Notes under the pieces: generated by a model
The model's database searches: none
The model's input: only the letters and a program-made list of their open reading frames with translations
Told to the model about the DNA's origin: nothing
From: Klebsormidium nitens
Taxonomy: Eukaryota > Plantae > Klebsormidiophyceae
Reading direction: 5' to 3'
NCBI GenBank assembly: GCA_000708835.1
Contig: DF237067.1
Location: 124,001 to 188,000, forward strand
DNA: 64,000 bases
Made by a program: the position numbers and the translations under genes
In this document: positions 1-64,000 of the stretch, in pieces
Position numbering within the stretch: position 1 is the first letter of the stretch
Layout: every line of letters begins with the position of its first letter

Positions 1-1223
1 CCAACTCCACCATCAGAAGAGGAGGAAGGTTTGAAAGCGCCGACAATTCAGGATATTGTAAATATGCGGGTGAGTTGGGGTTTTCTGAAATTGCATTTTG
101 CTCACTGGTGTACTGGTGGGAAGATTTTGATCATTGGATGCTAACAACAGAGTGGTTGCTGCTTGTAAGTGGAGACAGGCCATAGCCTTCATTAACAAAC
201 TCTCTCGGCAGCCAGAAAGGAGTTGTCTTTGTGTCTTCGTTGTCTTCGTTGTCTTTGTTGTAAGACCCTGGGGACAAGGAGTGCTTCTTATTGAACGCAT
301 TCGTTTGAAGTGCTGCTTGGTGGTGGCTACGGGCCACCAATTGTCAGCATGCACTTCATCCATTCCCAGACAGCACGGGCGCCTTCCAACCAGCCCACAG
401 CTCCGCCAGGATTTTCTACACTGGAAGTGTGTAGAGAAAAGTATGATGAGCTGTACATGTCCTCGAAAAACGAGCTTGACTCACTTTGTAAAGCATACAT
501 GAACAGGCCACAAGGAGTCTTCACTAAAGTGAGTTCTTGAAGAAAGTCCTTACAGGTGAAGATAAGATTTATCCTCATCGTTTCCTTGTAATGTGCAGCT
601 TATTCAGAGTGGTGAGAAAGAGCGACTCAAGGAGTTGTTACGGGAGCGATTAGTGGAGTGTGGGTGGAAAGACGATTTGATAGCTGATTGTCGGTGAGAT
701 CCTCCCAGAATTGAAATGAACTTGAAGTATCTTGTTTAGAGTGGGTTGAGCTTTCATTCGCAACTCTTCTGACAATTCTGGCATTTCTTTGACACAAAGC
801 ATGCTATGTCGTTCCCTAAGAATTCATTTGTTTTTGTTGCAATGACTGCGGATCCAGAAGGGAGCTCTGTGAAGCCTGTGAATTGGTAGCTTTGGGTCCT
901 GCAAACCTTGAGTCTTCCCGTTGCAGAAAACGCGTGAGAGAAGCTGGCCGTGGGGCTGTAACAATCGACAACCTCGTCAAAACCATTACACCAAAAGGCA
1001 GAGGTCAGATCCTTGCCAATGGTGCTTCGAATCTTCTTGCCTTGTTAAGAAGTCTTGTGATCAGCCTTCCTTGCTTGAAACTCTCTATGATCTCTTATCT
1101 GGTATCATGCTACTTCTTTTCTCTCCACTGACGTCAAGCTCAATTTGGCTTGCAGCTACCGTACCTGCTAGTGTAAAAGCTGAACTCTTACAGCGGATAC
1201 GAAGTTTCTTAGATGAGACATAG
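1..1223 (+). CDS. ENY2: ENY2/SUS1 transcription and mRNA export factor (SAGA DUB module / TREX-2), 5' end outside window
   Basis: Exons <1-69, 599-693, 927-1003, 1156-1223 (all GT-AG, phases consistent) give PTPPSEEEEGLKAPTIQDIVNMR|LIQSGEKERLKELLRERLVECGWKDDLIADCR|KRVREAGRGAVTIDNLVKTITPKGR|ATVPASVKAELLQRIRSFLDET*, matching the ENY2 signature (GE.ERLKELLR..L.ECGW.D, ITPKGRA.VP..VK.ELL.RI). Confidence 0.95.
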
Positions 1224-1993
1224 TTGTTCAGGACAAAGCCGTTCTGAATTCGCTTAAGCAGCCGATCTTTCAATGGTGAGAATTCAACAGCATGAGCCGT
1301 CTGGTGCACCTCTCATTGTGTCTGTGGCAGATCTAGGCTGATAACATACCAATGACAGTCACGTTTCTCTCAGTGAATGATCTGATGTTTGGAGTAAGAT
1401 AGTGGATCATGGCCAGATCATTTACTCATCCACCCTCTGCGGCCCGTGGAAAAAGGTCAATTTGCGGTATATCTACGAGTGAGCGATTGGACTTCGTCTT
1501 GCTGCACCTCGGCCCGCGCTTAGTACAAACATCATTGTACCAAGGATCTCATGCGTCACGCAGCCATCGGAATCCTAGTCGAGCCATCACCATACAAGAT
1601 TAGTCCCTGGCTGCAACCGCGAAAGTGGAATTACGTTTCTCTATGTGCACACTGGTTTAACGACAGCATGACTACGTTTTATTCAACTTTGAAAGATATG
1701 ACGAATGGAGAACGATGACGATTCCATTTTTCCATCACCTCGCCTCCGTAGAATGGGGCCAAGACTTTGATCACGTTGATGTCCGGCCAATTAAGGCCAT
1801 GATAGGCCCATGGTGGACATGTCCGGAAACCATTCCGTGCTGCATGGTGTGCCTCAGCTGAGCTCATGATTAGCTTGCATCTCGAGCTGCCACCTGTCTC
1901 GCTTTGAAGCAGCTTACTTTGAACGGCGGAGGCAAGCTTCAGCTCTGCACAACTCTACTATTCCGGCTCCAATAGCTAATAAGGGCTCGTAGT

Positions 1994-4900
1994 TCATAGT
2001 TCTGTTACCCAGCCTGTGGAGTCCTGCGGCTTTTTCACGCCCCGTTCTTTCAGGAGCGTTTCTAATTCGTGGACGACCTGTCAAGCGACACGAGATGTTA
2101 AGATGGAATCTGCAACGAGCAATCAAGAAAGCGTCGGGGAGCAAGTGCTTGGGGAATGGTGCTGAACAAAGAACAGTCAGAACTCCCACCATTCCTCACC
2201 TTTTCAACTAGGCTCGCTGTGCTCATCTCCTCTTCGCCCTCTTCGTACCCTGCCAAGACACAGGACCATGATAAGCTCTCTCTGTTCATGTGAGCCGTGA
2301 GATGGACACTGCCCTCCCAGCTGGCCAAGCGAGAAATTTTCGACGCTTTCGTTCTCGAGATCAGAGCGCGAAAGGAAAGGGCTACTCGTAAATGCAAAGT
2401 AAGCAGTGAGCAACTCAGAAAGGACCATCACGAAGCAAAGAGCAATGACGCCAAGTAAGACATAACGCACCTGCTATTGAGACTGTTACGTCCGCATTCT
2501 CGTAGAAGGCTTTTCTGTCCTTCCAGATGGTTGACAGCCTCGTGAACGCCTGCACGAGAACACAATTGAGTACGTTTGCAAGTCTCAGGGGACTGACAAG
2601 TCATCCAGTAAAGACAGAGGCTCGCCATGATACAGCACTTCTCAGCTCGAATTGTTTGCAGTCTATGCCTCCAAGGGTCTCCAAGTGAAGGCAAGCAAGC
2701 TTGGAATATTTCGTGGAAGTCAGTGAAAGCCCCTAAAGAGAAGAGCGTAAAGAGCAGGACCTTCGTTTCAGCGCTCTCGTCTGTGGCATCCCCTCCGTTC
2801 AGCAGTGGCCTGGACGCATGGCCGTTCTTTGTGACGCGCTTTGCCAGGGTTTGAATAGGCACTTGCAGGAAAATGGAGATGCCGTAGTGCATGCTACTCC
2901 TGGGCATGGAAAGAAACGACAACGAAGTCAGAGGCACATCGCGGAAGAAGTGACGAGAAAAGCTATGAGTGCAAAAGCCGATATGCTTGGGCAAACTACC
3001 TCTAAAAGCTGACACTTAAAGCACCGGGCGCCCTTCGCATTTCATGACTACTGTAGTGCCATTGGCACCCATTGACCTGACAGACAGGTTGCTTAATGAC
3101 GGGAGAGCTAATCCAGCACCACGTGCCAGACAAATGTAATAATCTGCCAGCAGTGAACTCCAACTTGCCAAAACCCTCAACCCTTTGAGGCGGGCCATCG
3201 AGCACTGGAATTGTGCCCGATATAGCAAAGAGGAAAGCAAAAGAACTTTTCTGAAGGACAACACGACTGAAGGGCTTCGACCTTGCTCACCAGTTCTCTT
3301 TTCTCAGCACGGCACCACCTCCTGTGGATATCACGGATCTTGTTTCTCTGGCCAGTTGCGACAAGACTTCAGTCTGCACAGTAGCATGCCAGACTTTCTT
3401 AGGCAGTCGAGCTATGTCGTTCATGACCTTTTGCCGAGATTGCTGAGTGCACGAGAGAGGAGGCGCATAGTGCAAAAAGCAGGTCAAGAAAGGTGGAACA
3501 GGAACAATCAGGCAAGCGCCATTTGCAACTTCCAGTGACTTGGGTGAACAGGGACGAGCCGACAGCGAAGCACCATCAGAAATCGGCTCCACACCTCAAG
3601 CTTTCGAAAGGTGTCCTCTCCGTTCTCCTTGAAAATCTGAGAGACAGGTGCTCCTACAGCACCTTCGATAACTTCGTCACTGCAGCACAATGGAAAAAGG
3701 CCATGTCAGAAAGACCACCGCCTAGATTCCGCCCGATTGCTGGCTGCTCGTTCTTTCCCAGATATGGACATGCATTGCAAACAAAGGAGAAACAACCCAG
3801 CTTGGGTATCTTAACGGGGGATGCAAGACTTACAAGCTCCTTAAACCACCACCCCGGGTATAACTCGGGGCAAACCGGCTGGCATTCGCGCCAACGGCCA
3901 CCGAATTTCAAATTTCGGCCCGAAGGCGCTCGCTTCCAGCTTGTGCATTTTTGACCTTATACATCAAAGAAGCTGAAAGCATTACTTCACCATTTTCGGC
4001 GGTTTTGCTTTCTAGAGCTCTATCTTGTGGGAAAAACAAGGCCAGGTCGAAACCGCCGCTCAGTTCGTGCAGAAACGGCCTGTTTTTGCGTAGGCAGGGG
4101 TACCTTCTTCATGTGTGCGTCCAGTGTGCGCCCGTCGCGAATTTCAAGTTGCGAACTTGATTATGAGCATTCCTGGTTACCAGGAGTATTTATACCTTGG
4201 GTGGTGGTTTAAGTGGACGGACTAAGACTGACCATAAATTGAGTTTAGATGATGCAAGCTGGAATTGAGTATGCAAGGAGCCGGCTTCACCAGTCAAAAA
4301 ACCGGTATTGTAACCGCTCGGCCAGTAGCTTCCCAATTGTGCTTTTGCCGCTGCCCATCATGCCTGCTCCAAGGAGGGTTCAAAGCTCATATCAGTGAGG
4401 GAGCATCGATGTCACACGGAATATAGGAGATTACAGGCAGCAAAAAAAATGGAGAATCAGATTCCGAAATCCTGCAGCAAGGCTTCAGTGCGATGGCTCT
4501 GCACTTGTGACGCCAGTGATTGATAACAGCCTCCTCAACTCACCTACAAGGTACACATTGACCCCACCCAATGCCTTAGCAACTCCGACTGCTTTCTCCT
4601 GCAAGAACACAGTCTGTTTGTATCGCAGCACGGTGTCTGTAGTAATTACTAATAAGTGTCAGAAGATTGTGGGGCTATGAACTGCATCAGAGGCCGATAC
4701 GAGGGCGCATGCTGCCCCCACTAGCTATCAGCTCACATCAACTCTGAAGTGGTGTCGATTGATCTTGCCTGCACTCTCCGTTCTGACTCCGGCTCCAAGG
4801 AATCTCGTCGAGGAGTGGCTGGAAAGAGCAGATTAACAGAAGTCAGACACCTGTCAGCTTCAGACACTTTCAAACATACACAAAGGTGCAGGAGTGTTTC

Positions 4901-5249
4901 ACATCGCCAGCAGCTTGCACGTTATGCAATGCTCCTATCTAGTCAGCACACCAACAACGGAAAGCTGTCTGTTGCAGTCCTGCACCAGGAGAGTGGCATA
5001 GGCTCACATACCACTGCATTGCACATCTTTTTTCCTGGACTCTCGGCGCTTGAATCTAGCACAGGCAGCGGGAAGCCTTTGGGCTGATTGCAGCAACCGC
5101 AGCTCAAGTTGCTGCCCCGACTCCTTTTGACGTTGACAATTATGCCAGCAATGAGTTCTTGTGGTGCCAGTCTGATGGCTCCAGTTTGCAGCTGGCAATG
5201 CTTCTAGAAAACTCCGTTGAAAAGCCGGAGCTTGTGCGACGAGCGCCAT
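1994..5249 (-). CDS. SK: Shikimate kinase, plastid-targeted (~311 aa, 10 exons)
   Basis: Exons 5249-5012, 4818-4769, 4598-4544, 4363-4291, 3679-3595, 3373-3291, 2899-2761, 2549-2471, 2249-2200, 2077-1994. Walker [64 protein letters not shown]-terminal Ser/Ala/Arg-rich transit peptide. Intron 2 needs a GC donor. Confidence 0.93.
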
Positions 5250-5966
5250 CGTCTGCTACAGTACAAAGTGGAGGGTACTTTTGAGGTTAGTTAGGCTTTA
5301 AAGAATGACAGACGCAGCTGACGTTGTTTTGTGCAACCTGCAGCTTTATGTTTGATGAACTACCCCCACTTTCTCCGCCCTGAAGCTGTTTTTGCCTAGA
5401 GACCTGATCGAGGCTGCGCGACTTGCTAGGAACCGAGGCCCAAGGGCAAGCAAGGGCTTCGTGAGGCGCAAGGGCTTAGTGTGGCGCCGCTGCGCTCGTA
5501 GATGGCCGTGCTGATATGCCGACGTGCGCAAGGCTGTATTACACTTGCGCGATCCAAACGATCCGATCGGAGTCCGGACCGAATGGAACTTGCAGGGTAA
5601 TGGTCAGTGCCCAATTCGCATATCAAGCAAAGCCCAGCAAGTTGCAACCCGTTTCTACCCGTATGAAGGGCCATTAGTGCGCGTGAATGGTTGGAGAATC
5701 CAGCTCATGCTCCCATTACAAGTAAATGATGCACTTTCTCTTTGGTGTTGTCAATTTCTACTGCCACCTGGGAGCCTTCCCGGTTCGATCTAGTTTGAAG
5801 GCTTCTCTGATCTCATGAGTTCCGCATGGCCGGGGTTGCTGCATTTGCAGGGACCCAGCATCAATCGACACCGTTCGTTCTGCAGTGCTTCATGACGGCG
5901 GCCTTGAAGATGCAGCCTGCAAACGCAGGTGTCTGAGCTCCCTTTTGTGCGGCAGTCCCCTGCACT

Positions 5967-8900
5967 ATGAAGTACGGGCGGGGATTGCGGCCACCTTCCA
6001 GGTCTAGTGGTCGCGGGTGGCGATGGTGGATCTTCCGCGTGGCGCTCCCTCCCACCTTGATGCTAGTCTTTCTTCTGCAGCCGCTCTTCTACTTTTTGGT
6101 GCACCGAGGCTCGCAGCAAGGAGCAGCATCTGCCCAGGGTGATAGTGCAAGAAGTGCGGAATTGCTGAGCTGGGATGCGAGGATCCAAGACTTGGACGAA
6201 AGGAGGGGCAATCGGCAAGTTGATGCATGGTCTCAAGGGAAAAGTGTGCAGCAGCTAGACAGCCAGGTGCAGCCCAAGGTCGACAAAGCGGAAATCAGCT
6301 CAAAGTTTGATCACCCTAGCTTCGCGAAGCCTGAGGTGGCCGTCGGTTGGCCTCCCTCAAACCTGCTCTCCATACAGATGCTGGAGTTCAATCGCCAGGG
6401 GAGGTGGATCCCTGCTGGTCAGGGGCCAGTGAACATCAGCCGTCTAGCTCCTGATGCCATCCCCATCGTGTTGTATGTTCATAACCGGCCGAGCTACCTG
6501 CGGGTGGTCTTGGACGCACTGTCTCATGTCCATGGAATTGAGGAGACGGTGCTCATCGTGAGCCATGACGGATACTATCCCGAGGTGGCGGACATCGTGG
6601 GAGAGATCACCTTCACCAGAGTCAAGCAGGTAAGAGCTGCGGTGGTGCTAAGTGGCTGGCTTCGACTGTGGCAGTCTTGTCTGGCCTCTGAGTCTGTTCG
6701 AAAAGTCCACTGAGGTGTGTTTCTTGAATTGGAAAGAAGAAGAGTGTTGGCTCTGTCGGTGGCAGCTCGGACTTGGCTTTTATTGCATACGATCTTGGTT
6801 CCCCCTGTCCTTGAGGATTATTAGGCTGCAAGGGGCACAAGCACCAGAAGGATAGAATGCACTCAAGAGGCCTCTCGTCTCTCGGAAGGTACTCACTGTA
6901 GGTCCTCGCTTTAAACAAGTTCTTTGTGAACAGCATAATTGAGTTCAAGTTCACTCTGGCCTTTGTTTTCAGTTCATCAGGGAACTCAAGTGGCGATGAG
7001 AAGGAGGAGGTGCTTTATGTCATTATGAAGAACAGTCTTATCCACATCCGATCTTTAAAAGCACAAAAAACGATGCACTTCAACTACACTTGAGAATATC
7101 ATACTTGAAAGCCCATCTACAAAACCAATCGGCTCAAATCATCAACACATACTCTAGTGGACGTTGGTGACTGTAGGTAACAAGTTTGATTGGTTGCCAG
7201 CCATGTTGGCGTCAATCAGTCCCCCAAAAGTCAGTTCCACAAGATCAGCGCAGCAGCCCCCGCTTGCAGATCTTTGCCCCCTACTCGCCCCACAACTTTG
7301 TGGACAGCTTCCCCAACATCTCCCCGGGGGACTGCCCTGAGCGCCCCGCAGCGGGGGAGGTGCAGGTGGGCTGCGTGGGCGACGCCGACCAATACGGCAA
7401 CTACCGGGCGCCGCGCATCGTGAGCTTGAAGCACCACTGGTTCTGGCTGATGAATCACGTGTGGGACGAGATGGTCGAGCTGCGCGACTTCGAGGGGCAC
7501 ATCATGTTCATGGAGGAAGATCACGTGCTCGCGCCGAAAGCGTACAGGACGCTCCAGGTGGGGCCTCCTCGGCTGAGAGTGGTTGGATCTGAGATGGATG
7601 AGAATCTTGCGGATGAATTCGTAGACTAAGATGATCAGTTGCGCGTTTCGTTCTGGACCAGTGATCCGACTTGGAAGGTTGAAACGCAGATAGGTTTTGC
7701 TCGTCAGACCAAGCTGGAGATTTGTTAGACAAGATGAGGGCCGGAACTGCCAGAACTGTCAGAATGGATTGTCAGTTGAACTCGACAAGGTCAACTTGAC
7801 CAAGAGCTTCATCTTTATAGAAGTTTGTCTGCATTTCGTAGCCGGACTCTGAGGCATACCCAAATGAGTTCAAAGTGGTTGGCCCTAACCTTTTCACTAG
7901 CTTATTCGAAGGCTTTTTGTCAACATAATCTGGTGCTCCGCCTTCACCATAGCAGTGGCGACTTTGCTGAGGGGTCGAGCTTTCTTTTGAGAGTCGTTTT
8001 GTCAGTCCAGGGACTTCTTCTAATCTTTATCCAAAAGACCAATGTGGATGTAGACACATTTGCAGTCGTCTTTTGCTCGTCTTTGCCATTTCTGCTGAGT
8101 ATGTGAATTTGCGCATGCTGTTCAAGTTTTGCATGGCCTTGAAAAGTTCATTCTATTTTGATATCTTTCCGTCCTTCGTACACTAACTCAAACAAAGGAA
8201 GCAGCAGCCCCTTTTCAATGCGCTTCCGATTCACCACAGCTGTTGTTTTCTGAAGGCGTTCACGCTCCCTGAAGTGTGATTGTCCTGGAATCCCAATCAC
8301 GTAGGCCCCCCCGCCCCGTTTTTCTTGACTGCCTCTCATCTCGTTCCTCATTTGCACCTGACGAGCTTTCGCGTCTCATCCGTGACACTCGCCTTCCCCG
8401 CCAGGTGCTGGCCAAAGTGAAGGGCGAGCGGTGTCCCCACTGCGTGGCTGTAAATCTGGGCATGCCGCTGCACGACGGGGGGAACCCGGGGGGCAACTAC
8501 TTTGTCGCGGATTGGATGGCCAACATGGGCTACGCCTTCAACCGCAGCACGTGGCAACGGATGCGGGACGGCGCGCGCACGTTTTGTACGTACAGCGACT
8601 ACAACTGGGACGAGACGCTCAAGTGGTCCGTTATGGCGCACTGGGCGCCCGTCAGGCTGGGCCTGCACGCGGCAGGTGAGCGCTGGCGCAAACGAGATCG
8701 GAACGGACGTGTAATGAGGCGTCGAGAAAAGTTTTGGATTGGGCACACGCTTTGCTTCCATTTTCTAGACTCCTGTAAACGAGGAACTTGCGACCTAGCG
8801 GACAGGAATGGTTGACATGAGGGTGGGCTTCTCAGCCTGGGCGCAGTCGTCGTGCGGATTGTTGGCTTTGGTTCTCCTCACCTTCCTTCCTCTTCCTGCC

Positions 8901-9273
8901 CATAACACTGCTAAGGACGCGGTCAAGAAGCGCGTTCCAAGACACGCAGTATTCAGATCGTATGTCCCGAGCCGCTCGCTCTAGTGGAACGCTTGTCTTT
9001 TTCCGATCGGCAGGCCCTCCCATCATGCACATGGGCAAGTGCGGGCTGCACGGGCAGGCGGATGGCGCGGGGTGCGCCGAAATTGACGATCAGGTGGCGG
9101 CCTTTCTGGCCCAGGAGGCAGACCGGCCTCCTCCGGATGAGAGCTGGGGGATACGGGAAGAGGGCCAGGATTTGAATAGAATCGGCTTCTCGGGGTGGGG
9201 GGGCTGGGGCGACCGGAGAGACCACAAGCTGTGCATGTTTTTTGCAAAGTTGCCGGAAGGGTTGCGCTCGTAA
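5967..9273 (+). CDS. MGAT2: Alpha-1,6-mannosyl-glycoprotein beta-1,2-N-acetylglucosaminyltransferase (GnT-II, GT16), type II Golgi membrane protein (~493 aa)
   Basis: Exons 5967-6629, 7270-7557, 8405-8675, 9014-9273. N-terminal TM segment (WWIFRVALPPTLMLVFLLQPLFYFLV), IVLYVHNRPSYL, LIVSHDGY, SLKHHWFWLMN, FMEEDH, NMGYAFNRSTW, FCTYSDYNWD, HMGKCGLH, GWGGWGDRRDHKLC. Confidence 0.93.
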
Positions 9274-10385
9274 GGAGCATCGTCAAAGTGCCTTAACATG
9301 GTGTTGTGCTCGTGATCTTGATACCTTTTAGACGGATTTAGAAACGGCTTGCATTGCGCGCGCATGCATGCTTTGAACACCCTCGGGAGCTTTGTACATT
9401 AGCCGTGAGTATAGACGCTGATGTTAATCTTCTAGACCAACATCTGACCAAGACAGGATGAGAAAGCATCCGACCTGTGATAGCCGACTAATCATTCGAA
9501 GCAACTATTCTGGTGCTCTGGATTGATGCATGTCGATCAGAAAGCTCACGATATGCTTGTCTCCTTTGAGTCCCGGTTGTGAAACGTTGAAGCGTGGTTG
9601 AAGTTTAATCGTAGAACAATCCGCGATCATCTTTGTTTCTTTTTCGGTTGCGCCGGGGAGGTCAAAACCCGGGAACATGCATATTATGATTACCCGGGCA
9701 TACCTCCCGGCGATGCCTAGGAACTAAGGCACGCATTGTTAAGAATAAAAGCCTGACATAGTGACGTTGAAATTTGATCGGCAATACAGCATCAGTGAGC
9801 GTTTGCATGTCGGAGATGTCGGGCAGGCCGTCGCATGCAGGTCGGTGGTATTTAATTAGAGCACATGCCACACCTAGCTTCCGCGGTCGTCCAGGCCCAC
9901 ATCCGGACTATGGGGCTCCACGCGGTCTGCAGATCATGCTAGCTGCATGTCGGACATGATGACACATGATTGTTATAGTACGTGCCGCCAGTGGCAAGTG
10001 TACATGAGTATATGCGTGGTAACGTACATACAAATGTCCAATAATAATGTCCAAGCATCTGTGAGCTTGCATATTGCATGGAGGTGTCCCGCAGACTCGG
10101 TTTATGATCGATTGTCATTGCAAACCGCAATCCACAATCTTGCAGGCCGAAAAGCAGAAGCGCGGTGATCTCGAGAAATCAGGTGCCAGAGATGGTGCGA
10201 TGTGCTATACAATGAACAAGCAGACTCTGAAGGAGCCTGAACAATGTTTCCCGCCTGGGAAATGCTAGCGCAATAAGCTATGGCTGCGACTACCAACCGA
10301 AGTGTCAACGAGCCCTGACCGCAATCAGCCTGTAAATCAACAACTCTCTCTTATCCCCCCACGGATTATTCGAACAAATAGGCTT

Positions 10386-13300
10386 TCACAACGACGAGAT
10401 GGGCGTTCCTTCCGGCAGAAGTCTCATCCGCCCTGCTAGCGCACTCTCGACAGCCTCTGCAGCCACTGCGACTTGGGCTCCCCCTTCGGTTGCCGCCACC
10501 TTTTCCCCCTCTTCCGTCTTTGATGTTGCAACGCAGTACTTCTCCAACCAGCGGTCCATTTCCCAGAGCATGTGCATGATGCTTTCGCGTGCGCGGTATC
10601 CGTGGCTCTCGTGCGGCAGAATAACCAGCCGCGTGTTGGCGCCGTGGCCCTTGAGGGCGGCGAAGAAGCGCTCCGACTGCAGTAGAAGAGCAGCGGCATG
10701 AGAAGAGCTGGACTTCTTCAACCAGATTATCTTGATAGTTGAAAGCTAGACGACAAAATGTGACAAGACTTCGATGTTCTCCGGACAAGAGGAACACTCG
10801 TCGCTGGTCAGACCCTGCTGACGACGCTAGACTCATAAGACAGAGTAACAAGGAATCTAGCGTCAAGCAAGCCACCGGCCCTGACGACTTTTTCAGTGAG
10901 CGCGAAGAACCCGCTCGGAATCTGTGGCGACAATAAGGTACAAGCGAGGTGCGTTGTCGCAGAGAAACGGAGCGCCTCGGCGTGAGTGCCAACCGGACGC
11001 TTTTGGACACTGCCGCTCGCTCTGCGGACGGATCCAGTCGCGGCCACCATAAGAAAGAGTGGCGCAAGCACAAAGGATCCAGCCGCCGATTTTTACAGAA
11101 AACAAAAGGGCTGGGCGAAATGCAGGGCACTTCCCGGCCACCAACTAGATCCCTCCCCTACCTGATCGTTCTCATATTGCCCCACTTTGACCGCTCACTT
11201 TCTCGCAAACCCTACCATTACACCCCGGACGACCGTCGGCGCTTAGGGCATCCAAAACAGACATCAGCTGTCTTAGTCGAAAGCTCATTGCGATGGCAAC
11301 TTTCTGCGCAGGATAGTGCGAGGCCGCGGGCGCGGTGTTTGCTTGCCTGCATGGGGAAGGTGCCGGTGTTGTTGTCGGCCTCCCCGTGGATGAGCAGCAG
11401 CGGCTTCTTGATCTTGTTCGCCTGCATGAACGGGCTCATCGTCATGTACGTCTCCGCCGCCTCCCACAACGTGCGCTCCTCCGCCTGCGCAAACACAGAA
11501 AGAGAACGTCAGCGGATGCCGGAAGTCCGCTCAGCGGTAGCGCGTAAACGAACGTCAGCGACAGCACTTCGCAGACTTGCATCGGTCAATTTTGCTGGCT
11601 TGCTGAGATGCCAAAAGGATATGCCTTTACTACAGAGGGCGGAGTCTGCAGTGACCCCAATGCTCAGTCGCAGGGTTGCGAAGAGACGGCAAAGAGACCC
11701 TTGACCGATGACTGACGGGCGGTAGGGAGGCGCGGCGGCAATCCCCAGCAGGGGCATATCAATCGACCGACTTCTCATGTACAAAACTGTTTTGAAGGTC
11801 TAAAGAACACACAACCTGCAAGATCTTCCAACAAACATCCACTTCTCAGCTTCCTCATGCTGGCAAAGCGGGACACCTGGCAAAGCGGGACATCTGACGT
11901 CACCTGGAAGCCAAAGGGCGTGAGCGTGCGGTTGTAGGCCCCGCTGCGCGCGATGCCGCACGCGAACAGCTGCGGGCAGTGCGCGAGCAGGTTGGCCGTC
12001 ATGAACGCGCCGTACGAGTGCCCGCCCACCGCAATGCGCGCGGGGTCCGCTACCTGCATGGCACGCATACTATGAGAAACGGGGAAAAGAGAGGGACGCA
12101 AGCTACACGGACCGGGCCTCCAGTGCACTGAGGCAAGTCAGTAGTCCCAAGGTTTCCCAAGTGAAATAGAAAGGCGTCAAGAAGAAGGACCTCATCTTAA
12201 AGTGGGCGTCGCTTTTATGAGCACAGTAGTGAGTCTAAGTCCTGAGGAGGCTAGAGGGAGGCTTGTAATGGCCACCTCTAAACCGTCCAATGAAATCCTC
12301 CAATGTCCAGGTGCATTCGCGAGTGCAGACGCCCGCTTTAAGCGGGTTGAGTAGGCGTCTCCAAGAAGAGACGTTCCGCCAAACCGTCTGTCCTCGTCGC
12401 CGAAGGCCAATTCTTGAAAAGAGAGTAGCTTGGTTAACCGGCGGAGCAGATTGAGAACCCTTGAAAGTAAAGAACGAGAGTCCGAACCTAACGAGCACAC
12501 GAAGACTTACCCCTCGTCGTACTACTTCGTCAACAGCGGCCTGCGCGCTCGCAACCAGCTGCTCGACGTACCTGGAGGCAAGGCACATAATCAAAGTCAG
12601 CTAACTTGCATTATGCAAAGGCGTCGAACAGCACGTACGCTACAATCGTCTTCACAGGCCCGTTAGGTGCGATTTAAAACAATTATCCGTTGCACTGGAT
12701 CCATAACGTCTTGTTCTCGAAATGCATCAAGGCTACAATTTTCAATCTGAGCGCACACTTTTACTCAGGGTCAAAGGAAGAGGGACGGAACCGAGAAGAA
12801 GTGAAAACTTGCACGAGGCCTCAAATGGCAATCGCCTCTGAGCCGCAAGTTCCGCATACTGTAAGAAGTCATCCTTCCTTACCACGTAGGACTCCTCGTT
12901 TTCCCTTTTTAGTGCAAGGTTTTGACTTACTTGTCGTTCGCTTCCTGGTCCCCCTCTCCTATGATCGGCATGGTGGGCCCGTCGAGAATAGCGTATCCTC
13001 GTGCCAACCAGAGAAGCGCCGACGTGGAACCGATCCCGGAGAACTCGTTGGGGGATCCCCGCATCTGGCCCGCAGCGTCCTTGCTCTTGAATTCCCTGCA
13101 CAAACACGGATGTAAAAAAAAACACTATCTGGACGGGGTGTCCCTGCGTATGATGACATGTAAGCTGGGTAGAACGAACTGACGACCCCCCTCGTGTCAC
13201 TGAGCCCATTCTGATTGGCCGAAACTCCAGCTATTGGGCATGATCACGAAGCAAGAACAACTTTGCTCAATAGCAGACCAAACTTTTATCCTCTCGTTCC

Positions 13301-16300
13301 ATCTAAAAGTACCCTTATCCAAGGAAAAGTCGTGGCCATGCAAGATATACGAACCAACTGCCAAAGGTTCGAGCCAACCACAATAACAGGGAAGTGACGT
13401 CAGCTGTGGCAGGAGGCTGACCTGGGGTAGGCCCACATGATGAGCGGCAGCGGCCCGTCGCGCTTTGCATCGTAGCCGGGCGGCAGGTACAGCGTGCCCA
13501 TCAAATCCACGCCGTCGCTACGCTGGTATCGTATAATCTCCTTGGACAGACCTTTCAGCTGCAACCGACAAGGAAAGGTGTCTCCTGAAGCGCACTTTGA
13601 AGCTTGGACGGGTGTTTGCTGGGGTTGACAGGAGGGGGCAAATGCAGTAGGGAATTTTCGCATCAGGGGAGAACCGGGGCGCTGAGATTGGTCCCTTCGG
13701 ACTATGGAGTAGTGGCTTCCAGCTCGAGACAGGTTCCTTCAGATTGTGAAGTAGTGGCTTCCAACACAAGACAGAGAAGAACTTGTTTGCGAAGCTCAGG
13801 TAAGTCATCGCACTTCAAAAGTGAACCCCTGTCATCAAGGCAGGATGGAGTAGACCGTGAAACAGGCTCCACAACAGAGCGCACGAAGAGCGGGTCTTCC
13901 AAGTCGCGGAAGGCCCTTATCACGGACGGCCGGACTCAGCGACGCGGCAAGGGGTGCGCCACACCTGTGGGTAGGGGTGCGGAAAGTTCGTGATCTGCTG
14001 CCACGCGTCGGTTTTGACGGTCCAGAGGAAGTACTGAGGGGGCTCCGTCTGCGACTCCCGCGACATGAGGAAGCGCATCTCCTCCAGCTGGAACGGCTCC
14101 AGGTCGCCTAACTGCCGGCCCTCTACCAACTGCAAGGGGAAAAAAAGGGAATCACGCACCCCAAACCGCCGTTTCGAGACATCGTGTGGGCACCAACCAG
14201 ATAGAGTCTTCGATTGTAGTACACGAATCCACTTCCAATCGTGGCATGCTTTTCTTTCGCAGTTGTAGAGCGACGAACAATACGTGGACGCAGCACCGTG
14301 CAACAGCCCCGGCTGCTTTGTAGTCCGATCGCCTTGCGCATCCAAACGCCTACAATCTGCTTCTCAGAGGACAAGACTCAGAGCGATTCCTCGATGCGAA
14401 GAACGCCGTCTGCTCCCTCGGGCTGCCTACCTCGGGCTGCTTGTCGGACATGAGCGCCACCACGCTCTCGAAGTACTCGTCCTTGCCGCACTGCCACACG
14501 CGCTCCGCCTCCTTCGTCTCCAGATCGAACAGGTCCAAAAACGGCCGATCACCATCCGGCGTGGCCCCTGTTCCCGAGAACAGTAACCGGGGGTGCGCTG
14601 CCTTGCCCCCCCGTACTTCGGCCAGCACGCCGCTGCCCAGGGCGGTCCGCCGGGAGAAGGGGCTGCCCGGGTCCGAGTAGACGTCCTCCCACGACCGGTC
14701 GAAGAGGAGGCGGGGCGAGGCCGAGGAGTCGCCCGGAGAAAAGATCTGCAGGGGGCGAGGGTGAGTCAACGCTTTGGAAGTCTGCTGAAGACCGCTCTGC
14801 GGCTCTGGGAGCGGTCAAAACTCAAGCAGCGGTTCGTTCAAATCCAAGAGATTTCGGTTCCAAACAACCAGCCTGTCCATCCAACCTCGCTTTCACCTTC
14901 GGATCGACTCTTCGGTTTCGTCGAGATACTGCTCAAACCACTTGACAGATTCTTGTCAGCAATTGTAAGCTCCAGGAAACTGAGAAAAGCCGCTCGAATA
15001 ACGGTTTTTCCTTGTACGTGCAATCTAAACAGGTTGCTAAACGCAGATGGCAGAGTTCCCCGGCAAGAAACCATTTCATCATAGAAACAACCTCGATAAA
15101 GTCCCGCCTCTGGAGTGATCAGGCGAGCCTACGACGTGACATATGCGGCCGGCTCAAAGCTCCCTCGGCAGGACGACTTCTATGAAGACACACTGCCCGG
15201 GCGGTCTCCCCTATGCTCTCTCTCCCACGCTCTTCAACCTGTCCATCCCAGCTTTCCTCCAATATTTCCCCGTTCTCACCCATGTCCTCGTGTTGCGTGT
15301 CTTGTACCAGCTCTCGTACAGCAGTGCCTGGTCATCCCGCTGCCACTGGATCCCTCCGTATCGCTGCTCCGTCTTCGCCAGCACCGCGGGCTCGGACCCG
15401 TCGTCCTCTGCGGGCGCCGTGTACACGATGTCGCGGGGAGACGCCTCCACCTTTGCGTCGCCGCCGTCCTGCGTCTCGGCCTGCAGAGGACGGCAGCTGG
15501 GCGTCAGCGAACAGCAGGCTTCTTCTACGTATCGTTCTCGAAAGATTTCGTTCAACCCTGCTTCCGCCTGTCGTTCTCCAAGTGCCCGTTCTCAAAGACC
15601 TGGTCGACTGCAAAGAGTCGCTCGACTGGGACAGCATCCAGTGGTGGTCAGAGCCGGAAACAAAGCTGATTCTTCTGTACCTTTTCACATGTATTCGTCT
15701 CTTCGCAGGGACGACCTAGAGGAACAAGGCATAGTTTTGAACTCGAAGCGCTCAAGTGTTATCCCGACGATTCAGCCATCAACTACAGCCGTGGTTCCAA
15801 TCACTCTTAAGAAAACTCTTACAAAAAGGCAATGGAGCGGTGGGAGTTGACGCCGCACAGGCCCTTGTCGACCCAGCTACATCGAAGCAATGTGACCTGG
15901 AGATCAGTGATCCAGCAAGCGCGGTGGCCCGGGCACTCACCCAGTAGAGCGTGGCCGGCTTATCCTCCCGCCAGTTGATCCCTCGCCGGCCTTTCCTAAC
16001 ACTGTTGAACGTAATCGGAATATCCTCCGCGAGTGGCAACCGCACGACGTCGCGCACTTTCTCGCCTGCCGCGCTCCCGCTCGCGCGCCACACTTCCACC
16101 GTGAGAGGGAACCGCCCGCAGGGGACCACATATGAGTACGGCCGCTCGACATAGGTTATGAGCATGAACTTGCCGTCGGGAGAAACATCGATGGAGGTGT
16201 AAAGGCGGGGAACGCCGATGGGTTGAATGTTGCCGGAAAGGTCGAGGACGTGGAGTTGGGAGGTGGCGTAGTAGTCGAAGAGGTCCTCGTCGTGGGTGTC

Positions 16301-18032
16301 TTTCAGGAGGTCGGGATATGTGCGGGCCTGGGACACCTGGACAGCGGGGAAGGAGCGAGTCACAACTTTTATATTCTGATTTCTCGTTTGAGTTTAAGTT
16401 AAGGAAAGCCAACAGATCGAGTCAGGTTCCAAAGTGGGAGACTCGTAACGAGACTCTGGATGGATGAATACACAGATGGACGTTTCCGCGTCATAAATCA
16501 CAAGCAAGACCTGGACAAGGAGTGGGATCGGGCCAGAGCTCCGACTCCCAATAGATTCGTCATTCTCAAATCAGCCGCTATTCTGTGCGAGCGAAACCAG
16601 TGGATCAAGCGAGTCTGTTGAAGCAGCGGAGTCAGTACAATACGACTGAAGGTAGATACATACATGATGCTTCCATTTGAAAAGCTCAGAACGGCAGAAC
16701 GACAACTTGTCCTAATCACACAGACGGATCAAGGTGACAGAATCGATCTCAAGCACCACTTAAAGACATTGTCAATGCAAATGTTATCTAGGTGGCCGGC
16801 CAGAACCAACCCAAAAGCTCCTTCAAAACCGCATATCTTTTAAGTAAGCGGAGAGCTACAAAAAGCTCCAGATCCATCCCGCCCGCAATGACACTGGTTG
16901 CATGCAGATATGTATTCCAGTTAAGCGCTTATGCAACAACACTCAGGCAGAATCGATCCCAATCGCTACGCTACAATATCAATCACACAAAGCAGAACAA
17001 TATTTGATTCAGCTTATAGGCAACCTGATAGGAAGCAGGAAGAACGGAACTGACCTTGCCAGTCTCATTTGATTGGATGACGGGTCCCGAGGGCGCCAGC
17101 TTCCTTTTTGGTGGCGGGCCCCGGTTCGACGGGATGGTCGCAACAATCAACGTGTTGTCGTCCACCCATGAATACGACAAAAATACGGTATTCAGGACAG
17201 CTGTTGTAGGTGGTAGCAGCTCCCGCGCCTCGAGAGTGGTCAAATCCGCCACCCAGAGCGACAACCCGCTCCGCTCCTCGTTCCCCTCGCAGTCAATGTT
17301 GTTCGTCCTGATTGTGAAGCAGAAGTGGCGGCCGTCATCTGACCAACTCGTAAAGTTTATCTTTGCGCCTTCCGGGATCCCAGTGATCGGCCTTTCTTCC
17401 CCTCGAACTCCCTCTTCCGACACGTCGCAGATGGACATGCTTGTGTAGTATCCCATCCTGGACCGAGCGTTAATTTCCCCATCGATGCGAAACCCAGCCA
17501 ACTTGAGCTCCGGTCTGGCAAGTTCCGAGATTGGAGTAAGAGAGGGCCTTTGAAGGAACAGAATCCTGTCTCTTTGGGGAGAGAATGAAAGCGCAGGGGT
17601 GGGTGGGGCGTCTACAATATCTGCAATTTCTTTCGGGGGCATCTTGTATCCGAGATCAGTGGCGTCGTCCTCTAAGGTGCCGTTCTCGCCTGGGGCACCG
17701 TTCGCAACAGCGGTGCCGTTTGAACTGCACCCGACCCCGCCAGAGTTTTCTGCAACTTTGCCTGGCGCCAACCAACTGAGTGCTCGATATGTCCGGGAGT
17801 ACGCCCGGCTCGATGAGAGAGCATTGGAGCTTTGGCCTGCAGGAAAGAGGTGGCTCGCCATGCTTAAATTTTTCTGTTTCCTGACGCTGCTTGCATGCTG
17901 CGCATCTGAGGGCGATATTCTAGGCGTCTGCAGTACGGGGCTGAATCTTTTGGAGGGGAGCTGCAACCCAGCAGAGCGGACGCATGTGCAGCTGCTGCGG
18001 AGAGAGAAACGAGAAGCAGCCAACACGGACAT
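10386..18032 (-). CDS. CGEP: Chloroplast glutamyl endopeptidase (S9D prolyl-oligopeptidase family), ~998 aa, 11 exons
   Basis: Exons 18032-17055, 16336-15941, 15480-15280, 14745-14431, 14129-13965, 13558-13422, 13095-12931, 12571-12511, 12053-11904, 11484-11347, 10676-10386. Catalytic triad motifs GGHSYGAF, GEADNNTGT, LPHESHGY; GYKMPPKEIADIVDAPPTP, ELKLAG.RID, WAYPREFKSKDAAGQ.RGSP. The transit peptide starts at ATG 18032 (the ORF track starts at an upstream GTG). Confidence 0.95.
13708..13774. repeat. Small tandem duplication (42-bp period) in a CGEP intron
   Basis: agtagtggcttccagctcgagacag versus agtagtggcttccaacacaagacag. Confidence 0.7.
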
Positions 18033-18336
18033 GGTGCCACCAAAGAGACCAACGGTCTGAGCGCTGCCAAAACCTGGCTTCCTCCTCACAACCTATATTA
18101 AAGAGCTGCATCGCCATGACACAGATGACCCTGAGAAAGCTCTTTCCGAAAACCCCAATTAACCGAGCAACATGATCCGTGACAACACACTGACTCAGGC
18201 CAATGGTAACAGTTTCCCGTCCCTGTCTTCAAGTGAACGGTAACGACTATCATGCGCCAAATGTGCGTGACTGTCCACTTGGAAGAAATTGTTGAAATTG
18301 AAGCTAGGTAGTTGAGCACCTATCCTGGGAGCCAAG
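18033..18336. promoter_or_regulatory. Compact divergent (probably bidirectional) promoter between CGEP and the RsmD-like gene
   Basis: Only 304 bp separate the two head-to-head ATGs (18032 on -, 18337 on +), so both promoters and 5' UTRs must fit here. No specific cis-element was identified. Confidence 0.6.
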
Positions 18337-21300
18337 ATGGCGTCTTTGATGGCAGGAGTGCGCGTGCTGGAGCAGCCGTGCTTCTCAGGACGTACTGCTG
18401 AGTTGGGTTCGTCTTTCGCCTTGCAAAGCACACCTTTGTTAGAATCTTGGGATTCTTGTTTGACTACCACAACTCACGGGTTCCGAACGCCTGCACCTCA
18501 GTTGAGCTTGAGGAGATGTCGATTGGAAACACTAACTTGTTGCAGTAGAGAATATCCCAGTATTAGCACGTGGGCTTCTAGAGAACGTAGACCAGCAGGC
18601 ACGCGGCATGTGCGCTGCCAGGCAAAGCGGAAGGGTGAGAAAGTGGTGGTGTGGTTGTAGTCAGATGTCTGGAATTCAGTGCATCAAAGCATTTACTGGT
18701 GTGTGCTGCAGATTGCTGGTTTCATAAAGATACAACGTCGTCTATGATTGCTTTCCTGGATTGCGAGCTGAGGAGGGTCTGCATTGCATTACTTTTTCGC
18801 CGTCAACTTTTGGTCGCCGCATACTGATGCCCATGGAGTAAGAGTACTCTGCTGATGGTGCTCTGCAGTTTGTGACCTTGATCACAATTCTCTGCCCCAG
18901 GGTCAGGGTCTGGGAAGACACACGATGCTACAGACATAATCGATGAGGAGGTGCTGCTTGGCCCCAGCAAGGGCTGGACTCCTGGCTTCAAGGGGCTCCT
19001 CTTTGACCCCCTGGGCAAGCTCCGGGTGAGGAGCATAGCTGCAGTTCAGAGTGCTTTGGTCTTATGCTCCTCAACTGGTGGTACTTCCGCAATCTGGAAC
19101 AAATTACTCCTGGACAACCAACGGGCAGTTTTGCGCTAAGAGCATTTCGACCACGTGCGCTCTAAGATGCTGATGAGTTGCACATTGGGACACGTCTCAT
19201 ATAGGACGAACGGTGGACCAGAGTGGCCCTGCAAATATTAAAAGGATGCAAGTGCACACTGTTGAATGGGGCGGGGCCTTCTTTGCAGCTGAACCCCGAC
19301 CTCATCACCCCTGACCTCCTCAATGACAACGTCGATGAGCTGGGGCCTGCGGACAGGGAGGCAATGCAGGCGCCGCCGGTGGAGCCAACAAAAAAGAAGA
19401 AGGAGAAGAAGAAGGCAAAGGAGGTCAAGAAGCCCCTCACCGTAGCAGTGAGTGAAGACATGATTGGGGCTTGCACCTTCTGCTCTCGCAGTCTGTCACG
19501 GCCCATTTGTAGTGATGTATCATCATAATAAGGCAGTTCTTGTTATGCTACCTCTATTCTCTCCCTTCTCCTGCCTTCTGGTCAGAAAGTTGCACACTCC
19601 ACAGGATTCGTCCAGCCGAGCTTCCCCCTTGCCACTCTGTTTCCACTTCGTCCCCTTGTTGGCATCGAGCATACGAAAACAGCAGAACTTGGTCCATCCT
19701 GCACCGGCTTCGAATCTTCATCAAATACCGGGGCCCAATCCTGACAATGTTGTCCCATAGGTCCTTGTGGCCATATGAAAACTGTCACCAGAACCATTAG
19801 CCCTTGACACGCAAGCCCTACTATTCCTAGGACCTGGAGTTGGCGGGCGTGCCAGTGAACGACCAGCTGCGGCAGATCTTGAAAGAGGAGAACCGGAGGG
19901 CCCACCGGCAGGCGGCGGAGGCAGACGGGAAGAAGGTCAAGGGGCCTCGGCCGCGGGGGTGGCAGATGCCAGCGCCAGACAACCGGGAAGTGCATAAGCT
20001 GCTCAAGGTAAGGGGCACTCATGCCGCAACAGGCTTCGCGCGCAGAGCGCCTCAGTTCGAAACAGGAGCTTTCTTGGGGCCGAACCGGAGCATCTTGCTC
20101 CAGATGATTGCTTTCCGAATGGGAGTGGCCCTGGTTTTCAGACATCGCAGCCGGCCAAGCGCAAGTTAAAAAGGGACGCCACTAAGTTTGAACGTGCTTC
20201 AACTGCGGCCTCGCTCCGGCTTGTAAGGCAAAGTTACCGGAGCTTGACGCTCTAATTGGGCCCCGGTTTGGGTTTGATTTAGAGCGCATGCCCCGTGTTG
20301 AGATACACTTTTGGTGCTGACCTTTTCTGCATGAAGCTTGCAACACTTCGAGAGTCATCTGATAATCGCATTGAGCTTTCGGTAGCAAGGAAAGCAGTCA
20401 AGTTCTGTGGTGGGTCGGTTCTGTGAAGCATCCGAGAGATCCGCGAGATGCACTGGCTGCCCTCCTTCATGCAGATTGTGGGGGGCCAGGCCAGCGGAAA
20501 GCGTCTGCTCTCGCCCGCGGACCGAGCAGTGCGGCCGATGATGGAGGTGGTGCGTGCGGCCGTGTTCAATATGCTCCAGGTACAGCCCTGCCTGGGAGTG
20601 GACGGCTTGCTGGAGGACCCCTTTGATGATGGCGTCTCTATACTTTTCTCTGGACAATGCATCCATCTAACGTCTGACGCGTAGTTGGTGTCTGTTATTC
20701 GTGTCCTCTGTCGTTGACGGCGTCCATTTGCCTGAGTTCCAAACTCCAGGCTTCATTGTACTCTGGTAACCAAAGAGTGACTTAACAGTCGAGTGACTTC
20801 AGATAGGCGCGCGGGGGACGGGTGGGGTTAGCTTGGTGGTTAGGGTGGGTTCGGGTGCTAAGCGGGTGATTATTCGGGTTAGGTGTTTTAGTTTGTCTGG
20901 TCGGGGTTCGTGAATCCTTAGTCATTCACCCTTTAAGTCACTCCTGAGTTACCAGTATCTTCATTGTTGGAAGGGTAGGCCCGTTTTGAAACAACCATAA
21001 AGTCGGCGTCCAGTCGCTGCTCGTCGGACGTCCTTGTTTGAGGCGGACGCCTCGTCCTGATCCAGCTCTTCCTGTCCGCAGTCCATGGTGGGCCTCCCTA
21101 CGCTGGAGGGGCGGTGGCTGGACCTGTACAGTGGGACCGGCTCCGTTGGGCTGGAGGCGCTCAGCAGGGGCTGCGACAGCGTGAGTTGTCAATCGGCCTC
21201 GACCTTGTGGTTTTTCGAAGGAGGTGGTCTTAACATTATGCTGTGCCCGTACTTTGCCTGTAAAGTATGCGAAGGAGAATCCAACGATTGCTCTTTGATT

Positions 21301-22572
21301 CGGAGTTGTGCGCGTAGTTGGTCTTGAAGCAAATCCCGATGGAATACTTGGACTCCATCCTCTGGCCCGTCGCCGCTCTGTCTTTGCTGCCGCAGCTGTT
21401 GACCCCGTGAACGCGTTGCGCAGTGTCACTTTGTGGAGCTGGACCCATGGGTGGTGACCAACGTGCTGCAGCCCAACATCGACAACTGCGACTTTAACTC
21501 GGAGAGCATCATCCACACGCAGAAGGTGGAGGCCTTCTTCGAACGAGCAGAGGAGCCAGGTGGGCCGCCCCACCATACCCGTCCACTGTCCTTCGTTGGT
21601 TTGTTAATCAGCTCGGTCACGACTACTGACATCAGATTGGCAGCTTTGAATTTCGGACGTGCGATTGGGTCGCTAGGTGCTTACTCCACAGTCTGTCAGA
21701 AAAGTGTCCGCTCACCTGGACAATACGGCAGGCCCGAAATTGTGGTGCCCATCGTTCTGCCAAGGAAAGAGACTCGCGGTGCAGGCCTCCGGCTAAGAGA
21801 CGGCTGAAATGAGCATTTCAGGAATCTTTACTTTCGTTTCTTGTAAATTAGCAACCAGATTCCCTCTTCGATTAGTTACCGAGTTTCTTGCGGACTGCCA
21901 CAACGATCAATTCAGATTTTCCAACCGTCCCGAACGCAGGTGCTATTTCGGGGGGTGCTTTCGACTTCATCAGCGTCACCCCACCTTACGAGGCCGTCAA
22001 GTACAGCGACTTGATGACGACACTTGCCACCTCGCCCGTCGTAGGGCGCGACACTTTCATTGTGAGTCCGCTCTTTCCTGCGGCGCTTGCCTCAACAAGC
22101 ACCGGAGAGTGGGTTGGGCGGGGATTCGCTTATGTTTTGCCTTGTTTCATTCTGAGCACGTACAGAGGCGAGCTCGTTTTGTGCAACCTGGGCCACTTCA
22201 AGATCGTGGAAGCATGTTTGACACAACGGATACTTCTTTTCTATGTGCAGATTGTTGAATATCCCTACAGGGACCGGGCCGTAATCACCGACCAGTGCGG
22301 CAACCTGTTTAAAGTGAGCACCGACCTTGTGCAAGTGATGCAATCAACTACTTTGCAATGCAACTTTCACCAGAGCAGTGCGGGTTGTGCAAATCTGCAT
22401 GCTGTACAACTTATGTTTGAGATCGACTATGGAAGCATGCGAATCCAAGACACTTCGTGTACTCCATGGAAAGATTGTGTTTGGCATTTCGCAGATTCGA
22501 GATCGTCGCTACGGCCGGACCAACCTAGCCATGTACGGCCCCGATTGGGCCAGGACAGAAAAGACTCCGTAG
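18337..22572 (+). CDS. rsmD: RsmD/YlbH-like 16S rRNA m2G966-type methyltransferase, organelle (plastid) targeted, ~453 aa, 10 exons
   Basis: Exons 18337-18634, 18901-19025, 19289-19447, 19831-20007, 20475-20579, 21082-21180, 21424-21559, 21940-22061, 22251-22313, 22495-22572. IVGGQASGKRLLSP..RAVRPMMEVVRAAVFNML, WLDLYSGTGSVGLEALSRG, FVELD, FDFISVTPPY, IVEYP, RRYGRT. Exons 1-3 rest on splice phase only and are less certain. Confidence 0.88.
20812..20910 (+). repeat. G/T-rich degenerate telomere-like (GGGTTA/GGGTTC) tract in intron 5 of the RsmD-like gene
   Basis: gcgggggacgggtggggttagcttggtggttagggtgggttcgggtgctaagcgggtgattattcgggttaggtgttttag: many GGG runs, one exact TTAGGG at 20840 and several variants. 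Confidence 0.5.
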
Positions 22573-23209
22573 AGACGCTATTTTGGACGTAAACTAGATC
22601 AAGGGTTGAAGGGGCAGTTACGGGATTGTGCGTTGATAGGGTTCATCTGAAACAGTCCAGGAAATATAGCAACTGGTTAGCACTCGGAAGATCCTTTTCG
22701 TTCAGCGCACCTGCCATTCCACAGGTTCTCTGCCTTGCCATTGGCTTTTGAAAGTGACCGCTGATATCTGAGAACAACGGACGCAGCTACCCCGAAGTGC
22801 GGAGTGAAAGTTGATCGATGCGGTTTGCCTATGAATCAGCCCTTGCTCAGATTGTGCCCCGCAGCTGCATCATGCTCCTTAGAATGCTGTGTTACTGACA
22901 TGCATAGGCTGACTAGCTTCGAAACCCCTTGATTCAGTAGCTTTCAATTGAACATTGTAGTCTAAGTTCCGACAAGATGGTTGTCAATTCCCCACCATGC
23001 ACAATGCTCAGCGGGCATGCTGTATGTCAAAGCCCGCTTCGAAGTTTTTGTTGGACCGAACTCGGACTCGAGCGACGGTGAGTTGCTGAAACAGACTCTT
23101 GTCACGTCCGCACAACTTTTGCGCGGACCCATCCGACGGCTGGGGTTGCATCTGGTTGCATCACGAGTTGCTGCTGCCATGGCGGTGCAAGGGTGGGCAG
23201 TGGGCATAA

Positions 23210-25929
23210 ATGATCGACCTCAAACCTGCTCAAGGCATGAAGGGGCATGACAATCGCGAGTGAGTGATTGATCACGGCCGAAGGTGAGATTGCGACACAA
23301 TGGCGGACGGTCCCGTTAAGGTTCCCCTCTACTCTCTGCCTTTGCCTGCCTTCAAAGCGGCAATCCATGACAGGATCTGCTCTGCACTGCCTGGACCGGC
23401 TCTTGAAATTACATCTGAAGAGCAGGCTGCATTTTCCTCAGCCCTTGAAAACCTTCACGACTTTCTTAGGGCCAATGTACATGGCCTTGTCTCTCAGTAT
23501 TCGCTTGGGACAAGGGAGGGCTTCCTCTGGAAAGGATCCGTTGCTGAAAGAAGGTTCATTGGTGAGTGTTCAAATTAGGGTTTGCCGAGGGCAAAAAATC
23601 ATGGTGTGTCAGCCAATGAGGTTTCTTCAGGACTTTCATGCGCAGATTGATTGGGAAGCTCGACCAATGTTGTATCAGCGTATGAAGATGGAATCTGGCG
23701 GTCAAGTTGTGATCCAGCTGGTTTCCTTGACAGATACTTCTCTGATCACGGGGGCAGAATGTTTTGACTTGGTGCTGGGATCTGAAAAATGTCTTGAAAG
23801 TTTTAGAATCATCATCTCTCTAGATTCCCCTAATCTTAGCTGGTTCCACAGGAGAATGCGGCGCAGGTTCTGCAAGCCACCGAATGTGATACGAAACGAG
23901 AGAAAATGTGGGTTATCAATGATGGCTAATGAGTGCATCCGGGAGGACTCATACCTTGTGTGTTGATCCTGATCAGCTTAACAAGTTTGCACTCCAACAA
24001 GGATGTAGAGGTATTTAGTACCAACATGACTGGAACTCCAAATTCCTCTTCTTCATGCCCAGTGAGGCCCAAAATAGCTTGAGCCTGAGAGCAAGCTTCC
24101 TACAGCTGCACTTCAAGAAATGCTGCCACTAATCTTCGCAATCGTTTGGCCAACATAAACACAGCAATCGGATCTTATTCCTTCACTTCTTTACACATGC
24201 ACCAGCGTGACATTTCGCCGCTCTCTCCTAAAAGCATCTTCTTTCGGACCTTTCCCAGCGGCTCTCCCCATTCTGGAGGAGAGTGGCCCCAATGGCGCCA
24301 CCCCCAAGAAGCTCACTTCCATGCCCTCCGTCCTCTCCGCCCCTGCCAACATGGAGCGCATGGCTGAGCAAAGCGCACCTGTGGCCGCATATAATCTCGA
24401 CTTTCTCCCTACATTTGGAGTGCCCTCCCCTCCAGCAAGTGGGGGGTCAAGCCCCCTCCACCCACTGAGCCAGACAACCGCAACTGCACAGCATTCAAAT
24501 CTGCGACCGCCCAAGCCAGGGTAGGCCTCTCCTCTTACTGGGCGGTTGATGAAGACTTTGGATGAAGGACTGTTCCTGGCTGCTGATTCGCCTTCAGTTG
24601 TGTCCAGTCTGCAATATCTGGAAGTTGGCGCGGATGCCTTGGTTGAAATGAGCCAGGGAAGTCCTGAAAGTATCAGCTTTCAGGACGTCTGAGCTGAAAA
24701 CCATTTCTGAATGTTGATTCCTCAGCTTTTGACTGCTGAGTTGAGACAGTGCACAAGAGATTCTACTCGTTTTTGTGGACCCAATGATTAAAATCAAAGT
24801 TACCATTGAATATGCACACCTTCTGTTTGTTCGGGAAGAGATTCTTCAACTCTCTGTCTTGGAACAGGTTTCCAAATTTTTGTACTCAACTTGAGAACTC
24901 GTAATCAATCACGTGGTCTTAAGAGTCGCTCTTGACTTAAAACGTATTGAATTTCGTCCAGAACCTTTCGCAGCAGGATTGTCTGTCCAGGCTCTAGCAC
25001 TCTGAGCTTGCTTTCCTTTTCTCATCCAGTACTGGCTCAGCTCTCGACCCCTCAATCCTGTCCACGGACTCTCCTTCGGTTGGGAGAGACAACAACAATC
25101 CCTTCAACTCGCCCACAACAAGAAGCCACGGGTCCAACCCCTTCGACGGGACCCAGGGACAGAATCCGTTTGACTCGCCCCTCCGTGAACCAAGCGCGGC
25201 CCTTCAGCCGATCCTTGATAAGATTCCGGTGAGCTTGTTTGCTGACCTGTCAAAACTGGAAGCTTCTTGACAAGGTAACTGACTTCGACAAATCAGAGTA
25301 CTTTTTCTTCCATCTAAATTTTGCAAGTTGCAAGCTTCTGGGATGGAATCGACCATGCATCAATCTGTTGCAACCTCTCAGCGTTCTACCAGGTGAAAAA
25401 CTGAGAAGCTCCTCATCCCTTCAGCTGCGCTGATAAGCTTAGCTAAAGCCAGTCTGTTGAATAGCATATTAGGATCTACTGCTGACTTGCTTAGCGTTTG
25501 GACGTCGATACGCTTGTACAGAATTTGGTTCAGGAAGTGAACAGCATGTGAATGGGTAGATAGCGACAAATGGACTGCCGTCTTTTTGAGCTCCCAACTA
25601 CGTTTTGATGGGAATCTGGTCGTCTGCAGGACCTTTCCTTCATGCTCTCTGACAAATTGAGCGAGCCAGCTGCCTCGCTTCAAGCTGTGCCTGGAACGGG
25701 TGCAGCTCAACCTAGGACTAGTGTAGATGAATGGGGAGATTTTAGCGGTCAGCCATCAGCCTCTCAAGAAAGAGGGGCGAATCCAGCCATTGCTGCCCCT
25801 GGAACTAGCATTGACGATTGGGGAAACTTCAGCGGTCCACCATCCGGCAATGTAGATTCGACAGCTGCACAGCAGACCGTCGTCAAGCCAAGGGCTAGCC
25901 TCGAAGAGTGGGGAGACTTTAACGGTTGA
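23210..25929 (+). CDS. Putative clathrin/AP-1 accessory protein (aftiphilin/Laa2-like motifs, 3x NPF, 3x acidic WG[DN]F); 5' exon structure unresolved
   Basis: Best-supported 3' exons are 25030-25228 (NNNPF, SNPF, QNPF, ending ILDKIP) and 25630-25929 (DLSFMLSDKL..., DEWGDF, DDWGNF, EEWGDF*), joined in phase 0. Tentative upstream exons: 23210-23259, 23498-23561, 23631-23771, 23852-~23911, ~24002-24061, ~24165/24206-24520, 24868-24900, plus a 5' UTR donor at 23078. Confidence 0.65.
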
Positions 25930-26727
25930 CTCGAAGACAAGCGAACAATATGATCTTGCAGGCATGCCCAAAATGCGTGATTTCAGAACTAGCTGAAACC
26001 CCGCGGGTGAGTCCCTTTTCGGAAAGAACTTGCTGCTAAGTGATGGAGGGGAATGAGGTCTAGAATTCACGAGTCCTATTGTAGCCAAGTGTTACAGGCA
26101 TGGACGCACATAACGGCCACATGGATATACTGCATAGACGGTTTGCGTTTTACGTGAATGGTCGGTTGAATGGTTCGATCTTGAAAGATGCATCCGCACA
26201 TGGTCCCCAAGCTCCGATGAGGTGTTTGAAATCATCATAAGTTCGCATGTACATCATGAATGAGGAGCATTAGTAGGTGTATAGTATACCGTCCACTTGA
26301 GCTAGAGCAGGCTTGATTGAACTCGCACGTGAGCATGCCCCGCCGCCCACTGATGGATTGCTAGATCGATCCTCTCACTAAGGATCTGTTTATTAACGTG
26401 CTTCGAAAATACATATCAGTGCACTGCGCGAACATATGCAGCTGGTATGGCGAAGGGTGATGCTTATGCAGCGCCGCGCGCCGCTGCCGTGAGTTGATTG
26501 CCATACATGCGCGCTACACAATGTCACTACTGGCAGCATACACACCTAATTTCGATCAGCCTGGCCTCTGGGAGCTCTAGATACTGGGAGCTGTCTACTG
26601 GTCCATGTGTTACAAGGGATGAGCTAGCTAGCTCGACGATTAGTGCTTGACAAATTTGACCACAAATGTTAGTGCTCTGGATGCAACGCGCAAGTTCCGC
26701 CATTCTCCAGAGTCTGCGGCCAGTACG

Positions 26728-28267
26728 TCAATCTGCTCTCCCGGTTGACGCTTCCTGCACGAGCTCGTCAAGCTTGAGAAGCTGCTCCACCGTGAACGAG
26801 TCCCAGATCGTCGTCTCGTGAAGCTTTCGTTCAACAACTCGCCTCGTTCGCAAGAGGATCTTGCTCGAATCGGAAGCATGGTCCTTCTCAAGCCACTTGA
26901 GCCACGAAGTCGAGGTCTGATCCGTGATTCGCACTCGTTCTTGAACACGAGCGCACAATCTCTCGAGGCCGCACGCATCGGCCAAGGCAAAGAGGGCCTG
27001 CAGGGCACATCAATCAGGGTCGCTTATCACAATCGTCTGTAATCATGCCGAGTATTATCTACATTAATATAACTGGTAATCTGCGAGAGAAAAGGCCTAG
27101 AACCTTTTTTGAAATCGGTTTCTCCAAAGATCTATTAATCGAACCAGTCATGCCAGCGAAAGATGATGAACAGCCTGGCAAATCGTCCTCAACGTCATTG
27201 ATGCAACTTCCTTCTCCGCTTCCCTCCAACAGTCCTGTCGAATAATTTATATGCTACGATTCAAAATCTAAGCTGATCAATTCAGTCTGTCAAGTAATCC
27301 CTTCGGCCCAACCCAGGATAAAATGAAAAGGTGTTCTGCTGGAAGTTTGAAAGCGCACCTGCCAGATTTCGGCGTTGGACGGCTCGACCTTGTCCAAAGC
27401 CTTGGGATTCCGGTACGCATATTCCAGGAAGACCTGGACCACGTGCTGACTCACTGAGCAAGGTAAATGCAGTTCTAGCTTCCGGTTTAGGTTCCAGCAC
27501 GTTTCGCTGCACCACGTTCCTTTAAGCCTCGCCTCGAAGTAAGGCAGATCGATAAGAATCGCAGAATGTGCCGCCACCTTGGTGCCGTCCTGAGGACACC
27601 AAACACCGGTGTGTGAGCTCAGATATCTTCTCTTGGACGCGCTGAGGATGTGGACCTTGCTTGTACACGAACTTTGAATACGTGAATTCTGTCGCCATTC
27701 AATCCTGCTCGGAACTCTTACCTTTCTTTGAGATGCTTCAGGTATACGAATGGCTCTGAGCATAAAGCAGTCTCGCTTGGCAGATACGCGTACGACTGCA
27801 TGCCTTCGTGCGATTATGATTTTATAACAATCCAAACTTACCTCACAGACAATGTACAAGTCCCCCGTCCTATCCGCGTCTTTCAAAAGCGAAGCCTTTG
27901 ACCTTGGGTTGAATTCGTCCATCAGCGAACCGGAAGACTGTTTCGCGACTTCTTCAGATGCAATCTTGTTCTGAACAACAGCAATGGAAACCGTTAACTA
28001 ATATTCCTCATAGTTTACTGACCGGACTTTCGCAAACCTCAGCTCGATTCCTAAGCTGTCTGAGCTACATAATATCCCTTACTAAGATAGTAACATGTAC
28101 ACGAAAAGAAAGCCACCAGTAGTATTATCCTCTGGCCACACAGACGCTTCCTTATTTTTGGCTTTAGGTCCATGGCCACCCACCTTGTCGATGCAAGCCG
28201 CTGATAGTAGTACATCGTCGTCGGAAGAATCCAAAAGGCTCCCCCCGACGCGGTCACCTCCTTTCAT
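26728..28267 (-). CDS. BTB/POZ-domain protein (~237 aa); start exon uncertain
   Basis: Exons 28267-28184 (tentative), 27970-27842, 27589-27359, 26997-26728 join in phase 0 to give GDLYIVCE|DGTKVAAHSAILIDLPYFEARL...LELHLP..VSQHVVQVFLEYAY...EIWQ|ALFALADACGLERLCARVQ, the typical BTB pattern (D..I....G....AH..IL...YF; FL.Y.Y; LL..AD..GL..L). Confidence 0.8.
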
Positions 28268-30678
28268 GTGTTTGCGACTTGGCAGCTGCAAAAAAATCAT
28301 CTTACATCGTTGAACAATGAGATCTCTTTAAGGGTCATCTACCTTTTACGTCGACTTTAGCTGAGCAATTGGCAGAAGTAGCAAAATCTGCGGAACCTCG
28401 ACTCTCTCCTGTAGCTGTTCAAAAAAAAGGCTAGTAACTTACCGGAGCTGTTACTTGCGAGCGCTTTCTGCTTAAGGCACCAAGGTTTCTTTGCGCTTTG
28501 GAGGAGATAAAGGCGCCTGATCCGAACATACTTGAAAGTGTTCAACCAGGCACGTGCCGGTCAATGTTGAGACTCTGCAGAACGGAGGGGACTTCAGCGT
28601 TTGCTCGAGGTCAATGTAGGCTAAGTCCTATTGACCTGGTTGAAGCGTTCGATTTTTCCAGAGCCGATGACAAATCTAGGTGAATGTACCAATCAGCATG
28701 AAATCTGATTCGCAAGTCTGTGGCTAGCTTCCATGCTGCAATATGCAACATTTCGTTGGCGAAGCAGATGCCAACTTCATTGAGACCATAGGAAAACAAT
28801 CAACGGAAGAATCTGTGCATTGTACTCTCTTTTCTCACTCTTTGTCAAGCCGTGCAGTCCTTGGATCTATGCGGCCAGATATCAGACTCCAAAACGCTCT
28901 GTGACGGGAGGGCCTGCTAAATAAAAGCTGCAGCAGTCTCCTGAAAGAGGGGTGCAGCCTGAGCACAGCGTACCGCTCTAACGCGAACTTGTATCAGTGT
29001 GACAACGCTTTCCTACATTCACAAGTGGTCTCGAGGATTCGGGTTAATGATGAACCTGAAAGTTGTCAACTGTTTGAATCTGACACAGCCAGATCAATCA
29101 GGACAACGCTGTTGTGAGTGTTTGCAAGCGATTTATAGCTGAGCTGATTTACAAGGAGAACGGCGCGTACCCTCTCTTCAGCTTGTGACTATTTCTGATG
29201 ATCAGCACGTACACAATTGCTTGGAAACAGGAAGTACACATGCCAATACACGCATGCGGCTAGCTGCTAGCCTGAACTTGACGGATCTATGACACGGATG
29301 GAAGGTCAGGCTATCTCCGTCAAAAAGTGAGAGCCTCAATAGCCCTGACAACGTGCAATTCTGGCCCGCCGGACCTTGTCTGAAAGCAGTAGCAACGATG
29401 GTAAGTTCGTTGTAAGCGCACGTAAAAGCTAAGCCTTACTTTGGGCAAGAGGACACGAGCAGGCTAAGCTGTAATGCGTCCAGCTTCAAGCGAAGTAAGT
29501 CTCGTCGGCCCTGATTTGGTTGATCAGTTGTTGAAGATTCGATGGCTTTCCTTCCCGTGACATAGCATGATCCAAGCAGGATCCAAGCGCGCAATCATGA
29601 TAACTTGTCCCAGAGCAGGATCCTCAGCCCTGAATCATCAGCTTCGTTCCTAGTTTACAAAGTGCATGCAGCCGTCAAGCCGTCAAGAATGTCTGCTTGA
29701 TGGCATGTTCAAACATCAGAGAAGTAGAGGGACGACAAGATCTGACAGGCACGACTTTTACATGGAAGTGCTCTCATGAGGAACGAGAAAAGATTTTGAC
29801 ATGGTTCAACGACACTCCGCCGGCATCGCTGAGAGTTGCGACCAACATTAGATCCAGAATGCAAACGGGATCCACGTGTCATTTCCTGCCATTGCGCAGG
29901 CACTTTCAGTCCGACCAGTACTTGTTAGGCGTTCATGTCAGCGTGTACATGACTGGCAGGAATTTAATCTTGCCGGAGCTCGACGTCAAGCTCCGTGCAA
30001 AAAGGTTGCGCTGCCGCCCGCCATACTGCATGCTAATTTGATATGAAAGGAAGTCTTCCATGTAGGCTAACAAAAGTGATTGCAGCCTAAAATGCACCTA
30101 GGCCGCCACTTCCATGACATCGCAGAATTAGCACCATGCATCATCATGTGCATGTACAATGCAAGCAGTACGTGAAAGGCAATGCAAGAACAGGTAAAGC
30201 TTCACTAGCTTTTATAGCATACTGCAGTGGCGGCATGTAAGATTTGATGCGCATATATTGGCAGCAACTGGCCGCCGCGTTGCACACGTAAGGTAGCGCA
30301 GCCAGGTAGGGCAGCAGCCATCAGGAACGAGGGATTCAAATGCTTCATGATATATTCGCAGCTTGTCAAGGATCATGCATGAGATGTATCCAAGCATTAA
30401 TGCTACAATGACCCTGTTATGGAGCAAATTATGAGCAGGTCCCCTTAAAGCCACACTACTAATGATTTTCCGAACCCAACAAATCTGGTCTCGTATCATT
30501 GTGCCAATCATGTGCATGGCCACTCAGACAAACTTTTATGTAGGTCTGCACATGTTCGAAGTCCCTAGTTCAAAACTGCAATATGGAAGTTTGTGTATCC
30601 ATCAGCAGCCTGATACGAATGTACACAAAATGAGCACGATAAGCCACCTAATCTTCCTGACAGCAAGTCAAGTCCAAC

Positions 30679-32268
30679 TCACGCAATACTTGGCGCCACA
30701 TCATCGTCAACCACCCCTACCAACTCGAGTGACAGGCCCCAGAGCTTCTTGGCTGCCTCCTCATCATACACGTGCTTTGCATAACCGGGAACCAAAGCCC
30801 CCCAAGTATTTTCGGGCATTGGCTGACTTTCGCTGCAATCTTCAAGGTACTTCCCCCCTTTCCCCTCCCACTCCTTCCCCACTGCCGCCCAAACCGTTGT
30901 AGCCGCACCCTGTTCGGGATTTTTCATCTTCAACTGCACTTCTGGCGTCAGCATCGACTTGAACATAGCCGGGTCCATGTGACGGCCCAACTCTGTCATG
31001 ATACCACCTGGGTGCACCGCTGTTGCGTGCAGCCCTTGTGAACCATAGCGCCTTTCAATCTCGGTCGCCAAGTAGATGTTGGCAGTCTTGGATTGACCGT
31101 ATGCAATGAACGGCTGGTAGCCAACCTTCTTCAAGTCGAGGTCGTCAAAGAGGATTGGAGAGCGGCGGTGCCCGGACGAGGAGAGAGAGACGACCCGGGA
31201 GTTGAAAGTTGGCGTTGATGAGGCCAGAAGGGTGGGCTTGAGGAGCAGGAAGAGCAGGAAGTGGCCCAGGTGGTTTGTGCCAAACTGGGTTTCGAACCCG
31301 TCCTTGGTCTGGCCTTCTGGAGTAGCCATGACTCCTGCAGGGTATGGACATCATGATCAGAAGCAAGAAAGGGCTCACTCACTTACAATTGTTTGCAGAG
31401 ATATGGATAACGCAGTGCCGTCTGCAGGTTGAGCTGTGTGATAGGCAGTCAGCAGTGACAAATGTACCAATTGCAGTGAAACTGGGACGCTAACTCTTGT
31501 TCTCTTTTCCTCCTGGAGTTGCTGATCTCAGGTGATTTGCCAAGGATGATGACCAATCAAAGGTTGGGCCATGCTTCATTTATAGGTTGACACAACTCTG
31601 AATCAATCATTCCCTTCCTTTGACAGTCAAAAGCTGGCAGATCTATCTTTGATGGTACTCTGTAGCTTCAAGTTGCCCCCAACTCACCACCATTGAGGCG
31701 GTCGTTTCTGGTGTCTAGTGGTTTCTATGAGTTTAAACATGACAAACAACCTGGAAGGACGCAGGACATCTCTCAATGCCATCTTCTGATCAACCAGAAG
31801 AAAGGACCAACCAGACAGACTTCTTGTGCTCAGCATCACATAATTGGACATTGGCAGCAGGCACAAGAAATTTTCGAATCTCTTACCAGCATTATTAATA
31901 AGCACATTGAGCTGCTTGCTCTTGCTCAGAAAGTCTGCTGCGCAGTCCCGCACCGACTGCAGCGAGTCCAACTCCAGCTTCAGCAGCTCAATCTTGCCCT
32001 TGCTGCCACTCGTGTCTTGTGCCAGGATGTCTTGAACCACCTTCTCCCCCTTGGCCATGTCTCGAGCAGTCAGATACAAGTGCGCACCAGTGGCGTGCAG
32101 AGCACGCGCCGTCTCAACACCAATCCCAGCCGAGCCCCCGGTGATGAAGATGACCTTGTCCGTCAGTTTGCCAACCAGCCCCTCGTCGTTGATGATGTCC
32201 ATGGCGGTGGGGCGGGCGTCACCAGGCCCATTGGGGTTGACGTGTGCAGCAGCATATTTGGACGACAT
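30679..32268 (-). CDS. Classical short-chain dehydrogenase/reductase (WWOX/retinol dehydrogenase-like, ascomycete-type N-terminus), ~345 aa, 2 exons
   Basis: Exons 32268-31887 and 31334-30679. TGGSAGIG (Rossmann), LINNAG|[26 protein letters not shown] (YxxxK), [25 protein letters not shown]. Confidence 0.92.
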
Positions 32269-32614
32269 GGTGTTGAATCCGGGGACTTGAGAAAGAAAAA
32301 ACCTGGAGATCGTGGATTGAAAGCCTGAGAGGGAACAATTGCACCTCACTTCAATTATGCCCTCAATTGCTTGGCGAATTAAGTGGTTCCTCCGGCGGGC
32401 CTTCCTCCGAGAGTGTTCTTCTTCTTGATGCCAATGGAAGAATGCAAGGATGGTGCGACAACCTGCATATGTATCCTAGAGAACTTGCGGCCACCCAGGA
32501 AGTTTACTTCTCATACTTCAGACCATCTTTTCGGCCAACGTTGCCCCGGGCCCGTAAGTACCTCTAGAAGGAGATGACGTCAGCTATACCAACGATGATG
32601 AGCCTAGAACTCTA

Positions 32615-33326
32615 GTGACGTTGATCTGCGGGATCCCGCTCGATCATCCGGCGGCTGGAAACCTCGAAACCTCCGACGGGCCGTCCACATTCGCGGCCCC
32701 GGCCGCAGGCGCGGGCCCGCCGCCCCGCCCCGCGCCGGCCGCGGTCGATCAAAGTTTGCACACCAGGTGTTTCTCAAAAAGAGGCAGCTGTTTTCTTACG
32801 AGCCCAGGAGAACCCCTCCACGAGATTCTGCATGTTGAACAAGACCGCCTTCTCAAGATGAACGTCAAAAAGATGGAGGAGGTAGGGGGGAGGTAGTGGG
32901 CTCCCAGTGGGCTACCACTGCTCTATCACGGCAACACGCAAGGTTCTGCTAGATCAATACCTGGCAGAGTACTCTGACCCGTGCCTTCAACCGCCGTGCA
33001 GCATCCAAGGCTCCGCTGAAGAAGAGGACGAATTCCCAGATCCGGGGTGGTCCGGAGATCCTCTTTTGCGGTGGGTGTCTGCGGCCCTGGCAGATATGCA
33101 TCAGGATCCCGAGACTTCACCCAACCGAGCTGCCCGCGCCTGGGCCCTCCAGCACCATCTAGCAGCTACGGGGATGTCTTTTGAAGACTTCCGAAAAGAG
33201 CCGATTCCGCGGACGGTCCTTGTGGCCGAAGCGATGGAGCTCTACAAGCCCCCACTGGACCTGTTTATCTACAGTGCCTGCAACGAGATCAAAGAAGCTT
33301 TGTTGATCGGAGGATCTAGGGATTGA
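32615..33326 (+). CDS. Orphan protein-like ORF(s), possibly spliced or frameshifted; function unknown
   Basis: ORF 32886-33326 reads like protein (DPLLRWVSAALADMHQDP..AARAWALQHHL..FEDFRKEP..AEAMELY) but lacks its own early ATG. It can be joined to upstream sequence either by a phase-1 intron from the strong donor at 32554 (GCCC|gtaagt) or by a 1-nt indel in the G6 run at 32885-32890. No homology recognised. Confidence 0.35.
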
Positions 33327-34558
33327 AGTGCAGTATCTCCCCCATGACAGCGAGGATGAAATTGAAGATGAGCAGCCCGCTTCCCTAGTTCTCCCCCCCG
33401 TCCCGTCCCTACCGGCCCAGCCACCAGCCCCCGGTCCCCCCAGAAGGCCCTCCCCAGGCCACCCCACCATAGAACAACCTCGCGCAGATCTGGCCCGGAA
33501 ATGATGATCATACCGGTAGTATCAATGTGCCAGGCCGGGCCGTGTGATGATATAATAATCGCAAGAAGCAGACCACGTTGTAAAAAGGCTAGGCTCTTAT
33601 TCGGATAAGAGGTGGAGGCTTGAGGGCTAGGAACCTTACAAAGCGGTTTTTGCTGTCACAGCCCAAGCGCGCTCGTCATGTAGTAGCTTGCCAGTAGAAG
33701 GCCAAACGTTGAAGAAAGAAATAGTTATGACATCTCACACAATCATAGCTTGTAATCAGGCTTATGCCATCATAAGTCTGTGGCCTAGGTGGCTCCGGCG
33801 TGTAAAAGCTAGAGAACATTGCGCCCACCGCGGCGCTGGCCCTAGGGGCGCTGGGGATCATGTAGGCTGTATCAGTTGTGACCGGTTACCTTATCCTGCG
33901 TGCATGCACGAGCCGGCCCGTGCACTGCCAGGCTAATCGCGCCCACTGCCACAGTGGGCCGGGGGGACGGCTTCGTGTCCTACAGTCATGGCAAGCGCAA
34001 CACATGCCGATCGTCATTTAAAGACGCCTCCATAGTCGCGCAGCCCGAGCATAAAAACTGCAACTGCGAGGCTCCTAATTCATGTGAACCGAACTACGTA
34101 CGTTTGAGCATGTTTACTTCTGGTGGTCCTAACGATCAAACTTGAAAGCATCCACCTCTCATCCTCGGACAAACGTGGTACATCGGATGCTGTACATTAT
34201 GATAATTTCAACTCGGAACACATGAAGGCAATAAAAATAGTCTCGCAGCCAGTACTCATGTACGCCACCTCTGGCTGTGTAGCATTGCCACACTCTCTAG
34301 AGTTGCCACAAACCTGCATAGATCTAGCTTTCCTAGCTTACCCTGTACATAAAACAGCTCAAACTTAAGGACGTACAACCTGTTCGTGACTCAAGATTGG
34401 CGCCGAGGTGAAGCAAAAGCTATCCGAAACAAGGTGCTTATCTATGACTATTTTATTGATCTCTGATCAGAATTCAGGACAATTTGAGCACATTATCGTG
34501 CACCGTTACTTCGCGGGTTAGAGAACCACCCGCGAGCCCACGTTTGGAGAAGAGTTGA

Positions 34559-37500
34559 TCACTTCTTGACCACCCCCTCCAGCTCGTCTTCCATTTCCGC
34601 ATAGATCTCCTGCAACTTTTCGATGGTTTCCGGGTCTGCGTTCCACAGCCCGCGGCCTGCGGCTTCCAGCATACGCCGCACCACGTTCTGGAACGCCTGA
34701 GGATTTGCTTTCCGCAGCATGGCTGCCATTTCGGCGTCCAATGCATACGTTTCCGCCGCCTGCAGAACGGAAGTCGAAGCGTCAGCAGCCTGTCGACTGG
34801 AATAGTACGTCGGCTTCACGCACGTCGGCATACAATACACCAGCATCAAGGTTGCACCATGTGACTGGGCCCTCGTGACTTAGCGAGTCGGCAAAAAGCA
34901 CTGATGCAGATAAACACGACATCCACGTCTTCAAACTCTTGCCTGCCTTCGCGAAAGTGCATCGCAAACTCTTATCAGTAGGTCCGACTTCCATCTCCGG
35001 TACAGCATTGATAAGAGTCCTGAACGATCCTGCTTGTAAGCAAGTCAAGCCGTAAAGAACCAGGAGCAGATTTCCAAGTTAATTGCCCCTCCCCCGTCGC
35101 CTCCTCACCTGGTCGTACACCCAGTCCTCCTTGAAGTCCGCGGTCCCCCCCCACCCGACCAGCGCGGTCATGCGTTGCGAGATCTCGAACGCGCCCCCCG
35201 ACCCCTGCGCCGCCATTTTCTGCGCCCACTTGGGGTTCAGCAGCTTGGCCCGGTACTCCAGCCGCAGCGTCTGGTCCAAGCCACGCGCGGTCAGGTCCTT
35301 CCCGAAGCTCTCCACGATCGAACACTGCGTCTGCAGACATGAAGCGACTAAGACGTTTAGCAAAGGATGTTTGAGGATACCCCAGAGCGGTCAGACTGAT
35401 TTGGTAGCTCCTCCCGCCATGAAGCGGCCGATATCTCCAGGAGACGCAAGAAAAGCAGAACGCCATGCACTGTTATCAGGTCGCGCTAAGTAAAAACCCA
35501 GTCAAGCGTCAAGCGTCCTATACTAAATCACAGCTGTCAGAACAGGCGAAAATGGGCACAGCAATGCGCTCATGCTCAATATTGCCGGCCACGCGATCTC
35601 TGAGCGACCTATACGAATTTCGCCCATCTGCGACTGTTGCCCAGCCCGGGAAAGATGAGGTATTTCCGCGGCCGCACCTTCTTGCCGTCGCGCAGCGTTT
35701 CGGCGGCGGCCTTCATGGCCCCCGTGTTGGCGTAGTACTCCTGGATGTCCGTCAGGCCGTACTCCACGCTGTCAATCTCCTGGACGATGCGGTCCGTGCT
35801 CGCGAGCAGCGCGCGCAGCACCTCCGGCCGCGCCACGCCCTGCTCGCCCCTGGAAGAGAATAGCGGGCGACCAGGTTTGCCAGCAGCGACAGAAGGGCTA
35901 AAGAAGCAAAACCGCGCGGACTAAGGCTACGTTCACAAACCTTGTTTGAGTGGGCGCTATGAGGCGGGCAAAAGAAGAATGCAGAGAGGCTGCTGATATT
36001 GCTGGCAGATGCTTTTTCGACACGTTATGCACGGCCAGCTGTCCATACCATAGGCGGATCGAGAAGCACGCTTTGCGCGCGTCCTCACCTGCCGTAGCTG
36101 AAGGAGTTCCTGGACTGCCACGTGTCGCCCAGCTCCGCGCCGTCGTTCCAGTCGGAGGTGCCCACCCGCTCGTTGACCATGGATCCGTAGTCCCCCGCGG
36201 GGTTTGAGAAGATGCGCGCACTACTATTCTCGATGCCCTGGGACTGCGCGCATAAAAATAGAGAAAGCATGGGTGGGGTCAAGGGAGCAAATAAGTCGAG
36301 AAAACAGGGACATGTTAAGCAGGGGCGTGGTTCGGCGGTTTCTCTGCGAGCTAAGACGTGTTTCTATTGGCAACGAGAAGAAGGAAACGGAGTCCGTGAC
36401 CTGCGAAACACTCATTTCAAGGGGCGCTTGCAAAACTGTGGTGACATGATAGCTGACGGAACGTCCCTTTCGCATCTCTAAGAGAGACTGCTCTGCTTTG
36501 TTATGTTCCCTGATGATTTCCTCTTGCCTGAAGGCTAGCCTGCCGCTAGGTACAATAAAGTCCGATCCGACCCAACGAGATGCAGAAACATCCCTGTAAT
36601 TACCCATCAGAACCTTTTGAGCACTTTTAGACCCACTTCAGAGTCATCATCCGCTGACGTCAGCCTGACGCGAGCAGCCCACCTGCAGCTCGAGTGCGTG
36701 TTTGCGCACGTAGTTCATTTCCGGCGGCTCGTCCGCTTCCGCGGCCCGGCGGAACAGGTCGTCCAGCAGTTCCACCACGTTGGCAAAACTGTCGCGGAAG
36801 ATGCCCGACAGGTTGGCCAGCACGTCGATGCGCGGCCGCCCCAGCGAAGGGAGAGGGACAAGCATGAACCGCACGATCCGGCCCGTGCCCTGTGCCGAGT
36901 TTAGAATGCGTGTTAGACGGGTCTCGCAAAAGAATATCATTGGCTTCAAGGATTTGGGCTTTGGTTTTGAAGGTCTCAACTCTCAGGAGACGAAGGAGGC
37001 GTTAGTTACGAGTGAAATAGGCAATCAAGCAGGCTACTAGCCTGTCCGACCAGAAGAAGACGACGTCGACGAAAGCGCGAGGAACCGACTGTTTCCGGGC
37101 AGGAAACACCTTGCAGACCAAGCAGAAGCGACGTTACTCGAACAATTTCTCAGGGCCGCCCACGCCCTAGAATCGTGAAGTGAACAACCGCAAGTTCAGC
37201 GCACCTCTTTCACCGGCGTGGCCCCCACGAGCGCGAGCGCGATCGCGAGGCTCTCCCCGCGCGTCTTGATCGCGTCCAGCCCCCACAGCATGACGGCCAC
37301 CGTCTCGGGATACGCTCCTTCGTGCTCCGCCCGGTGCTGCTCCAAAATATTGGCGGCGACGGCGGATCCCCTTTCCCAGGCGGCCGCACTGGGCATTCGG
37401 TACGGGTCCAACGCGTGGATGTTGCGCCCGGTGGGAAGAACCCCGGGGCCGTCGCGTAAGAGGTCGCCGCCGACGGCAGGTAAAATGTACTCGCCTGGAA

Positions 37501-40500
37501 ATAGCAGAACGGAGAGGAATTGAGTTTGACACCCCCAGCGAATTCCTCCTAGGAATCTGGCTCTTCCGTACAAGAAAGTCGTGGGAGATCTGCAATAATG
37601 ATTGAGTTAGAGAACTGCAATTACCGGCGTGTTGTAGGTCTCCGGCAGATATGACCGTCAATGACAAATTGCCGCAGAAGCAAAAGCCGTGTCTTCAAGT
37701 GCCCGGGTCATCTATTGTAGTGTGCAAGACAGAAAGACGCTGAGCAAGTCAACGGCGGCACAGCCCCGTATCCATTGCTCTCAAACAACGTAGCCATTTC
37801 TGGACTTGATCCGAAACGTATGCATCACTGAGCTATACGGACAGGTGGATTTAACTACTGGTCGACAGTCCTATTCAGCAAGTCGCAACGAACCAACAGC
37901 CGAGAAAAGGTGGTAGAAGTAACCTGAGTTCTTGGACGGCCGAGCTCACCGTTGAGCGCCTTGACGACGGAGTCCATTTCCTCGGTATTGCGCATCAGCA
38001 GGTCGCGCACCTCCAGCGCCTCGCGCACTTTGGGCTCGTACTCCTCGCGCACCGCCGGCACGCCCTCTTCCCGGTACAGCTCTTCCAAACGCGCGCGCAC
38101 CTGAGAGGAGTGGGAAAACGCGCGCAGCTTGAAGGACCACACGAATTCGGTTGAAGGCAGCCTCAGGGAGCGGAAAGACAAAATTAAGCGGCGAATGTCG
38201 ATCTCGAGCAAGTAGTCAATCTACGCCGTCTCAAGTGGAACACACTACACCTTAACCAACAAGATGTCGTGCAAACAGAACCCTCTGTTTGTCGTCCTTG
38301 AAGAAAAGTCTTTCACTGTTTCCTTTTCTGGAAACATCCCCACCTCGGCTAAACCTCCCGGCGTGCTTGCAATGGCCTCGACCGCCCGCTCCGGAAGGTC
38401 GTCCCCCAGGTAAGCGGAAAGATACTGCTGCATCTGTGACGGGAGAAGGACAGGATCCATCTCAAATCTTCGCCTGCAGAGTCTGTGTGATGACTGGTGC
38501 TTGCTTCGACGGGCATAAGACGGGCTTCAGAGCAACATGTGAGGGTTACGTGCAAATAGCGGCAGATGGGTATGCGGTCTTCAACAGTTTCGAAGAGGAT
38601 GACTGAAAGAAGTCGTCTCCTTGGATCGTCAGTCGCGTCAGTTCTGTACCACATGCCAGAATTGAGGTAAGAAGCAGGGAAACTTTCCAAAAGTCCTCGG
38701 ATGATTTACCACCCCGGCTCAACTATCTCGCAGTTTGTCTTTTCAATCAACTTTGCCGTCTTGTGCAAAGCTCATGGCGGCAATTTTCGGGCTTTCAAGG
38801 TGTCCCCAGTACCGACCTATGATTCGGAAAGAAAGTTCCCCCTCACCTGATCTACAGTGGGTGGCTCCCCCAGCGTGTGCAGCCCCTCCGAGAAGAGCCG
38901 GTTCTCCACCACCGACAGGTACTCGTACAGCCGGCTGACGTACGCATCGAACTCCGCGTCGCTGACGGTGCTGACGTCATCTTCCCCAAGCGTTACGGCC
39001 TCGCTGCCGGGCGTGGCCTCTCGGAAGGGGCAGTCCGAGTCGAGGCCGCTCGTGGAGAGGACGCCCACGATGGACCCGCGCAGCGACGCGTTGGCAACGG
39101 GATCCTCCCGGTACTCTTGCAGCTGCGCGCCGGAGCATGGGGGTTCGATCGAATGAAGTTGCGAAGACTCGAAATTTGGTAAACATATACGGTGACTTTC
39201 TTTGAGATCTTGTATGAGGGACACGGCCTGAGTGCCGACGAGATGCTTTGAGAGTCTTGAGGAAGTGACGGGTTTGCGGCGTGCGGCTGGAGTCATGCGC
39301 AGGCTCCCCTGGCCCGGATTGCTCCCAGAAATTGCTTCCAGCTAAGGGTTCGGATGCACTTTTACAACTGGTCGTGGGCGTCGTCTAAACTCGTTTGTCT
39401 GATTGCCCTGCGGCAACAATCTCTATTACTTATTATTCCTCGCGACCTGGATGCGCCTCGGAGCTTGGGCCAACAGAAGCACGCTTGATCTTGTTGGATC
39501 TACCTGCAACCTCTTGCACTGCCAGTGTTGGTTTCTTTTTGTGCTCTGTTCGTGTCCCGTATAGTTCTGCACACGCAGTAGCTTCCTGAAAGCAAACTCT
39601 AACGTAACGTTACTTTCCGAGAACCTGAGGGTTCGGAAACAGTCCTCGAACAAGCGCTCCCTCACCAGCTCCCTGAGCGACGCCAGTTCTTTGTAGAGGC
39701 CGGCCCGGCCGTATGGCGGCACGTTGTACGACACAATGGTCCCGTAGCCGCGCCGCTTGGCCACGATCGACTCCGACGGGTTGTTGGCTGCGTATATGTA
39801 CACGTTGGGCAGGGCGCCCAGTAGGACGTCCGACCACGAGGAGCCTGCGGACGGAGGGGAGGTTGTAAGCATGACGTCAGCAATTAGGGTTGGGTCAGAT
39901 GACGTCAGCAATATGAACGGCAGCCAACTCCGTTGACTAGCGCCAAAAAGAGGTTCCAGCACACGGGTCCAAGACTCATTTAAAGGCCCTCCAGAATCAC
40001 CAAAGTGGCAAAATCACGGGCTTTCCAAAGCCAAAGATCTGCTTGCAAGGCAAAAGGAATGTGCGGCGGAGCATGTGCGGGGTGCGCGCTTACCCGTGTT
40101 CCCCAGGGGCGACCCCGGCAGCCATTCGACGGTGCCGTGCATGCCGAAGTGGATAACAGCGTCAGCGGCCATGTCGTTCTGGAGCCACTTGTAGAAGGCC
40201 GCGTACTGCAAGCAACAACCGGGGAGCAGCACTGGAGTGAGAGGGCGAACTAGAGGGGGAAGTAGACCTGTCAGCTGTCCTCGGTTATAGCCCACCGTCT
40301 CCTGCCGGAGCGACTGCTCTAGTAGCATGCTCGTGACGAGCAGGTTCGGATACGGAAACCCTGGTGAGCTTTCGACTTTGGTACTTCTTCCGCACGTATT
40401 GGTGATGCATCAACGAGCACCGGCCGATGCGTCAGTGTTGCGCACCATGTGACGTCTCCAAAAATCAGAACCTAGCACGGGTGGCTCACAATGCACAATC

Positions 40501-43500
40501 GTGATCAACAAACAAGAAAGCATGATCAACTACCGCAAGACGCAGCATATTTCAAGGACAAAGCTCGGCGCGGGCCTGACCTGGGAAAGATGCAGGCTGC
40601 CTCAAGGCGGATGCACCAGTCCACACACCAGGTTACTTCGACACCCTCCTGAAACAAGCATGGCGGGCTAGGAACGGTGCAACCAGACACAAAGAAACGT
40701 GAAGAACCAACACATATGAAACCACGCAAGGCTGGCTAAGATATTGCAAACGAGAACAACGAGAGCAGATAAACGCAACACGAAAACACGCGGAATAAGC
40801 GTTACGCGGGCCTGACCTGCGGGTGCGGCGTGAGGTCCCGTTCAAAGAGCAGGCGCATGGGGTCCCCCTCCAGGCCCAGCAGGGGCTGCACCGCGATGAA
40901 CACGTTCCCCAGCTGCACCCCGCTCACCACGCTCGCGCCCGTCGCGTCGCTGCGGATGCCGCGGTAACGGTGCAGCTCGCCCCACGTGCGCTCCATGCGG
41001 CCGGTCAGCGTCTCGCTGTGACGGAGCAGTTCGGCTTCAGACTGGGCGGTTACTTTGAACCTCTGGTCAGGAGATAATCTGGCCGTTCCCGAGCTGGAAA
41101 AGACCAGAGTATCTCCCGCGGTGCCAACCGACACACATACTTCTGCTCCGCCTCCAAAATGATCTTAAAGAGGAGACCAAACGAAAGAGAATGTTCTGTC
41201 TTTCGGAAGTGCGACGCCGTTCTGAGAACTTATCGAGAACCTCTCCAAAACATCACATCTTTCGTCAAGTGCCCTCAAAGCCCCGGATTCGCAAGCAGCA
41301 GCCTCAGCCGAGAGGGGTATTGTTAGCATCACATGAACAGCAACGTTTGGGCCCGACATCATTCTCGTCCCATTGACCCATCCCCAAGCTCCTCGCTCAC
41401 CCGATCCATCGCTTGAGCGTCCGGTAATCGACGGTCTTAACCAGCGGTGTTGTCGCTTGCAGCTGCCCTCCGTTTCCCTCCACTCGCGTCCGCGCATATG
41501 CCAACGCATCGTCTCCCCCCGCCTCGCCCTTCATCAGCACCCGCTCATCGTCCAACTGCTTCAGCACCTCAATCAGCTGCTCGCCGTTGATGCCGTCGGG
41601 ACCATCCCCCAAATCATAGCTGCAAGAACGGAACACTTTGTCTTGTTATCAAGGCCTTCAAGACTCTGGAGGTGAGTTTCTGAACGACTTTAGCCGCTGA
41701 TGTGGCAGGATGGAAGACAGTCGGAACGAAACGACTCCTGTCCTTTGTTTGCTGCAGCTTTCGGCAGCCCGGTTCGCGGTTCGTACTTTCAGCCGAATCC
41801 GATATGTTAGAAAGGTTTCCCTCGCGAAGGGATGGATCATAGAAAATGATGTTTTGTATCATTCAGCTGGGGCTGACTATCTAAACAGGGACGTCGGAGG
41901 AAATTGACCCTCAATGTGCACCTCTAAGAATCCTTCACGCTCTCAGGTGTTTTCTTTGAGAGTGCTCGCTGCAGCTCTTCGTCGAATGAAGCCCCACAAA
42001 TGCTTTCGCAGGTACACCAGCTAGTAAATTCCAACCCTCGTCTGCACGCACTGCCTCAGACCCAACATCCGGTCTAGCTCACGTTCCCCATGATCGGCCT
42101 CACCCCTCTTGTTTGAGCCGCCCGAGGAGCGCCTCCAGCGACCGGGGCACGTTGAGCAGCGCCGCAGTGCCTGTGGCCCCGACGCCCGGGGGAAAGCCGT
42201 AGAGCACGATGGCCACGTTGCGCTCGGACGCGGGCTTGGCGCGCAGGGAGATCCACTTCTTCAGGCGGGAAGTCAGCCGGCGGACTCGCTCCGGCACCTG
42301 CACGAGCGTGCCGACGTCAGCCGACGGGTACGTCGTCATCTTCCCTCTCTCTCGTGGTGTCGTGGGAGCAGGTTTTGCAAACCTAAGAATAGTCTGCCAA
42401 TCCTTTATCCATTTGAGAGGGGGCTGGAAAGACCCGACGGAGGGACCTGCGCAGAGACAAGCAGTCTCCCTGACACCCCAGATTGAGCGACGGACACAGA
42501 ACCAGTTCTGAACTGCTCAAGCAGGACTTCGGACAGTTCCGAAGAGATGTTGAGAAACTCTTGGTCTCGGAAGTCAGAACAGAAGAACTGCAAATGCACA
42601 GGTCGTTGCAATTCCCTGTGTTATTCGCGAAGGTTACACACAGACAGGGACCACAGGACTTCAAACGGCTTCCGAAGGGATTCGTAAGCAACTGGCCACA
42701 AAAAACGAGATTGCTTCAGCACAAAGAGAGGAACCCGATGAACATCATTCGGAACAAAGAGGTTGGCGGGCCGCACCAGGTGGATGCCGTCCCCGACGAG
42801 TCCCCCCAGCGGCACGGCGTCAATGGCCCCGTCCAGCTCGGGCAGGCTGTACAGCACCACGCTCTGCAACCCCTGCACGCCATCGCGCAGCCAACTGGGA
42901 ATGTCCTGCACGGCGTTAAGGGGGGGTGATGTTTCAAGGAATTCGGAGTTTGGGGTGAAGAGAACTCAGTAGGCTAGGCGGCAGAGGAGAGTCTGGTTCG
43001 AGAGAGTAATGAAGGCCGCAAGACGGTTCCTCCTGTTATTTTGCAGGTGATTCTCGACAACAAGGGAGCCTATTTGTCAAAGCTCCCCTTGGTTCGAATG
43101 AACAGATTTTCCACGAATGAAAGATAGTTTACCCTTCAGCAGTGCGAAGTACAAAAGGTCACACGATACTGCAGGTGCTGGCATTCTTGAAACGTTCCGG
43201 ACCATGATTGTCACCCGCCTCTTTCAACAGTCCCTCAGCACCACCGTGCACTCAAAGCGGAAGTGAACTGCTGAACACAGCCTTTTGCAAGTAATTTTCG
43301 CCGAAGCACGTGCATCCGGCATCTCATACAGCTCCAAAAGCCCCAGACCGACCAGAAACCAATCTGAGAACGGATCTCAATCATTTGCCGGTATTCAGAT
43401 CGTAGGTATGTCAGAACGAACAACCCACCTGGATAAGCAGCGGTGCCGAGACGACGTACGGCACGTTCTTGGCGCTCAGGATCTGCTTGGCAATCTCCGC

Positions 43501-46500
43501 CTGGCGGCCCCCCTCCATAGTCCCTGCGGGCCCGCCCACTAGCGGAAAGCCCACCGTGCTCACCACAGCACCCACAAACGCTGCGTCCTTCTTCAGCGAC
43601 GGAATGTCCAGAATTCGTCGGCTGCGTCGATCCTGCAGGACCAAACGTGATATGTGTCAGTCTTGTTAGCTGATGCTTGCCTTTCCAGGCTTTGCTGTTG
43701 TCATTGCTGGGCGTTTGCTTATGCGAGAGCGGCTCTTAAGAAGGACCATCAGTCGTTAACGGCTGTCTCTAAATTGTCGCACTTGTTAGCACCTGATGTA
43801 AGAAGGTTGCAATGACCATGGAAAAATTGCGGAACGCCCTTCGCACTCCTTCTTCACACTCGTCGCCAAGAGACAATGACCGGACGAGAGAAAGCGGCAT
43901 ACAAGAGCGATATGCAGTCCGACCTTTCTTAAACGCCCTTTCCGCACCTGCTCATACTTAGTCGTCAGCAGGTCCCGCACGACCGTGTGCGCCTCCACGC
44001 CGTTGATGAAGATGGGCAGCGGCCGCAGGCCGTCCGATTCGAAGGCGCGGATCAACCGCGGAATGTACTTCTGGTTCGTGATCACGTGCTTGCGGTACAA
44101 TAAGATGGCCACCGTGGGAGCGCCAGGTGGCAGCGTCTTATTGGTGCGGCGGTGCCACGAGAGATATGCGGACGTGCTCTCGAAGTAACCGTCTGCAGGG
44201 ACAAGGAAAGATGTTCAAGCGAGTGTTTGCTGGACGTCGAGCACTGCGCTGAGAAACAGGCGTTCCGATTGTGAAGCAATCGAGACAGGGCTAGAATACC
44301 GATGACGATTGAGCGAAGGTTAATCTGAGAATACGAGTGGGGATAATCTTAGTCTGTTCAGGGGTTGGCAAATCCAATATCACGTGTTTGAAGGGGAATT
44401 GAGCCACAAGGAAACATCAATTTTAGTCGATGCCGAGATATAGAGACTAGAAGCTGCATACCGTAGTCGGGGTGATACAGCCCCAGCGCGGGCGTCTCCT
44501 TGAGGGTGACGGGCGCGAGGCCGGTCTTGACCAGGTACTCGTCCGTGAGGTACAGCAGCATGCTCACCACGTTGTCCAGCCCGCCCTGCGCACCGGCAGT
44601 CAAATGGGACGTTCTCAGTGTGCGGCTGGCGAGCAGGTATTGTTTGGGCTGTGATTTTACTTCGTCCTCAAAGGTCTGCCACTCGCGAATCGCACTTACG
44701 CTTTCAGGTGACCAAGAGACGCCTCCTCTTCACAGCGGGGGCCCAATGCTTCACACCGCCTCGCCAATCCGAACATAAACTACAGACTATCAAAGCCTCG
44801 GACAGATATTTCGATCGGTAGAATGATCCGACATCTGAGCCTTTGTTCTTAATTCCAGTCCGTGAAATAAACGGGCAAACGACGACGGCCTTGATCAATG
44901 CTGCGCTTGGGGACGTCGAATCAAAGCAGGTCACATGGCCAGGTTCACACAAACGACTCCTTATCTGGCATCTTTCTTCCGACTCGATACAGTCCCACTT
45001 TAAAATCCCGCAACCTGCAAGGTTCCAATGAGAAATCTACCGCCCTACACCCCCCCAGCCCCCAAGCGCGGCGCCCCCACCTGGTTCCAGTAGCCGTAGA
45101 CGGTGAGCCAGTTGCGCAGGTCGCGCACTTTCTTGCCGGGAAGGAAGCGCAGCAGCTTGGGCCCGATCTTGAGGAAGCTCAGGTACCCCACCATCTTGTC
45201 CTCCTCGCGCCCGCCGCCGAACTTGCTCAGCACCGCCTTCACCGGCGCGGGCATGCCGCGCTTTTGTCCGCCAGCCATTGTGAAGCTGCGGGGGAAGAGC
45301 ACTAGGGATCTCGAAGTGGGCCTTGGACGCGTGTCTGTTCCAGGCAGTCTACGATTCTGGGGGCGCGAGTCATTCGTGCTTTCGATCTGGTCCGCTTTTT
45401 CCTGCTTCAAAGGAAGGCTCACTGAGTGTGCACTTCTCGAGCTTCGAGATTCGGCGTCCCTTTTCTTCTCTTCAAGAGCCAACGAAGCATGCGAATGTTG
45501 GAGCTGACAGTCTGAGATCTCTCTGTGATCGGCAACAGAGCAGGGGGGCGGTGTCGGAAAAGTAGGCGGGACGGGGCTTGGTCAGGAGCTTAAGGCAGAG
45601 GCTTTGGGGGATGCATTGCCGAGAGAGGCAGCAAGTCCGAGGAACATTTGCGGACATCAAAATAGAAGAGGAGAGGGCGGAGCCTGGTAAACAAGATTTC
45701 CCGATGGAAGCTCGGAGTCACGCACGACCTTGAAACCTTCTGCAAAGAGAAGGCCGTTAATGCAACCAGGCTCAGATGCTTGAGGGCATAGGGCTAACAA
45801 TGGAAGGCAGGAAAGGGTAGAAATCAGAAGCTGTAAGGCTTGGCTTCCATGGGGTTTGAAAGCAACCACGCGCACCTGCCAATCTGCGTGGTAGACATGA
45901 GCTCGAGGCTGGACTCGAAGCAGAGCCGCACCGGGATGTTGCTGACCTTCTCCTTGAGCCACTCACACTGCACAGGCCGCGCAAGTACTTCAGAATTTAG
46001 TTTGGGTGCGTCGGAGTCGGTGGGCCACTCTTGTAAAGCCAGAACATGAAAGCCCGCAGTTGGAAGTTTGAAAACGTCCATAATTGAAAACACGCTCGAA
46101 AATGAGGGTGATGCACCTCAAGATCCGGTCCCTTTTATAAGAAGTTCTCCTCAGAGAATCTGGGCAATGCAATTAAGTCCCCCTTCTCAGCCCAAGCTGT
46201 ACCAGAAATGCTATCACATGATCGAAAGACAGCAGAGCCGACGGAACCAATCAATTGACAACTGATGGTCAGTCGATGGCCATCTGACAGCAACTTTTTG
46301 TGCCCCCACAGGTTGACGCTCTCACCTGATCGTAGTCGAAGAGCAGACTTCCAAAGAAGACGTCTGCCTTTGCCAGGGCTGCTTCGATCTGGACAAAAGA
46401 AACGCTAAGAGTTGACACCGAGCCGGCTGCATACTTTTCAATTCGTTCTGCCAAGAAATTCGTCCTGCCGAGAGAGTTCATCACTGTTCATCATGCCCTC

Positions 46501-48652
46501 TTTAATAGGCAAATCACACTTTTGCCCACTTGCCACCGCTGAAGCTCATAGACTGATCGACAGAGATATACTCACCTCTTTCTTCTTTGTGTTGATGTCC
46601 CTGTCACTGAAGACATCCACACGTATCCCTGGAGAAGCAGTGCACTCGTGATCAGAGACTTAGCATACTTGGCAAAAGATTGTCAATCCAAACATCCATT
46701 TCGGCCGTAATTCCCGTCTACCAAAACTTGGTAGTGTAAAGGATAGGCTCAAAAGTTCTGCACCATACTCTTAATGTTACACATCAGAAAGGCAGCACTC
46801 TTCCGCTTCCTCCTGGACAGTGTCTTAAAGCTCGCCCTTCATAATCCTTTCAGTACCCATTCCATATGCAAAGAGCACCGCACCTGGGAACCTCTCCCGC
46901 ACTTGCGCTGCCGCTTGCTTGTAGAGCGCGACGTTGAACGACTCAAACCCAGAGATCAACACAATCCTGGCCTCCCGCCCCTCCACCAAGTTGCGCACTA
47001 TCTCCTCCTCCTCGCCACCAACGTCCACTTCTGGAACAACACTGGATGCGCTCAAAGCTTCCTGGACTTGTGCCTCCAATCGTTTTGCCTCCTGCACGAA
47101 GACAGCCTAGCTCTGAGAGGGGCCCTTGGCGTGCTTGCTACCAGGTAGAGGACAAGCGGGCACAATAGGAGAGTGGGTCAACTAGAAAATGGTTGCGAGG
47201 GGCTCTCAAAGTCATTTGTTTCTTTCAAGACTGCCTGATTGAGAATCAATCAGTGGTTTTGCGGATAGACTGGCTGGCGCATGGTTGTGACCCCAAATGC
47301 TTGAAACTTCTTGCAAACCGTCTGGAACTTTAAGCCCACTGATGGCCGAAGGTGATATCACCTCAACTCCCTGATTTCCACAGAAAGAAGGGGCATGATC
47401 CATATGTGGGCACAAACCTGACATGCTGTTTTTCTAAATTATGACGATGCCTAGCAAGGTTTCCTCAAAGGCTCCGGGACTGCAAGTGCCTCTACTATGA
47501 TTAACAAAGCATAGAAGCAGTAAAATCTGCAAGTGTTTCATGCTTCTTGAGTGAAGAAGCTTGGGTTTTCTTTTTGAAGCAACGTAGTGCATCTCTCACC
47601 CCCTCTGTTGTTTTGAATGAAGGCTCTACAGCAATCATACCTTGGCGATGCGGTCCCTGGTTAGCTGGAGAGGGTGGATGTTCCGTTGGAACGCCTGCCA
47701 CTTCTGCCGGTCCACCGAAGCTGCACCACAAGCAATGGGCCTCGAGGGTCAAAAGACTGAGACATCTGAGGAGCCCAAGCATTTGAATTTGCAATTCCGC
47801 CAAACGATAATGTCCATTTCCAGCGCAGTCAAATCCAAAATTTGTTCACTGGCAGGCAATCACTTGAAAGCTACAGTACTTGATTGCAACCACCACCTGC
47901 CCAATTCTCGCGACCGCCTCCAATGACCAACTAATAATGACAAGAAAGGCCACGATTGACGTACCCATCAGCTGCTTCATCAATGCTGGATCGCTCCGAC
48001 CAATTTCCCGCCATGTCTGCTCAGAAACCTTTTCCAAAACTCTCCCCTCCGGTTTGACCTCCTGGGGTTTCTGGAACAGGTTCTGCAGAAACCCAGCCTG
48101 AGCAACGACTTCTCCCTCTTTCCTGCCCTCTTTCTCTACCCCCTGCTCAAGCTGTACATTCGAAAATGTGCAGTTGTAAAGGTTGTCAATCTCTGTCTGT
48201 AGCTGCTGTAGTTTGTCGGTCTTCTGCTGAAGCTCGCTCTGCAGTTGTCTGCTCAGCTCAGAGCCGCCTTCCACGGCCGCCACAAACTCTTCTGACCGGC
48301 TCGTTTGACCGGCTTCGACCTCTCTTTCCGTGGCTGTAACTGCTTTTATTGAGCTCCTTCGCTGTGATATTCTGGGCGTCCTTTTTTGAATGTTTACAGA
48401 AGTCCCCAGAAAGTTGCTAGAAGGGGGCAACTTGCAATGCTGGAGAAATGCTGTGCCCGGCACTGATTGGTTGGTGAGGGGGGGTGAACGTCTGCGCCGA
48501 CCACACCCTGCATTATGGACCTCTCTCCCGCCAGCTTGTACAAAAGAAAAGGCTGACTGGCGTGCTCCTGCAGTAGAAAGGGAGCCTGCAGGCATGAATC
48601 TGCTTGTTATGCAGCCATGAAAGGCGCCTTGAACAGCTGTGGTGGAAGCCAT
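34559..48652 (-). CDS. CHLH2: Magnesium chelatase subunit H paralog (CHLH2 / cyanobacterial second-BchH type, CobN/Mg-chelatase family), ~1583 aa, 25 exons
   Basis: Exons 48652-47965, 47720-47641, 47091-46884, 46628-46576, 46388-46326, 45967-45876, 45285-45081, 44585-44462, 44192-43948, 43632-43429, 42905-42777, 42297-42104, 41619-41401, 41015-40817, 40205-40094, 39844-39666, 39122-38847, 38433-38344, 38100-37950, 37494-37205, 36889-36683, 36237-36089, 35849-35678, 35330-35109, 34759-34559, all phase-compatible. Motifs [128 protein letters not shown]. Exons 1-2 rest on phase only. Confidence 0.93.
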
Positions 48653-48749
48653 GATGTGTCACTGTCAGGACTCAGCCTCCTCAAAAATGCAGCGCTTCGC
48701 AGAGTGTTCCAGACTGCATCATGTGTTCCCAGTGATATTTAGCGTGCTA

Positions 48750-49061
48750 CCGTAGAGCGCCCAAAACCGGATCACGTACCATTAGTGGATCACCCCCGCC
48801 CTAAACTGGACCTATCTTGATCCAGTCTCGTATTTCCAACTGTCCAAAACTGGATCAGCGCTTTTGTGCGGAAAATCGAGGTTTTTGACTCCAGAGTATG
48901 ACCTAGAGTTGGTCAAATCTGGATCCAAGTGCATCGGCAGATAGCCCTTGAAAAACCTGGATATGTGGAGAAAACCGCACTTTAAATTTGTAAATGCGTT
49001 AAGAAATACTGCAAATAAGCGGTGCGAAAAATAAGGTGATCCAGTAATGGGCGCTCTACGG
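48750..49061. mobile_element. MITE / non-autonomous DNA transposon, Tc1/mariner-type (TA target duplication), 312 bp
   Basis: Perfect 14-bp terminal inverted repeats CCGTAGAGCGCCCA (48750-48763) and TGGGCGCTCTACGG (49048-49061), flanked by TA on both sides (48748-49, 49062-63). Subterminal inverted repeat CCATTAGTGGATCACC / GGTGATCCAGTAATGG, several internal (C)TGGATC motifs, AT-richer interior, no ORF. Confidence 0.85.
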
Positions 49062-49548
49062 TACTTTTGATCTATCCAACTTCAACGGCGCGCGATTGTG
49101 ACCGTCTATTCACCAACGCAAGGCCCTGCAAATGATCGTCCGGCCCGGCGGACTTTGTTTCTCTGACATCCTGTCAGAAATCCAAACGCTCTTTGGGCGC
49201 TTCGATGTTGAAATTGACAACAATTGACGGTCCGATTCGCTTCTTAGCCGATAAAACCGCGATCCGGAGATTCTAATTCCGTGCTCGGTACGTCTCTGGT
49301 ACGTACCAGGACTCGGAAAAGCCGCCAACTGGCATTTAAAATTTAAGGGCTTCGAAACTTCACAGTGTTCAGACTCAGTGCAGAAGTCTGAAGGACGCAT
49401 GGCAATTAGGCTGAGCTGCCTGATCCAGATGTTAAAAGGGTTGATGGAGGTGCCACAGCCAAAGATGGCCGCATAGGGAGGCTTTTGTCAATGCAAGCTC
49501 AGGCCCTCATTCGCACACCTGGAACTCACCCAGAAGGCGTTCTAGAAA

Positions 49549-52500
49549 ATGTTGCAAGTTTGTAGAACAGGTTTGTCAAGTAGATTCGGACAACTCAAGT
49601 GCAGCCCACGTCTGCAAGCCTCAAACAATCACGCCCTGCTTCGCTCTTTCTTGTCAGGCTCCAATTGCCTTCCTTTCCCTGCTCTGGTTAGCAAAGTGCT
49701 ACTTTGGGGACCTGGGCAACATACCACTCGATCTGGTAGCGGTGCACTTTCAAAAATACACTATAATTTTTACACGTCCAGTTTCTCACAATTCAGGAGT
49801 GCTGAGCGGGCCTGCTTGATGGAAACCAACGCCAACCACTCGCATGCTCAACCAGTGCCAACACAGGAGTCAACCACCCTGGACGCTTTGGATCCAGCGG
49901 AGCTACAATTGGTGGAAGTTGGCCTGCGAAATGCACTAGCAGCTTTGCAAACTGGCGGAACTAACGCTGCTGTCCTGTCAACTAGGATATGCCAGCAGCT
50001 CTTAGAAGGTGAGAAAGCAAAATCTGCTCATCAAGTATCAAACGCAAACTGCATACTTTCAGAAGTTGCACTTTGTTTGAGGGTGCTAGGATCCTTGTGC
50101 ATCAACAACGTGCGGCTGCTTCACCGTTCAAAATAAAATAAGCGATGCCTGTGCTTTAGATCAGACCACCGGCTGATTGGCTAGCGGTGGCCGCCCCTCC
50201 CTATTGTTTGATCCTTTTGGGTTTTCAATGCAGTCAATGCTCCTCATAATCTCGACAAACGTTGTGTCTTCTTGTTCCCCTTCAGAAGAACCAAATCAGA
50301 ATGAAGCTAGCGCCGCTAATGCTACCCCCGGCCATAGCCAGTCCGGAGTCTTGTCGCGTCCGCTTGTGCGCCACGTGGCGTGGGCCCTCTTGCAGTGGCA
50401 CAAGGCTGGGCGCTTCCCTGTTGAGCTGCCGCCCATTGAGGGCCTGCAGGAAGATCGTAGCTGGGAAGGGGAACTAGATGGCTGGACACGAAAGATAGAG
50501 ACAGCGCTTGGGGCCCTTCTTGAGGTGAGGAACTAAAGTCCCCTTTTGCTTGCTTCCCCCAGAACAGATCAGGAGAAGTCATTCCGGGGAGGCATGTTAG
50601 AGTCAAGCTTCACCACTGTTTCTTGGACCAAACATTTTTGCCAATGGAAACGCGGCGTGCAGATGTGGTGATGCTTCCAGACGGCCAGATCGGGTGTTCT
50701 GTAAGTGCTGTTCGTGGGCAGCTTGTAATCGATGGGACAATGTTGTCTTTTTCCAGGTTCGAAAAGCCGCTCTGAGTCTCCACGTCCAAGAGCCATGGTT
50801 CTCCCACTTGAAAAGTGAGCACGTCCTAACGCCTCCTGTACCGAGCGTTGCGTAAGGAATTGGCAATCCATCAATCTGTTGAATGCCTTTAGCAGCCAAC
50901 GTTTCAGGTCCCTAGTTTTCAGGTCTTTGCCGCCTTTTTCTTTTCAACGCAACTATATGGCCAGGTCATGGTTGCTAACAGCCGCCGAGCATGCGTCCGG
51001 TCCTTGTTCGTGTTCTTCGTAAGCGGATGATTGCCGTTCTATTTCACAGGCACGTTGTGTGGCAGGTCGCATTGCCTTCGCGACCTGCGCTAACAGATAC
51101 AGGAATACGGATACGAAGAATTGTCTTCTGCATCAAAAAATTTGTGTCTGTCGATAGGTCCTCGATTTATATTTGTTTCTCAAGACCGAAGAAAGGAACC
51201 GCAAGGCGCAGCTCAGAGCGTCTGACAGATGTGTAAAGCTTTCTGCAGGCGGAGCGAAGAGCGTGGAAGGGCGGTGTGCAAAAGAAGCGTATACCAGGTG
51301 ACTTAGGTTTTCATCCACTTCAAATCACACGGCGTTTGGAAGCTCGATTCTGGACTTTTGTGCTTTCCATAGCCAATGATTGGCACAATCTTCGAGGGGT
51401 GTTATGCGAAGGAGGACTCTGGGTAGAGCGCCCAGAGACCGAGTGCGTGACACTTGTCGCGTCACTTTCTGAGAGGAAGTATCTGCTGACCAACTTGACG
51501 CTCGCGTTTGGACCAAATGACCGATTCCAAAGTTTTTATGACTCCCACTGCAGGCTTGAAGTTGGAAGTATACTTTTGGTGAACGACTCCCTGCTTCTCC
51601 AAGTAAAGGTATGGCCGAGCGGCTTTGCAACCTTGCCTCTCAACGTGCGAAGCAGTACAGTCGGCAAAACGGCCGTTTGGAAGGACGAGCGTCTGTCCGT
51701 CACTCTGAATTTCCGAAGTCGCACTTACCCGTTGCGGTTTCCAAAGCAATCTACTTGCTTGTGGGCACGCGTTTGTGGCCTTCGTGACATCGTAGACTTT
51801 CCGTTCCGTTGGAAACATCAGAGCCATCTCAGTGTCAGACTGTAAGCCTGACTGCATTTCCCGTGGTATCTGCAACAGGCCTCCGTTAACTACGACAGCT
51901 TTTCCTCCCTCCTGGCACAAGAAGGGCTCCAACGCGTTCTACCAGGCTGCGCCTCGCATGTTGATGGTGAGCCGCCACCTGTCCTCCGTCTGCACCTTGT
52001 TGTAGAAAGTATTTCCAGAGGCGACAGCGAGCTTGCGTGCCGAGCTGGGACTTCTTGCTTTGCGCCTTGCTTTGCGGTACCTAGGAGCTTCTCTCAAAGC
52101 GCAATCATGGACAGCGCCAAAGTAGTCCAGTACGTCGAACAGGTAAACACCTCAGGACCGCATTACAGGGCGACCTGCTCGAGAGTTTGGTACTTGAACC
52201 TCATGTCGAAGTAGCTTTGAGCAGACTCTTATCTCGCCCTGAAAGTTGCTACACTCCACGATAAGCTGAGTCATCCGAGGACTGCACCAATGATCCTCGG
52301 CCATCGATCGCCAGTTGAGCTGCCCTGCATAAACGATTTCGTGAAAGTGTTTCCCCTACAGGCCTTGCATTTCCAGACTACTCAATGCCAAAACAAGAAA
52401 GCAACGGGACCACACAAAGAGAGACACCCCAAGTTTCCCATTCCATACAAGCTCCCCTCTGCCCTGGACCGGCAAAGTGCTTCGAATCCGTCCTCGGCGC

Positions 52501-54430
52501 ATTCCCAGTCGTCACGCGTTTCAAACTTTCTTTCCAGGCTGCACGGTGTATCGAGCTTTCTACACGGAAGAGCAAGAGAGGGCGGCCGGCGTTGTGGCAA
52601 TCCACGTGGAGCCTTGCCCAGAGGACACGCAACCCGTGCATCGTATCATGACTCTTCTGCAAGTAAGATCGCATCAAAAGGGCGCGTGTTTCACGGAAAA
52701 GAACGGTCGTTGCAGGCTTTTGTGACATGAGAAAGCAGCAAACGGGGCTCTCAAAAGACAATTGGTCCGTCCAACGATTACGAAGGAAAAGCTTCTGGGT
52801 GGCCGGTAGTATTTTGCAGACGGTTCCGGCATGCCACTGATGTCGTTTGACTGCTCTGCTCCGTGCGTCCATGTACCCAAGATGTCGTTTAACCTGTCTT
52901 TTGAATCGACGTCAAGTCTGCTTTTGTCGCTATCCCTCTTCAAGAGTTGTTGGTCCCTGATTGCAGGAGCTAGGACCGCGCCCCCTCTTTTTGCTGCTGC
53001 GAATGCGGAGGACCGCGGGCTCCATCGACGATCTGCTGGCCCCCTCTCGGGCCACCATGCTGGCGGCCTTCGACGCACTGAACGACCCCAAAAAGTAGGC
53101 CCATCGTCGCAGGTTATTTCGAAGTCGTGGGCAGAAGAATTTTCAACGATGCCTCGTCCAGCCTGCGTATTGCTGCCCAACTCGGTCAGGCAGACAGCCT
53201 TCGAAAAGGCAATAAGCCTTTTCGCACGTATGCCTTTTCATTTTCAGAGATGGTCAACAGAAGCCAATGAACGTTGTCTTCGTCATTAAACGGAAGCTTT
53301 AAGCCGTACTGCTCGCGAACCTCCGCCGGCGTCGCAAAGTCCGCCACGTGGCCTCGTCCTACTTGTCCTGCTGCAGCCGGCTCACCGTCGGCGCCCGCGC
53401 CTTGACGAAGCACGCCCACCGGTGCAGCCACAACTGGTGGGGCGTGCCCACCGGCTCAGGTCAGCTACCTTTACTTTTCTCAGAGTCTGATCGTCGATAA
53501 CTAAAAACGCAGTTTTGAAAAAGGCAGAGTGGATTGTGTGTGTCAGCCGAAATGATGCAGGCGGGTGCTTCGAAAAACCGTGTTCTTTTCAACAGGGTGT
53601 GCCACACAAGTTGTAGTTGGTGAGCCCTACTGATCATTCGATTGCACCATTCGGATATTGCTGATTCGAAACCAAACCCCTTTGAAAACAGCGGCTCATC
53701 ATGCGGACGGTTTGCTTGGTCAACAGTCCTGACTTTGGAGGAGCAAGCAACTTCAAATCTGCCAGCATTACCTTTTAGCCCATGATGACTCGACGACCAA
53801 CCTGACGTTCCCTTCGTCTGCGCTGCAGAGCAAGCCAAAAACGAGCACGCGCGAGCAGTCGTTCTGCGGATCCTGGACGGCGCGGTGTGGCAGAACGCGC
53901 ACCTTTTACCGCACGACGTGGCCGTCTTCGAAGCCCGCGTGGCAGAGGGGTACGGCGCGCGCTGGTCGGCCGACGGAACACAGGCACGTGCCGCGCAAAC
54001 CTCTCAATGCTAGCTCTGCACTTTTCGACACAGCCGGCCGCTCCATGGCATTTCCTCTTCCTCGTATGTTGTCCTCTTATAGTGGCTGGCCAGTAGCCTT
54101 CCTTTTAGAGGTGCTTCGAGCGGGAAGCGATTCTGAGACGACTAGAAATGTGAACTTGTGAAGTGAGTCAAATTTCGCCTGCTTCTAGCGTAGGCAGTTC
54201 TTATGTAGCTGACGAACTGCTCTTACAACGGTGCAGACTACCAGGACCTTTGATTTAAGCGGCGCAGAAAATGGAAGGTCGGAAGCCCTCTTAACCCTGT
54301 CTATCGTTTGTGGCTCATCGGCGAGCAAACGAAGAGATGAAGCGAAGTTCGAATGTTTCTCTTCCCCCAGTTCCGAGGCTTTCTGGAGCCGCAGATGGAA
54401 GGCGGCCACCAGCGAGGATGGCGGCACTAA
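49549..54430 (+). CDS. ASCH (PUA-like RNA-binding) domain protein with conserved C-terminal domain, plant RNA-binding ASCH family, ~499 aa, 11 exons
   Basis: Exons 49549-50008, 50286-50524, 50757-50814, 51249-51297, 51554-51608, 51879-51966, 52538-52662, 52967-53094, 53377-53459, 53829-53983, 54371-54430. ASCH core LHVQEPWFSHLKSGAKSVEGRC...YDSFSSLL..EGL.RVLPG...VYRAFYTEEQER..GVVAIHV. C-terminal LTVGARALTKHAHR...EGYGARWSADGTQFRGFLEP..GH.RGWRH*. The last intron needs a GC donor. Confidence 0.88.
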
Positions 54431-55579
54431 AGAAGCTTCCCTGGTCGCAGCCGGGGTCGAGCACTTTGACTGGCCAACGTTTGAAGACTCTCGGAGTCAG
54501 ACTCAGTGCATCGTTAGCAGTTCACATTCAAGGCACGCTTCTGAAAATTCAAGAGATCATCGATCTGGCAGCGTAGCAGTGCCCCTCGATCCGAGGAATT
54601 CATCACAGAATTGTTGTGACACGGAACAGTCTTGTTCCTCGGTGTAGATTATACAGACGCTGAAGAAACAGGAAACGAATTGAACACCAGACTCATTGAC
54701 AAGATGAGAGCTTAGCGAAACTTAGTCTCAGGTCTACGTAGCCGCAGAATCTTGCTCCTTGAAAGAGTGATGTCAAAGCTAGCTTGGGTCACAGTGTAGG
54801 GCGCGGCTTTGCTGACAACGTGCATTAGTTTCAGGCACGCAGTGGAGACGGCGCACACTGTGTCGCCGAGGACCAAGACTGGAGTGTCATCTGACACACT
54901 GTGTCAGAAAGGCGCAGTCCGGCAGCATTACACGGAGATAGCGTGCATGCGAAATAGTTGCCTAACTGCTCGAGAAGTCGCCTATCAGCCCTTTGCAGCA
55001 TGCGGGCATATGAATCAGAAGGTATCGCCAGGCATGGTTTTCGAGTCTCCGTACTTGGGCTTATATAACCGATTGGATTCGCAGTGATGTGCCCGCACCA
55101 TTGTAACTGCACATGTGCTACGTGTTGTACGTTTGAACAGACGGTGACCATTTTGAGAATTTGCACAATCCTAATCAAGCATGACTGACGGTACGTGCAG
55201 CCAGGCAACCAGTCTTTCGGATTGGATGTCGCCAATTGCTATAGATACGACGTACACGGCCTCCTTATATACCGGCCGGCCCACGTGTCCCGGTTTATAT
55301 GTTCGATGTTATATATGCAGGCGCCTCGATTGATGAAGATTCTTGTCGGTCAATGGCATACCGAGGAAATACCTAATACGACTGGTCTGGCGGATGTACA
55401 TCATTAACCCCTCAAGGTTCCGCTCGCTTTTGCAGATTCGAATAGTAGCTCGACACAGTGCATTCAGCCGCCCACTGAACGTTGCGCAGTGCTAGTGAGC
55501 AGATCTAGCAGTCTCGAGGGGCCCTGTCCCCAGGCGACTTGTAGACAGTGCTCGGCATGTGACGCTTTGCAAGCCGAAG

Positions 55580-57543
55580 CTACTCTAGGCCGCGGTTGGC
55601 GAAGGGCAACGGGATGGCCTCAGCTTCTTTGTAGTAGTCGTCGAGCGCGTAATACTCCCGCTCCTTGGGCAGGAAAACGTGGATCACAACATCCCCTGCA
55701 ATAAGTCAAGAATCTTTTTGAAGTTGCTGTTGGCCAAAGTACAGAGCTCCCTATTGTAAGAAACGGCCGCCTGCTCAAGCAAGCAACTGTGAACCAGAAA
55801 AGCAGGCGCGCCAGGCAGTGCTTATAGATTGCTGATGACGAACCGGACCACTTAACTGCACACGCTCCAGGACGAGGGTGAAGGGGCAACTCACCAAAGT
55901 CTACAACCGTCCAACTCTTGGGAGTGCCGTCGTCAACGTCATTCTCCGGCGTCCGCTGGAACTTTTCAAGAGCTGCCTCTCTGATTCGGCTCCTGCATAC
56001 AGCATTTCAGATGTCAGGAGAAAACGCATGGTGTGAAGGGCACGGAGGCTCTCACGTCACATACCGGCCGTCATCGTTTTGAGGTCGATGGGGGCTGCTT
56101 TAGCCAAAGCCAGAGAACAGAAGGTCTGCTTTAAAACGGCGGGCAAGTCTGAAAGGACTGAAACCGGCGGAGAATCGTTTCAGACACTTTGATTGGCAGT
56201 CCAAAAAAGTGGATAAGATTGAACCAAAGATACGCCAAAACTTCGCCAGAACCCCCAAAGTATTGGTGGTTTACTGTCCAAAGATTGTTAAGGGACACTC
56301 AACAAAGAAAGTGGTAGCCCACAAAGTACTTCAAGTATGCCTGGTGACTACGTGACGAGGTCAATGCTTACGACTAACATACTTTTACATCGACTTGACA
56401 TCGGAAAAGTCAATGAACTCTCCTTCAAATTACAATGAATCGACTCACATGATAAGAGACAGTGCCCGCGACCAAGATCGCCCATGACAAAGAAAGCTGC
56501 GCACTGAAGCCTTACCCAATTGCGTTCACTTGCGGCCTGGAAAACGCAGTCACAAGAACCATGACTCGGGTCCAGTAGACAAAGGGCGCAACATGAAGAA
56601 CTTGGACGTCCGCTGCCTTTGTCAGGTCCGCAATTTCAGCCATAGCTACTGCGACTGCGGGAGTGGAATAAGACAACTCATTGAGAACGGCCTGCTCGCT
56701 GATATTTTCGAACTGCATCCAATGGCCTCAGAATAGAGGGGGCAACCTGTGCTTTCAATCATGAGTGAATGAGTAACAGTTGCCGGTGCTGGCAAGGATA
56801 TGTCGTCACAGAAACGTCCTTCCTGAAACCCAGCAGATCCAAAACGAACGTTCGCAGCAGTCGTAGCAGTCGTGGCTTGAGCGATTCTTTGAAGTGCTGG
56901 AATGGTAGGACAGGTGACCCTTTCGGCCCAGAGTGTGGGCGCGTAGAATGCGGTTGGGAAAGCATTTTGCACACCTTCCTAATTATCGCACATGGTGGCG
57001 CTTCAACAGGGTCCCTGTGCGCTTAAGATACCATGTGCCAAAAGGCTCTGTGAAGGTGGCAACAACCAAATTTGAAAACAACTGATTGCAGAAAGAACCA
57101 CAAGACATGTCCTGACCAGACTCACACTGTTTGCTGTCAGTATCGTCCAAGTCCTCAAGCGCCATCACGTCAGGGTTGCTAACGACCATCTCCCCAAACT
57201 TGTCCCACAAACCCTGCAACTCTGATTCTTCCATATGGTCCCACTCAACGGTACTGTCTTGTTCCACTGCATCTTTCCTCGTTCCCCTGAGGGCACGACA
57301 GCAAACGGACCCTCGGAGAGTGGTAAAAGGTTGCGGTCGTGCCTGCAAGTCGTTCAAGTCATTTCCGCTAGCTACTCTATTTCTATGTAGTGATGGTTCG
57401 CTACTCTGTGGAGGCAATGTGGCTGATGTGAAGGGCCCTGAGACGGGCCAATTCGACGGCCCCGCTTGAGGTTGATGATGAGAAGATGCTAGACAGCAGG
57501 ATGGGCTGGTGGAGCAAACGCGTAAAGCAGCAGCAGAAGCCAT
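55580..57543 (-). CDS. IOJAP: Iojap / ribosomal silencing factor RsfS, plastid-targeted (~256 aa, 4 exons)
   Basis: Exons 57543-57126, 56654-56516, 55992-55895, 55695-55580 give FAVAMAEIADLTKAADVQVLHVAPFVYWTRVMVLVTAFSRPQVNAIG|SRIRE...SWTVVDFG|DVVIHVFLPKEREYYALDDYY, with a transit peptide at the N-terminus. Confidence 0.93.
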
Positions 57544-58224
57544 GGCGACAGACTTGGTTTCGAATTGCCCACCTGCTATTCCTGAATGGCCAAAGCCCTT
57601 CCCTACGCCACTTCCATATCAGTATTAATGCCGTGACGGCGTCAGTGATCCTGTGAACAGAGAAGCTTGCTCAGACGCGTCACAGACTCTCGCAATGTTG
57701 CTCAAGCTAGAGTAGGTAGATCACCTCGGGAATGGTGAAGAAAGTGTTAACGCCGATAACGGGGTGCGGTGAAATCGAAGAAGCAATTGTTCCGATCTCG
57801 TTGCGCGGCCGCCGTCAACGGCAGGCGGCCGCGGACTCTCAGGGGGAGTGCTTAAATATCAACGGTTGGTACCGGGCGTGCCGCTGCTGCCAATTGTTGG
57901 ATGGCGCGTGCGACATCTGGCAGAATGGTTGCCAACTGGCAGCTCACGCCTGTGAAAGACTGACACGCAATCACGGCAGGTTCAGTTGGAAACTAGGTAC
58001 GAACTGGACTCACTCAGCCATGTTTCTCGCTTGGAGCTTGGGGACCGTTGTTCGATGTTGCCGCTAGCTCCGCCCCAATGCCAGAACAAAAGCTTCTTCC
58101 TCCCATTCATTGCCCATTCATTCCGACAGCTTTGCAAGCATAATCTCTACGCACTATCCTTCCATTGCACCTCCTTCAACACTCTGATTTTACCTTCTGC
58201 AAAGCAATCCAAAAATCTTCCAAC

Positions 58225-59723
58225 ATGACGCTTGGTCACCACAACACGAACCCCATGGCCAGCACTGGTCTGATGGGTCACGGCCACCACACCACAGGGA
58301 CAGGACTGACTGGCACGGGCACAGGCGTAACTGGACACCATCATCACGGAACTGGGGCCCTGGGAACGGGCACTACAGGGACGGCGGGAGTCGCTGCCAC
58401 TGATTCAGGAGCACACGCCTCGGTGAGTTGTCCGAGGTTAATTGCAGCCCTTTGCTGAGATTGAGGGGGTGAGCTTCGGAAAAAGGACAGAAGTTGGACT
58501 GCATTTGGTAGAATTGGTGAGCAGCTTTAAGATCTCATCAATCAGGCTTGGGGGGGAAGTTCTAGGTAGGTTCATTGTAGAAGTCGCACAGAATCAAAGA
58601 GTACTTGGGGGGAAGCCTAGGTAGGGTTCAATTAGAAGTCACACAAGTTAACCAATCGCCATTGTTCACAACACTGAATTGCCATTGAGGTGTCCTTTCA
58701 TTTCGTCTTTCTGTCCTCAAGCGACGATGTTTGCCTGCTTCATTTCAATCTTGGGGCATTGCTGGAACATCAGCAATGCCGGATCAACTTGTACACTATT
58801 CGAAGTCAGAACCATTTTACCCCCCCTAGTCTTTGTTCATGCCGTCTTTGAAAGCTCAAATGCATGCACTTTTTTGGTAAAATCACAATGGGGTAGCTTT
58901 CATCTTATAGATGCCTTTGGACCTACTCTCAGGAAACTCTGTCAACATACACACGGCACTGGACAAACTTCATCTGCAATCCCCTCACTTTTTCTTTCTA
59001 ATATTTAGGCTGGTGCGAGCAACATGAAAGCCACTTTCAAGGAGAAGGTGGCCCATGTTAAGGCCGATGTTGTGGAGGCAGGCCAGAAGCTGACTCATCC
59101 CACCAACCCCGCATACAAGATGGCAGCCACTCAGGAGGTGAGTACTGCGTGATTTCCTGCCTTGCTTAACTAATGTTTGGAGGAGGCTTGGCTTTGCACA
59201 GACTCGAATTATGCAGTGACCACGGCTGTCTTCTCTACTTAGCGAAAACTACTTCATCCGACTTATCAGAACAATGTTCCACAGAAGGCATCAAGTCATT
59301 TTTGTAATCCAATGTCACTGAATGATAGTTGTACTTCGAATTGAAAAAAGTTGTAAATCAAGCATGACAACTGTAGTGTGGATTCCTCACAATCTTCCAA
59401 ACTCAACTTACTCTTCTTTCACCTCACGATCTTGATGCCCCACTCCTTACCATAAAGATGCAATAAGTTTTATCTCGAAAATGGTGTTTGAACAGATTTC
59501 GTTCAGATAAACAAACGCTCAAGGTTGGAAGCTGACTACTTCTAATTTCTTGCAGTCTGAAACCAAGAAGGCAGCAGCTACTGAGAGGAAGTTCCAAGAG
59601 CAAGCCCTGGCTGGTGCCAATGAGCACGGAAAGATGGCAAATGCTCGTCAGGGAGTGGCAAATGCTATGCACGGACACATGGGACACACGCACAACACGA
59701 CATACAACACGAACACATACTAA
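58225..59723 (+). CDS. Hydrophilin / LEA_1 (group 4)-like late embryogenesis abundant protein, 164 aa, 3 exons
   Basis: Exons 58225-58422, 59009-59137, 59556-59723 (all phase 0). N-terminal Gly/Thr/His-rich coil (GHGHHTTGTGLTGTGTGVTGHHHHGTG), then a charged Ala/Lys/Glu helix (ASNMKATFKEKVAHVKADVVEAGQKLTHPTNPAYKMAATQESETKKAAATERKFQEQA), then a His/Thr/Asn tail. No Cys or Trp. Confidence 0.7.
58547..58645. repeat. Imperfect 2-copy direct repeat (~57-bp period) in intron 1 of the LEA-like gene
   Basis: cttgggggggaagttctaggtaggttcattgtagaagtcgcaca versus cttggggggaagcctaggtagggttcaattagaagtcacaca. Confidence 0.75.
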
Positions 59724-60686
59724 GATTGAGGTTGCGGGTGAAAACTCATGTGGTAGAGCCTTAGCCAACTTGAATTTAAGATATTAATCTCATTCTAACC
59801 TCGTGGAGTATGACGAAGGGGAAATGGCAAAAGGGATCGAAACTATGACCACGTTGCAGTATAAATAAGTTAATGTGAAGCTATAGTCAAATTGAAACTG
59901 GTTGTATTATAGATATGATGACGGATATGTGCTAGGTCAGTAGGGTCACTTAAGATTTTGGCAGTTCGGGAAAACTGCAGCAATTGAGATATAGAATGTC
60001 AGAACTTGTGACACTTGTAACTGTTGACTTGTGCCTTGCATGTTTCCTAAGCTTGGAACTTGTAATACATTCTCCTGACTTAAAACATTCACCTCATGGC
60101 TGAACGCATATAAACAATCAATCATAACCGCATTGTGAAATGTAGCATTCTTTGTGCAAGTACCGAGATTATGTAGTAATACGTCACACGGATCGTCATA
60201 CCGGGCCACACGCGCTAGAGAATCACAATGCATCGTCCGACATGCTTACTTCAAGCAACCTGGAAACATGTGCCTGAACTCAGAGTTTCCGACAATCAAC
60301 TATCAATGTTGTGCAGCCTGGGCTCAAGGACATATCAAGGTCAAGCCCCCCCCGCCATTTATTCCATTAGCATTTAATCCGCACGAACAAGGTACACGCC
60401 CACCGTCGTTTAAGGCCAAAGTTATACATGGCGGCATATGTACCTACAAAGTTGCTTTCGCAAAGTGGTCCAAGTCCGGAAATTGAGTTTAGGATCGTGT
60501 CCTCGATTCGGAGGAATTGGCAATGCTGGACCTTGACATCGAAGCTTCCCAGGCGTTCATTCAAACAGTTTGCATAGAGTCCGACGAGTGCACCGAGGGG
60601 TTGGATTGACCATAACCTCTAAAAGTACCTTGGGCCTGGACCAATTACATGCAACAGTACTGGCCCAAACAAAGATACTAATGTTC

Positions 60687-63600
60687 TTACAACTTGAAAG
60701 ACTGCTTCTTCCCCTTTTGATCATCGGCATCCAGAGCTTTCCCCCTCTTCTGCCCTTTATTGGCGGCAGCTTCCTCCTGCGCTTCCTGGATGCGAGCGAA
60801 CACCTGCAGACACGGGCATCATTTGCGGAGTGAGCTAACCATACCGTTGGCACATATGGTCCGATCTGGCGACTGAACTCACGTCTACAGCGGCAGAAAC
60901 AGAAAAACAGACATGGCTGAAAACTCGGCTGGTGGCAGAAAGGGGGATGTCTGCTAACAATCTGGCAAAGTCCAAGGTTGAAATGCTCGATACAAAGACA
61001 CGCTCTGATTTGCTCATGAGGCTTCAAAGGAACGCTTCAACGAATAGAAACAGACATCGCCACGAGGGTTTCCACAGACCTTCTCGTATAACAGAAACTT
61101 CATCTAGGACGACAAAGTACACACTCAAACGAGTGGAAACATTCCTACCTGCGCAGACTTGGTGAACGCGGGCTTCGCCTGGCCATCGTCCTTGTTTTTG
61201 GCCTTGGTCTTCCCGGGCTTGGTGGCAGTCTTGGCGGCAAAGGCGGCGGCGATCTCCGAGTTCGAAGCGCCACCAGCCTTGGCAGCGAGCTTGGTGCGCT
61301 TCGCCTTCTCGACTTCCGACATCTCGGCTGCACGGATTTGGACTTGAGTGTTAAACCAGTCTCTTCTGGCATCTCCAAGCTGGCCACTGAAGCTGCAGGT
61401 GCTTCGAAGTTTCTAAAAGGAGCTGAGAGCCGAATCCGTGCGGAGAAACCGGATCGGTGGCCGCATGAAACTTGGAGTAAGACGAAAAACGTGGCAGTTG
61501 CTCACTAAACTCTTCCGATTCGTGGGTTGCGAATGCTCTTGCCGTGACCTTCCTCTGGGCGAGCGAACTTCAGAACGCGGGCGCTTGAAATAAGCATAAA
61601 AGAAAAGCAAAACCTTTTGTCCTCTTGCAAGGCTTGTCGTCGTTGTCCACAACAGCAGAGCCCAGGAATTTCCGACACAAGGAAATTCCAGTTATCCGGG
61701 CACCATTTGTTGAGAGCATGACCATTTGAGGAATGCTTCAGAATGTTCGGTGCACGCTCCAGGGCAGCCGATGGGGCTGCCCGGCAGAGCGCACGCCGCA
61801 ACGGATCAACCTAGTCTAGGCGGGTTTTAGCGCTGCATGGGCCACAGCAGGGGCGCACGAGTGACTCTAAGGAACACCGCCGAAGGTAGCAATTGGCCAT
61901 CAACCGAGAAGTTAAAGAAAAAGAAAGAAACCACTGCAAGCTGGAAGCAATCAGCCGCCCAGTCCAAGGAAGGGAACGGCTAATTCCAGATTTCAAAGTT
62001 CAACGCGTGAAACCTCGGTCTTTCGAAATTGAACACGGTATACTTTCGTTTGGAAGACCTCTGGCGTACTGCTGGTCTCATGAGCAGCACTGATACGTTT
62101 AAATCAGAAACCGACTTGCCAAACTTCCAAGAGGTGAAACGATCCCAAAGGAACATCTGAGAAGATGGTCACAGTGCCAAACTCAACTCACCAAACGGCC
62201 TCGTACACGTCAGAGGCAAGGGACAAAAGCAGCGCAATCAATGCTCCTGTTTTGAATTTCAAGCCCTCTGCTGGCGGAGCGAGACTCCCTCTGAAGCTAA
62301 CTAGCCGCCAAAACCATAAACACGTTCACCCCAGACAGTAAAAAAATATGCAAAAAACTCAAGCCTCCGAACTCCCATAAACCCCTTGCGCCTCACCCTT
62401 GCGCTTGCGCTTGCACTTCGCCCGCTTGCTTCGCCGCTCCTCCTGCGTGAGCTCCCCCTCCGCTTTGACCGCTCCCGCCGCCTTGCCGCGTACACCCGCC
62501 CGCCCGTCCCCGCCCGCAAACACCTCTTCCGGGGCCAGCAGGTTGGCGTCGCTCACTGCGAGCGGCGCAACTTCCTCCATGGCGAGAGCGGGGACGTCGG
62601 CGCGCACGCTCGCGTCCTCGATCACGGGCTTGGGCGCGAAGGTGAAGTGGGACAGCGCATCGAGCTTGAGGCACAGCGACTTGAACAGCATGGCGGCCTG
62701 GAAGAGAATCAGTATGCAGGGTTCGGGCTTCAAAGCCTGGAAGTGGACTGGTTCTAAGGACCCGAGACGAAGAAACGAGATGATGCCAAATCTGGGATGA
62801 AAGAGAGTTTTCAATGGCAATCTGCGAAGGTGGTTTGGAGACAGAAGAAGTAAAGACCAAAGCAATTTCCGCCATTTTCTTCAGAGCCGAGGGGCCCATT
62901 GAAGTGTTTTTGAAGAAAGCCGGAATGGTGTAAAGTAACAATGAGCGGGCAGATTGTGTTTGTTTGCCATGGTCAGCTGAGGCTACAGAGAGACGGCAGG
63001 GCTAATCCCATACTCAACGGATCAAGATGCCTTGTGGTTGGACATTTGCAGTGTTTCGCTCTGCTGTGCCCAAGAGGACAGGGAATAACTTGTCGGAAAA
63101 GGGCCAAGACTGCGCAATCATGGTGGTTGGGTGCTGAGCTTCAGTGCGGCATATCGAAAGAACATTACGATTGCGGCAGGGAGGTCATCATCTTCCTGAA
63201 AGACACGATACGTCTGTAGAATGCTTCAGTCCTTGCGTAAAGCTCACTTCTCTTTTCACCACGTCATCCCCGGTGGCAGCAGCGATGGCGTCAGGACCCG
63301 CAGTGGCCTTCACGTACTCTTCCTGCAAATTTGTAACATCGGAGCGTAAGATGACAGACAAAGAAGCCTCGCTTCCAAAGCCAGATGCAAGGAAAGGGGT
63401 TGCAAAGATTGTTTCTTAACCCTGTGTGTAGCTTTTTGCCCAGACCAATCAAGCAACTTTTGTGACTACCAATTTCAGCATTGCGCAATACATCAAAAGG
63501 CTTGCTCGCCACGATGAGACTGGCAAAGCGTGACCCACCTCATAAATCTCGGCGAGCCCCTTCTGGCTCTTAGAATCGTCGAGCTCCTCCCTCCTTCTCG

Positions 63601-64000
63601 GGGCGCCGGTGGCGGGCGCAGCCTTTCTCACCACGTCATCGAATTGCCCCTGCGCAGTACAAATGAAAACAAAGCGAAGTTGGACGCAGGGCTTCATTCA
63701 CCAGGACAGACCAACTTCCGGGGCTGCGAAGACCTTCTAAGTCTTCCTGCGACCATTGCGCATAGCCCTCCCCTTCCAAAACGGGTGACAAGACTGGAGA
63801 TCAACAAACGAGCAATCTGCTGGAATTTACCTGTGAGCTAGTGTGTCTGGACTCCGGGACGAATGGAGTTGTCTCCTCCAAAGAGGAACTTGCACACTTG
63901 CCGGCATGCTTAGCACCGGGTCGATGCTTGAACAAAGGCTACCCGCACATACCTCGATGATTCTCTTCTTGATGATGTCCTCCAGGCTTGCCGTCACCTC
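60687..64000 (-). CDS. MPP10: U3 snoRNP protein MPP10, 3' part (5' end outside window)
   Basis: Exons >64000-63953, 63649-63539, 63322-63248, 62697-62397, 61327-61149, 60803-60687 give [16 protein letters not shown]|GQFDDVVR...[16 protein letters not shown]|EEYVK...|[21 protein letters not shown]...[10 protein letters not shown]...LAPEEVF...[13 protein letters not shown]...KSAQ|VFARIQ...SFKL*. Confidence 0.93.

What the first reader, a model, noticed from the sequence alone, without database searches (positions are those of the whole stretch)
52967..54430. ASCH protein ends in a domain patterned like bacterial CdiA/RHS polymorphic-toxin RNases: possible domesticated ASCH-RNase system
Seen: the last three exons encode RLTVGARALTKHAHRCSHNWWGVPTGSEQAKNEHARAVVLRILDGAVWQNAHLLPHDVAVFEARVAEGYGARWSADGTQFRGFLEP. 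From recall, a family of bacterial CdiA/RHS C-terminal toxin domains assigned to the BECR (barnase/EndoU/colicin/RelE) RNase fold, such as the Cupriavidus taiwanensis CdiA-CT type, follows the pattern L[TS]..[AG]RA..KH..R ... G....KN..A...V..IL ... VE.....G.G.R....G.F.GFL[DE]P. This matches motif by motif, including a His/Arg cluster (KHAHR) that could be catalytic. Known: ASCH domains (GxKxxExR, here GAKSVEGR) bind RNA, and some are RNases or N4-acetylcytidine amidohydrolases; plant members of this family are annotated only as RNA-binding ASCH proteins. Inference: a conserved green-lineage fusion of an RNA/modified-base reader with a toxin-derived nuclease, possibly acting on tRNA or rRNA in organelles. 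I am not aware of it being described, but cannot check the literature.
Basis: partly seen in the sequence, partly recalled or inferred. Interest (0 to 1): 0.8.

Follow-up and report, generated by a model that had tools for sequence, protein, structure and literature searches.

The report
Toxin-like RNase domain in ASCH protein
This expressed gene of the alga Klebsormidium nitens ends in a domain that is a true relative of a bacterial contact-dependent tRNA-cutting toxin, but the domain belongs to an old, uncharacterised protein family found across eukaryotes, Asgard archaea and bacteria, into which green plants and their algal relatives inserted an RNA-binding ASCH domain.

Summary
The window gene (49819-54430, + strand, 11 exons) encodes exactly the 409-aa Klebsormidium nitens "RNA-binding ASCH domain protein" (P0151). 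All ten introns are spliced as modelled in contigs from four studies.

Residues 300-396 are homologous to the toxic tip of Pseudomonas aeruginosa CdiA (PDB 6D7Y), a BECR-fold tRNase:
- Profile against PDB: E 1.3e-7, the only hit. The window protein alone gives E 2.6e-4.
- AlphaFold model against 6D7Y: Z 12.5-12.9, rmsd 1.7-1.8 Å over 92 of 92 residues. Colicin D comes next (Z 7).
- The toxin's published catalytic His3372 aligns with invariant His323. K322, R326, E373, R375 and R383 are also invariant.
- The same domain ends a Pantoea VENN (CdiA-type) toxin and a Protochlamydia RHS toxin.

The "domesticated toxin of the green lineage" reading is only partly right. The RNase module, with its N-terminal helical region, is a Pfam-less family of about 280 aa in animals, fungi, Amoebozoa and algae. 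Stand-alone relatives of about 240 aa occur in bacteria and Asgard archaea, without immunity genes. Only streptophytes carry the ASCH domain, and it is inserted mid-protein. It is of the Pyrococcus PH0355 type (Z 21).

The likely function is a tRNA-directed endoribonuclease. This is untested.

The parts
49819..54430 (+). Whole coding region of the gene; encodes the 409-aa protein P0151 (Klebsormidium nitens 'RNA-binding ASCH domain protein'). Exons: 49819-50008, 50286-50524, 50757-50814, 51249-51297, 51554-51608, 51879-51966, 52538-52662, 52967-53094, 53377-53459, 53829-53983, 54371-54430.
   Evidence: Exact spliced match of P0151 to the window. All ten joints are present in contigs of four runs from four studies.
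49819..50765 (+). N-terminal helical region (aa 1-146), introns included. It holds the family motif around aa 85-110 (...RPL..H.A.AL..W...G.FP...).
   Evidence: AF2 helices 26-44, 55-62, 70-75, 90-104 and 122-147. The motif is conserved in ASCH-less eukaryotic members and weakly in prokaryotic ones. No convincing structural relative was found; the region was not folded alone.
50766..52620 (+). Inserted ASCH domain (aa 147-254), spread over exons 3-7, introns included.
   Evidence: Pfam ASCH in orthologues. phmmer to PH0355 (2z0t_A) E 5e-19 and PF0455 (1s04_A) E 1.5e-17. VIA Z 21.0, rmsd 1.0, 108/109 residues to 2z0t_A; Z 12.0 to E. coli YqfB. Absent at this position in non-streptophyte members.
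51251..51274 (+). ASCH signature octapeptide G-A-K-S-V-E-G-R (aa 164-171; GxKxxExR).
   Evidence: Conserved as G.K[ST][IV]EGR in all streptophyte orthologues aligned.
52621..53059 (+). Family-specific connector (aa 255-299): two helices plus the conserved segment R.T.GS....PP (here RRTAGSIDDLLAPS). Present in eukaryotic and prokaryotic stand-alone members. Lies upstream of the part that superposes on the solved toxin tip (which starts at aa 300).
   Evidence: The toxin-equivalent part starts at aa 300.
53060..54388 (+). BECR-fold RNase-like core (aa 300-396), equivalent to the whole solved CdiA-CT toxin tip; exons 8 (end) to 11 (start), introns included.
   Evidence: 6d7y_A: profile E 1.3e-7; single sequence E 2.6e-4; Foldseek prob 1.0, TM 0.86; VIA Z 12.9 and 12.5, rmsd 1.7-1.8, 92/92 residues, 28-30% identity. 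Colicin D Z 7.0-7.1. Other CdiA-CT, BrnT and RelE-like toxins Z 3-5.
53408..53422 (+). Codons K322-H323-A324-H325-R326. K322, H323 and R326 are invariant. H323 is the predicted catalytic histidine.
   Evidence: Invariant columns. H323 aligns with SEQRES His25 of 6d7y_A, which is residue 3372 by the entry's numbering. His3372 is the published catalytic residue (PMC9086364).
53930..53965 (+). Codons E373 to W384 (E-A-R ... G-Y-G-A-R-W), the invariant strand residues E373, R375, G379, G381, R383 and W384.
   Evidence: Invariant. Matched by L-E-K-R and G-R-G-V-R of the toxin.
54392..54430 (+). Eukaryote-specific C-terminal tail (aa 398-409, QMEGGHQRGWRH) and the stop codon. The family consensus is ..GH..GW.H at the very C-terminus.
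   Evidence: The tail ends most of the 150 best family members. It is absent from prokaryotic stand-alone members and from toxins. Model confidence is lower here (pLDDT 66-77).
53984..54370 (+). Intron 10, with a GC donor (GC-AG).
   Evidence: joint 53980>54368 with 3 ambiguous letters, seen in all four runs.

Best explanation
The gene encodes the streptophyte version of an ancient, uncharacterised protein family. It consists of an N-terminal helical region, a conserved connector, and a C-terminal BECR-fold (barnase/EndoU/colicin/RelE) RNase domain.

That RNase domain is a true homologue of the toxic tip of CdiA and RHS polymorphic toxins. [quoted passage not shown] The domain keeps the toxin's catalytic histidine (H323 here) and the surrounding K322, R326, E373, R375 and R383.

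In the common ancestor of streptophytes, a complete archaeal-type ASCH domain (PH0355/PF0455 type, GxKxxExR intact) was inserted between the N-terminal region and the connector.

I infer that the protein is a metal-independent endoribonuclease acting on tRNA or another structured RNA. The histidine would act in acid/base catalysis, leaving a cyclic-phosphate end as in other BECR RNases. The ASCH insert would add RNA binding, possibly recognition or removal of N4-acetylcytidine.

Shown here: the gene model and its expression, the homology, the fold, residue conservation, the insertion architecture and the distribution.

Inferred: catalytic activity, tRNA as substrate, the role of ASCH, and that the cellular family is not derived from a toxin.
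For: Gene and expression:
- Exact 11-exon match to P0151.
- All joints present in four runs from four studies.

Homology to the toxin:
- (sequence and profile).
- (structure). The models have pLDDT 93.8 and 91.2 and were made without templates.

Catalytic residue:
- The chain is numbered 3352-3443 over 92 modelled residues of a 96-residue construct, so SEQRES His25 is His3372.
- The review PMC9086364 names His3372 as the key catalytic residue and gives the tRNA-Gln/Pro cleavage.
- K, H and R, E.R and G.G.R are invariant in 60, 44 and 32 sequence alignments and in prokaryotic members.

ASCH:
-.
- A 2026 preprint reports that ASCH proteins of the GKER motif group deacetylate ac4C in tRNA in vitro.

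Insertion and its age:
- ASCH sits at the same position in Chlorokybus, Mesostigma, Klebsormidium, Mesotaenium, Closterium and angiosperms.
- It is absent in animals, Amoebozoa, a fungus and the one chlorophyte seen.

Ancient cellular family:
- 430 representative clusters at E<=1e-3 from one 52-aa exon.
- Sponges, cnidarians, molluscs, annelids, echinoderms, brachiopods, Cavostelium and Gonapodya.
- More than 120 clusters of ~240-aa stand-alone prokaryotic members, among them Planctomycetota, Heimdallarchaeota and Hermodarchaeota, in ordinary gene contexts.
- Eukaryotes and prokaryotes split at 100/98 support.
Against: - No enzymatic data exist for any member of the cellular family.
- A constitutively active tRNase in the cytosol would be harmful, so activity must be restricted in some unseen way or be weak.
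- One toxin relative (Pantoea) has Tyr in place of the His, so the His is not universal in the wider clade.
- The tree is unrooted and holds no toxin sequences, so the direction (toxin from cellular enzyme, or the reverse) is not settled.
- Only two prokaryotic loci and two toxin loci were examined in context.
- The ASCH deacetylase data come from a preprint on other ASCH proteins.
- The residue numbering of His3372 assumes that the four unmodelled construct residues are all N-terminal.
Confidence: 0.6

Rival explanations
1. Domesticated toxin: a bacterial CdiA/RHS toxin tip was transferred to the green lineage, fused to an ASCH reader and tamed, with the N-terminal part acting as a built-in immunity module.
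For: True homology to toxin tips that sit behind VENN and RHS modules and are followed by small ORFs 4 nt downstream. The BECR toxins are a large radiation with known transfers to eukaryotes (Zhang et al. 2012, PMC3482391).
Against: The nuclease module with the same N-terminal region and connector is present across eukaryotes without ASCH. It also occurs as ~240-aa stand-alone proteins in bacteria and Asgard archaea, with no conserved small neighbour. Eukaryotes sit on one side of a 100/98 branch of an unrooted tree, apart from all prokaryotic rows. The toxins lack the connector and the N-terminal region. The N-terminal region is not similar to the small ORF that follows the Pantoea toxin gene, and the two such ORFs are not similar to each other. 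Foldseek of the full model did not find the CdiI chain of 6D7Y.
Confidence: 0.12
2. Catalytically silent RNA-binding module: the BECR-like domain has lost cleavage activity and serves only to bind RNA (or a protein partner), and any chemistry in plants comes from ASCH.
For: There are no activity data. The family is tolerated in the cytosol of many organisms. The BECR fold includes non-cleaving or ribosome-dependent members. The conserved eukaryote-only tail (GH..GW.H) could occupy the active site.
Against: The toxin's catalytic His and five charged neighbours are invariant over eukaryotes, bacteria and archaea. That is the pattern expected for an active site rather than a binding surface alone.
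Confidence: 0.2
3. The enzyme acts on a substrate other than tRNA (rRNA, mRNA on the ribosome, or a small nucleotide such as a cyclic or capped species).
For: BECR members cut 16S rRNA (colicin E3, CdiA-CT ECL), mRNA (RelE) or hydrolyse cCMP (CdiA-CT Ykris), according to the review table read. Fold does not fix the substrate.
Against: The two closest characterised relatives by Z-score, CdiA-CT PABL017 and colicin D, are both tRNases. ASCH proteins were reported to act on tRNA.
Confidence: 0.25

Closest known systems
CdiA-CT of Pseudomonas aeruginosa PABL017 (PDB 6D7Y chain A), with the related tips of a Pantoea dispersa VENN pre-toxin protein and a Protochlamydia RHS protein
   Same: Same fold and detectable sequence homology over the whole toxin tip: 28-30% identity, rmsd 1.7-1.8 Å over 92/92 residues. 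Shared motifs..A..KH..R, WG...G...N..A.E.R, G.G.R, DG.F.GF. The published catalytic His aligns with invariant H323.
   Different: The toxins are the last ~95 residues of secreted multi-kilodalton CdiA/RHS proteins and are followed by a small ORF of the kind expected for an immunity gene. The window protein is an intracellular eukaryotic protein. It has an N-terminal helical region, a connector, an inserted ASCH domain and a C-terminal GH..GW.H tail, and no delivery module or immunity gene. No Pfam model covers the domain on either side.
Colicin D tRNase domain (PDB 5ZNM, 1TFK) and other BECR-fold RNases (BrnT, RelE/YoeB/YafQ/HigB, other CdiA-CT)
   Same: Same alpha+beta arrangement: helices followed by a four-stranded antiparallel sheet. 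Z 7.0-7.1 for colicin D and Z 3-5 for the others. The atlas search also finds phage PBECR3 and RelE clusters.
   Different: 8-12% identity only and no sequence-level signal. Equivalence of active-site residues was not checked residue by residue.
Archaeal stand-alone ASCH proteins PH0355 (2Z0T) and PF0455 (1S04); E. coli YqfB ac4C amidohydrolase (9KYF)
   Same: The ASCH insert matches PH0355 end to end (108/109 residues, rmsd 1.0, 38% identity, E 5e-19). It keeps GxKxxExR. YqfB superposes at Z 12.0.
   Different: Those are free ~110-aa proteins. Here the domain is an insertion inside another protein. No activity is known for PH0355/PF0455 from what I could read.
Modification-dependent nucleases built from a PUA-superfamily sensor plus a nuclease (e.g. 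EVE-HNH VcaM4I; PMC7897488, PMC7641849)
   Same: The same design logic: a PUA-like reader domain (ASCH) joined to a nuclease domain.
   Different: Those act on modified DNA and use HNH or PD-(D/E)XK nucleases. That the ASCH reads a modification here is untested.
Uncharacterised ~240-aa prokaryotic proteins (Planctomycetota P0314/L001, Heimdallarchaeota L002, Hermodarchaeota P0323/L005, many metagenomic)
   Same: The same N-region, connector and RNase core over the full length. All invariant residues are kept.
   Different: They have no ASCH, no GH..GW.H tail and a different loop (W.N.FGH..H). They sit on the other side of a 100/98 split from eukaryotes.

Membership tests
BECR-fold RNase superfamily, CdiA-CT(PABL017)-like clade | alpha+beta fold: N-terminal helices packed on a four-stranded antiparallel sheet, superposable on a solved member | tested here: met
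   AF2 pLDDT 93.8 and 91.2. 6d7y_A Z 12.9 and 12.5, rmsd 1.7-1.8, 92/92 residues. Colicin D Z 7. Foldseek prob 1.0.
BECR-fold RNase superfamily, CdiA-CT(PABL017)-like clade | Sequence homology to a characterised member | tested here: met
   hmmsearch E 1.3e-7. phmmer E 2.6e-4. hhalign E 4e-10 and 1.7e-7 to two further toxin tips.
BECR-fold RNase superfamily, CdiA-CT(PABL017)-like clade | Catalytic histidine (His3372 of the toxin) present and conserved | tested here: met
   H323 aligns with SEQRES His25, which is residue 3372. It is invariant. Caveat: the numbering offset is inferred.
BECR-fold RNase superfamily, CdiA-CT(PABL017)-like clade | RNA cleavage activity | not testable with these tools
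   No biochemical data for any cellular member were found in the held literature.
Polymorphic toxin system (CDI / RHS) | Toxin domain at the C-terminus of a secreted carrier with a pre-toxin module (VENN, RHS core) | tested here: not met
   P0151 has no such module; Pfam finds ASCH only. Compare L008, which has PT-VENN.
Polymorphic toxin system (CDI / RHS) | Cognate immunity gene immediately downstream | tested here: not met
   This is a eukaryotic monocistronic gene. The prokaryotic stand-alone homologues have varied neighbours. The N-terminal region is not similar to the small ORF that follows the Pantoea toxin gene.
ASCH domain (Pfam PF04266, PUA-like superfamily) | PUA-like beta-barrel fold | tested here: met
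   2z0t_A Z 21.0, rmsd 1.0. YqfB Z 12.0. Zymomonas ASCH Z 9.4. The Pfam ASCH model passes its cut-off in orthologues.
ASCH domain (Pfam PF04266, PUA-like superfamily) | Signature GxKxxExR | tested here: met
   GAKSVEGR at aa 164-171. Conserved in all streptophyte orthologues aligned.
ASCH ac4C amidohydrolases (YqfB type and relatives) | Deacetylation of N4-acetylcytidine, free or in tRNA | not testable with these tools
   Only a preprint on other ASCH proteins is available.

The most novel reading that the evidence does not exclude
The cellular family is an ancient tRNA endonuclease, in place before the last eukaryotic common ancestor and possibly inherited from Asgard archaea, from which bacteria recruited the CdiA/RHS toxin tip. 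In streptophytes the inserted ASCH domain turns it into a modification-guided RNase. It would read or erase N4-acetylcytidine on tRNA (or rRNA) and cut the RNA nearby. That would be an RNA counterpart of the modification-dependent restriction enzymes built from PUA-like sensors and nucleases.
Probability: 0.15. Interest if true: 0.85.

Novelty: new variant of a known kind. Interest (0 to 1): 0.62.

Why it matters
This gives a first, testable functional handle on a widespread protein family that has no Pfam or NCBIfam model. It occurs in hundreds of sequence clusters, from sponges and corals to land plants, and in Asgard archaea and bacteria. All members seen are annotated 'uncharacterized' or, in plants, merely 'ASCH domain protein'. 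The proposed handle is a histidine-dependent RNase of the colicin D / CdiA-CT type.

It also links a bacterial virulence-associated contact-dependent toxin to a cellular enzyme family. That bears on where polymorphic-toxin warheads come from.

For plant biology, it predicts that the 'RNA-binding ASCH domain protein' combines an RNase with a domain type recently reported to remove ac4C from tRNA. This suggests a route to regulated tRNA cleavage or quality control that can be tested with Arabidopsis mutants.

Tried and rejected
1. Exon-by-exon Pfam scans and a PDB phmmer with the 52-aa exon gave nothing. The signal needs the whole domain or a profile.
2. Pfam, NCBIfam and PADLOC scans of full-length eukaryotic and prokaryotic members and of the two toxin proteins found no model for the RNase domain. 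Hits were only ASCH, PT-VENN and chance-level matches. It is therefore none of the Pfam Ntox families as far as HMMER can see. Ntox41 and Ntox49 of Zhang et al. 2012 were considered on motif grounds and are not supported.
4. The primary paper on the toxin (Allen et al. 2020) and Allen & Hauser 2019 are not held. His3372 and the substrates are taken from the review PMC9086364.
5. Literature searches for ASCH plus polymorphic toxin, for the plant protein name and for three Arabidopsis gene codes recalled from memory found no functional study. I could not check which Arabidopsis gene is the orthologue. The maize insertion line for a homologue of AT3G03320 with normal pollen transmission is therefore left aside.
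6. Two of the four 'prokaryotic' loci from the genome scan (L003, L004) were rejected as eukaryotic DNA in bacterial bins. L003 holds an intron-split copy; L004 was not inspected and is judged only by its like match pattern.
7. Cis-immunity by homology: no similarity between the family's N-terminal part and the small ORF behind the Pantoea toxin gene. The small ORFs behind the two toxin genes are unrelated to each other.
10. Whether the N-terminal region or the tail covers the active site in the model could not be read, because model coordinates are not exposed.
Full report
**What is in the window**

I first read the region and translated the exons separately, by reference. Alone they match no Pfam family and no solved structure.

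A library-wide HMMER search with the 52-aa exon 53828-53983 found 430 representative clusters at E<=1e-3. A word search with one of them returned P0151, a 409-aa protein named 'RNA-binding ASCH domain protein [Klebsormidium nitens]'.

tblastn and a script walk show that P0151 is encoded exactly by eleven exons of the window, from 49819 to 54430 on the + strand. Nine introns are GT-AG and one is GC-AG. From then on I used P0151, a database protein, in place of any exon model joined by me.

Contigs of four public runs from four studies carry all ten splice joints, so the gene is transcribed and spliced as modelled. Minor alternative acceptors lie at 50394 and 51239, and there is some intron retention.

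**Is the C-terminus like a toxin RNase?**

Yes, on four independent lines of evidence.

- **Profile to PDB.** An alignment of 60 C-terminal domains (A1) searched as a profile against all PDB sequences found one entry only: 6d7y_A, the toxic C-terminal tip of CdiA from Pseudomonas aeruginosa. E was 1.3e-7 over profile positions 46-128. The window protein's own C-terminus finds the same chain at E 2.6e-4.
- **Domain model.** AlphaFold2 without templates gave a confident model of the domain (pLDDT 93.8): four helices followed by a four-stranded sheet. Foldseek put 6d7y_A first (probability 1.0, TM 0.86, rmsd 1.7). An exhaustive structural scan gave:
  - 6d7y_A: Z 12.9, rmsd 1.7, all 92 toxin residues aligned, 28% identity.
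  - Colicin D tRNase: Z 7.1 and 6.2.
  - Other CdiA-CT toxins, BrnT, and RelE, YoeB, YafQ, HigB and ParE: Z 3-5.
- **Full-length model.** The model of the window protein (pLDDT 91.2, pTM 0.89) gave the same picture, with Z 12.5 for residues 300-396. The entry was released in 2019. To my knowledge that is after the training cut-off of these AlphaFold weights, so the match is not a recalled template.
- **Further toxins.** A tblastn against plasmids found the domain at the very end of a Pantoea dispersa 'VENN motif pre-toxin domain-containing protein' and of a Protochlamydia 'RHS repeat-associated core domain-containing protein'. Each is followed 4 nt downstream by a 79-aa ORF. hhalign of A1 to these tips gives probability 96.7% (E 4e-10) and 93.8% (E 1.7e-7).

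The Cupriavidus example did not turn up.

**Catalytic residues**

The review PMC9086364 lists CdiA-CT PABL017 (6D7Y) as a BECR-fold toxin. [quoted passage not shown]

The chain is numbered 3352-3443 for 92 modelled residues of a 96-residue construct. If the four missing residues are N-terminal, SEQRES position i is residue 3347+i. The His of '..SKHAGR..' at position 25 is then His3372. It aligns with H323 of the window protein.

K322, H323, R326, E373, R375, G379, G381, R383 and W384 are invariant in 44 sequences that span plants, animals, protists, a bacterium and an archaeon. They are also invariant in the other alignments.

The second His of KHAHR is not conserved. One toxin (Pantoea) has K-Y in place of K-H.

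**Architecture**

Most family members are 270-330 aa and have no ASCH domain. They share three things:
- an N-terminal helical region with a conserved motif;
- a connector (..LLG.R.T.GS....PP..);
- the RNase core.

Eukaryotic members also end in ..GH..GW.H.

In streptophytes a complete ASCH domain sits between the N-terminal region and the connector, at one and the same position. In the window protein it is residues 147-254. It matches the free-standing Pyrococcus proteins PH0355 and PF0455 (E 5e-19 and 1.5e-17; Z 21.0, rmsd 1.0) and superposes on E. coli YqfB, an ac4C amidohydrolase (Z 12.0). The GxKxxExR signature is intact.

The high pTM suggests that the parts pack into one body. I could not inspect the interface.

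**Distribution and origin**

| Form | Where seen |
|---|---|
| With ASCH | Chlorokybus, Mesostigma, Klebsormidium, Mesotaenium, Closterium and many angiosperms |
| Without ASCH (eukaryotes) | Sponges, cnidarians, molluscs, annelids, echinoderms, a hemichordate, brachiopods, nemerteans, Cavostelium, Gonapodya, a Basidiomycota-rich atlas cluster, the chlorophyte Edaphochlamys |
| Stand-alone ~240 aa (prokaryotes) | Planctomycetota (among two-component genes); Heimdallarchaeota (beside ParA-like, PUA and FttA/aCPSF1 genes) |

No vertebrate, insect, nematode or ascomycete appeared among the rows listed. That is not proof of absence.

A profile of the two prokaryotic proteins found 263 proteins at E<=0.1. 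The best 120 were all 161-258 aa (all but four 224-258 aa), and they included a Hermodarchaeota protein lying next to gatD/gatE. These prokaryotic proteins keep every invariant residue but lack the eukaryotic tail.

A maximum-likelihood tree of 49 C-domains separates eukaryotes from prokaryotes at 100/98 support. The Heimdallarchaeota sequence is the first branch on the prokaryotic side, and the streptophyte algae group together.

The tree is unrooted and has no toxins in it, so direction is an inference. The shared N-terminal region and connector, the absence of delivery and immunity genes, and the breadth of the cellular family all speak for a cellular enzyme. Its core also serves as a toxin warhead; the green lineage did not tame a toxin.

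**How it most likely works**

The two nearest characterised relatives of the core are tRNases: CdiA-CT PABL017 and colicin D. A 2026 preprint reports that ASCH proteins with the same motif group remove ac4C from tRNA in vitro.

I therefore propose a histidine-dependent, metal-independent endoribonuclease that acts on tRNA or a similar structured RNA. In streptophytes the ASCH insert would add RNA, or modified-base, recognition.

The eukaryote-specific tail and the N-terminal region are candidates for substrate selection or restraint of activity. None of this is tested.

**Novelty**

The gene is annotated and ASCH is known, as are BECR toxins and eukaryotic relatives of other polymorphic-toxin domains. 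Three things appear in no model library or paper I could search:
- the link between this large uncharacterised family and the CdiA-CT PABL017 toxin;
- its presence in Asgard archaea;
- the mid-protein ASCH insertion in streptophytes.

The held literature is incomplete, so prior description cannot be excluded.

- No self-joined exon model was sent to any search or fold tool.
- The script concatenated exon letters in memory only, to verify identity with P0151. It printed coordinates only.
- The scan's other note on this stretch (s1-261886) is the same finding read in another window.

Noticed in passing
window 50286-50394 and 51239-51249: Alternative 3' splice sites in the transcript contigs. An acceptor at 50394 drops 108 nt (36 codons, in frame) of exon 2, at roughly a third to a half of the depth of the main form in all four runs. 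An acceptor at 51239 (10 nt upstream, frame-shifting) appears in one run. Contigs that retain introns are present at lower depth.
   Followed up: partly
window 48748-49063: A 28-nt imperfect inverted repeat pair (89% complementary) encloses about 260 nt, some 750 bp upstream of the start codon. It looks like a small terminal-inverted-repeat element (MITE-like).
   Followed up: no
window 47846-48652 (- strand): A long first-exon-like ORF (268 aa) begins with a Ser/Ala/Thr-rich N-terminus and is transcribed away from the ASCH gene. It is a divergent neighbour about 1.2 kb away and was not identified.
   Followed up: no
L005 5001-5717 and neighbours: The Hermodarchaeota homologue lies beside gatD/gatE (archaeal Glu-tRNA-Gln amidotransferase) and near a beta-CASP nuclease. 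The Heimdallarchaeota homologue (L002) also lies two genes from FttA/aCPSF1. This may be shared Asgard synteny or a hint of a tRNA/RNA-processing context.
   Followed up: partly
L001 5360-5647: A small ORF (85-95 aa, no Pfam match) ends 24 nt upstream of the Planctomycetota homologue on the same strand. It could be a partner or chance. No such neighbour is seen in L002, L005 or L007.
   Followed up: partly
L003 and L004 (records titled Stappiaceae bacterium and 'bacterium' MAGs): L003, from an assembly filed as bacterial, carries an intron-split eukaryotic copy of the family, so that contig is probably eukaryotic DNA in a bacterial bin. L004 was not inspected; it shows the same partial match pattern.
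   Followed up: partly
L008 2450-2791: The Pantoea VENN toxin tip has Lys-Tyr where the family and the solved toxin have Lys-His. Either this is a variant catalytic arrangement or an inactive orphan module.
   Followed up: no
P0014 (Closterium, 839 aa) and P0087 (Gonapodya, 1739 aa): The Closterium model repeats the '..EALTVGARALSKH..' segment three times, with long low-complexity inserts. The Gonapodya model joins the family to DUF4209 and SNF5 domains. Both look like gene-model artefacts or recent rearrangements.
   Followed up: no
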